Shown: piece by piece, positions 1-64,000 of the stretch | How the letters are laid out: each line of letters begins with the position of its first letter | How positions within the stretch are numbered: the stretch's first letter is position 1 | DNA from: Macrostomum lignano | Taxonomy: Eukaryota | Assembly: GCA_002269645.1 (NCBI GenBank) | Contig: NIVC01002267.1 | Coordinates: forward strand, 62,001 to 126,000 | Length of the DNA: 64,000 nucleotides | Reading direction: 5' to 3' | Notes under the pieces: model-generated | Told to the model about the DNA's origin: nothing | The model's database searches: none | What the model saw: only the letters and a program-made list of their open reading frames with translations | Made by a program: the position numbers and the translations under genes

Positions 1-3000
1 TAAGCCGTATCGTTTACGTGCTTTAAAATTGCCGCAAAATCAAGGCGCGAATGAATTATGAAATTTTTCACCGCCTCCAAAGCGGCGCAGCAACAAATCA
101 GATGATAATTTGGCGGCGCGGCCCACAGCACCTCCCATAGGCGGTAGATCTCCGTGATGTTAAATTCGCGTTTAAACCAAACTAGAATCCAACGGAAGCA
201 GAAATACATATTAGCTGCGTCCTGTGGGTAAATAATTCGAGTATTTCATTCACTTTGAAAATAAAAAAATTTTTTTGAAATGCAAATATGATTAGTGCGC
301 TACTAACAGTAGGCAAAAAAGTTTAATTGATTGAGAAACAAACCAAATAAAAACTGTGGAAAAAAATTATCATTATACCTGCTGGTCAAGGTAGGCGGAC
401 AGATCCGGCAGCAGCAGGGACACGAGGAGGTTCAGCTGAGACAACTGCAGCTTAGTACCAGCTTGGTCTAAATCGAAATTGCGTTCAACTCTAGTTAAAA
501 AGCCGGCAAAGCACCAGAATGCGTCCACTTCGCTCTCCATAATGACTAACAATGGCGATAGTAGGTCGGACATTCCCTGAACGTAGCCCAGATCGAAATT
601 GTACATGTTGTAGGTATTCAGAATGTCTGTGAGCAGTTCCAAACCTTTGCTATTCTCTTCGAAGTATGGCAGATTGCGGTCGGTACGAAATACGTCCTTC
701 TCAATGAGAGATCGCCGCTCGCGTAATAAGAAGAAGCGACTCTCTTGATCGGCGCTAATCGTCTTCCATTGCTGCTTCATGCGATAGTAGTCTGAGCTGT
801 AATTTAGAAAAAAATATGGTGTTGTGTAATTTTACGCTTCGCAAAGTTATTTACACAACATATCGGCAACCAGAAAAAACTTGGCACTTAAACTTAGAGA
901 CTGACTGAGAGAGAATCTCGGACAACCTTTATTGTATGAATGCTTGAAAAAGTAATTTACGCAACATATCGGTTACAAACCTTCTCTTCTTGTAGATCCC
1001 TTCAATCTCCTCAGTAGACGCTTCCCATGGTATATAATCCAGCAGATATTTCCACAGAGTCTTACGCAAAGACATCTGCATTCCACCGCGAAAGATTTTC
1101 TGTTTTAACTCGTCAACACGCAGTACTTGACCATTCGAATCCAGATGGAGCTTGAATTCAGCCTCAGTGACCTCCGGGCCTCGGGCAACCGAATGCAACT
1201 TAGATAAGACAGTCGGCTTGCTAAATACTTCGAAGCCGTCTTCAACTGAGGAGGCCAGAACCATGGGATCAGCAGGCGTATCCAGCTGGCGATAAGTTGG
1301 CATCTGATACGGCTCGTACAGTCTGTGCTGTGAAGAGACGCCGCCATAGGCGTAATCCGAGGCGACTCGAGCGATTTTGCTTAACTCATTCAGCCCAGTA
1401 GTGTACGGATCGCGGACAAATCGAGTCAATAGAGACGGCTTTTTTCGTTGAGGAGCTGTAAAAAAGTTCAGCTCGGTCAGGGACATATGAAGGGCATCCG
1501 GATCGTGCGGCTTCGTTGTAAAGAAATGCGTGGCTGCATCCGCCCTGCGTGAAAGATGCCGATTTTTGTAATAGGTACGAGCGTAGATGATGATGATCGG
1601 TGATGCTTACAGACTACAGACTACAGATTACAGAAATGCATATGCATGATTCTCAATCGTCATTCTTGGTAGAGTTTCTTGATGATTCTCGGGGTTTCTA
1701 ATGAATTTGAAGAGTTTCTTGATGATTCTCCGGGGTTTGTAATGATTTTGAAGAGTTTTTTGATGATTCTCTGGTATTTCTAATGATTTTGAAGAGTTTT
1801 TTATGATTCTCCGGGGTTTGTAATGATTTTGAAGAGTTTTTTGATGATTCTCTGGGGTTTCTAATGATTTTGAAGAGTTTCTTGATGATTCTCCGGGGTT
1901 TAAAATGATTTTGAAGAGTTTCTTGATGATTCTCCGGGGTTTAAAATGATTTTGAAGAGTTTCTTGATGATTCTCCGGGGTTTAAAATGATTTTGAAGAG
2001 TTTTTTTGATGATTATCTGGGGTTTAAAATGATTTTGAAGAGTTTTTTGATGATTCTCCGGGGTTTCTAATGATTTTTAAAATTTTCTCGAGGATTCTAG
2101 GGTTTCTATTATCTAATGATTTTTTAAGAGTTTCCTGATGATTCTCGGGTTTTTTTGATGATTCTTGGAAGTTGCTTGATGATTCTGAGATGATATTGAG
2201 GCAAGTTTCTCAATAATCATTCGATCATAATCATTTCCAACTGATTCTCTAGTAAAACATGACATTAAAGAACGGCAAAGTTTTGAGGCTGAGAATCATC
2301 TATGAAATGTCCTAATAAAAACCACACACACCCTCAATTTTACCCCAGCTAATGCTGGCACCCATTTTACAGCTGGGTGAACTGAAGCAATGCTGAGTAA
2401 AGTTGGGAGCACGAGACTTGCCCGCAGGCGAAGTGCCCGCCGAGATTTGCCCGCAGGAGATTTGCCCGTCGAGATTTGCCCGCCGAGGTTTGCCCGCAGA
2501 GATTTGCCCGCAGTGCATTCTGCCCGCAGGAGATTTGCCCGTCGAGATTTGCCCGTCGAGATTTGCCCGTCGAGATTTGCCCGTCGAGATTTTCCCGTCG
2601 AGATTTGCCCGCAGAGATTTTCCCGTCGAGATTTGCCCGCAGAGATTTTCCCGTCGAGATTTGCCCGCAGAGATTTGCCCGCAGAGATTTGCCCGCAGAG
2701 ATTTTCCCGCAATGCAGTTTTAATCTTGCAAAAATCGACTTATACTTATCGAAATTATTTACCTGCCAGATTTCAACCGTGTGAATCTGAAACTCTTACT
2801 GCCGCAAATGCATAAGATATTTCTTTGGCATTTCGCAGACACCTCAAATTTCCTTTCTGCTAAATTACTGTAGCCTGTTCTATAATCTTTTGTAGCAGCA
2901 ATTTTTTGCTGGTGCCTGGTGGTAGGGATGGTAAAATCCCGGCTAGTTTCCAATCCCAGGATTGTCGGGTTCGGGATATTCCTGTCCAACTCCCATAAAA

Positions 3001-6000
3001 TCCCCAGCATTTTCAGTCCCAGCAAATCCCGAAAAATTGAAATCCCGCTGAATGGTGGGCAATTTTAAGTCCTGAGATTGGAATTCCAGGTGTTTGCTCT
3101 CAAATCCCGGTCCCGGTATTGGAATCTCTAGCTGGTGGAGCGCTGTCTGTTTCAAATTCACATGTCAGCCGCCTGGATTTTATCACCTCGATCTGCTCAA
3201 CCACCGAACGACAAATCCAGTAAATAAGCCATGGAGTCCTATATGGTGCATGTCGGGGACCCCACGACATTTTATAATCTGGCCCTTACATAGAGTATGA
3301 GTATGCAGAGCATTTTCTAAAAACATCGCCTTGTGCATGTGGCGACGGGCAGCTGGCTTATCTATATAACAAATTTAATGAAATTTAAAGACCTGCTTAT
3401 TAACTCCTCGCTAAAGATCCAGAAAGCAGTGTAAACAAAGTCTGATGTGATTCTTTCTCGCTAATTCTATCCTGGACCCCTATATCTCAATTCCCAGTCT
3501 TCGATAAAATGTCCATAAAATCTGTCTGGATTTCATTCTCTCTGGGTCTGGGTCTGGGTCTGGGTCTCTCATTCTCTCTTCTCTTTCTGATTGGCTGCAG
3601 GCACCCCACCCCTTTAGCCTCCTTCTTGTCTTGCGTGCCCCTCATTCCTTTGATCGCGCCTCCTAACCCAACCCCTCTCTTTGCCCACCCCTCCTTTCTC
3701 TCAACCCCCTGTTATCTCCTATAATATATAAATACACTGCCCTTCCTTACTGCTTAGTGTATTCAACTTTAGTCTGGTCAAGTTAGACTGCGACAACTCT
3801 ACATATATAAAGTGAATTTCAAGACAACGTTAATAACAAGCAGACCACATGGAAGCAGCTCCTCCCATCGCTGTGCGCTTTAGTGCAACAATTCGTGGGA
3901 AGCGCAAAGCAGCCTGCGAAGGCTACTACTTTACACTTGAAAGAACTAGCCTGGTCGACGAAGAGGTGTCATTTTGGCAGTGTGAAGAACGGCGCTTGGG
4001 ATCATGTCCTGCTCGAATCCACATCCGGAATGGCTTTAAAGTGCGACAGCTGAATGACCACAATCACGGACCTGACGGCTCTCGATTCCAAGTTCTTGAG
4101 GCTCTTCGGGAGATTAAATCGGATGCCAGGAACACCGTGAATTCGACGGCAAATATCGTCATGGAACACACAAATGGGCTGTCTGAGTGTGCAGGCATAG
4201 CCCTTCCATCTCAAAGCGCATTAAAGCGGCAAGTTCAAGATGTTCGTCAAACGCACCAAGGTCTTCCAGTACAGCCGCTCAACCGAGCCGAGCTCATTAT
4301 ACCTGAAGAATTTCAATTCAACAACGGAGCACTGTTTCTGCTGCATGACTCCGGACAGGACAACAATCGAATTTTAATCTTCGGTAGCGAGGATAACATT
4401 CAAGCCCTGCAATTGGCGACAGATTTCTTCTCGGACGGCACATTCGATGCCTCGCCGCCACTGTTCGCTCAACTGGTGACAGTGCATGCCGAACTTCAAG
4501 GCTTCATAAGACCACTCATCTACGCATTGCTACCCAACAAGACCGAAGCAACGTACTGTCGATTTTACGAGGCTCTGCATCAATTGGCGCCGAACATGAG
4601 GCCACTTCGCTGGATGTCAGATTTTGAGCGAGCTAACATGAATGCTGTTCAGCATGTCTTTGGCATCGAGTCAACAGGCTGTCTATTTCACTTCGTTCAG
4701 TGCGTGTACAGAAGAGCAGTTGCTGAGGGATTAAAGCGTCAGATTGAAGAAGAAGATGGCGAGATGTCCGTCTGGCTGCGTTGCCTTTCTGCTTTGGCCT
4801 TTGTGCCTATTAATAGTGTTCCAGCAGCATTTGATGAGTTAATAATGCTGCCTGACTTTCCTGCGGAGATGGCTTCAACAGCAGACTATTTTGAAGCCCA
4901 GTGGGTCGGCCATCGACTTCCTGGCGGAGGAAGACGGCAGCCTCGATTCTCACCTTCAATTTGGAATGTTCGTGAGCGAACTTTGAATGGACTTCATCGC
5001 ACGAACAACGCAGTTGAAGCCTGGCATAGGAGGTTCCAGTCAATTCTGGGTTGCAGCAATCCGAATGTTTTTCGGCTCATGAAGGACCTCAAAAAGGAAG
5101 TCGAACACCAGGCACTGCTGATGCAGCGAGCCAACGCTGGTGAAGCACCGAAGGAGCGGAAGAGATACGTGCAGAGCAACGCGATGCTTCTTCGCGTCAC
5201 GCAGCGTTGGAACGTCGAAGGTGGCGGTCTGCCTGCTGACTTTCCTTTGCGTTCCTACCTGAGGGGCATCGCTCACCATTTGAAGAAGTGATCTGATTGA
5301 CAACGGTAGCTATCCTTACAATTTTGGTTTCTTGCTGCACTACACTAAGAAGCAATAAATTTAATATTCTGTGCTCTAGTTTCATTGTGGCCTATATAAT
5401 AATAGTTCCCGCTTCCATGGGATTCGCAAAGGCATTCACTTTGTGCACTTTAAACCCTCGTATTTAGCACTGCGGTTGCTTCTAGTTTCTGAAATTTGGT
5501 TAGGTCAGAGAAGTTCAGTGAACCCACAGTCTTCTGCCTACATAACAACTCACCCCTCCTCCCCATTCCCTTCCCTTCCTCTTGTAGGTTGCCATTGTAA
5601 CTGTATCACTGAATGCTTTTGTTGCCATGTACTCCGTCATCCACCTGTTCCTGTCTTGCGATGCACAGTAAATGTTAACAATTGGTCAATCATTTTCATA
5701 TTGTTTTCATTATTGCTCAATCAAAAGTTATCGTTAAGCGAATGCAAAGTGAAAAATGCAGTAGAGTACAAAGTTGTTTTAAGTAATTGAACCCAAGGAC
5801 TTGATTGAAAGGGAATGAATAGGGAAGGATCAAATGGATGTGCTGGCGCTGCACATCGGAAGATTTGCTCCTTTGGGGTGCTAAATTCCGTTAATGTGTG
5901 AGCTAAGTAGAGTGAAAATTGCTAATTTACCTACTGCAATTCATTTTCGCTTGTATTATGCATGCATAGTGATTGTACAATCGCTGTTGAACCTGTTAAT

Positions 6001-7216
6001 TCGCAATTAATGCCAATGATACCTACAGCCTCACCATCTTTTGACTTGCGACGCTTAAATACCTTGTTCTACTTTTTGCCAAGTGAATGTACAAAAATAG
6101 CTATTGTATTGTGCGGTTCTGTCAAGGGAAAAATAAAGTCATTACCTTATTAAAATATGCGACAAGCTATGTGAGCTGCTCCACCAGCAAAAAATTGCTG
6201 CCACAAAAGATTATAGAACAGGCTACACTCTACAGTAATTTAGCAGAAAGGAAATTTGAGGTGTCTGCGGAATGCCAAAGAAATATCTTATGCATTTGCG
6301 GCAGTAAGAGTTTCAGATTCACACGGTTGAAATCTGGCAGGTAAATAATTTCGATAAGTATAAGTCGATTTTTGCAAGATTAAAACTGCATTGCGGGAAA
6401 ATCTCTGCGGGCAAATCTCTGCGGGCAAATCTCTGCGGGCAAATCTCGACGGGAAAATCTCTGCGGGCAAATCTCGACGGGAAAATCTCTGCGGGCAAAT
6501 CTCGACGGGCAAATCTCGACGGGCAAATCTCGACGGGCAAATCTCGACGGGCAAATCTCCTGCGGGCAGAATGCACTGCGGGCAAATCTCTGCGGGCAAA
6601 CCTCGGCGGGCAAATCTCGACGGGCAAATCTCCTGCGGGCAAATCTCGGCGGGCAGTTCGCCTGCGGGCAAGTCTCATGGACCCAGTAAAGTTGTCTTGC
6701 TCAAGGACACACAATTTGTTTCAAGTGGATCGAGAATCGAACCTCCGACCTTTCAATCGTAAGACCAACGCTCTAAGCAACTAGGCTGCAACCTTCCCAT
6801 CATAAGAAGAATCTATCAACTCACAAAGACACAACAAAATGACTAGCCAAGTGCTCTGTGAGCCTTTGCAAATTATTGGCATCGTCCATGTACAACGGGC
6901 CCTTCTTTTGACCGTCGTCCAAATGAAAGGAAATGCTCGGCGCCCCTTTGCTAGGAGTTTTTATCGCTGTAAAGCCTTTCAAGCAGTGCAGTTCAAATTC
7001 GAACGAGTAGGTCTCCAGAGCTGGCTGAGATCGGCTGACTGCGGCACTGCCAGCGCTGGACGCCTGCGTGGCCAGTTGTACAGGCGTCAAGTAGATGTAC
7101 AACTCCCTGTTGGCAGCCTCCCGACCAATTCTTAGATCAGCATCTACTCTTATTGGTGGTTGATATTGTCTGTCCAACAGGTGGACACCCTGTGGCAGGT
7201 AGAATAGCGTCTCCAT
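1..7216 (-). CDS. TBC1D15: TBC1D15/TBC1D17-like Rab7 GTPase-activating protein, multi-exon, 3' end outside the window
   Basis: Exons 7216-6825, 1544-981, 796-379 and 221-<1 join in phase with GT/AG sites (TT|gtgagt, cacgcag|G, AG|gtttgt, ttacag|C, CAG|gtataa, cccacag|GAC). The peptide has TBC-domain hallmarks IFRGG..LRKTLWKYLL, LIEKDVFRTDR, YVQGMSDLLSP, EVDAFWCF and MYFCFRWILVWFKREF, plus the DPYTT and GFEV segments recalled from TBC1D15/17. Confidence 0.92.
1665..2190. repeat. Intronic minisatellite, ~40-bp unit (TGATGATTCTCCGGGGTTTnnAATGATTTTGAAGAGTTTT)
   Basis: About 12 tandem, slightly divergent copies visible in TBC1D15 intron 1. Confidence 0.9.
2405..6684 (+). mobile_element. Mutator-superfamily (Phantom/MULE-type) DNA transposon with ~500-bp TIRs and a 9-bp TSD
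   Basis: TIRs 2405-2914 and 6182-6684 are near-perfect reverse complements carrying tandem 15-bp GAGATTTGCCCGTC/CA subterminal units. Termini read GGGAGCACGAGAC and GGGTCCATGAGAC. The identical 9-mer AGTAAAGTT flanks both sides (2396-2404, 6685-6693). A transposase ORF lies inside. Confidence 0.93.
3849..5291 (+). CDS. MULE DDE transposase with N-terminal FLYWCH zinc finger, 480 aa, intronless
   Basis: FLYWCH-like GYYF...FWQC...CPARI...HNH. MULE core FFSDGTF, PLIYALLPNKTEATY, MSDFERA, GCLFHFVQ and RTNNAVEAWHRRF. TATATAAA lies upstream (~3804) and AATAAA downstream (~5353). Confidence 0.93.
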   Translation: MEAAPPIAVRFSATIRGKRKAACEGYYFTLERTSLVDEEVSFWQCEERRLGSCPARIHIRNGFKVRQLNDHNHGPDGSRFQVLEALREIKSDARNTVNSTANIVMEHTNGLSECAGIALPSQSALKRQVQDVRQTHQGLPVQPLNRAELIIPEEFQFNNGALFLLHDSGQDNNRILIFGSEDNIQALQLATDFFSDGTFDASPPLFAQLVTVHAELQGFIRPLIYALLPNKTEATYCRFYEALHQLAPNMRPLRWMSDFERANMNAVQHVFGIESTGCLFHFVQCVYRRAVAEGLKRQIEEEDGEMSVWLRCLSALAFVPINSVPAAFDELIMLPDFPAEMASTADYFEAQWVGHRLPGGGRRQPRFSPSIWNVRERTLNGLHRTNNAVEAWHRRFQSILGCSNPNVFRLMKDLKKEVEHQALLMQRANAGEAPKERKRYVQSNAMLLRVTQRWNVEGGGLPADFPLRSYLRGIAHHLKK

Positions 7217-7285
7217 GCATTACAAAATATGCCAAGTCGATTTACTGAGAATTGATAGTGCAGAATAGGTCAGTGATTGATTTCA

Positions 7286-8190
7286 CATATATGTGCAAGT
7301 GCAACCCCCCCTGATTTACACTGATTTACTCTTTGACCAAAAAATGCAACTTACTTGTGAAAGAAACCTAAGGAAAATTAACATTTTGGGTATACGGCAG
7401 GAGTAACTTTGACTGTTATAATATTAGGACTGAATACCTTCACATCTACTTAGTTCTAAATTTTTTGGGTGGGCATTTTTGCAATTTACCTTGGCTGGGC
7501 CTCTTGCCAGCCAGCCTAATCAACTTTCATATCAAAGCAAAAAAGGGATGTTGATATCTTAGGCTAGATAGTGGACTTTAGGATAGATACCTTTTTGCTT
7601 TAAATGCTATTTAACAACTAACAATAGTGACAAATGCAACCTCTCATGTATATCTACTGTCTTATATTAGTATATTATATTAGTTAGTTCTAGTATAAGT
7701 TATGACTTAGTTGGCTCTAGTTATAGCTTGTTTTTGTTTTTTTACTTCTCTTTTTTATAGCATGTTTCATTCTTTGCTTCTTTTCTCCTCTTTTTGAATA
7801 TTTTCTCTTATCTTATTATTTTGCCTTTTTGTATTTGGGGAAGGAGTTAATTTTGTCAAATTAAAATAAAGTAAAAAACCTTATATATGAGCAATACCTA
7901 ATCAACCTAGGCAATCTATCTAAGCATACATGCGCAACTGCTGGCCGACCTAGCCAATTGTGGTGGACCAGGGGTAAGTCACAAAAATGCACACCCCAAA
8001 GAACACAGACGTAGTACTAATTAGATGACGAGGCATTTAGCCCATATAAGACAGTCAAAGTGCTTTATTTTAATTTTATTTTAATATTTTAAGTGCTTAA
8101 TTTTGCTTTAGGGTTTCTTTCACAGATAAGTTGCATTTTTGATCAAAAAGTTGCATGGTCAGTGTAAATCAGGGGTGTTGCACATGTATG
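7286..8190. mobile_element. Non-autonomous DNA element with ~90-bp inverted ends; a degraded partial relative lies at ~15250-15560
   Basis: TGCAACCCCCCCTGATTTACACTGA...AAAATGCAACTTACTTGTGAAAGAAACC (7300-7370) is mirrored by GGTTTCTTTCACAGATAAGTTGCATTTTT...TCAGTGTAAATCAGGGGTGTTGCA (8111-8182). No clear TSD seen. Confidence 0.6.
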
Positions 8191-8459
8191 TATCTAAGTG
8201 AGGAGTTTTAGGATAAGTATTGTTCTATTCAAGTTGAAGAGAACAAGATAAGTCAAAAGCTTAAAAGCCTGCATTACTTATGTCAAGCAACAATTTAAAA
8301 TGCCAATTTGACAATAGATTAGGCTTAAGTAGGCCATAGAATAAAGAATAATCTGCAAAAGTAAAGTAAATAGTATAAAAACAAGTAAATAAGATGATAG
8401 ATATATTTCTACTTAGAAAAAAGTAGGCATAAATGCAACTTAACTAAGTAATATAAAAG

Positions 8460-8642
8460 TAGTGGTGCAACCAAGGGGGGATAGGGAGCGAGGAAATTGC
8501 CTTCCCTTAGGTAGAGACCAAAAAAAATCAAAGGGGGACCAAGAAAATTTTGCAAAAAAACAGAGCCACCCCTCTACCCCCTCCTAGGTCTTTACCTTCT
8601 AGAATCTGCCCCTCTATCAAAACCTTTCTAGTTGCATTACTG
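8460..8642. mobile_element. Old hAT-type MITE with an 8-bp TSD
   Basis: Degenerate TIRs TAGTGGTGCAACCAA and CTAGTTGCATTACTG, flanked by the identical 8-mer TATAAAAG (8452-8459 and 8643-8650). Confidence 0.7.
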
Positions 8643-10357
8643 TATAAAAGCTAATTGCATACCACATTCTGGATCATGTAGTATATGCCCAAAAATTTAG
8701 TCATGCATTGGTCTTGCATACCAAAAGTAGTTGGCATGCATCACTCATAAGAAAATAGTATACATGCACACCTGGCATATATTTTATAGAATTGTGCAGA
8801 GTTATTGTGAAGTAGAAATAAGATGAAAAAAGTTGATTTTAAGTATAAATTTCAAGCTTTCCATGTTTAGCTTATAAGGAAGTATTTAAACAATTTTTTG
8901 CATGTATCAATTTTCTACTAAAATAGTATTGCCAAAAAAGTAGAAAAAGTAACCAAATGCCCTAGCACAGGCATTTTATTGCCCTAGCACTGGTATAAAT
9001 GGGGGAATATATACCATTTATTGTCACAACAGCAGCATAGTTTTGAGCATGGGTATGCACTCAATTTTTTTAGAGTGCATTTGTAATTATCTGATTTTTG
9101 TTAGGGCGTATACCTAACCCAGCATGATCTGGACAATAGATTGCATGTCAATGTTTACCAAAAACTAAAATTCCAAGCTAGAACTTTTCTTAAAGAGCCA
9201 TTTGAATAAAAGACAAATCGACAAAAATAAAGGTTTTCTATTTTAATTTGACTAAAAGGCTAATTCAATAAAGACTTTTATAAGAGTAACAATGACATGA
9301 TTTGCTAATATATATACAGAATGCAACAGAAAACAATCTTTATTAAAAAGTTTTTTATAAATAAATAGCTTTAGTATTAATCATAAAAAGAAAATGCATT
9401 AAGATAAAATACATAATACTACAAAAATATTTTGCTTTTGTTATAGCTAGAGCCAAGGAAAAACTTTCTATTGTAACTAATCTTTTGTTTTAGATATGCC
9501 TTATACTTAAAATTTTAACAAAATTCTTAGTGTTTCTATTTATAATATAAGCACTTAGAAATTTCATTTTTATTAAATTAGCTTTGTTTCTATAGGGCCT
9601 AGTCAGGCAACAACTTTCAGTACATATAAACACCTAGATATATAGAATTTCTAGGCCCTATTCTATTGGCGCATGACCAAGGTCCGAGATGGCCACAGCT
9701 CTGAATGGCTGCTTGGATAGGAATAGGTCTATATATTTCCTCATTTCCTATTGGCTGTGATTGGGGTGAGGTATGACCTAGCTTCAAGTCTACGAGAAGA
9801 TAGATTTCATTAATGAAATTAGATTAGTAAAACACTTCCCTTTACAGCAGGTATTACTACTTATTAAGGCTAGTAGCACTACTAGCATAAGACATTTGAT
9901 TTTTGTATCATAGATAATAGTTTCAAACCTATCTCAATATACTAAAACTGACATGTTGTTTTTATATGTTAAAAGTTAAAGGTAGAGGGTAAAGGTATTA
10001 GTTATGATAGAAGTAAGCAAAAATTGGAGTGCCCTCTTATCTCTGATCTTTTCTCTCATCTCTGCACTCTTGTCTCTTATCTTTTCTCTCTCATCTCTGC
10101 CCTCTCCTGTACCATCTTTCTCTCTCATGTCTGCCCTCTTCTCTCTTTTCTCTCTCATCTCTGCCATCTCATCTCATCTCAAAGGATTTTTCTAGCTTTT
10201 TTAACTCGTTATGATCTGAAATGGCAATAAGGTATGGGTGGCATGGATAGATGACAACATGCGCTTTGCTCCCTCCTTTACCTCCTTTGCTGCCTCGTTT
10301 GGGGTTTTTTATGGTGCTGATTTCAAATTTGAGCTTAATTTTTTTGTAGCTTAAAGT

Positions 10358-10826
10358 CAACCACCGGGACATGGGGAATGGGGGTTTTAGGGTGGGGAGA
10401 ATCTTCATAGGAATTGATTTTATCTACTTAAACTTCAATAGAGGCATGGATCTATTGAAGATTAGGTAGGTAAATTCTAAACCCAAGGGGGGTCTGATGA
10501 GGGAGGGTCTGACAAGGGGGGGGGGTGGGCCAATAACTACCAACCACTGGGACATGGGGAATGGGGGTTTTAAGATAGGGAAAATCTTCATGGGGATTGA
10601 TTTTACCTACCTAAACTTCAATAGAGGCATGGGGATCTATTGAAGATTAGGTAGATAAATTCTAAACCTAAGGGGGTTTAATGAAGGGGGGATGGCCAAT
10701 AATCACCAACCATTAGGACATGGGGAATGGGGGTTTAGGGTAGGGAGAATCTTCATTGGGATTGATTTTACCTACCTAAACTTCAATAGAGGCATGGGGG
10801 TCTATTGTAGATTAGGTAGATAAATT
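10358..10826. repeat. Tandem repeat, ~170-180-bp unit, about 2.7 copies
   Basis: CAACCAC/T..GGACATGGGGAATGGGGG...TTCAATAGAGGCATGG..TCTATTGAAGATTAGGTAG recurs at ~10358, ~10540 and ~10707. Confidence 0.85.
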
Positions 10827-12034
10827 TGGAGACTGAGGGTTCCAGAGTGAATTGTAATGAAGCTTAAATAAAAACTTTCAGTCAGCAAGTTATCAAACAC
10901 TTCCATTGAGAAAAATTATAATCTTATCAAAGTAATTAATATCAGCAGCTATAATTACCTTTCAGAATAGAGAAGATAATGCAGATTAATAGAAATTAAG
11001 TATAGGTAAACATTTAAAGAATGTACAGCTAGTCACAACCATGAGGGAACAATAGCAAATCAAAAGCAGGAGGCAAAGGCAGTGGCAAACCGTGAGTCAG
11101 CATTTTTTTAAAACACTAATTTGATGTAGCACTTTTGGTGCACTATAACAGACTGAGTGAAGATAAATTAGAATAGACACTCATTTTATTGGAGTTGAAA
11201 ATCTAACCTCTTAAATGTTTTTTTACAATAAATTCATTAAAATTTTAGACAATATTTACATTTGAGAGCCATGATTCTAAAAAAGTTTTATTTTAAATTT
11301 TAAACATACAATTCTCTGAAACTGTTTGTATCGAATTATCATTAATTACATAGGGGATAAACAAATTGAGCTCTTGTTAACTCTGACGGTAATTTTTTGC
11401 AGTTTTCTTTGCTTTATTATTATTTTGGACAGCCTCTAAGACTCTGGCAAAAGTTTTAGCAAAATCAGAAAATCGGAAGTATTTTTATGTACCTTAAGTT
11501 CAAGAAGTCTGAGATTTGTTTAATACAAAATATGTTTACATCTCTTAGGGGCCTACTATAAGTAAGAAATTAAGACTCAAAACCATTTTTGTCTTTAGCC
11601 CTGCAATATACTAATAAAATTTTGACTGCCTGTCTAAACCTCCCATTGCAATCCCACATTTCCCCACCCAAAGCTATCCAATAATAAACCAGCTGTCATT
11701 TTCTGTGACCCCCACCCCAGCTGTGGCCATCGTGGTGTGTGGCCATCTTGGTCTTACACCATTCTATTGCATTGCATTCAAATGTTTAAAAATCTGACAA
11801 ACTCATTTGCAAGTTTAATAAGACTTAGGCCTAAATAGTATAGGCCTAAACAAAGCCATATGGTATAGTATAGGCTTAAGTTAGAGTCCCTGGCTTAGAC
11901 ATTTAGACCCTAAAATAAAGGTCTTAGAGATTTAGTATATTGTGATGACTGAGCTGCTTTACTCATAATTTTTTAATTTACGCAGTCATTGTTTGCATAG
12001 TATACTGTGTAAATATTGGGTAGGCGTAGGCCTA

Positions 12035-13130
12035 ACAATCCACTTCGGTAATAGACACTTCGGTAACAGCCACTTCGGTAACAAAACATGACCACTTAGG
12101 TAACAGTAACACTAGGCCTAACAGCCATTTCGGTAACAAGTGAGAATAACAGTATACATGGATTAATTTATACGCTCCAACAAAAGAATAGGTCTATGCA
12201 AACAAACTTTAAGAAAAGACAAAACACATGCGTACCTGCATGTGTTTAACTTGTTTATTTAGAACTGTTTTAACCGATCTGAGCTTAGTTGGATCAAGGA
12301 TCTGGACGTGTACACGGGCAATTTCAGGAATCAGAACTCATGTTTATTAAAACCTAATTTGCGCTAAAATGAGGACAGTGTTAAACAAACCTTAAATGAA
12401 AATTTTACTTTAAAAACATTATAAGCTGCATGCTTTTGACTTTGAGAAAATTCTGCTTAAAAGATGTCGTAGTAAATTTAAAGTTGTTGAATAAATACAA
12501 CGCCCCCCATTAGGCGTGAAATCAATTTGAATTCAATTTAATGAGGCTCGGACGCCTCAAGTTACATTTATTATATAGTTACATTTAAATATAGAAATAG
12601 GCCTACTTTATTTTGGATTTAAATTTGAATTATTATTTATAAAAGTTATTTTCTAGGCTACTTTTTTTCAAGTATTATCATTATGACATTGACATTAGTA
12701 ATGATAGGCCTAGTACATTAATTAGTGAGTCTAGCATAGCACTAACACTAACATAAAGCTAGCAAGCCATTTCATCTAAGCTGAGTCATATTACTTATAC
12801 CTAATATGCCTAGTATAGCAAGTGCTACTGCTAATACTATAAGTATCTTACCAATAAAGGCAAGTGCATATTTGCCATGCCACTCTTAGCATTTTGTAAA
12901 CTACTTACTAGTGCTAGCTAGCTAGCCTAGACCCTACTATATTTATCATGGTAACAATCCACTTCAGTAACAGCCATTTTGGTAACAGGTGAGAATAATA
13001 TAATAGCCCTATGTATTAATTGATATGCTCCAAAAGGATATGCAAACAAATTTTAAAGAAAGACCAACAAAACATAAGGCCTATGCATGCCTGCATGTAT
13101 TTAACTTGTTTAAAAGTATTTTAACTGATC
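12035..13130. repeat. Dispersed direct duplication (~12035-12280 and ~12950-13130) with CACTTCGGTAAC subrepeats
   Basis: AACAATCCACTTC(G/A)GTAA...GGTAACA(A/G)GTGAGAATAA...ATGCAAACAAA..TTTAA...CCTGCATGT(G/A)TTTAACTTGTTT is present twice. The first copy has several CACTTCGGTAAC units, resembling subterminal repeats of a decayed DNA transposon. Confidence 0.65.
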
Positions 13131-13330
13131 TATGTTAACTAGAAAGTTTAATGATATGTGCAATAAGATATTTGATATGTTAATTATTAAACTAACTATT
13201 GCCAAACCTAATTATCATAAAATAAAGTGTTGACAGTTGTAAATCTGCTTTGTTACTAAAATGGCTGTTACCAAAGTGGATTATATTCATTTATCACGCC
13301 TAGGCCTTGAAATAGTTCTTTGCTTTATAA

Positions 13331-14350
13331 TATTGTGGCATTCCTTCGGTTTACAATCATTGAAATTAGTGACAATCCCCATTGGAGAGATAGGGAAGAT
13401 ACAAAATTGTTGTCTATTTCATCAAAATGCAAAAAAATCAGTAGACAAGCACTCTAATCCTTTTTATTTATCCATCATAACACTAGCTGCATGTTCAAAT
13501 GAAAAAAGAAGGTAAAGGGGTTATAGTGATCCATTTCACAGTTCCAAGAATCCAAAGATGATCCTATATATCCACTTCGGTTTACGATCATTTAAATGGA
13601 AGAGATACATATAAATGATCGTGAACTGAAGCTAGCGTATGTGTGTAAGGGGGTTTTGGTGTTTTACAAGCTCTATCTGAAATCGATCACTATCTCAATA
13701 CATGGCTAGCTTCGGTTCATGATCATTTATATATATTGCTTACATCTAAATGATCGTAAACCAAAGCTGAGGGGGGGGGGATGGCAGCGTGCAGAGAATA
13801 ATAAAGCATCAAGTTACTTGGGAGTGCACCATAACTCAAGATGACATTTCAATTGCCAACAAGCCACCAAATAAATATATGACTACATGTCTTCGACACC
13901 CCCCTCAGCTTCGGTTCACGATCATTTAAATGGAAGAAAAACATGTAAATAATTGTGAACCGAAGCTAGATATGTATTGAGATAGTGATCGATTTCAGAT
14001 AGAGCTTGTAAAACACTAAAACCCCCTTATACACATATGCTAGCTTCGGTTCATGATCATTTACATGTATTGCTTCCATTTGAATGATCGTAAACCGAAG
14101 TGGATATATAGGATCCTTGTCATCGCCATGCCATGAAAGAAACCATTTGTCGGCTATTGTTAAAACTAAGTTGCACAGCAGACCAAATTTGTAAATTTGT
14201 TACAGTTTTTTTAATGTAACAAATAAGCTCAGTTTAACAATTTTTGTTTATTTCAAGCAAGCTATGATCATTTATATGAAAAATTACATGGGGATTGTGA
14301 ACCGAAATACGGGTGGAAAAATGATCATAAACCAAAGGAATGCCAATATT
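13331..14350. mobile_element. Foldback/MITE-like nested inverted-repeat element
   Basis: Inner arms 13560-13780 and 13899-14115 are ~220-bp reverse complements around a ~120-bp spacer. Outer arms 13331-13385 and 14285-14350 share the same TTCGGTTTACGATCATT motif. Confidence 0.8.
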
Positions 14351-16057
14351 GTTTGCTAACTATCTACGCCTAATAATATTGTTATTGTTATTATTATTAT
14401 TAGCATAGCATTGACTGTATAAAAAATTAGATAGAAATATAATATAATAATAACAGATAGTGAGATAGGCAATAGCAATGAAATATAAAAAATGAGTTGA
14501 TATTTCATAAATGATAGATGTACTAGACTTGTGTGACTATTTTTATCAGATAGTTTGTCATATAATTCCACAGAATTGTGCTTTTCCATAATTCCAATAT
14601 TTTTAGAATTACAGATCAGAAATAAGCTATTCCACTAAAGAAGCTAGACAGACCTAGTAAGCTTAGGTAACTTAGGCTTAGACTATGACTAATGTGGCTT
14701 TAATGACTTGTTAGCAGATAAAACAATATAAGTATAGGCCTATATACCATGGCCTATACGCCCTGTACCTAATCTAAAAGTGAAAAGGGCAAGCAATACT
14801 GCATAGTGGTCAGTGGATAGTGCTAAGACTAAGACAGGTCTGAGGCTAAATTTGATTTAATAGTTGGGATGTTTACGCGATTACTGTACTAGTGATACTA
14901 ATTGTACAAAAGACCACCAGAGCAGGCTAAATTTTTACTTTTAAATTAATTTAGGCCTAGCACGTTAGCTGTTAGGTCTAGTCTAACCCTCACTTTTAAT
15001 TAGTGAGACAGACTTTGCTGAGCTTATTTTTGAGCTAGCTCTGCGTCCTAGTAGTAGTAAGTTGGCTCAGGCAAGAAGCCTGTTTGGGCTTCTATATAGC
15101 CTTAATAATATAGCCTTATTAATTATAGAAAAAGGTTAAAAGACAAAAAAATAAAAAAAGAAAAATGAGAAAGAAAAGAGAAAAAGGAAAGAGCTAAGCA
15201 GAGATAAAAGATATGCACAATATCCAAAATTTGGTCTGCTGTGCAACTTAGTTTTAACAAATAATGCAACATAGTTTTTGGCCAAAAATGCAACTTTTAT
15301 GTAAAAGAAACCCTTAAGCAAATTAATGAAATTTTGGATAAATGGCAGGAATAACTATGATTGTCTTATTAAGACAAAATTCCTCTTAGCTGCAGGGCTG
15401 TCTCGGAAGGGACACAGCAGGAAGGCGCAGGTGCCCATTCCGCTATGACAAAATTCCTCATTATTTACTTAGTACTACTTGGATATTTATTCGGGAAGGC
15501 ATTTTTGCAACTTACCTTGGTTGGCCTCCAAATTGGTCAGCTAGATTGGCCAACTTGGCTGACTATTGTGCATATATACTTGAGTAGACCAGATTGCCAT
15601 TGTGAAGTTTCAAAGGACCCAAGTGCTAGATAGAGAGGCTTTAAGGGTCATGTATAGCCCTTGGGCTGGTGTTTGCCAACCCTTAATCTATAAAACATGT
15701 TGCTTGTTGTATTTTATGATTATAGCAATTTGTATATTTCTACAATTTTTTTGAGTCATTGATTTAATTTGATCAAATTGGATTATACCTAAAAGTTTAG
15801 ATATGGTATTTAATTTGGTAACCCCTGAGTTTAGACCTAGTATAATGCAAAATGGCACTATGATTTTAATGATTAAAATATTTTAGCTAACTATAGTTGT
15901 AATAAGCATTTATACATTTTCTATTTATTCATTCATCATTATATACCTAATAACCTATGATAAACTTTTGGTCTTGATACTACTAAAATATATTCTTAAT
16001 TTTTTCATGATAAAATATTTGCTACAATAGAGTTTTCCCAATCAACTATATATTCAC

Positions 16058-19000
16058 ATGGATGACACATCTGCACCTGCCAATGGTTGCATTACTGGCA
16101 CAGATGACAACAAAGTTGATTCTTTAGCAAACAATAGCAACTCTAATGAATTAGTTGCTGAAGATAATAACATCAATCCCTTTAAGTCTGCTGAGGTTTT
16201 GCAACCATCTAGAGCTGATGATGAAAGTTCTGAGACTGCTGTAGTAAATCCAGCTGATATAGCAGGGCAATTTGCTGCTCAAGAATCCATGGATTCCCCT
16301 ATTGAAACTGCTAACACTGATGATAGGCAAGCTGAGCCTGTTCCTGATCATCAAGAGCCGTCTTCTGATCATCAAGAGCCGTCTTCTGATCATCAAGAGC
16401 CGTCTTCTGATCATCAAGGGCCGTCCTCTAATCAGCAAGAGCCGTCTTCTGATCATCAAGAGCCGTCTTCCGATTACCAAGAGCCGTCTTCTGATCGCCA
16501 AGAGCCGTCTTCTGATCATCAAGAGCCTGGTTTTGACCATAAAGTATCTCGTTCTCATCATATTGAGCCAGCTTCTGATCAAATAGAGCCTGCTTTGAAT
16601 CACCAAGAGCCTGGTACTGATGATGATCAAGAGCCTGTTTCCAATCAAATAGAGCCCACTGCTGCAACCTCTGAGCGCACTGCAGACAATCTTTCAAGCT
16701 CATTTGTTGAAGTGATTGACAGCTGTCAATCAAACAATCAAGGGGAGACTAGTGATCAATTGGCTCAAGCTGACGAGTCTGAACACGTTGACTCCGAAGT
16801 TGAATTAGTTTTAAATGTTAACGAATCTTCTGATCTTCTTGATGATATTGGTGAATTAAAGTCTGACCAGCAAAAGTCTGGAGTAGCCAAAACAAGCCAA
16901 CCAAATTGTGACTTGAATACTGCAGAGACGTCAGTTGCTGAACAAGGCGATTCAGTTCAACAGACAGAGACTGCAACTGAAAAGGGTCGTAGCCCCAGTC
17001 CCACTAACATTGCTGCTAAACTGTCTACAAATACTGAAGCCGATTCTATTGAAAGAGAAGCGATTGCTACCGAGTCGAATGTTGATATTAAGCTTCCGGG
17101 TAGCAATGAACCCACTGATCAGATAGACGCAGACTCAAATGAAAAAGAAGCAACGGTTTCGGAAATCAATGCCGGTATTGAGTTGCCTAGCAACTCTGAA
17201 CTAATTGACCGTCCTATGAGTACAGATCAGACCAATAGCAACAGTAAGAACGATCAAGAACAGGTAGATTCTCAGGTAGCTGCTGCACAAACAGAAAAAA
17301 GCAAAGCCGATGATGGTAATAAAGCTACTAATGATACACCCAAAGAGCCGTCCACTATTGCTAAACACCCGCCAGCCATTCGAGCTCGACCAACGCCGGG
17401 CAGTTCGACAATGATCGATTTGACTTTAAGCGACGATGAAGCGGACAATACAACTAGCGCTGCAAATTCTAGAAAGCGACCGCAGGCAGTTATTTCCGGA
17501 GCCGCAACGGCTAGCTCACAATCGGCTGATAATCAGCCTTCAGTAGCTAGCGTGGCTGCTAGCAGTGACAATAGGAGTCATGGCAACAGTGAATCACATG
17601 ACGGCACTTCGTCAGCTAAGCGCAGTCGAACCGACTCATCGATTCTTCCCAGTCTTGACGCTGTCTTAGAAACATCCAATCAGGAAAGTCACCTCTACGT
17701 ACCGCCGTTCACTCTGCCGGCTCTGTCCGAAGTTACCAGTATGGTGTCTAATCGAATATTTCGCCTAGAACGCGATGTCAGATTTCTTAAGGAGAAACTC
17801 GACAAACAGCAGAATAAAATGCGGTCTCTGCTTACTATGAATAGACGATTAGATACGGAGATTCTAATGCAGAAAAGTGGCCGCCCCAGCGCGCAAAATA
17901 TTGGCGTCGCATCGGCGATGGCAGCCGCTCAGCAACAGGCGGTTCACAATCCGGCACCGACTGCGGCCGCTGTTCATCATCAGCAGCAGCATCAGCATCA
18001 ACAGGCTGTTGTGATGCTTCAAGCTCCTGCTCAGCATCCAGTGCATCAGCATCATCATCAGCAGCAGCAACATCAACAGCTTAGATTGCATCATCAACCA
18101 GCAGTTCAACAGGTGCCAGCAAATTCATCGAATCGTATGCCCGCCGCTGCGACACGTCAAATGCCAAACTCGGCTATCACTATCGACTTGACTTCTGAGG
18201 ATGAGCCACAGGCTGCATCATCGAATCTGCGTGGACTTATCGGGGCTGAGCGTAGAAAAGCGCGAACTGGAGTTGCAGGTTCTACCGCTGTTTCTACTCG
18301 CAAAGGTAGGCTTTTATAGTTTTTCTAATTTCGAAGTTATTTAGACAACAATAGTTTTGTTGTATATCTGCTCTATCATAAATTTCGGCATCAGTAGAGA
18401 AGTTTAGACACGATATCCGATATGCATCGAAAAAATCTTTAACGTAGATGGCTGACATGTATCGCAGAGAACTATGTAGCATAGGTAGCCGATGTGTATC
18501 GAAAAGCTATTTAGCATAAATAGCCGATATGTATCGAAAAGCTATTTAGAATAAATAGCCGATATGTATCGAAAAAACGATTCAGTTTGGATTTCTAATA
18601 TCTATTAAAAGGGTTCCATAAGATCATAACTAGAAGCCCACAAAAAACGTTTACAATCAGATCGCAGTCTGCCGGCCCCACTGCCGGTGACCCCAGCCCC
18701 GTTGTCGGCCGTCTCCACCAGCAAGTTGCCGCCGTCCAGGGCTACGCTAACCTTGGAGCGGACGCCCGAAGGCGTCACCCTACAGTGGGATCTAACTGAC
18801 GTCAGCCATCTACACGCCGGCGTGAAAGCCTACGAGATCTGGAGCTACTCGGAGGTGCTAGACGAGCGGCAGCCGCGTCGCCGACAACCGCCTTCGTGTC
18901 CGTGGGCCAAAGTTGGTGACGTGAAGGCTCTACCATTGCCGATGTCGTGCAGCCTGACCCAGATCGAAGCCGGCAGTATGTTTCACTTCGCCGTCCGAGC

Positions 19001-19151
19001 TCTGGACGTCTATAATAGATTTGGCAGGTGGAGCAACGTCTGCTCCGTTCCTGTGCCGCTTCAGGCGGTGCGCCCTTCGCCCGGCTCTTCGGCTGCAAAT
19101 ATGAGGACCGGCTCGCAGCAGCAGTTTATGGGCACCGTGCTGAGGGCTTGA
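16058..19151 (+). CDS. ATF7IP: ATF7IP/MCAF1/Windei-like SETDB1 cofactor (2 coding exons: 16058-18305, 18661-19151)
   Basis: The phase-1 splice AAAG|gtaggc...aatcag|AT gives DRSLPAPLP. The C-terminal fibronectin-III domain WAKVGDVKALPLPMSCSLTQ...FHFAVRALDVYNRFG matches the ATF7IP signature KALPLPMACTLTQF..YYFAVRA.D.YGRFG. Also present: a long acidic disordered N-terminus, a coiled coil (RIFRLERDVRFLKEKLDKQQNK) and SIM-like IDLT+acidic motifs. Confidence 0.88.
16342..16530 (+). repeat. Coding 21-bp tandem repeat (DHQEPSS, about 9 copies) inside ATF7IP exon 1
   Basis: CTGATCATCAAGAGCCGTCTT units repeat in frame. Confidence 0.9.
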
Positions 19152-19254
19152 TTGCTAGTTCTTGTATGCTAATTATATCCAAGCTTGTCTTAACATGCCA
19201 ATAATTCTAATATTTATGTCCGTTTATATTGTACTAGACGACTGCAACTCATTG

Positions 19255-20300
19255 TAATCTAGGATCAGTTGGATGAGATTTTGAATCTACGATCTGATTC
19301 GTGAAACTTTGAATCTAGGATCTGATTCGTTAGACTTTGAATCTAGGATCTGATTCGTGAAACTTTGAATCTAGGATCTGATTCGTTAGACTTTGAATCT
19401 AGGATCTGATTGAAGAGATTTTGAATCTAGGATCTGATTCGTGAGACCTTGAATCTAGAATCTGATTCGTGAGACTTTAAATCTAGGATCTGATTCGTGA
19501 GACCTTGAATCTAGGATCTGATTCGTGAGACCTTGAATCTAGGATCTGATTCGTGAGACCTTGAATCTAGAATCTGATTCGTGAGACTTTAAATCTAGGA
19601 TCTGATTCGTGAGACCTTGAATCTAGAATCTGATTCGTGAGACCTTGAATCTAGGATCTGATTCGTGAGACCTTGAATCTAGAATCTGATTCGTGAGACC
19701 TTGAATCTAGGATCTGAAGGGTGAGATTTTGTATCTAGGATCTGAAGGGTGAGATTTTGAATCTAGAATCTGATTCGTGAGACCTTGAATCTAGGATCTG
19801 ATTCGTGAGACCTTGAATCTAGGATCTGATTCGTGAGACCTTGAATCTAGGATCTGATTCGTGAGACCTTGAATCTAGGATCTGATTCGTGAGACCTTGA
19901 ATCTAGGATCTGATTCGTGAGACCTTGAATCTAGGATCTGATTCGTGAGACCTTGAATCTAGGATCTGATTCGTGAGACCTTGAATCTAGGATCTGATTC
20001 GTGAGACCTTGAATCTAGGATCTGAAGGGTGAGATTTTGTATCTAGGATCTGAAGGGTGAGATTTTGAATCTAGGATCTAAAGGGTGAGATTTTTTATCT
20101 AGGAACTAATTGATTAGATTTCGAATCTAGGATCTAAAGGGTGAGATTTTGAATCTAGGATCTAAAGGGTGAGATTTTTTATCTAGGAACTAATTGATTA
20201 GATTTCGAATCTAGGATCTAAAGGGTGAGATTTTGAATCCAGTATCTAATTGATGTGATTTTTTTAATCTAGGATCTGAAAGGTGAGATTTTGAATCGAA
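19255..20300. repeat. Minisatellite, 28-bp unit GAATCTAGGATCTGATTCGTGAGACCTT
   Basis: More than 30 tandem copies just downstream of the ATF7IP stop codon, degenerating at both ends. Confidence 0.95.
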
Positions 20301-21354
20301 ACTTTAAGAAGGTGGATTTTTAAAGGTAAAGGTGTCACTTTTTCTAATGATTTTAAAATAGCCTGGCAAATAAGTCGCTCTCCATTACTACGGAATCCTA
20401 TATATGCATTACATAGATTGCATGCCAGTCCGTGTGTGTTGTGTCTTTTCTGTTTTGTGCTGTCTAGTTGGGAGTTAATTTTTTGCGAGCTAATGTTTAT
20501 TTAATTATTATTGACTTTTACAATTTCGTGTTTTAAATTTTGTTTATTTAATAATTTCTACTCACTTACAAAGTTCTAGTAACTATTTGTACTTTTCGTA
20601 TAAGCCATAAATTAAATTGTCATCTATGCAACTCGTTCTTTTTAATCTGTCTATCCTAAATTGTAAATAGATTTACTAAATGAAGTTTATATTTATCATT
20701 TAGTGTTGAACGATTTTAACCGGGAATTATTGTGCACCTGGTCATGCAGTTTTTCCTGTTTTTATTGCTTGTAATTGCTTCTGTAATTGGTTTGCCATTT
20801 CTATAATTCTATTAATTTCTTATCTATCAATTCAGTTTTTAACGATTCTTTCCATTTTAAATTTGTATGATTAGTCAGTTTATACTTTTTCCTATTGCAC
20901 GCTACTGATAGTAAGTGAATTGAGTCTTATTTTGTATTGTACTCGTAAAACAAAACCATGCTTATATTGAACCTTATTTGACGGATTGTAGTTAGTAGTT
21001 TGTCGTTGTTTCAAATATTTAGTTGAGTCTACAACGATGAATAGTTATTAAGTAATCAGGCTCCAACACATTATTATTGTATTATAATAAAATTATGCAT
21101 TATGCAGCTATATAATATAGCTATTGTAATTATTGTCTTACTAAATTATCGGACTAATCATTGTAAATATGCGTATTGACGTATTTAGTAATGTTTGTAT
21201 AGCTAATAACTTGTTGAATTGAATAGCAATAATAAGCTGCTGCTGTTAGTGTGCCTCCTGCTTGACATTGCGGCGGCATTCGGCTGTTTTTTGCCGTTGA
21301 TTCCAATGCTTCCCATTTGTATCTTAATTCGTTTCAGTATTATATATTCTAGGC

Positions 21355-21404
21355 CTCTGTCTGTCTCTGTCTGTCTTAGTGTCTGTCTGTCTGTCTCTCT
21401 GTCC

Positions 21405-21448
<44 letters not shown>

Positions 21449-21562
21449 GCCTGCCTGTCTGTCTGTCTTAGCTGGTAGTGTCGGACTGTCTGTCTGTCTG
21501 TCTGTCTGTCTCTCTGTCCGTCTGTCTGTCTGTCTGCCTGTCTGTCTCTCTGTCTGTCTGTC
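21355..21562. repeat. (CTGT)n microsatellite
   Basis: Imperfect tetranucleotide run; it explains ORF 21219-21590. Confidence 0.9.
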
Positions 21563-21800
21563 TTTCAGTACTTCCTATGTATTATGTTAATAAACTGCTA
21601 ATAGCTGATAACACCCTGGTTTTTTACAAATTTATGACTCACAAAATATCGATCTAGGAGCTGAGTGTGAGAGTTAGAAGCTGCTTGTTTAAAATTGCGA
21701 TTGCCAAAAGCAAAACAGAACGGCATGCAAGCAGGCGGAGCGAGCCAGGCCGCTGGCTCCTTCGATTCTCAATGTTTGCAGCAGCCGAGACTTTCAGACT

Positions 21801-23040
21801 ATGGCACCGTTGGCGAGGAGGCTGACGGAGTTCAGGTAGCTGCTAGCGGCTGTTATTGTGAACTGTGTAGTGCTGCGTATGTACAATGGCTTTGAGGCAC
21901 CAGTATACTTTGTCGTTCATGATTCCTGATGTACATTTGTGTATTTCAGACTGTACATCCTCGAAAGTATCAATGTTATTCCTGAAGATGCCGATGAGAT
22001 TAGTAGATGTCGATCCATGAATGTATCATGATAAATCGCTCGTGAAGGTTGCAATGTGTATTCTCCAGGTTTTAATGTCTGCTCTGAAGATTTCTATATC
22101 TGTCCTGAAGGTGTCAATATCTGTCCTGAAGGTGCCAATATCTGTCCTGAAGGTGTCAGAATCTGTCCTGAAGGAGTGAATATCTGTCTTTAAAGTGTCA
22201 AAGTCCGTCCTCAAAGGTGTCAGTATCTGTCCCAAAGGTATCAATATCTGTTCTTTAGATAGCAATATCTGTCCCAAAGGTGTTAATACCTGTCCTTAGG
22301 GGGTCAATATCTGTCCTGAAGGTGTCAGTATCTGTCCTAAAGGTATCAATTTCTTTCTTGAAGGTGTCAATATCTGTCCTGAAGGTATCAATTTCTATCC
22401 TGAAGGTGTCAGTATCTGTCCTGAAGGTATCAATTTCTATCCTGAAGGTGTCAGTATCTGTCCTGAAGGTATCAATTTCTATCCTGAAGGTGTCAGTATC
22501 TGTCCTAAAGGTATCAATTTCTATCCTGAAGGTGTCAGTATCTGTCCTAAATGGGTCAATATCTGTCCTGAAGGTTTCAATACCTTTCCTGCACGTGTTA
22601 ATATACCTTTTAACAGTGTTGTTGGGCATAAGTGAAATTTATTTAGTCCAAGTGTTCCTACCACTGAGTGAAGTGAGTTTGATATAGTCTAGCTGTTGAT
22701 TTTGGCCATAGACGATTGAGGAAAAGTGAAATATATTTGGTCGCTCTTGCTTAGCGCTGAGCTTACCGTGACTTAAAGTTAGTCGTAGTGAAATTTATTT
22801 AGTCCGCTTAGAGTTCTTGTTTGGCTATAGAATTTGCTGAATCATAGAATTCTTTCTATTGGCGATAGGAATGCAGCTGCCGCGTTAGGCATTACGCTGC
22901 AGGAACACCGCGCACGCATTCTGGAGCGTGAACTGGAAGACTGTATGAGCGCAGTTACACAGCTGCACTGCGAAGCCTGGCACCGAGAAAGTCTGCGCTA
23001 TGTACCGCGCTGCATAGCCATGGAGGACATCGTTGCCTAA
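21801..23040 (+). CDS. Predicted small (~105 aa) protein of unknown function, 3 exons (21801-21835, 21950-22022, 22831-23040)
   Basis: ATG GCA CCG..TTC AG|gtagct and gtatttcag|A CTG TAC join in phase (MAPLARRLTEFRLYILESINVIPEDADEISRCRSMN). A GC-rich coding-like last exon follows (RNAAAALGITLQEHRARILERELEDCMSAVTQLHCEAW..). The second donor (AAT|gtatca) is weak and no family was recognised. Confidence 0.45.
22075..22590. repeat. 21-bp minisatellite (ATATCTGTCCTGAAGGTGTCA and variants)
   Basis: About 24 copies with alternating variants; it explains ORFs 22026-22687. Confidence 0.9.
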
Positions 23041-23362
23041 TTGAACACTGAACAGTTTTGTTTGCCTGACGGTCACTAGTTGTGTGCTGCCATTGCATCT
23101 TACACCTTACATCTTACATCTTACACATCTTATGTGTTTTTGCGCCTTTTATGAAAGTTTACGATCTCGTTGACCATATTCATTTCACTTTGACTAAATA
23201 AAAGTCACCATCTCGTTGCGCGCGCTAAAAAACGACTATATTGAATTCACCGTCTATGGCTGCAAGCTAATTGAAGCGACTAAATCAAACTCACTTCGCT
23301 CAGTGGTAGGAGCACTTGGACTAGATAAATTTCACTTATGCCCAACAACACTGTTAAAAGGT
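22605..23362. repeat. ~110-bp inverted repeat pair (22605-22714 and 23251-23362)
   Basis: ACCTTTTAACAGTGTTGTTGGGCATAAGTGAAATTTATTTAGTCCAAGTG..CCACTGAG..AAGTGAGTTTGAT....GCCATAGACG and its reverse complement. Confidence 0.85.
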
Positions 23363-23918
23363 TTGCGGCCCAACGAGTCAGGCTATTTTAGTCTCTGTGT
23401 GTAAGAGGATGGAGAAAAATAAATTTTATCAATACTTGTAGATCCCAAAAGTAAGGTCAGAATGAGCTGATTTTGCACAGATAACTTTCGCCCCGTTCAG
23501 GCTTTCATTGGATTAATTTGTTACCGATTTCTCCAAGGACAAGTTGACTAAATGTGTATTGTCAAAATTGAACCAGAGTTTGTCAAAATTGAAGCTTGAT
23601 CTGTCAATATTGATTGTAGATTTTGAGTGCCCAACCATAGAGTGTCAATATTGAAGAGGAGTTTGTCAGTTTCGAAGATCTCCTTGTTCAAAATGGAGGG
23701 TAAAATGGTGTAATATGCGTTGAAGGTTTCCGTATCAGTCCTTAAGATTGTACTAACGTCCTGAAGGTTCAAATACTCGTATTTGTCCCGAAGGTGCCAG
23801 TATTATAGTAGCATTATTTAGTGCTATTTTACATTTTACACCAAAATTTCTTGTTCAAAGCCGTTGTCATGCATGCATGCGTCTGCTTGTTTTTCAGCAC
23901 TGGAAAATTCACGCTGGC

Positions 23919-24893
23919 ATGGCAACGGTTGCTAAGGCGGAGGGCGAAGAAATGCAACCATTGGCGGATGCGAATGCAAAGTTAGTCACTTGCCTAGTTT
24001 TTTTACATTGTACCCCACTTGTTTTGATGCTAACCTAAACTCGTAATTTTTTGTTTTCCCTTTAGCAGGTCGTCCTCCGTTGCTATGACAACCGAGACAG
24101 CTTCATCAACAACTCCGAAAGCTAATTCAACTGGGAAGCCTTCGACTAGCCATAAAAATTTAAATAAATTTAATGCTTGGATAATACGAGTGGGTCCCAG
24201 GTTAGTGAATTAATTAAAATATACGAGTACTTTCCTATTACTGCTAGTAATGTGTTTGCCTGTTCTTAGTTTTTTAATCTTAAAATTATATTGTAGCTGT
24301 CTGTCAAATTCCGATTTACAACAGCACAAGAAGATTATTCTCATATCGACATTCTTTTGCGTTTTTGGTATTGGTAAGCTATTTTTATACACACTGCCAT
24401 TGTTGCACTACTTTTTAGTGCTTTTATAGCGATCGTTTACTAACAGTACCGAGCAGAGTTTGTTTGCACAAAATCCGTTTTGAAGGTTTAGAATAAGACT
24501 ACTGAATCATAGTTTATTGTCCTGAATCCTCTCAGTCACAATCGCATGCTTCATTTCCTATCAGTGCTGTGCAGCATCGGTGCCGCCCTGACTGCCAAGC
24601 AGCCCAGTGCGCTCTACAATCTGGTCTTTGTCATTGGCGGACTTGTCATCTTTGTGCCAGGAAGTAAGTACATTAGTCTAAAATTATATTTTAGAAAAAC
24701 ATTTTTAGTATATGGGATGATATGTGCACTACTTGTGGTAGAAAAATTGAGCAATATTTTAAATTCTAGAATTCAGATGCCAACAATACTACTCGTAATT
24801 GAATTTTTTTTAGTTTACTACTTGGTCTACATTATTCGAGCATACCAAGGCCACGATGGCTACTCATTTGAAGACTTACCGCCAATGGACTGA
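23919..24893 (+). CDS. TMEM230/TMEM134-family (DUF872-like) small membrane protein, 4 coding exons (23919-23980, 24069-24200, 24536-24663, 24814-24893)
   Basis: All four junctions are GT-AG and in phase (AA|gttagt, ttagcag|G, AG|gttagt, ctcag|T, A|gtaagt, tttttag|TT). The spliced C-terminus VIGGLVIFVPGIYYLVYIIRAYQGHDGYSFEDLPPMD parallels the recalled TMEM230 tail [37 protein letters not shown]. Confidence 0.75.
24079..24092. promoter_or_regulatory. RFX X-box consensus (GTTGCTATGACAAC) within exon 2 of the TMEM230-like gene
   Basis: Matches the palindromic RFX consensus GTTNYY-AT-RRNAAC. A weaker GCTGGCATGGCAAC overlaps the ATG at ~23914-23927. Confidence 0.4.
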
Positions 24894-27293
24894 TTTGATT
24901 GTATATATAACTACTGTGTACTGTCGTTACCATAGTAACGCCTGTTTTCCTAATGCCTATTGATGCGGACCAATGTGCAAAACTATTACTTAAGCAGAGC
25001 AACGTGCCTTTCAATTGTGTCAGTTTTTTCGTGTGATCACAGTGATCGCAGTATTCGTTTATATAAATGTCTATTTTTCTCGCGATACTTTCATCATTGT
25101 CTTCCAGAATATTTACTGTAGAGATTCGGTTTGGGCATTAGATAATCATGCTTACAGAAATTTCATGCATTCCGTTACTCGTTGTTTTTTCTCATTGGAT
25201 CGAATGGTGCTGCTGTACTCCTTTATATTTATGAGTGCTCCTACTTAAACAATACTTTATCTGTATACATTTACTCTAATCACTGTCACTACTGTTATTT
25301 CCGTGATTTGATTTTTAAATTGCCCAAACCAGTCTGTTGCAAGTGTAAAAAGTAACTGCATTTGTTGTGGTTTACTTCATTTCTGTTTGCTAAAAAGTTA
25401 TTTTGTGTTAATTTTGAAATTCGATCAATCAGTTTGCATACTACTAAGAGTAGTTCAAGTAGTCCTTTTTATTATCTTGAACTGAGATGCGATTAAGTGA
25501 GTAAAAACGCAATTGCTGTTAATAATTAAGATCATAAATCATTCCTTCATACTGTTTTCCTCAAATCACGGAATTCTTGTGCATGCTCCTTTACGAGCTG
25601 CAATTGACAATAATAATTTTTTTGTCTTCCAAATAAAGTATCATTCAATATTTAATAGGTTTATTCATACATATATTTTAGAAAATTAGCTAGCAAGCCG
25701 AAATAAAATATTTTAATCTCGCTGTGGGTTTCTTTATTTACACATAAAGCTACGTGTTAGCGTGTTTATTTGTTGGTCCCGAAAAATTTTGTCGGGGCGT
25801 AGGAACGTTTCAAAATGGTGCCGGTGGAAGTCTAAGGCACATTAAAGACCGAGTCTGAGTATTGAATTCAGGGGCGTCGTCTAGGAGGGATATGTCCCCC
25901 ACCTCCAGTAAAAGCTATTGGGGGACATGCCTATGCTTTGTCCCGCCCAACTCACTTGTGACTCGTGAAAATTAATTATTATTCTTCAGGGCGGCGCCAA
26001 AATATAGCGCCTTCTCAGTGCCAAAATGAGTGCTGTGGCGCTAAAATGAGTGCCTGCGGCGCCAAAATGAGCACTGACAACACCGATTTCCAAAATTATG
26101 CCCATGTAGAAAATTAGTCATGTGCATTTACAATTGATTTACTGTACAATACATGTAAATTCTTGGTTTGTCCCCCATCATAAAATCCATGGCGGCGCTT
26201 CTGAATGAAAAATACAATAAACGTATTGGATTCTTTTAATAAATCGTCTTCTAAATAGGTGGAACTTGATTACTTGATCTAGAATTAGGGGCGACAAACG
26301 CTGCGCCTGTAAAATCCAATTTCCAAATAAGGAAACCCGTAAAAGGTTAAGCTGTATTGACAATTGACATAAAGGAAAACAGAACATAAGCATATTTTGT
26401 AGTTTATTTTTCGTTTGAACTTTCTAATATCGTTTGGCTAAAGTATAAAATCTTTTTAGTATTTTGTTGTAAATACCAAGTCCCGTTTTAAAACATTTCC
26501 CACCAAAGCATTTTCTTAGAAATCTTGTCCTGTCTGACGAGACTGACGCTTAAAAATTTATTTGGCTTTTTGATTTGTGCCCTGATTAATCGAATCATAG
26601 GTTAATCTGTAGAGGTAACGTAATAAACTTTTGACAAAACACAACATATGTTTAGCCTAGCTACAAAAATTTTCTCAGCAATTGTTAGACGCCAGGATAT
26701 GACTTATTACAAAAAGCAAAAGCATTGAGTAATAAGTAATTGAATGCCTATAAAGCTAAAGAAGTCCTTAGAAAGGAAAACAATGGTATGCATGGCATAT
26801 AGTTGGTGAGCACAATGTGCAATACTATAGGTGTACAAATAAAAAACTCCAGTATTCATTCCAGTATGCATTCAACATGATCCTGAATATGGGCATATGG
26901 CTTGGGTTATGAGCCTTGACATCTTAGTGTTAGCAATAGCAATACCCCTGGCCCTCCCCAAGCGTTGATATCTTAGCGATTACCCTAAGCGCCTATGGAC
27001 CATATAGGCGCTTTGGCAAATCGGTTTTTACTGATGTTGAACTGATTAAACTGGGCTGTAACCGGGCCGAGGGCTACTGCCTGCCTGCCCCCAACCTGTT
27101 CAGGATGTCCTGCTGCTCACCTTGCAGGGTCCATTCAGATGGGGTCAAGCCTGAACCCATTGATATATGGACTGCCTGCTGTGTGATGCTGGGGCACCTA
27201 ACATTGACTTGACAACGGAGTGGACTTTGTTTGCTCTTGCCTCTTAGGCTTTGTGGCACACCATCTGACTGATGCCATGACGTGCCCTGCTGG

Positions 27294-28640
27294 CAGTGTT
27301 GGGCACTTCCGTTACCGAGTAACTTGTAAATGGTAACGCAAGTTACTTTTTCGTAAAGCGTTCCTTACGCAAGTTACTTTCCTATTTTGGTAACGGAGTA
27401 ACGGTAAGTTACTCAAATTTCGGAAGTCCGTTACAGTTACTTTGCAACAATCGCAATATTTAAATTTAAAACTGATATGCTTAGCTATTACGCCAGTTGT
27501 CACATTTTTAGCATTTTTCATTCCTAAATTCAAAACTAAGTGAATAATATCATACGGTATTACGCTGTAATTAATAAAGAAATACTTGAAACATGTTTTT
27601 ACTTTGTTATTTTCGGTAAAATATTTTTGCTTTTCGTTTTTAAGTTAATAAAAATATTTTGTTTAGTTCTTAGAAACAAACAACCAAAGAAAGAAATTCA
27701 TCTGTAGTCTCCACAAATCCACTCAGTGATCGACGTAGCCAGGAATTTTAATTGGGGGGGGGGGGCGGGTTGGCCTGGCTGGCCATGCCTCATGCCATTG
27801 CCACTTTTAGCGCCGCAGGCACTCATTTTAGCGCCGCAAGCACTCATTTAAGCGCCGCAGGCACTCATTTAAGCGCCGCAGGCACTCATTTAAGCGCCGC
27901 AGGCACTCATTTAAGCGCCGCAGGCACTCATTTAAGCGCCGCAGGCACCCATTTAAGCGCCGCAGGCACTCATTTAAGCGCCGCAGGCACTCAATCGCCT
28001 CATGGTTTTTGGTACCCGCCACGCCCAACCCCACCCTGGGGTGTCTTGCAGGTGGGGTGAAATTGCCGCCCCAACGATTGTTAAGGCGGCCTCCCTGGCT
28101 ACACCACTAAAGTCCACTGGCACTGCACTGCACAATTTAATATTAATGATTATAATTGAAAATAAATAAAAAGACTAGTAAAGCAGACTGTAGAGTGGAG
28201 TAAAGCCAGGTACTTATTACGAGCGATGTATTATCAAGGACAACTGAAGTTACGTTAAGTTGTCCTTGTGTATTATAACTTATAATGTTATTAAAAATTA
28301 AATTGCGTTTTGCCTTTAACGTTTCTGACCTTCAGCTTCTCTTCTTTTTACGGAAAGGGCCTAAAGTGATTAAAATTTAATACAGTTACTGAAATTAATG
28401 TTGTTGTATTCTTCCTCCTGGCTTTCGCGATCCTTTGTGCTGTTCCATCACATTTGCAATGTTAAAAAAGCAGAAAATTTTGTTAATAACATAGGTAACG
28501 GAAGTAAGTAACGGAAGTAACTTAAAAGTTACCGGGTTTTTGTTCAAAGTTACTAGGCTAACGTAAGTTACTTTTTGAAAAGTGGTAACTTAAGTTACAG
28601 TAACGCAAGTTACTTTTTTTGAGTAACTTGCCCAACACTG
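27294..28640. mobile_element. Non-autonomous hAT DNA transposon with a perfect 8-bp TSD
   Basis: TIRs CAGTGTTGGGCA and TGCCCAACACTG. TSD CCTGCTGG at 27286-27293 and 28641-28648. Dense GTAAC/GTTAC subterminal motifs at both ends; no transposase ORF. Confidence 0.92.
27724..28110. mobile_element. hAT-type MITE nested inside the 27294-28640 element, with an internal 21-bp tandem repeat
   Basis: Ends CAGTGATCGACGTAGCCAGG and CCTGGCTACACCACTAA. Flanks AATCCACT and AGTCCACT (7/8 match). About 9 copies of TTTAAGCGCCGCAGGCACTCA; a reverse-oriented relative of this unit is at ~26015-26075. Confidence 0.75.
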
Positions 28641-30729
28641 CCTGCTGGCCTGCTTTAACTGACTCTGCATGTGGGGTTGCGTATTTGTTGTTGTTGTTGT
28701 TGTTGAACTAATGTTAAAAATAAAGTGTATATAGTAAGAGTGGGATAGCTATACATTAGACTAGATGACAAGTAGAATCGAATGGGGTGGCTTACCAAGG
28801 GGTAAGAGATAAGTGAGTCATCATATGGAATTGGAATCATGCTATTTGCTTAGTTTGTTATGTACATTAGTATACACATTTTAACATCAATAAAGAAACT
28901 AATTGGCCAAAGTTATTGATATTTATCATATTGGAGCGCTTGTATGCATAGTAGCCATATTGCTATTTACCCAATGTTTAAATTGCATGCATGGGCATGG
29001 CAGCTATCTATCTATTTTAATTGTGTGCATAGTAGCTATCCACCTAGTGTTTTAATTGCTTGCATGGTAGATAGGCAATATATACTTAGCAACATTGAAA
29101 AGTCGCCACTCTATGCACCAATGAGCAATTTCTCTCAAACTATCCTGAAATAAAAAGATACAAAAAGCTGATCAGGGTAGCTTTAATCCATCCAACCCAC
29201 ACACTGCCCCTCTCACTTCATTTTTCAACTCAAATGTGCCACAGCGTAGCTAAGTTGCGTCACTCACAAAGATTAAGAGACTTTACTTGCACTCTCAAAA
29301 GTGGCAACTACAGATAGAATTTTCTGTGATGGCAACTTTTCAATATTGCTGAGTATATCAGGCACACTATAAATACTAAATCCAAATACCAAATTAAACC
29401 CTTTCCTTTCCCTCAAATCTACACATTGCTACTCACAAAACTTATTTAATAATTTATTATTTGTTTTATCTTATGTACAATTTAATCTTAATTTATAGCT
29501 ATTTTAGTTAATTCAAATATTAATTGTCAATAATTTGAATAGTAAGCCTATATGCCTATGATATACTATATAATAAGTTAAAGATGCAATTGCTGTGCAC
29601 CTAATTTAAATACTGGGTAGACAGCTACTATGCACACAAGCTCTTTATTATCATATAGGCTTTAAAATGTTAACAATTCCCATATAAGCAATATGCCTTG
29701 ATATCTTAAGGCCTAGCAATTCTCCTTACTAGACTTAATAATTTAAATTTATCCATTCTTCCATAAGAAAAGTGGGAGAAAATAGGCCCTACCAATGTTT
29801 CATTTCTTATTAAATCTTGGCATTTCTCCTTGTTATAAGCCTTGACATTTAAGTAAATCTCCTTAACCTTAGAAATCATAATATAGTTTCAGTTTTAACT
29901 TTTATATGATGCTTCATTTGTCTCATATGCTGCTTCTTATATGTTATACTTTTATGTAATGCTTCTTTTATTTTTATATGAACTCTTCTTAAGTTCTCCT
30001 AAAGCTGAAATTAAAAAAAACTTTTAATAATAAAAAATTCCACTCTAGAAAAACCCATATTGTTATATTAGTAGCTTAGTCTATTCATATCTAAGCTATC
30101 TCTTATCCAATTGATGACATGAATTGTAGCACTTAGGCCTTATATTTCAACTCAAATCAAGTTGGTTAAAATAAAAGCTACATAAGCAATTATGATATAA
30201 TCAATTTCTTAGTTAGGCCTAGTTAGTACCAGTCTGCCATATAACCCTCCCAACACTAATGGCATACTAGGTGTGCTATGAGTCTCATTTAGGGCCTAAC
30301 TATATACTAAGAATGTGTCTATGGCCTATATGGTTTAGCATAAATATGACTTTTATTTCCCCAGAAGTCATAGACGGCATGCTGTGTATGCCATATTATT
30401 TTTTCATATTTTCAACTATGACTGCAAGTATAGGATAGATAGCAAAAACCTTAAAAACTTTAAAAAATGATAACAATAAGACAAAAAACTTCAAGGTAAA
30501 CAATATTTAATGCACCAATGAGGCATTTAAGCAGAGCATTTTGAATTTCATATTCTGAATGTAATTAGAATAAATTTTAATTACATTATTAGAATAGACC
30601 TTTATTACATTTACATTATAATATTACATTATTATTACATCGGAATATACCACCAGTATAACTATTGTACTATTGCAGTATAGCCCCCCTACCAATTCTG
30701 AAAGCATTGGACAGCATATAGCCCAGGCT

Positions 30730-31330
30730 CTCCTAGGCAACCAATGTATACAAATACCACATATATATACAACCTTGGGAATTACTTAGTGTACTGCATT
30801 CTAGCAGAAACTATGCCAGATGGAGCAATGTGAACCAGCTATCACAGAAGACCTTTTACCCCAGGTCTAGCAAATTTTTACTCAATTCAATGATAATCTT
30901 CTTGCTCATTGACAAATTCTCACAGTTTAATCCAGCTCCAAACTTGTGGTTATCCTACTTAACAGCATGTACATAAAAGTTCTATACGAGCGTAGAAAAC
31001 CTATCAAAGCTTTTGTCAAGCAGTATACCTTGATGCCAAATCTGGTATACTTGTTGGGCATGAACTGTGCATACCCTTGTATATGACCAGTATTTCATTT
31101 GGGCTTCTTCACAAGACCCATGTACATAACAATTGCTAGACTTCTTTACCTTATTGTCAGTACACAGTCTCCAAGTTGATAGGCAAATTGGGAAAAGCTC
31201 CATCCTGATCTTTAGCTATGAAATGTTGAAGCTCCATGCCAGCTTGGGCATTGGTCCAAATGCAAATGGCAGACACCAGATCAGCAGTAAGAAAGTGCTG
31301 CAGATATAATTGCACTTAGGCCATTCTACA
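30730..31330 (-). pseudogene. Highly decayed LINE reverse-transcriptase remnant
   Basis: Minus-strand fragments in the expected RT order: FP..WR..KK, GILLD-(K)xFDR, SWIK and PQG-like. They are interrupted by stops and frameshifts. Confidence 0.4.
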
Positions 31331-33532
31331 TTCAAGAGCTTGTACTTGAATGTCTAGGTTCAGGCCAGGCACAGCAAGGAATTCAAGCAGATTGCCAAGA
31401 TGCAAATTTTTACCATCTTGAATTGCTTTCCATTCATTCTCATTCGAAAAATTGACTCCATGCTCAGCTATTTTGGCATTACTCTCACCCTCTTACTCTC
31501 ATTCCTTGTCTAGCAAATCTCCATAGACTGTCACATATTTGCTGTTGGTGCCATTGCTGCTAAAAACAAGGGAACCTTCCATAATTGCATTTGTGGCCTT
31601 GTCAATGTTGTTAGCTATTTTGAGTCTTGCATAAGTTGAATTAAATTATACAGTAAAGTTTGACAAGTTTGTGGTATCAAGAAAAATTTACTGTTTTTAC
31701 CATAGACAGTTTTTAATAAACTGTAGTATCAATCAAGCCTACATTTTAGGACAGTTGGATTGGAACTTAATAGTTAAGGAAGCCAGTCAGTAGTCTATGG
31801 GAATTTCTTGAGCCATAAAGGTGTAAATTGACACAGTGCTCTATGGTAGCAGGAAAGAGATTAAAAACCCCATACCATGCATGGCATGCCATCTATCAAT
31901 AATGACTGTGTGCAAAAAAGCTCAGTGTGCTACTAGATCACAATCTAAGTCTTATGCCATGCTTCCATATTTTATATTCTAATTTATTTCAATAAATTTC
32001 AATGAGTTAATTTATTTCAATAAATTAGAAAATTATAAATTGTTGCAATTTTTATCAGTAGGACCACTCAGGCCAGGATTATATAGGGCCTATTTAATGC
32101 TACCAGGATGCTACTAGAAAATTGCTAAAATTAATATTAATAAGACAATAGGATTTCTTGCAACTTTGGTGGCATATCAATAGGATTTAGAAAGGGAAAG
32201 CCAAAAGGCCTAGTACAACTTGGTGGCATTTAGTGAGATAATTTCAAGACAGAAATAACCTGTGACAATTTTGGTATTAGCAGTTGGAATTTTAATAGAG
32301 AGAAGTTAGCCCTACAACAACTTTGGTGGCAGCTTATATGATATTTTAAAAGACAAAGGAAAACACCCTGTCATAGCTGGTATAGCATCAGTAGAACTTA
32401 TTATATATCAGAAAAGAAAGATGCCTATCACACATTATTTAAAAAAATTGAAAGGATATACTATATCAGTTATTACTTCTGACTTTTGTGCCATTTGTGC
32501 ACTGTTTCTGTGCCTTAAACCATAAAACTACACAAAACATATATAGGAATTAAACAATTAAAAATCCAAAAAAAGTTTAACAAATAATTATACATTTTAT
32601 ATAACAAAGTTATAAAAAATGTATGTACCATGGACCCTTTATAGTGCAAATTAATTAGTAAATAATATATTTTATTAATATAATTTTAAACCTAAAAAAA
32701 TATTTTTATTGAATATGCATACACATGTACTAGTTCTCATTATCAATAAATAAGCTACTTAAACTTTTTGAACTACTTGACTTAACTAAACTACATAAAT
32801 ATCAAGATATATGATAAACTTTTAGATTTTTATTATTCAAAAAAATTGGGTTAAGTACTCAATTTTAAACTAGCAAGTCAGGTACTTATAGGGTATCTAT
32901 AATAAATATTCCTAGATTAAGAGTAGGCTGCTTAGTGGTTTCTTGTGAGCTTATGCCAAAAACTTAGGCAGCATATCTAGAAGTAAGCAATTAGCTAAAT
33001 AAGTTTTAGCACCTAATTTGCCAATGATTATCTGTTCAATCACAAACTGAAAATGTGTCATGCAAACTGCAATGAGTAGTACAGGATCACATAGTAGTAT
33101 ATCAATATAAACTATAGCCATTTATTAGTCTAAATCACATGACTCAACAAGTTGCATTTTTTCCTATTTTTTTCATTTGAAGTATCCATACATTTATAAT
33201 TATTGAAATTCTTAGGAATTTAATATTGCTATCAGTTCAAAAATTTGAGTAATCTGTAAGCATGGAGTCTGCAGGCTTTAGATATTGGTATTTTATGAAA
33301 ATTTGAACCCTAGATACCAAATGGCAACTGTGCTTTTGACACTTTAGGGAAACTCAAAACTCAGTTGAACCCTATTCTATACAGGTCTTGCATATTTGAT
33401 TATTGTCTTCAATCATTGACACTGCCACCTGTCTCTCATGCATGCTTCATTCTTGCCATCTTATGCGGGAGAAATTTTAAATTAGCCAATAACGAAACCA
33501 ACTGGTCTTCAGTTATCGCAACAGAACAAGCC

Positions 33533-34883
33533 ATGTCTAGTCTCTGTCCGTCAGGCATTGACAATGACAACGAAATTGATGGCACATTTGCTGCGCTTAA
33601 TTCCGAACTGTTGAATGGAGAATTGACAGACGGCAGTGCAGCAGCGGCAGTGGTGGCAGCTGCAACAGCTTCTAGCAGTTGCAACGTGTGCCAGATGGTT
33701 GTAACGGGCGGTCGGCGCAACTTTGAGCGGCACATGCGCGAGCACAACCAGCACTTTCTGGCGGCCATCACTGCGGCATTGAACCAGTCAGCTGAGGTGG
33801 CCTTGGCTGCTGCAGCATCGGCCACCACCACTGCTTCGGCTTCTAGTGCTGCTCCTGAAGCCTCTTGCTCTACTGCTGTTGACAAGGATGTTGAAGCGGA
33901 CGCAACGGGTTTAAGCTCTAGCGATACTGTGGATTTAGAATTGCCGCCTGCTGAAGCTTCAAATACGAATGGAAATGCCTTCTATTGTTGCGGCTATTGT
34001 GAGAAACGATTTCGGTAAGCGCATTTAGCTTGTTAGAAAACCTTTAGGCTTAGTTAAATTCCTTGGTTGCATTCTGCAATGCTCTCAGCCAACCCTACCC
34101 CCAATGTACACTAGCTCTCAGCCAACCCCTACCCCCAATTTACACTAGCTCTCAGCCAACCCCTACCCCCAATGTACACTAGCTCTCAGCCAACCCCTAC
34201 CCCTAATGTACACTATCTCTCAGCCAACCCCTACCCCCAATGTACACTAGCTCTCAGCCAACCCCTACCCCCAATGTACACTAGCTCTCAGCCAACCCCT
34301 ACCCCCAATGTACACTAGCTCTCAGCCAACCCCTACCCCCAATGTACACTAGCTCTCAGCCAACCCCTACCCCCAATATACGCTTGCTCACAGCCAACTC
34401 CTACCTCCAATGTACACTACCTTCTAGCAAACTCCTACCCCCAATGTACACTAGCTTCTAACCAACCCCTACCCCCAATGTACACTAGCTCTCAGCCAAC
34501 CCGTACACCAATGTACACTAGCTTCCAGCCAACCGCCGTCCACTAAACTCAGATTCCCAGCTGCGCTGCGGCAGCACGAGCGCGTCCACCAGCTGGACCG
34601 GCCGTTCAACTGCGCTGACTGCGGCAAAGGTTTCGTGCAGAAGACGCACCTGATTCGGCACCGGCTTATTCATACAGGCGAAAAACCATTTCGTTGCTCT
34701 GAATGCGGCAAAAGTTTCAACCAATCGAACAATCTCAATCAGCACCTGATTACGCATCGAGGCGTGAGGGAATTTCCCTGTCGAGTGTGCGCAAAATTAT
34801 TTACTCTGGCTGGCAACAGAAAGAAACACGAAGCTCGCTGCCATAAATTCTATTGCGACGACAATCCAGAGAGAAAGTGTTGA
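33533..34883 (+). CDS. C2H2 zinc-finger protein (exons 33533-34014, 34553-34883)
   Basis: The phase-2 junction TTTCG|gtaagc...aaactcag|A joins CGYCEKRFR to FPAALRQHERVH. Further fingers CADCGKGFVQKTHLIRHRLIH, TGEKPF linker, CSECGKSFNQSNNLNQHLITH and CRVCAKLF..HEARCH follow. An isolated N-terminal finger reads CNVC...HMREH. The start codon is uncertain. Confidence 0.88.
34060..34520. repeat. 34-bp minisatellite AATGTACACTAGCTCTCAGCCAACCCCTACCCCC filling the zinc-finger intron
   Basis: About 13 copies; the same family recurs at 36740-37020. Confidence 0.95.
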
Positions 34884-35129
34884 GAAAAGCATGCATAATT
34901 GCTATTTTGGAAGCCAAAGGCTTTAGAATGGCGATTTTTCTTACTTGAAGTAGTACTACTCAATATTATGAGCCAATTAAAATCAAATCAGCTTGCCTCA
35001 AATCAAATTTTAAGTTCCATAGTTGCAAGTTAAAATCTAAGAATCTCTGTCTGAAACAAAAACTCCTTTCCTGAATACATAGATTCTCATCCTGAATACG
35101 TCGAGTTCCCCGTTCTATCCCATTCTGCG

Positions 35130-35752
35130 CCTAAGATCCCCATTCTATGTCTAAATATCCCCATTCTATACATAAAGATCCTCATTTTATACATAAAGAT
35201 CCCCATTCTATACATAAAGACCCTCATTTTATACATAAAGATCCCCATTCTATGTCTAAATATCCCGATTCCGTACATAAAGATCCCCATTCTATACATA
35301 AAGATCCCCATTCTATACATAAAGATCCCCATTCTATACATAAAGATCCCCATTCTATACATAAAGATCCCCATTCTATACATAAAGATCCCCATTCTAT
35401 ACATAAAGATCCTCATTTTATACATAAAGATCCCCATTCTATACATACAGGTTTCCATTCTATACATAGAGATCCTCATTCTATGCATAAAGATCTCCAT
35501 TTATACATAAAGATCCCCATTCTATACATAAAGATCCTCATTCCATACATAAAGATCCTCATTTTATACATAAAGATCTCCATTCTATACATAAAGATCC
35601 TCATTCCATACATAAAGATCCTCATTCCATACATAAAGATCCTCATTTTATACATAAAGATCCCCATTTTATACATAGAGATCCCCATTCTACACATAGA
35701 GATCCCCATTCTATACATAGAGATCCCCATTCTATACATAGAGATCCTCATC
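35130..35752. repeat. 21-bp minisatellite CATAAAGATCCCCATTCTATA
   Basis: About 29 copies; it explains ORFs 35087-35758. Confidence 0.95.
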
Positions 35753-36739
35753 GCTTAAAAACGGAGGGGAATAAACTCTATCCAGGTTAAAAATAAAAAA
35801 AATTAGAGTTAATAACCAATCCCACAGATTAAGCTGGTAAAGAATTGTTTTGATAATCCGAAAACAAACTTGAAACGTTTCGCAAATTCGTGCCAAGAAC
35901 TACTGACAAAATTTCAAATGAAGCTCAGAGCCCTGGCCGCAGCTTGCCAGATTTTTGTTTGTTTTTTATGCGCGCCTATTCTTATTGGCTGGCTCGTGAA
36001 CTTTTTTGTTTACTTAAACCGTTGCGTTATTGACTTCCAAGTGTGCTGCTACAGGTTTTCTGCAGTGGGATGTCTTTTACTCTTGCTTGCTATATTTATT
36101 TATTTATTTAAGCTTTCTTTCTTTCAACTGTTTTTGAAGTATCCACATTAAATTGTTTTTTTTTCTCATTGTTTTGTGCCATTATATCTATATATTCTCA
36201 ATTTGTTCATTCCAGCAGAGTCGTGCAGTGGTATTCTATTTTAAATAATGTACTGTTATTTGCTGGTACAAACGCGTCTTCCATTAATTAAATTCCAGGA
36301 AAGGCTGTTTTGATAATTTTGTAAAAAAAATTGACGTTTCCTTATGGCGTACTACTTGCTCTCTAGCGGATTACCAGTAGTCGGAGCAGTGTTTTGTGGT
36401 CCTGTTTAATACAAGTATCGAATAGTTTGCTAATAGTATCGGACTTATTTATTAAGATTGTACGTAATATCAAAAATTATGAAACTTGTCACTACAAATT
36501 GTAGTTTTATTACTAACAGTCAAATTTGTTTTGCGAATTTGTTCGTACTGATTTGAGTCAATTTTCAATAACCCAATATTTTTGTTTTTTAACCGTTTTA
36601 GAATTTTCTCATTATTGTCTTCCAAGTCTGGGGTTTCCGAAAAATAGTGGACTAGGACTGCTTTCAACTTTTACGCTTGTTAACTTGTAGAGTCTGACCG
36701 TATGCTGCTAAAACTTTTATAATAACAGAGTCTCAATCA

Positions 36740-37020
36740 TCCCTACCCCCCAGTGTACACTAGCTCTCAGCCAAACCCTACCCCCAGTGTACACTAGCTC
36801 CCAACCAACCCCTGCCCCCAATGTACGCTCGTACAGTAGCTCTCAGTTAACTCCTACCCCCAATGTACACTAGCTTTTAACCAACTCCTACCCCCAATGT
36901 ACACTAGCTCTCAGCCAACTCCTACCCCCAATGTACACTAGCTTTTAACCAACTCCTACCCCCAATGTACACTAGCTCTCAGCCAACTCCTACCCCCAAT
37001 GTACACAATGTACATTAGCT
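36740..37020. repeat. Second array of the 34-bp TGTACACTAGC/CCTACCCCC minisatellite
   Basis: About 8 copies of the same unit as 34060-34520. Confidence 0.9.
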
Positions 37021-38032
37021 TTAACTTCATTCCCACGACCCGATCCTCAAGAAGCGATGCTTGGACCCACTTTTGGACAAACGTGTTCAGTACGTACGTA
37101 TACGGTATTCTCTATTAACGCTGAACTTCGCCCTGATAACATTCATTAACGCCTGCACGATTTCATGTAGCTATATTTCATTTCTTAGTTGTGTCATGAC
37201 TTGTTTTACAAAATAATATCGACTTTGATTGGCTGTTAGTGTGTCAAAAAAGTCTAAAACCTTGCCTTTTGAATAATGTCCAAGATTTTTTTACAGTTTA
37301 ATAGTTACTCTATTTGAATGTTTTTTGCCAAATATTACCTGCTGAACTAAAAGAAGAATATGAAGCGATAGCTTATCCACCCATGTCTGTATTTTTAATA
37401 ATGTTTCAATGTTTCCATTTATATTTTCTTGTTGCGTCTAAGACTTATGGTAAGACAGATTTAAGAAAGTTATAGTGTTGTATATTATAGTTTAAAGACA
37501 CTTTGTAGTCTTACTGTCCTTCTTTCATTACCTGACTACTGCTTACTTTATTATACGAGTAATAAATCAAACAAACTTTGTCGTACAGTTTTTAGTCTCT
37601 TTTGATTGCCCCGATCAAAGATATTTAACAATACGCGAATTAGTGTAATTTCAACAAGCTTTCTAGGCCTCCGTTTGTTTTGGAGAGCCGACGAAAAAAG
37701 AAGAAAAAATAGAAATGGAAGGCCACGGAGGCTTTTGCTTGTCTGTTAAAAGATAAACAATTGTCCCGTGGTTGTTGCTGCAGCACACTTGTCTTTGTTG
37801 TTTATTATTAATTTTTTTTGAATAAGAAAAGGCTTTTTTTGAAAGGCAGTGTTTTAATGTATTTTATTGTAGTAGGCTTTTAGAATGCCCGCGTGTAACG
37901 CAGTTTAATATAGTTATTTAGTAGAGTTAGCTTGGGCAGTGACTAGGGGCTTGGCTCAAGTGATTTTGTTAGCTTAGTCTTTGTTTTTGCAAGTCTTTAT
38001 TTTATCAGTTCCTTGGCGGCGTCGGCTTTGGC

Positions 38033-39478
<1,446 letters not shown>

Positions 39479-39627
39479 TGTTTCTGCTTTGAAATGGTAG
39501 AAAAGCTTTTGTCTGCCGGTGATTCGCTTTAACGGAAGCGGGATTGAGAGGTTGAATGAAAAGTGGAGCGGTACCGGGCTCTGTTAATATAGCCTGGGGC
39601 TTGGGAGACGAAAAAGGGGTGGGATGC

Positions 39628-39641
39628 GTTGCCATGGAAAC
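39628..39641. promoter_or_regulatory. RFX X-box GTTGCCATGGAAAC upstream of alpha-tubulin
   Basis: Canonical X-box ~150 bp upstream of the ATG, next to a TATA-like TATATTAA (minus strand, ~39585). Confidence 0.75.
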
Positions 39642-39706
39642 CTGCGCGCGTGGCGGCTGGTCGCTTGAGGAGACTGTAGGCAGGGGGGGCAAGATGAGGC
39701 GTTCCG

Positions 39707-39721
39707 GTTGCCATGGGATAT
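39707..39721. promoter_or_regulatory. Second, imperfect X-box GTTGCCATGGGATAT
   Basis: Perfect GTTGCC half-site plus a degenerate second half, ~80 bp from the first box. Confidence 0.5.
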
Positions 39722-40057
39722 CCTAGCTCTGAGGAGGAGGGCAGAATTGTCCCCATCCATTCATCCTATATGCAGCTAAGCAAACTCTATGTCTGGTAGC
39801 TTATCTCATCATTTCCATTGCATCGGTTGGGGTGATGGGTGAGCCCTGTGGTAGAGGGGGGCTGATGCAAATAAAACTGCTTCTCAAACTCATTCCTCTC
39901 CACCACCCTCCCCAATTTACGTGGCTTTGTTTCTTACATTCATTTTCACCTGCCCATCCGTCCGTCCCACTGAATTTTGTATCAGTTGCTTTATATTACA
40001 TACCTGCCTGTCTGTCTTGCCTAGCCTGGCTAGATGATGCTACACGGTTTGGAATGT

Positions 40058-40072
40058 GTTGTCACTAGCAAC
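40058..40072. promoter_or_regulatory. Third X-box-like site GTTGTCACTAGCAAC in the tubulin/NDR intergenic region
   Basis: Fits GTTNYY-N3-RGYAAC. Confidence 0.5.
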
Positions 40073-40887
40073 CGACCTCCCTTCCTCTGGCTCTGCTCCC
40101 CTCTTCAATCCCAAGCTCTGCCAGTCGCTGTCTCTCATTGACTAAGAGGATTAGTTGTATTGCTACAGCATTAAAGTGTCCATGCGCGTCGGTTAAGGCA
40201 GCTCTTCCCAATGCCCTTCTACCCATCTTGGCAAATTCTGGGTATAGACAGAAGCTGAAGCATTCACTTGACTGTTTCTCCCTGTTTAGTAGCAATAAAG
40301 AGAGACAGAATTCCAAGTGCGTCATCAATTTTATTGCGATGTAAAACTTGCCACACTGCATCAAGGAGACCGATAGCCCTAGAGACCTAGAGTGGACGCG
40401 GATAGCAAAAACTCGTCATATTGTTAGGCTTTTCTTCAAAATTAAGTGCTACAAATAACTAATTCGATGACGAGGAATTTGTGTATAGCAAAATGGTCAT
40501 AGTTACTCCCGCCGTGTACTCACGGCATTGCAATTTAGTGGGATCAGCAATTTCCTGTCCTGATTCTAGATTTTAGATCTCCTTATATATCGGCTGTATC
40601 ATTCTTGCATCCCGCCTTACCTAGTTTGCCTGAATGAGTCAGGCAATCCATCTGGGGATTTAAGAAAAAAGATTGAAGTCCGTGTCCGACTCGTAAATGC
40701 GCAGTGCGTCTCTGCCTATGCCACCATTAAGTTACTGGGAAACGGTTACAAAATCGATACAAACTTTGAAGCTTTTTTATCTGTCTGTTAAAAACGATGT
40801 CTAGGTATATTTCGTACTGATCAGTGCACCTATATTTCAGCCTGCTGCGGTAAACTGCTGTCTAAAAACTTCCCAATCAACGCTGCA

Positions 40888-47316
<6,429 letters not shown>

Positions 47317-47811
47317 GATTCTCGGCGCTACTCGCTTTTTTGCTATAAGGGACAGTCTTTAAAGCTTTCTAATACTGTTAGTAGTGCATTTCAACTATAA
47401 ACTGAATGCTTGTTTGTGCCGTTTTTTTATTTATTTAATCTTGAATCTTTGCTTTGCTCTGTGAGCGGGACCAGCGTGTCTGTTTTTTATCTTTCAGTTC
47501 TTCCTATTTGGCACAATAATCACCAGGTATGCTGTCTATCCCCAAATGCGTGTGTTTCATTACTCGCACAATGTAATACTCACTGCCTACAGTAGTAAAT
47601 AGTAGTACATAAGCACGAACAGTACACCAAGCATAATTTATTCTGCTGTAAGCGACTCGTGAAAAATTTAGGGCAGCAATCTTTTTTTTCTTTTATTATT
47701 CTGTTTTCTTCTAAACCAATTGTTGAGGTAATTGGCTTTTAATTAGTCAAACTTTATTCAATTCAAATAGAGATGTGAATTGGATTTTTAGGGAAAGCTT
47801 AAATAGAAGAT

Positions 47812-48565
47812 TTTCGGATCCCCAGTTGCTGGGCCAGCCTCCCAGATCCCCAACAGTTACTGTGCCAGCCTCCCAGATCCCCAGTTGCTGGGCCAGCCTC
47901 CCAGATCCCCAGTTGCTGCACCAGCCTCCCAGATTCCCAGTTGCTGCGCCAGCCTCCCAGATCCTCATCAGTTGCTGGGCCAGCCTCCCAGATCCCCAGT
48001 TGCTGGGTCAGCCTCCCAGATCCTCAGTTGCTGGGCTAGCCTCCCAGATCCCCAGGTGCTGGGCCAGCCTCTCAGATCCTCAGTTGCTGGGCCAGCCTCT
48101 CAGATCCTCAGTTGCTGGGCCAGCCTCCCAGATCCCCAGTTGCTGCACCAGCCTCCCAGATTCCCAGTTGCTGCGCCAGCCTCCCAGATCCTCATCAGTT
48201 GCTGGGCCAGCCTCCCAGATCCCCAGTTGCTGGGTCAGCCTCCCAGATCCTCAGTTGCTGGGCCAGCCTCTCAGATCCTCAGTTGCTGGGCCAGCCTCTC
48301 AGATCCTCAGTTGCTGGGCCAGCCTCCCAGATCCTCACTCCTCAGTTGCTGGGCCAGCCTCCCAGATCCTCAGTTGCTGGGCCAGCCTCCCAGATGCTCA
48401 GTTGCTGGGCCAGCCTCCCAAGATCCCCAGTTTTTCGGCCAGCCTCCCAGATCCCCAGTTGCTGGGCCAGCCTCCCAGATCCTCAGTTGCTGGGCCAGCC
48501 TCCCAGATGCTCAGTTGCTGGGCCAGCCTCCCAAGATCCCCAGTTTTTCGGCCAGCCTCCTAGAT
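47812..48565. repeat. ~28-bp minisatellite CAGTTGCTGGGCCAGCCTCCCAGATCC(C/T)
   Basis: About 27 copies; it explains overlapping ORFs 47747-48609. Confidence 0.95.
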
Positions 48566-48909
48566 CCTTTCAAATTTTAAATAAATCAAGATCCATCTAT
48601 TATCAATAAAAAGGAGTAGACTTTTTCTGCAATCAACCAAATTTTTTTCTTTTTTTTCTGAAATTTGGTTACACTGTAGATTTGAACAAACTTTCCTTTA
48701 TACTACTTGTAGCCTCCATTTCTTAGTAGGATAATGCGTGCTAACTGTCAAAAACTTTCAAACCGATGAAAAACTTACTTTTTTCGTATATAGATTTTTT
48801 TTCTCAAACCTGTGCTTTTGCTCCGCCTGCCTGTAATATCTGACGGTTTTTTAATCTTTCCTTTTACTTGAACTGCTATTCTCAGCTGTGCACCAATTGG
48901 TACAGAAGC

Positions 48910-49148
48910 CGGACAATTCACTGCCAACGATTTAGGTTATGGTTAGGACTAGGTTTAGGTCAGGGTTAAGTTTAGGTTCATTTAGGTAAAGTTTAGGTTA
49001 GGTTTAGATTAATGTTAGGTTAATGTTAAGGTTAGGGTTTGGGTTATATTTAGGTTTAGGGTTTAGTTTATGGATTAAGGTTTCAGGTTTAATTTATGTT
49101 AAGGTAGGTAAAATATGTAAAATATTATATTTGGCTGTCAATTGTTGT
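48910..49148. mobile_element. Putative MITE with a degenerate telomere-like (TTAGG/TTTAGG/TTAGGG) body
   Basis: GGACAATTCACTGCC at the left and GGCTGTCAATTGTT at the right are imperfect inverted repeats enclosing ~180 bp of TTAGG-like units. Confidence 0.5.
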
Positions 49149-49519
49149 AGACTCTGCACTAACTTCCACATTTAGTGTAGTATAGTTATTTTGCACAGAC
49201 AATTAAAATGTTTTATCACATAATTTATGATTAATCCACTTTTTGATTGGTAAACGTACACTTGTGTTCGCTCTGTCACTTTTCCTAATTTTTATTAGTA
49301 TTTGGAAGAGTAAAATTGTGATGCGATATGAATACACCAATCAAAGCTAAATCTCAAAGTCCATTAGTTATTTTTCTTTTTTCTAGGACGTTTAGGGTCT
49401 ATTAAGATTTCAATGTTTTTGAGCCGTTTTACTTATCTGTACTCTGTACTCACTCTGATTATCGATTCGTCAATAGAGTTCTATTCAAATTTCATTTCCA
49501 ATTCTCAAAACGTCACTCC

Positions 49520-49920
49520 TGCGCCAATCTACTTATCACTGTATCACTCTAATTGTCCCTCTATCACTCTAATTGTCACGCTATCACTCTAATTGTCACT
49601 CTGTCACTCTAATTGTCACTCTATCACTTTAATTGTCACTATCAGTCTAGTTGTTTCTCTATCACTCTATAATTGTTACTCTGTCACTCTAATTGTCACG
49701 CTATCACTCTAATTGGCACTCTGTCACTCTAATTTCACTCCTCTCTCTAATTGTCACTCCGTCACTCTTAACTGTCACTTTATCACTCTCATTGTCACTC
49801 CATCACTCTCATTGTCACTCTATCACTCTAATTGTCACTCTATCACTCTATTTTTCACTTCATCGCTTTAGTTGTCACTCTATAATTTTAATCATCACTC
49901 TATCCTTTCAACTGTCACTT
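49520..49920. repeat. Degenerate ~20-bp repeat TATCACTCTAATTGTCACTC
   Basis: About 18 imperfect copies upstream of the tetraspanin. Confidence 0.85.
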
Positions 49921-50079
49921 CAATGTCCTACAAGTCTCGCCCAATATGGCACTCCAGTTTTCGGTTTATATTGTCACGATATTTAAAGCTAACCAACTCT
50001 TCGACTAGCTTACCACCTGTAACTATAATCAAAAGACATTAACAAGCAGATTTTGAACCGCAAATTTCAGTGAAGCATC

Positions 50080-51688
50080 ATGGCCAAATACCAGGGCATC
50101 CGCAATGAGAAGCAGCGCTATTGCTGCTCCAAAGAGTGCATCAAAGCCGTGCTAATCTTCTTTAATCTATTAGTAGCCCTCTGCGGTCTGGCCGTCTGCA
50201 TACTTGGCGTCTGGCTGCTGTTGTCCCGACGCAACTACATCTCCGTGCTGACTGGGGAGATGTTCTTTCTCAGCCATTTCCTGCTCACCGCTTGCGGCGG
50301 CTTGATCTTCGCTTTCGCTGTGCTCGGGTTTGTTGGCATATTTCTCAATAGGATCCGCCTGCTGAGCGTCTATACCGGCTTCCTGGTTGCTCTACTCATA
50401 GTAGAGTGCGCCGTGTGCGCCATCGGATTTGTGTTCGCCGGCTCGCTGCAGGTTGGATTCTCGGATAGCTGCCTTTGGGGTGGAATTAGGGATTGCAGAG
50501 TGATAGTCTGACCCGATGAGAGGCAACGTCAGTCACGGATTGACAGCTTCTGAAACGGGGAGTGACAGTCTAAATTGGGGAGTGACAGTCTAAATTGGGG
50601 AGTGACAGTCTAAATTGGGGAGTGACAGTCTAAATTGGGGAGTGACATTCTGAATTGGGGAGTGACATTCTGAATTGGGGAGTGACATTCTGAATTGGAA
50701 AGTGACATTCTGAATTGGGGAGTGACATGAATTAAGAGTGACATTCTAAATTGCGGAGTGACATTTTGAATCTGGGAGTGACATTCTAAATTGGGGAGTG
50801 ACATTCTAAATTAGGGAGTGACATTCTAAATTAGGGAGTGACAATCTAAATTTGGGGAGTGACATTCTGAATCGGGGAGTGACATTCTAAATTAGGGAGT
50901 GACATTCTAAATTAGGGAGTGACAATCTAAATTTGGGGAGTGACATTCTGAATCGGGGAGTGACATTCTAAATTAGGGAGTGACATTCTAAATTAGGGAG
51001 TGACAATCTAAATTTGGGGAGTGACATTCTGAATCGGGGAGTGACATTCTAAATTGGGGAGTGACATTCTAAATTTGGGAGTGACATTCTGATTTGGGGA
51101 GTGACATTCTAAATTTGGGAGTGACATTCTGAATTGGAGAGTGACAGTCTGAATCAAGCAGTGACTTTGTTAAATCAGGCGTGAAATTGTGAATTTGTAA
51201 GAGTGAAATTATAGTTCTGTGAATTTTGAACCCCAGTGCCCCATAAACGGCCTCAACTCCGCCCCCAGACCCGCCTGCAAGAGTCTGTGAAGGAGTCTCT
51301 GCTCAATCGCTATCGTATCGATCCGGACGTCACTCGGGCCGTTGATCGGCTCCACTCCGAGCTGAAATGCTGCGGCAGCGTATCGTGGCGCGATTGGCGC
51401 GAGTCGGCCTACTATTGGAACAACAGCCGGGCCACGACCACCGAGTACACTCCCACATCCTGCTGTCGCAGCGACGCCCCCGGCTGCTCGAAAGAGTCCC
51501 ATCCGTCTAATATATTTCACCAGGGCTGCGCGGTTCGCATGGCCCAGCAGCTCTATTTGAACCTGCTGGCTGTGGCCTTGTGCGCTCTGGGCATGGCTAT
51601 TGTGCTGCTGCTGAGCATTGTGCTGGCCTGCTCGCTTATTCACACTCTGCGAGAGCTGCGCTTGGCTACTAAGAAGTCTTTTAAATAA
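50080..51688 (+). CDS. Tetraspanin, CD151/TSPAN11-like (exons 50080-50451, 51269-51688)
   Basis: Three N-terminal TM helices in exon 1. A phase-0 junction CTGCAG|gttgga...ccccag|ACC follows. The large extracellular loop has CCG, PTSCC and HPSNIFHQGC, then TM4 and a short basic tail. Confidence 0.93.
50557..51150. repeat. 20-bp minisatellite GGGGAGTGACATTCTAAATT filling the tetraspanin intron
   Basis: About 29 copies. Confidence 0.95.
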
Positions 51689-51749
51689 GCCTTGCTCTGA
51701 TTGGTTGCTTTTTCCGGGACTGACATTTTAGTTCTACAGGTCTGATATG

Positions 51750-52130
51750 GGATCTGGGAGTGAGATTGGAGATCTAGGAGTGAGATTGAAGATCTGGAAG
51801 TGAGATTAGAAATCTAGGAGTGAGATTGGATATCTAGGAATGAGATGAGAGATCTAGGAGTGAGATTGAAGATCTAGAATTAAGATTAGAGATCTAGGAG
51901 TGAAATTTGATATCTGGGAATGAGATTAGAGATCTAGGAGTGAGATTGGAGATCTGGAAGTGAGATTAGAAGTCTAGGAATGTAATTGAATATCTGGGAG
52001 GGAGATTTGAAATCTGGGAGTGAGATTTGAGATCTGGGAATGAGATTTGAGATCTGGGAGTAAGATTTAGGATCTGGGGGTGAGATTTGGGGATCTGGAA
52101 GTGAGATTTGGGATCCAAGAGTAAAATTGT
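51750..52130. repeat. Degenerate 21-bp repeat GAGTGAGATTGGAGATCTAGG
   Basis: About 17 imperfect copies just 3' of the tetraspanin. Confidence 0.85.
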
Positions 52131-52580
52131 AGCTCAATGGGTAAGATTAAGGGTCTATGGGGTGAGATCGTAGTTCAAATAGTAAGATATGAGATCTTCG
52201 AATGAGATTTTAGCTCAAAGAGTGAGACCCAATCTACTCGTAATAGTGGGTCTTTGCCGCTCCCTCTCTATTACCTTAATTTTTAGTTGTAGTTATTTAT
52301 ATCTTTTTTATAATATTCGTTTTGTTCTCGAATGTTTTTTATTGCATTGTGTCAGTTTGAAAAATTCATAAGCAAGCAATTAACGCAAATGAAGTCGTTT
52401 TAAAGAGCCTGATTACATTAGTGCCGTGTATTTAAATACTTGTCAGTTTTACATAGCTAAACTGTTTCTGATGCTTGCACATGTATACATTTGCGTATTT
52501 GCCTTACATTTATGCTTTTTAGGAAATTTTTGTCAAAGGCTGTTGCGGTTAATAGCTACTATAGCTGCTGGCTTATGACT

Positions 52581-52950
52581 AATGATCTATTTTTAGCAAC
52601 GTGATTTCCATTAAAATGTACGCTACTGAGAAATAGCCAATTAGCGGCTGACGAAGTGTTGAATGAATGATCTATTTTCGGCAACAGGGGATTCCTATTA
52701 AATGTACGCTACTGGAACTAGCCAATTAGCGGCTATCGTAGGGTCAAAAGAATGATCTATTTTTAGTAACAGGGGATTCCTATTAAGATGTACGCTACTG
52801 AGAAATAGCCAATTAGCGGCTGACGAAGTGTTGGGTGAATGATCTATTTTTAGCAACAGGGGATTCCGATTAAATGTACGCTACTAAGAAGTAGCCAATT
52901 AGCGGCTATCGTAGGTTCAAAAGAATGATCTATTTTTAGTAACAAGATAT
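52581..52950. repeat. ~86-bp tandem repeat with alternating A/B monomers (higher-order dimer)
   Basis: AATGATCTATTTT starts at ~52581, 52666, 52751, 52838 and 52924. Monomers end alternately in CTGACGAAGTGTTG and CTATCGTAGG(G/T)TCAAAAG. Confidence 0.85.
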
Positions 52951-53029
52951 TCCTATTTCTTAAAGTATGTTGTCTTTAGGCCGGTCACAAAAAATTGACC
53001 ACCAGCATTCGTATTTTCTAATAATACAA

Positions 53030-55170
53030 CATGTCTCACTCTCTCCCACTGTCTCACTCTCTCCCACTGTCTCACTCTCTCCCACTGTCTCACTCTCTCC
53101 CACTGTCTCACTCTCTCCCACTGTCTCACTCTCTCCCACTGTCTCACTCTCACACTGTCTCACTCTCTCACACTGTCTCACTCTCACACTGTCTCACTCT
53201 CTCCCACTGTCTCACTCTCTCACACTGTCTCACTCTCTCCCACTGTCTCACTCTCTCCCACTGTCTCACTCTCTCCCACTGTCTCACTCTCTCCCACTGT
53301 CTCACTCTCACACTGTCTCACTCTCTCACACTGTCTCACTCTCACACTGTCTCACTCTCTCCCACTGTCTCACTCTCTCACACTGTCTCACTCTCTCCCA
53401 CTGTCTCACTCTCTCACACTGTCTCACTCTCTCCCACTGTCTCACTCTCTCACACTGTCTCACTCTCTCACACTGTCTCACTCTCTCCCACTGTCTCACT
53501 CTCTCCCACTGTCTCACTCTCTCACACTGTCTCACTCTCTCCCACTGTCTCACTCTCTCACACTGTCTCACTCTCTCCCACTGTCTCACTCTCTCACACT
53601 GTCTCACTCTCTCCCACTGTCTCACTCTCTCCCACTGTCTAACTCTCTCCCACTGTCTCACTCTCTCCCACTGTCTCACTCTCTCACTGTCTCACTCTCT
53701 CCCACTGTCTCACTCTCTCCCACTGTCTCACTCTCTCCCACTGTCTCACTCTCTCCCACTGTCTCACTCTCTCCCACTGTCTCACTCTCTCCCACTGTCT
53801 CACTCTCTCCCACTGTCTCACTCTCTCCCACTGTCTCACTCTCTCACACTGTCTCACTCTCTCCCACTGTCTCACTCTCTTCCACTGTCTCACTCTCACA
53901 CTGTCTCACTCTCACACTGTCTCACTCTCTCCCACTGTCTCACTCTCACACTGTCTCACTCTCTCCCACTGTCTCACTCTCTCACACTGTCTCACTCTCT
54001 CCCACTGTCTCACTCTCTCCCACTGTCTCACTCTCTCCCACTGTCTCACTCTCTCACACTGTCTCACTCTCTCACTGTCTCACTCTCTCCTGCTGTCTCA
54101 CTCTCTCCCACTGTCTCACTCTCTCACACTGTCTCACTCTCTCACACTGTCTCACTCTCTCCCACTGTCTCACTCTCTCACACTGTCTCACTCTCTCCCA
54201 CTGTCTCACTCTCTCCCACTGTCTCACTCTCTCCCACTGTCTCACTCTCTCACACTGTCTCACTCTCTCCCACTGTCTCACTCTCTCCTACTGTCTCACT
54301 CTCTCCCACTGTCTCACTCTCTCACTGTCTCACTCTCTCCCACTGTCTCACTCTCTCCCACTGTCTCACTCTCTCCCACTGTCTCACTCTCTCCCACTGT
54401 CTCACTCTCTCCCACTGTCTCACTCTCTCCCACTGTCTCACTCTCTCACACTGTCTCACTCTCTCCCACTGTCTCACTCTCTTCCACTGTCTCACTCTCA
54501 CACTGTCTCACTCTCACACTGTCTCACTCTCTCCCACTGTCTCACTCTCACACTGTCTCACTCTCACACTGTCTCACTCTCTCCCACTGTCTCACTCTCT
54601 CACACTGTCTCACTCTCTCCCACTGTCTCACTCTCTCCCACTGTCTCACTCTCTCCCACTGTCTCACTCTCTCACACTGTCTCACTCTCTCACTGTCTCA
54701 CTCTCTCCTGCTGTCTCACTCTCTCCCACTGTCTCACTCTCTCACACTGTCTCACTCTCTCACACTGTCTCACTCTCTCCCACTGTCTCACTCTCTCACA
54801 CTGTCTCACTCTCTCCCACTGTCTCACTCTCTCCCACTGTCTCACTCTCTCCCACTGTCTCACTCTCTCACACTGTCTCACTCTCTCCTACTGTCTCACT
54901 CTCTCCCACTGTCTCACTCTCTCCTGCTGTCTGTCACTCTCCCTCACTGTCTGTCATTCTCTCCCACTGTCACTTCCACTGTTTGTCATTAGCTCCCACT
55001 GTCTGTCACTCTCTTCCACTGTCTGTTATTCTCTCCCACTGTCTGTCACTCTCTCCCACAAACACTTTCACTGTCTGTCACTCTCTCCCACTGTCACTTC
55101 CATTGTCTGTCACTCTTCCACTGACTGTTATTCTCTCCCACTGTCTGTCACTATTCCTCACTGTCTGTCA
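53030..55170. repeat. 18-bp minisatellite ACTGTCTCACTCTCTCCC with 16-bp variants
   Basis: More than 100 copies, degenerating after ~54930. Rare variants (TTCCACTG, TCCTGCTG) recur about 600 bp apart. Confidence 0.97.
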
Positions 55171-55461
55171 CTCTCCCTCTCTATTCCCTAGCGTTTCCCA
55201 ATCTAAGTTTAGCTGTTTCTGTGTTAAAATGCAAAACTGAAGTTTCGAAGCCAGGAAAATGAAATTTGGCTTTTATTAGAAAGGAAAAATCCTCATAGCC
55301 GAGCAGCTGATTTTGTCAGTTGCATTTCACGCAGATTTGCTTGCTTGGAGTTTTAAGGCTTACAAAAAAATGAAGATGGTATTTATCTCATAGGAAGACA
55401 AAGAAGAGCAGCTGGCAGTCCAGCCTTGCAGAGAGAGTTCGGATTCAATTGAGCCCATCCA

Positions 55462-55956
55462 TCAGCTGTTGTTGCACAAATCGTCGAAGTCGCTCGGGAC
55501 GCTGCCGTAACTTGACGCGCCCGACTCTGAACTGTTCGAGCTTGTTGGGCCTCCGGTCTGCAGCGCCGGCGATGGGCCGATGAAGTTGCCCAGACTCAGT
55601 CGGGTCTTTCTCAGCTTCCTTGCTTGCGAGAGTCTGGCCAACCGTTTAGACGAGAACGGCTTGCTGCTCACGCATGACGGACGGCTGTCTCTCTGCGAGT
55701 CGGCCTCGTCGTCGGCCTCATCTAGTTCGGCTGCGCAAGCCCCGCCGCCCACTGCGCCAATTATCGCTTCATGATCTTGATCTTCGTAGGTGAAGCTTGG
55801 CTGATTGTCGTCTAATTGTTTTTGTTCCTGCTGCTGCTGCTGTTGTTGTTGTTGCTGCTGCTGCTTGGATGGTGGCGTCTTTTGCTGCTGCTGCTGTTGC
55901 TGCTGCTGCTTGTTATCCTGCGGTGTCGGTTTCGAATCCTGCCGCTCCTTGTCCAT
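55462..55956 (-). CDS. Low-complexity polyQ/acidic coding segment of unknown function
   Basis: GC3-rich 164-aa ORF with two polyQ tracts, an acidic stretch and a basic RLARLSQARKLRKTR segment. A candidate acceptor aaacag| lies 14 nt upstream of the ATG. No family recognised. Confidence 0.45.
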   Translation of the reverse strand: MDKERQDSKPTPQDNKQQQQQQQQQKTPPSKQQQQQQQQQQQQEQKQLDDNQPSFTYEDQDHEAIIGAVGGGACAAELDEADDEADSQRDSRPSCVSSKPFSSKRLARLSQARKLRKTRLSLGNFIGPSPALQTGGPTSSNSSESGASSYGSVPSDFDDLCNNS

Positions 55957-56197
55957 GATTGCTGCGGCGGCTGTTTCACTTTAAATTTAATCCTAGCTCT
56001 TATAGTCTGGTTTTCTTTGGTTCATTGAACGTGTTTTGTTGTGCTTTTTTAGTCAGAAGCTTTGGACCATAGAGATTGCAGTCAGCCTGAGGCGTGTTGA
56101 AATCATGGATAAATATAACCGACTGCTCAGCCGCAGCTATTTGCGCGGCGCATCTGAAGGCTGCGTACGGCTGTTCAGTCCAAGAACTGGGGAGTCG

Positions 56198-56370
56198 CCA
56201 CACACAACCTCAATTATCCCAGCCAATGCTGGCACCCATTTTACAGCTGGGTGAACTGAAGCAACGGACACAAATTGTTTCTCAAGGACACAAACTGTTC
56301 CGAGTGGGTCGAGAATCGAACCCCGACCTTTCAGTCCTGAATCCGATGCTCTAACCTCTAGGCTACAACC
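56198..56370 (-). mobile_element. tRNA-derived SINE (copy 2, uninterrupted)
   Basis: GGTTGTAGCCTAGAGG (A box), GGTTCGATTCTC (B box), then GTGTCCTTGAG..TGCTTCAGTTCACCCAGCTGTAAAATGGGTGCCAGCA and a GTGTGTGG tail; homologous to copy 1. Confidence 0.85.
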
Positions 56371-56624
56371 GTAGACGGTCTCTTACTGCAGACTCAATGG
56401 TTGGAACGAGGTCAAGAGACCATTGATTCAGTGCAAAGTCAGCCCCGGGTAGGGGACGAGACGCGTTTACTGCCCGACGAGACTGTCTATGGTAAATACT
56501 CACTGTCTGCTGTTTTACTGTTCTAAGTACAACCTTGCTTGGATAGAAGCCGCACAGATGCTAGAATAACTATAAAAATGTCACTTGCAATCAATGCGTT
56601 TATTTACTTTTTCTACACCAAGAG

Positions 56625-57536
56625 ACAAGGGCGCCCACTAAGAGACAGGGGCGCCCACCCAAGAGACAGGAGCGCCCATCAAGAAACGGGAGCGCCCACC
56701 CAGAGACGGGGGCGCCCACCCAAGAGACAGGGGCGCCCACCACGAGACAAGGGCGCCCACTAAGAGACAGGGGCGCCCACCCAAGAGACAGGGGCGCCCA
56801 CCCAAGAGACAGGGGCGCCCATCAAGAAACGGGAGCGCCCACCCAGAGACGGGGGCGCCCACCCAAGAGACAGGGGCGCCCACCACGAGACAAGGGCGCC
56901 CACTAAGAGACAGGGGCGCCCACCCAAGAGACAGGGGCGCCCACCCAAGAGACAGGGGCGCCCATCAAGAAACGGGAGTGTCCATCAAGAAACGGGGCGC
57001 CCACCCAAGAGACAGGGGCGCCCACCAAGAGACAGGGGCGCCCACCAAGAGACAGGAGCGCCCACCCAAGAGACAGGAGCGCCCATCAAGAAACGGGAGC
57101 GCCCACCAAGAGACAGGGGCGCCCACCCAAGAGACAGGGGCGCCCACCCAAGAGACAGGGGCGCCCACCAAGAGACAAGGGCGCCCACTAAGAGACAGGG
57201 GCGCCCACCCAAGAGACAGGGGCGCCCATCAAGAAACGGGAGTGTCCATCAAGAAACGGGGCGCCCACCCAAGAGACAGGGGCGCCCACCCAAGAGACAG
57301 GGGCGCCCACCCAAGAGACAGGGGCGCCCACCCAAGAGACAGGGGCGCCCATCAAGAAACGGGGCGCCCACCCAAGAGACAGGGGCGCCCACCAAGAGAC
57401 AGGGGCGCCCACCAAGAGACAGGAGCGCCCACCCAAGAGACAGGAGCGCCCATCAAGAAACGGGAGCGCCCACCAAGAGACAGGGGCGCCCACCCAAGAG
57501 ACAGGGGCGCCCACCAAGAGACAGGGGCGCCCACCA
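56625..57536. repeat. 20/21-bp GC-rich minisatellite CCCAAGAGACAGGGGCGCCCA
   Basis: More than 40 copies; it explains ORFs 56539-57547. Confidence 0.96.
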
Positions 57537-58206
57537 ATACAAGCTAGACAGAGACAGCTTCTTTCTTTTAGAGTCGTCCTCCTACATCTACGTTCTCTAG
57601 CACCTTTTGATTTGCATTTGGCAATTTTTTCAATACAATATATAATTTAAATTCTAATCCAAAAAAATCGATGAATTAAGCAGAGTTCGATACAATCAGT
57701 GTACCCATCCGATGGCCTCTAAATATCGAGAGTATATATATTTTGCATTACATATGTTTGCATCATAAATAGACTTCTTAAAAGTATAATTAATCGTTAG
57801 CTCATGAAAAGGCACTTATCTCTGTGCGATCACTTTTTGCAAAATAGAGAATTTGGTAATTATTCATCAAAAGGCGGTTTTCGTGGAATTAGCAACAGTT
57901 AAAATTGGAAAAAGTAAAAATTATTGGCCTTTAAAAAATAGATCATATTTGCTACTACGAGTGCACATCTGCAGTACCACAAATCTAACTTCATGGATAG
58001 ATCTATTTATTAAAAACTTTCATGTGCTACTGTTCATTTATTCACAGTATTTTTTTCGCCCGCAGATACTAGAATAGCTATAAATGTGTCAATCGAAAAA
58101 TGCGCTTATCTACTATTTTTACATTAGAGAAAGGCCAGCCCTTTAGCCAGGCCGATCGATAAACAGTTTGGTTTTCCTCTTGCCCGCTTGTGTCTAAATT
58201 TGAACT

Positions 58207-58352
58207 CTGTCCTTACTGCTCTCTCATTGGCTGAGCTAGATTGAGCCTGCCCTCTTGGCTGAGTTTCGTCCCTCTGACTTTTCCCTCTCTCCTTACTGCT
58301 CTCTCATTGGCTGAGCTAGATTAGCCCTGACCCCTAGGCTGAGTTTCGACCA
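58207..58352. repeat. ~80-bp direct duplication containing ATTGG (CCAAT) motifs
   Basis: CCTTACTGCTCTCTCATTGGCTGAGCTAGATT..CCTG.CC....GGCTGAGTTTCG occurs at ~58210 and ~58291. Confidence 0.8.
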
Positions 58353-58939
58353 TCTTGCGTTCACTTGTTAAATGCTTGTTCATTCTGAACCCCATATGCT
58401 CCTGAGTCCGCAAACTACAAGGAAGGCAAAGAAATTTTAGCTGCCACATTAAATTTAAGTAGCGCTGCGCAGACAAACTACTGAATAATCAGTAGACGCA
58501 CTGCTTTTTCGCAACTTAATTGCGAATGACATATCTATAGCTACTCTTGAATCTTTGGTGACCATCAAAATTTGATGCCTAAGTATCAATACTGGACAAA
58601 AAAATATTGCCAATTTATTGCTCGAGAACTTATTCATATCGATAGTGCATTCCGTAGCGAAAATCAGCATCCAGAAAAATTTTCGAAAGCTCGAAACTTC
58701 GTATAAACTCAAAACTTAAAAAGCTCGCAATTTCACATTTTTTCGAAGTCTTGCTAGTAAGTTTCATTAGCTCATAATTCTAAAACAAATTGAAACGATG
58801 TGGAATTTTGATCTCGTGAAAGTAACCTACTATTTGGGTTATTTTGAGTTTAAAAATTCCTTCAGATTTAGTAGTCCATGCTGCAATTATTAAAAATAGT
58901 TTTGTCAGGCAAGCAATTGCAGTTTGCAATTTGCAGGCT

Positions 58940-59125
58940 TCACTGCACACTGCAAGTGCTTGACGCGTTCTTTCCCAGCGCGGCCTTGCGCTTCTCAGCA
59001 ACTTCGGGCGCCGCGCCGAAGCCGCTGTAGACGGCCGACATCGCCAGAGCAGCCTGGCGCAGCTTCATCCGGCCCTGGCCGCCGCCCGGAGCTGGCGCAG
59101 ACAGGACCTTGTCCAGGTTGTCCAC
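58940..59125 (-). CDS. Probable exon of a minus-strand host gene whose upstream exons lie to the right
   Basis: GC-rich island in AT-rich DNA. The acceptor aacaaccag|GTG precedes VDNLDKVLSAPAPGGGQGRMKLRQAALAMSAVYSGF..; no ATG start and no family recognised. Confidence 0.45.
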   Translation of the reverse strand: MDNLDKVLSAPAPGGGQGRMKLRQAALAMSAVYSGFGAAPEVAEKRKAALGKNASSTCSVQ

Positions 59126-59464
59126 CTGGTTGTTTTGACAGAGTTTTTAACTAATTGATTGCATGTCCAGTTCCTGCTGACTCCTGAACACACGCAAGAG
59201 CGTCAATACTGTACTCAGGCACGCACTCAGGCACACGTTCAAAATTATTTTGAACAACTAACTAAAAAATTAAAGTGTTTAAGAATTTTGACAAATAAAA
59301 TTAAAGAACTATGGAAATATTACAATTACAGCATAATTACATTACTTGATTAACTGCAATTACCTCGATAGTTTCGTTGCCTTGTTTCTTAGCATCGTTT
59401 ACCATTGCTTGGAGCTGCTTCTGCAAAGAAAAAATCATGTGATATTTTCTTCAATGAGTGGTCA

Positions 59465-59663
59465 AGGCGTCAAGAGCCCCAAAATTGGCCATAGATTTGT
59501 ATTGATCAGGAGCCCCAAATCAAGCATTGATTTCGTATAAGGCAATTAGAGCCCCAAATCTAACCGTTGATTTCGTATTAGTCAAACCAACTATAGATTT
59601 TGTAGTGCAGGTCGAGAGCCCCAACTTGACGATAGATTTCGTATTAGTTAAGAGCCCCAAATC
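59465..59663. repeat. Degenerate host repeat (TGATTTCGTATTAGTCAAGAGCCCCAAAT-like, about 5 copies) directly 5' of the retrotransposon
   Basis: AGAGCCCCAAA(T) recurs at ~59476, 59509, 59549, 59615 and 59651. Confidence 0.75.
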
Positions 59664-59664
59664 G

Positions 59665-59918
59665 GCACGCGAAGGTGTATTCAGCACGCCAGTGAAGTAT
59701 GAGACAGACCAGGCCTAAGGGCTACGGTCTGCGATGCTTCACGCCTGCCCCTATATTCAGCAGGTCAAGGCTGGAGAGGGAGGTCTGCACCCGCTATTTG
59801 CCACTGGCAGCCGCAGACCCCCCCCCCCCTCACGCTGTTTCACAAGTCGACCCAGGGTACTCGTCCCCGCGTGTGTTCAAGGCAGACCCTAGGGCTGCTG
59901 GACAGACTGGGCTCCGAC
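59665..59918 (+). ncRNA. HDV-like self-cleaving ribozyme with a long structured J1/2, at the retrotransposon 5' end
   Basis: P1: GCACGCG 59665-71 / CGCGTGT 59868-74 (7 bp, G.U at the cut site). P2: GTCG-A-CCCA 59846-54 / TGGG-CTC-CGAC 59908-18. P3: GGG 59855-57 / CCC 59865-67. L3: TACTCGT. P1.1: A59859-T59876 and C59860-G59875. P4: hairpin 59877-59902. J4/2: CAGAC with candidate catalytic C59903. Confidence 0.8.
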
Positions 59919-60139
59919 GCTGGCGACCCATCCAGTGGCTTCGGCCGAATTTGGGTATGCGGGTCTGGCTTGCCAGCCTGCAGGCCGTGGTACTGCTTAA
60001 CGTACCCCCTAATGCCTAAGGTGTTTGACCGTGCCGATGGGCTGGAAGGCCGGGGGGTTGTCCGGTCGCTAGCGGTCCTTTTCTTTTTCTTCTTTCCTCT
60101 TTCTTTTGTGACTCAGCTCACTCCTTCCCGCTTTCAGCT

Positions 60140-61606
60140 ATGGCGTCATCCGCCTCTTTAACCCCCGCTGAAGCCGGGGCCCCGGCAACTCCGGCCGGTG
60201 ACTCTGGCACCAGCGCCGCCCCACCGGGGGCAGATGGGCTTGCCGCCGGCTCGGCTGGTGACATGCCCGCACGCGCAACCGGGCCCTCCGCTGAAGCCCG
60301 ACGCACCCGCAACCAACGCCGCAACGAGCGGCGACGGCGACTACGGGGTACTGCGGGCCGGCCACCGGCGGAGGGGGAACCTAGGGAGGGCGAGGCTGCT
60401 GTTGGGCCGAAAGGAACCACAGCAACCCCTGCCCCCCAGGATACAACCCCCGCTGGTGAGCCACCCAGTATACCTGCTACAAGCGCGGCCGGGCCTTCGG
60501 GAACCGCCGCCACCAACTACGCCTCAAAGGTCAAGCTCCAACCGGCGGTCATCGTCTTCGGGGAAGAGCAGGACCTCACGGCCGACGAGCTCGACAGTGC
60601 CTGGCGCACCATCGATGCTGCGCTCATCGACCAGCTCCTGGCGGGCCGCCCTGTGAGCGTGGTCAAGTCTGCCAAGACCGACGGCTGCATCTTCATCTGG
60701 TGCAGCTCGGAGGAGAGCAGCCGCAATCTACGCGAGCTTCTGCCAAAGCTGAACTGGCCCAAGAAGCTCGGCAAGCTCGTCTTCGCCAGCGAGGGCGAAC
60801 GACAGAAGACCCAGCGCTTTCGCGTCTGGATCCCGGCCGGCAGTGCCATTAAGTCCGGAGATCAGCTTAGGCAAATATTGCTAAAGCTGCACCCCGACCT
60901 TAAGGTCAACGGGCTCCTACACCACGCCACTTCCCGCAAGGAGAAGGGGGCTACGGTGATCCTAGGGCTCTCTGATGACTGGGCTAAGCGCTTGCCGCTT
61001 AAGTCCACAATTCATATTGGTCTGACTCAGCTGACCATCCTCCGTTGCGAGGAGCGGAAAGCTGATGAAGCCAAGAATGCCAAAGCTTCCGAAACCGGAA
61101 CTGGGGCCCAGGCTCCTCCGGCAAAGAAGCCGAGGCAAACGGCCGATCCTATGCCCGGTAAGGCAGTTCGCGCTGCTGAAACCGGAAATCGCAATCGCAG
61201 ACCCGCCAGGAGCACCCGGAGGTCCGGCCTGATCCAGCGCGCGCTGGACCAGGCCAAGAACCTTCGTGCGCATCGTGAGCGGGCCCGCGCTTCTCGCGCT
61301 CCACCCCAACAGCCAGAAGGCCAGACTCTAAGCGGGGAGGCTCCGACCGACTGGTTCGAGTCTGTGACTCACCAGGAGGCTGGCGCCACCCGCATCGACC
61401 TGACCGACGAGGCAGAGGGGACGGGCAGTGACAGCACCGAAGCACGCAGGAGAGGCGACGGTAACGTCCACGCTGGGCTCACGTCCGCGGAGGACTCCAC
61501 AGCCACCCTAACTGCTGAGGACGCTGAAACTCCCATGGAGGTCTGCGGGTCACCCACCACTGAAAAGGAGGAGGATGACCTGCTCAACGATTCCCCAACT
61601 GCGTGA
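60140..61606 (+). CDS. Retrotransposon ORF1 (gag-like nucleic-acid chaperone), 488 aa
   Basis: Ala/Pro/Arg-rich N-terminus, a central folded domain (FRVWIP..LRQILLKLHPDL..GATVILGL..IHIGLTQL) resembling DUF4780-type ORF1s of Loa-like elements (from recall), and an acidic C-terminus. No CCHC knuckle seen. Confidence 0.85.
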   Translation: MASSASLTPAEAGAPATPAGDSGTSAAPPGADGLAAGSAGDMPARATGPSAEARRTRNQRRNERRRRLRGTAGRPPAEGEPREGEAAVGPKGTTATPAPQDTTPAGEPPSIPATSAAGPSGTAATNYASKVKLQPAVIVFGEEQDLTADELDSAWRTIDAALIDQLLAGRPVSVVKSAKTDGCIFIWCSSEESSRNLRELLPKLNWPKKLGKLVFASEGERQKTQRFRVWIPAGSAIKSGDQLRQILLKLHPDLKVNGLLHHATSRKEKGATVILGLSDDWAKRLPLKSTIHIGLTQLTILRCEERKADEAKNAKASETGTGAQAPPAKKPRQTADPMPGKAVRAAETGNRNRRPARSTRRSGLIQRALDQAKNLRAHRERARASRAPPQQPEGQTLSGEAPTDWFESVTHQEAGATRIDLTDEAEGTGSDSTEARRRGDGNVHAGLTSAEDSTATLTAEDAETPMEVCGSPTTEKEEDDLLNDSPTA

Positions 61607-61608
61607 TA

Positions 61609-64000
61609 ATGATCAGCAACCAGGGAATCCATTGCCTGCAGATTAATCTGCAGCACTGCGTCGCAGCCTCGGTCAACCTTATGCGTTACGCCGAGCTCGA
61701 CAAGCCGGGGCTCATCCTCGTCCAGGAACCCTGGACTCTCAGAGGTAAGCCTCAAAACGCCCCTGCTGGCTACAATTGTTTTTATACTTACCCTCGCGAG
61801 GCCAACCAGCCTCCCAGAGCTTGCATCTTTGCGAGCAAAACGCTCAGTGCGTGGCTCAGATCGGACCTGTCCAACAGGGACATCTGCGTCATCCAATCCG
61901 AGGACCTTCTTCCTGGGAAGACCACCCTCATTGCCTCGGTTTACCTACCAGGCGATGCTGCGGTCGTCCCCAGAGCCCTCGCTACGCTGGTAGAGCTCTG
62001 CTCTGCCAAAAACTACGAGCTCATGGTTGCCGGCGACATCAACGCCCACCACACTCACTGGGGCAGCACTGGCATTAATCAGAGAGGCGAAGACCTCCTA
62101 GCCTACGTTGCCTCTACGACCCTCGAGTTCTGCAACTCTGGGTCCACCCCTACCTTTGACAACGGACGGTGGTCGGAGGTGATCGACGCTACGCTCGCAA
62201 CGCCCAGACTCTACCAGAGTATTGGGGCGTGGCGGGTGCTTCCAGTGTCCTCACTATCGGATCACAAGTTCATCTCCTTCAACCTAATGGCCGCGCGTAG
62301 CGCAACTCGTGTTATGTGGAGACGGAACGCCAGAAATACGGATTGGGAAACCTTCGGGCTCGCCCTGAAGGAATTCCATCGGTCTCCTGGCCAACCATCC
62401 ACGATCACGTCGTGCCGAGAGGCGGATGAGTGCGCGACTGTTTTGACAGAGACGCTAACCGCCGCCTTTGAGGCGTCCTGCCCTTTAAAAGCCTATAAAG
62501 GGAAAAAATCGGCGCCGTGGTGGAATCCCGAGCTCGGCAACCTCCGTCGCAGGGCTAAGAGACTCCACCGCAGAGCAACTAAAACTAAGAGCCCTGCAGA
62601 CCAAACCGCCTATCATGAAGCAATTCATGAGTTTAAAAGGCAGGTTAGGAATGCAAAGGCTCAAAAATGGCGACAATACTGTGAGGAGCTAGAGGGCTCA
62701 CGCCCCACCTCCAGAGTTGTGAAAGCGCTCACGCTGGACAAAATGTCTAAGCTCTCCTCGGTCAAACGCACCGACGGTACGTCCACGGACAACCCAGGGG
62801 AAACGCTTGATGTAATGCTCACTGCGTTTTTCCCTAACGAGCCAGCTAACCAGACCACTCCGGATCACTCGGAGGGAGGTCACGCGCTGGCTGCATCTAT
62901 CATCACGGAGGACCGCATTGTGAGAGCGGCAAATTCCTTCAAGCCTTTCAAAGCCCCAGGACCCGACGGCATTGTACCGGCCCTTCTAAGAGAGGCGGTT
63001 AAATGCCCAGGCTTCCTGCGCAAACTTTGCAGCCTTCTTCGGGCATGCATCACGCTTGGTTATGTCCCGCAGGCATGGACCGAGGCAAAGGTGATCTTTA
63101 TCCCTAAGCCAGGCCGCCCGGACTACCATTCTATCAAATCCTTCAGACCGATCAGCTTGACCTCCTCCCTGGTCAAGCTGATGGAGAGACTGGTGCTTTG
63201 GCGCCTTCTCTCTGTTGAGCTGAAGAACAAACCTCTCAGCGAGAACCAGCACGCTTTTCGGGCGGGTCGCTCCACTGAAAGCGCGCTGCACGTCCTGGTC
63301 GATAAACTCGAGAAGGCCGTGCTTGGTAGTGGCTTTGCTCTGGGGATCTTCCTGGACATCATTGGCGCCTTCGATAACGTCCTCTTTGAGGCGTTCCGAA
63401 GAGCTCTTTGTGAGAGGCTAACGCACTCACATCTCACCAGATGGATCATGTACATGATCAGCCATCGCACGGCCACCGCCAGTCTGCTGGGCTACCAGAG
63501 GACGGTCCCCGTCTGCAAAGGTAGCCCGCAAGGTGGGGTGCTGTCTCCAGTTCTCTGGAATATGGTCATCGATGAGCTCCTCCGGGATGTTCGGCCTGAC
63601 CCCATTCTGAAAGTTGGATATGCGGACGATGTCACCGCGGTGGCATCTGGTCCGTCCCCTGATACCCTCAGGGACCTTCTTCAGAACTTCATCTACGCTG
63701 CTGAGCAATGGGCGGACCGCTGTGGTTTAAGGCTCTCTGAGACTAAGACCGCAGCGATCATGTTCACCAGCAGGACCAAGTGGCAGATTCGGCCGCTCAC
63801 GCTTTACGGAAGGGAAATCCCCTTCTGCAAGCAGACTAAATGTCTGGGTATTACCCTGGACCACAGGCTGAACTGGTCTCCCCACGTTCAAACAAAAGCC
63901 AAAAAGGCCTTCGCAGTCCTCGCGCAATTGCGCAGGGCCGTCGGCACCACCTGGGGGCTCACCCCAAGCGCCTCTGGTGGATCTACACTGCAATGGTTAG
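61609..64000 (+). CDS. Retrotransposon ORF2: AP endonuclease plus reverse transcriptase (absent from the ORF track because it runs off the window)
   Basis: Hand translation from ATG 61609 is open to the window end. APE motifs QINLQH, LVQEPW, SVYLP, GDINAHHTHWGS and SDH. RT motifs KAPGPDGI, FRPISLTS, QHAFRAGRST, FLDIIGAFD, GSPQGGVLSP, GYADD and CLGITLD. An apparent 1-nt frameshift lies at ~63962-63966. Confidence 0.95.
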   Translation, partial: MISNQGIHCLQINLQHCVAASVNLMRYAELDKPGLILVQEPWTLRGKPQNAPAGYNCFYTYPREANQPPRACIFASKTLSAWLRSDLSNRDICVIQSEDLLPGKTTLIASVYLPGDAAVVPRALATLVELCSAKNYELMVAGDINAHHTHWGSTGINQRGEDLLAYVASTTLEFCNSGSTPTFDNGRWSEVIDATLATPRLYQSIGAWRVLPVSSLSDHKFISFNLMAARSATRVMWRRNARNTDWETFGLALKEFHRSPGQPSTITSCREADECATVLTETLTAAFEASCPLKAYKGKKSAPWWNPELGNLRRRAKRLHRRATKTKSPADQTAYHEAIHEFKRQVRNAKAQKWRQYCEELEGSRPTSRVVKALTLDKMSKLSSVKRTDGTSTDNPGETLDVMLTAFFPNEPANQTTPDHSEGGHALAASIITEDRIVRAANSFKPFKAPGPDGIVPALLREAVKCPGFLRKLCSLLRACITLGYVPQAWTEAKVIFIPKPGRPDYHSIKSFRPISLTSSLVKLMERLVLWRLLSVELKNKPLSENQHAFRAGRSTESALHVLVDKLEKAVLGSGFALGIFLDIIGAFDNVLFEAFRRALCERLTHSHLTRWIMYMISHRTATASLLGYQRTVPVCKGSPQGGVLSPVLWNMVIDELLRDVRPDPILKVGYADDVTAVASGPSPDTLRDLLQNFIYAAEQWADRCGLRLSETKTAAIMFTSRTKWQIRPLTLYGREIPFCKQTKCLGITLDHRLNWSPHVQTKAKKAFAVLAQLRRAVGTTWGLTPSASGGSTLQWL

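Follow-up and report, generated by a model that had tools for sequence, protein, structure and literature searches.

Processing of the 5′ end by HDV-like ribozymes is known from R2, R4, Dong, RTE, Baggins and L1Tc, and the cleavage site of such a ribozyme is defined by a P1 helix abutting P3, a U and a G in L3, a P1.1 and a J4/2 cytosine occurring in combination (PMC3774820). L1TcRz lies within the first 77 nt of L1Tc (PMC3774820; PMC3185411); in silkmoths the J1/2 loops run from 216 to 498 nt, and the separation between P1 and P1′ in R2 ranges from 23 to more than 700 nt (PMC3774820). In large HDV-like ribozymes, structured J1/2 domains (P1.2) activate the RNA by joining P1 and P2 (PMC4908430), and for drz-Agam-2 of Anopheles gambiae the peripheral domain speeds cleavage nearly 1,000-fold (Webb et al. 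2016, PMC4908430).

The locus considered here lies in a 64,000-nt stretch of Macrostomum lignano contig NIVC01002267.1, referred to throughout as the window. Judged from the sequence and its relatives, it is likely that 59665-59918 on the + strand encodes an HDV-like self-cleaving ribozyme with which, over 254 nt, the RNA of a non-LTR retrotransposon of the APE/RT type begins. The 5′ part of this element starts at 59665 on the + strand and continues to the last base of the window, as follows.

59464 to 59664, + strand: flanking DNA made of five imperfect tandem repeats of 36-40 nt, GAGCCCCAAATC...GATTTCGTAT
59665 to 59918, + strand: predicted ribozyme, whole, first 254 nt of the element
475 nt from 59665, + strand: 5′ UTR of the element, preceding ORF1
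59919 to 60139, + strand: rest of the 5′ UTR, partly conserved with the relatives L001 and L002
60140 to 61606, + strand: ORF1, 488 aa, intact
61609 (ATG) to 64000, + strand: ORF2, APE endonuclease and reverse transcriptase, open to base 63999 at the window end

The ribozyme thus sits directly upstream of ORF1 and ORF2 and on the same strand, and the element, with both reading frames open, is probably active; no further copies of it were found within the 64-kb window. ORF2 matches Exo_endo_phos_2 (the APE domain; 5e-20) and RVT_1 (the RT domain; 4e-31), and the best solved-structure match of the endonuclease is TRAS1 of the R1 clade (E = 1.5e-13). An RNase H is found in relatives of ORF2, and the window stops before that region. 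For ORF1, the match to DUF4780 is below threshold (E = 0.023) and a Zn-knuckle match in Pfam was not obtained; a clear DUF4780 is present in the ORF1 of more distant relatives. Among named proteins, gene models of Macrostomum lignano come nearest, with 73% identity over 34% of the query. The combination of APE, RT and RNase H is common to the I, LOA, ingi, Tad and Nimb clades, and the domain set of the element would fit several of these (I, LOA and others), which leaves the “Loa-like” of the initial annotation as one candidate label; the outgroups in the supplement of the R2 paper, Baggins1 and L1Tc only, are too few to tell the clades apart.

G59665 is the first base of the element as well as of P1. 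The element truncates the last flanking repeat unit after GAGCCCCAAATCG, and the 200 nt upstream of 59665 have a GC content of 0.42 as compared with 0.62 for the ribozyme, so that the predicted cut site does fall where the initial annotation had put it, at the junction of host repeat and element. The flank itself (59464 to 59664) has no similarity to L001 or L002. The core of the predicted ribozyme reads, in order:

59665 to 59671, + strand: 5′ strand of P1, GCACGCG, 7 bp with 59868-74, predicted cut directly 5′ of G59665
59672 to 59845, + strand: J1/2, 174 nt, predicted four-way junction
59846 to 59854, + strand: 5′ strand of P2, GUCG A CCCA, pairing with 59908-18
59855 to 59867, + strand: P3 and L3, GGG 59855-57 with CCC 59865-67, L3 UACUCGU at 59858-64
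59868 to 59874, + strand: 3′ strand of P1, CGCGUGU, directly 3′ of P3
59875 to 59876, + strand: J1/4, forming P1.1 with A59859 and C59860 of L3
59877 to 59902, + strand: P4 hairpin, from the pair table and also in the unconstrained MFE fold
59903 to 59907, + strand: J4/2, CAGAC, C59903 being the predicted catalytic cytosine
59908 to 59918, + strand: 3′ strand of P2, UGGG CUC CGAC, the 3′ end of the ribozyme

Checked base by base, each of the elements that had been paired by hand (P1, P3, L3, P1.1, P4 and P2) is present where it had been placed, and the pair tables give a nested double pseudoknot in the canonical order P1, P1.1, P2, P3, P4. Both in the window and in L002, P1 has 6-7 bp with its 3′ strand directly 3′ of P3. 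The first P1 pair in the window is the wobble G59665.U59874; P1.1 has 2 bp (A59859-U59876 and C59860-G59875), and P2 is a helix of 4+4 bp with a bulge, 59846-49 and 59851-54 pairing with 59908-11 and 59915-18. Positions 1 and 6 of L3, a U and a G, are those of the reverse wobble, as in the L3 G/U pair described for HDV-like ribozymes (PMC3774820).

A hand-paired HDV motif in 64 kb of DNA is, in itself, weak evidence. We searched with a strict descriptor (requiring 7 bp in P1 with an initial G, 3 Watson-Crick pairs in P3, 2 bp in P1.1, closure of P4, CNRA in J4/2, and both inner and outer P2), and this yields 0.73 chance loci per composition-matched simulated 64-kb window and, in the real window, 4 further loci besides the candidate; looser descriptors give dozens of matches in GC-rich UTRs, the same UTR included. 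From these numbers alone it could be argued that a degenerate motif has been matched by accident in GC-rich DNA and that the locus has no function, and only the comparative evidence described below decides the matter. Searches with HDV models, which the initial annotation had proposed, were of no help: no HDV-family match in Rfam was obtained at the gathering score in the whole window, or even at E ≤ 10 in the 801 nt from 59400 to 60200. Such an outcome is expected for a ribozyme with a 174-nt insert and pseudoknotted pairs, and it means that the Rfam models miss split ribozymes of this kind. The models without a match include those of HDV, CPEB3 and drz-Agam, the last with RF01787 and RF01788. 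As for the repeats of the window, about 25 minisatellite arrays lie between 1671 and 58355, with periods of 14-53 nt and up to 120 copies (for example 19256-20297, 41195-42626, 43213-45248, 53032-55059 and 56616-57537), and GC skew is extreme in some of them. Spurious matches to the HDV descriptor arise from the 28-nt array at 19256-20297, and a 757-aa “ORF” at 52967-55240 is an artefact of an 18-nt repeat.

The comparators were two sequences with 62-63% protein identity to the window element. L001 is a JGI metagenome contig whose ORF1 (P0001) has 62% identity across the 77% of ORF1 that aligns, and L002 is a Logan contig (ERR14788467_472973, 6492 nt) with ORF1 and ORF2 intact and an ORF2 that is 63% identical. 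When the pseudoknotted structure of the window was mapped onto the alignment of the three sequences, 87.2% of the cells were paired, compared with 39-45% when the partners were slid by 1-3 columns; the structure came from the window sequence, and the window's own paired cells are therefore inflated in this figure. Pairs changed on both sides numbered 20, versus 1-6 in the slid controls, and the observed values for pairing and covariation were reached in none of 500 shuffles. The compensatory changes are spread over the fold, with 2 pairs in P1, 5 in P1.2 (the helix closing J1/2), 5 in J1/2 hairpins A and B, 2 in P2 and 2 in P1.1, the P1 and P1.2 counts being from two sequences only, since L001 lacks the 5′ part; P4 covaries too in the three-sequence comparison. 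Covariation at the paired positions, which the initial annotation had proposed to look for among other genomic copies, is seen in these two relatives.

Taken helix by helix, P1 is GCACGCG/CGCGUGU in the window and GCCUGC/GCAGGC (6 bp) in L002, where the first pair is G1-C194, so that the G.U is found in the window only. Outer P2 is GUCG/CGAC in the window versus GCCG/CGGC, and inner P2 reads CCCA/UGGG versus CCCAAA/UUUGGG versus CUCAGA/UCUGAG. P3 is invariant in all three sequences; L3 is UACUCGU, UUCUCGU and UCUCCGU, keeping U1 and G6. At the same place as the window's P4, L001 has a helix of 8 bp and L002 one of 12 bp. Not every feature of the window is shared. The A-U pair in P1.1, read as a compensatory replacement, is real in the window but is not kept: L002 forms its 2 bp, C-G and U-A, through changes on both sides, and L001 has 1 bp only, the other pair being broken (U/U). 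Likewise the CNRA pattern of J4/2, whose purines correspond to the “constrained A” of R2 ribozymes and which reads CAGA(C) in the window, is absent from L001 (CGUG) and L002 (CUGC), where the purines after the C vary and the aligned C alone is conserved. MAFFT places C59903 in one column with C143 of L001; its counterpart in L002, C228, was assigned by hand from the pairing table of P4 and P2. The longer P4 of L002 is misplaced by MAFFT.

Position provides a second line of evidence. The L002 contig begins exactly at the base aligned to G59665, and the distance from this base to a conserved TATGAGA is 33 nt in both the window and L002, so that P1 stands at the 5′ boundary in two independent sequences and the boundary anticipated by the initial annotation recurs in L002. 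The start of L002 could be an assembly break and not an RNA or element end, but it is not simply the edge of a short contig, because the contig runs about 600 nt past the 3′ end of the element. If the L002 run is RNA-seq, the contig fits a 5′-processed read-through transcript. (Past the stop of ORF2, at 5849-6492, L002 carries ORFs on the opposite strand.) Moreover, from -300 to +190 around it, 59665 is the sole site in the window that pairs fully with the 7-mer 3′ of P3, and nt 1 is the sole site in nt 1-170 of L002 that pairs fully with the strand 3′ of its P3. The chance of such a P1 pairing at a fixed site is about 0.003 in each of the two, and once position and the comparative evidence are added the match is beyond chance. 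Covariation at 62-63% protein identity, the boundary position in two sequences and the uniqueness of the P1 partner thus effectively refute the notion of a chance match, whose probability we would put as next to negligible in spite of the descriptor counts. The core of the earlier reading, that a double pseudoknot of the HDV type, its J1/2 large and structured, defines the 5′ end of a non-LTR retrotransposon, is supported by this covariation in two relatives and by the start of L002.

J1/2 contains the hairpins that had been named in it, all of them in the MFE fold of 59672-59845, and, as a feature that had gone unmentioned, a helix that closes the whole domain:

59675-85 with 59834-43, + strand: P1.2 closing helix, MFE fold
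59692 to 59742, + strand: J1/2 hairpin A
59743 to 59765, + strand: J1/2 hairpin B
59768 to 59830, + strand: J1/2 hairpin C

The fold has z = -3.5, and none of 200 shuffles was as stable. Folded separately, the J1/2 of L002 takes the same architecture (z = -2.8), and pairs changed on both sides make up 5 of 8 in P1.2, 3 of 20 in hairpin A and 2 of 6 in hairpin B. As modeled, then, J1/2 is a conserved four-way junction closed by P1.2, with linkers of 3-4 nt to P1 and 2 nt to P2; it is by an arrangement of this kind that large HDV-like ribozymes are activated (PMC4908430). The nested part of the active topology, before P2, comes to -93.8 kcal/mol in the window and -119.8 kcal/mol in L002, the unconstrained nested MFE being -101 and -130.8 kcal/mol, respectively; by these predicted energies the active topology equals the unconstrained nested MFE in stability. 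On the opposite strand, the complement of hairpin C (59771-59830) gives weak matches to miRNA precursors (several G-rich models, E = 0.3-4), far under the gathering scores, which we take as the noise of a GC-rich hairpin.

The mechanism that we infer from this arrangement, in which catalysis, the role of C59903 and co-transcription with the flanking DNA are the inferred parts, would run as follows. The element would be transcribed within a longer read-through or host transcript; its 5′-terminal heptamer would form P1 with a second heptamer, the one that directly follows the P3/L3 active-site hairpin on the 3′ side; and the 174-nt four-way junction of J1/2, closed by P1.2 and connected by linkers of 2-4 nt, would join P1 and P2. 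With C59903 in J4/2 as general acid/base, the RNA would then cut itself 5′ of G59665. The first base of the released RNA would be the first base of the element, and the ribozyme would for that reason be copied in every retrotransposition. The nucleotide at -1 relative to the predicted cut is G59664; G is the least favourable base at this position in genomic HDV (PMC1874588).

Covariation proves helices and not chemistry, and a conserved 5′ UTR that is structured and non-catalytic, HDV-like in topology by coincidence and serving in protein binding, translation or as a promoter, with the 5′ end set by transcription initiation, would also covary. That the J4/2 purines vary in the relatives, that Rfam returns no match and that the UTR 3′ of the ribozyme is conserved as well are all in keeping with such a UTR, and promoter and ribozyme can overlap, for which L1Tc is the precedent (PMC3383444). 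What a UTR of this kind would leave without reason is the exact pairing of a terminal 6-7-mer with the strand abutting P3, accompanied by the U...G positions of L3, by P1.1 and by the aligned C of J4/2; and a P1 at the very first base in two lineages is hard to explain. We regard a non-catalytic UTR as distinctly unlikely on this account, and the preferred reading remains that of a ribozyme at the 5′ terminus of the element RNA.

A different objection grants the ribozyme but gives it another P1, either the GCACGCC at 59684 or a strand at 59835-44 upstream of P2, in which case cleavage would take place within the element and strip the first 20-170 nt from the processed RNA. The first of these had been offered as an alternative P1 in the initial annotation, and it exists, 59684-89 being able to form 6 bp with 59869-74, but it (59684-90) is not conserved: its counterpart in L002 is TCCGCCG, which is unable to pair. 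In L001, a GCUCGC (76-81) is fully complementary to its own P1′. For the strand upstream of P2 the argument comes from RNAalifold, which finds a helix between the 3′ strand of P1.2 (59835-43) and 59873-75 plus 59880-85, that is, the 3′ end of P1′ and the 5′ strand of P4. This helix is paired in 24 of 27 cells, and 4 of its 9 pairs are changed on both sides, versus 0-1 in slid controls; it spans 59835-59844 with 59872-59885 in the window, J1/4 included, and the homologous positions in L001 and L002. However, at the position of P1 itself the proximal pairing is of only 3-4 bp in the window and L002, and in the window it lacks the 5′ G; compared with the active topology, the alternative state is less stable by 19-40 kcal/mol; and whatever lay 5′ of an internal cut would fail to be passed on, although 59672-59845 shows both conservation and covariation. 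An internal P1 is therefore very improbable. A compact ribozyme with a proximal P1 was also considered and rejected, the complementarity being non-homologous in position and, in the window and L002, of 3-5 bp only.

The alternative helix merits attention apart from any alternative cut, since it excludes the active fold and is excluded by it. In sequence, the 5′ strand of P1.2 is a mimic of P1′ at its 3′ end plus P4 in its 5′ strand, GUGUAUUCAGC versus GUGUUCAAGGCAG in the window and GCAGGGCGC versus GCAGGCAAUGCGC in L002, and because of this mimicry the P1.2 3′ strand can pair with either partner, with covariation in both pairings; the P1.2 5′ strand and the segment it mimics change in parallel between the lineages. 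As a thermodynamic switch the helix was rejected for the same deficit in stability, which leaves it possible only as a kinetic intermediate. It is, in three sequences, a hint. On this hint one might suppose that the ribozyme is not a simple constitutive cutter and that a conserved strand swap times or gates cleavage during transcription, within a peripheral domain conserved as a four-way junction and in a lineage so far unlinked to HDV-like ribozymes, which would probably be a flatworm one whose ORF1 has a DUF4780-like region. We put this forward as a speculation that is more likely wrong than right by a wide measure.

Some further observations concern the relatives. The conserved part of the 5′ UTR 3′ of the ribozyme corresponds to 59919-60139 in the window, 160-520 in L001 and 250-547 in L002, and includes an 18-nt block, GTCCGGTCGCTAGCGGTC (about 60060-77 in the window), that is identical in L001. 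A GGGTACC...GGTACCC stem is common to L001, L002 and L005; the window is without it and has a pyrimidine tract, 60078-60105, instead. This conserved UTR could act in translation control. In L005, a more remote sequence (39% ORF2 identity, ORF1 with a clear DUF4780), an HDV-like core was fitted by hand at 139-350, starting at that sequence's own AT-to-GC boundary. The fit has P1 as G139-C144 with G280-U285 (G.U first), P3 as GCC/GGU, L3 as UGCACGA and P1.1 as GC/GC; uncorroborated and without comparators, it may be chance. L003, L004 and L006 are truncated within ORF1, and L007-L009, which are distant relatives, have no UTR similarity. Searches with ORF1 returned P0001 alone, scans of metagenomes with ORF1 peptide patterns and with a DNA pattern of the ribozyme core gave no match, and no family members were found in viral and prokaryotic genome collections.

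Two other reading frames in the window deserve mention. On the - strand, 38033-39286 is an uninterrupted 417-aa ORF (GC 0.64) with complete Tubulin and Tubulin_C domains, set in otherwise AT-rich, repeat-rich DNA, and may be a tubulin gene without introns or else a retrocopy. On the + strand, the ORF at 3849-5291 (480 aa) combines a FLYWCH zinc finger with a MULE transposase domain; it suggests a Mutator-like DNA transposon or a domesticated copy and points to an animal host.

What has been added, then, is a well-supported predicted ribozyme, apparently uncatalogued, to the set of non-LTR elements that make their 5′ end by self-cleavage, with kin in Macrostomum lignano. In practical terms, it shows precisely where a probably active element has its 5′ end, an aid to annotation, and its conserved J1/2 closed by P1.2 offers a natural test case for the “pinch” model of activation. 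Understanding of such systems is unchanged by it: 5′-terminal HDV-like ribozymes, long J1/2 segments and P1.2 domains are already documented, and this is accordingly an ordinary example of a known process. The closest parallel is R2 of Drosophila, silkmoths and others (PMC3774820), a non-LTR element that likewise has a nested double pseudoknot at its 5′ end, a P1 that abuts P3/L3 and whose 5′ strand defines the RNA's 5′ terminus, a very long J1/2, a variable P4 and J4/2, and a P1 that covaries between species. R2 differs in having a single ORF and a restriction-like endonuclease and in inserting into 28S rDNA, whereas the element here carries ORF1 plus an ORF2 of the APE/RT type and is embedded in a minisatellite-like repeat; in most species the R2 cleavage is inside 28S sequence, whereas here P1 is all element sequence. 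The 5′ ribozymes of Baggins1 (LOA clade, Drosophila) and L1Tc (ingi clade, Trypanosoma) are compact, in contrast to the 254 nt of the present one (PMC3774820; PMC3185411). To the drz-Agam-2 family there is no sequence similarity, and the peripheral domain, a single helix in drz-Agam-2, is here a predicted three-hairpin junction. Silkmoth R2 J1/2 loops share little sequence, while the J1/2 here is conserved as a four-way junction, and it is this conserved four-way-junction peripheral domain, together with the lineage of the host element, that distinguishes the present ribozyme from the systems already described.
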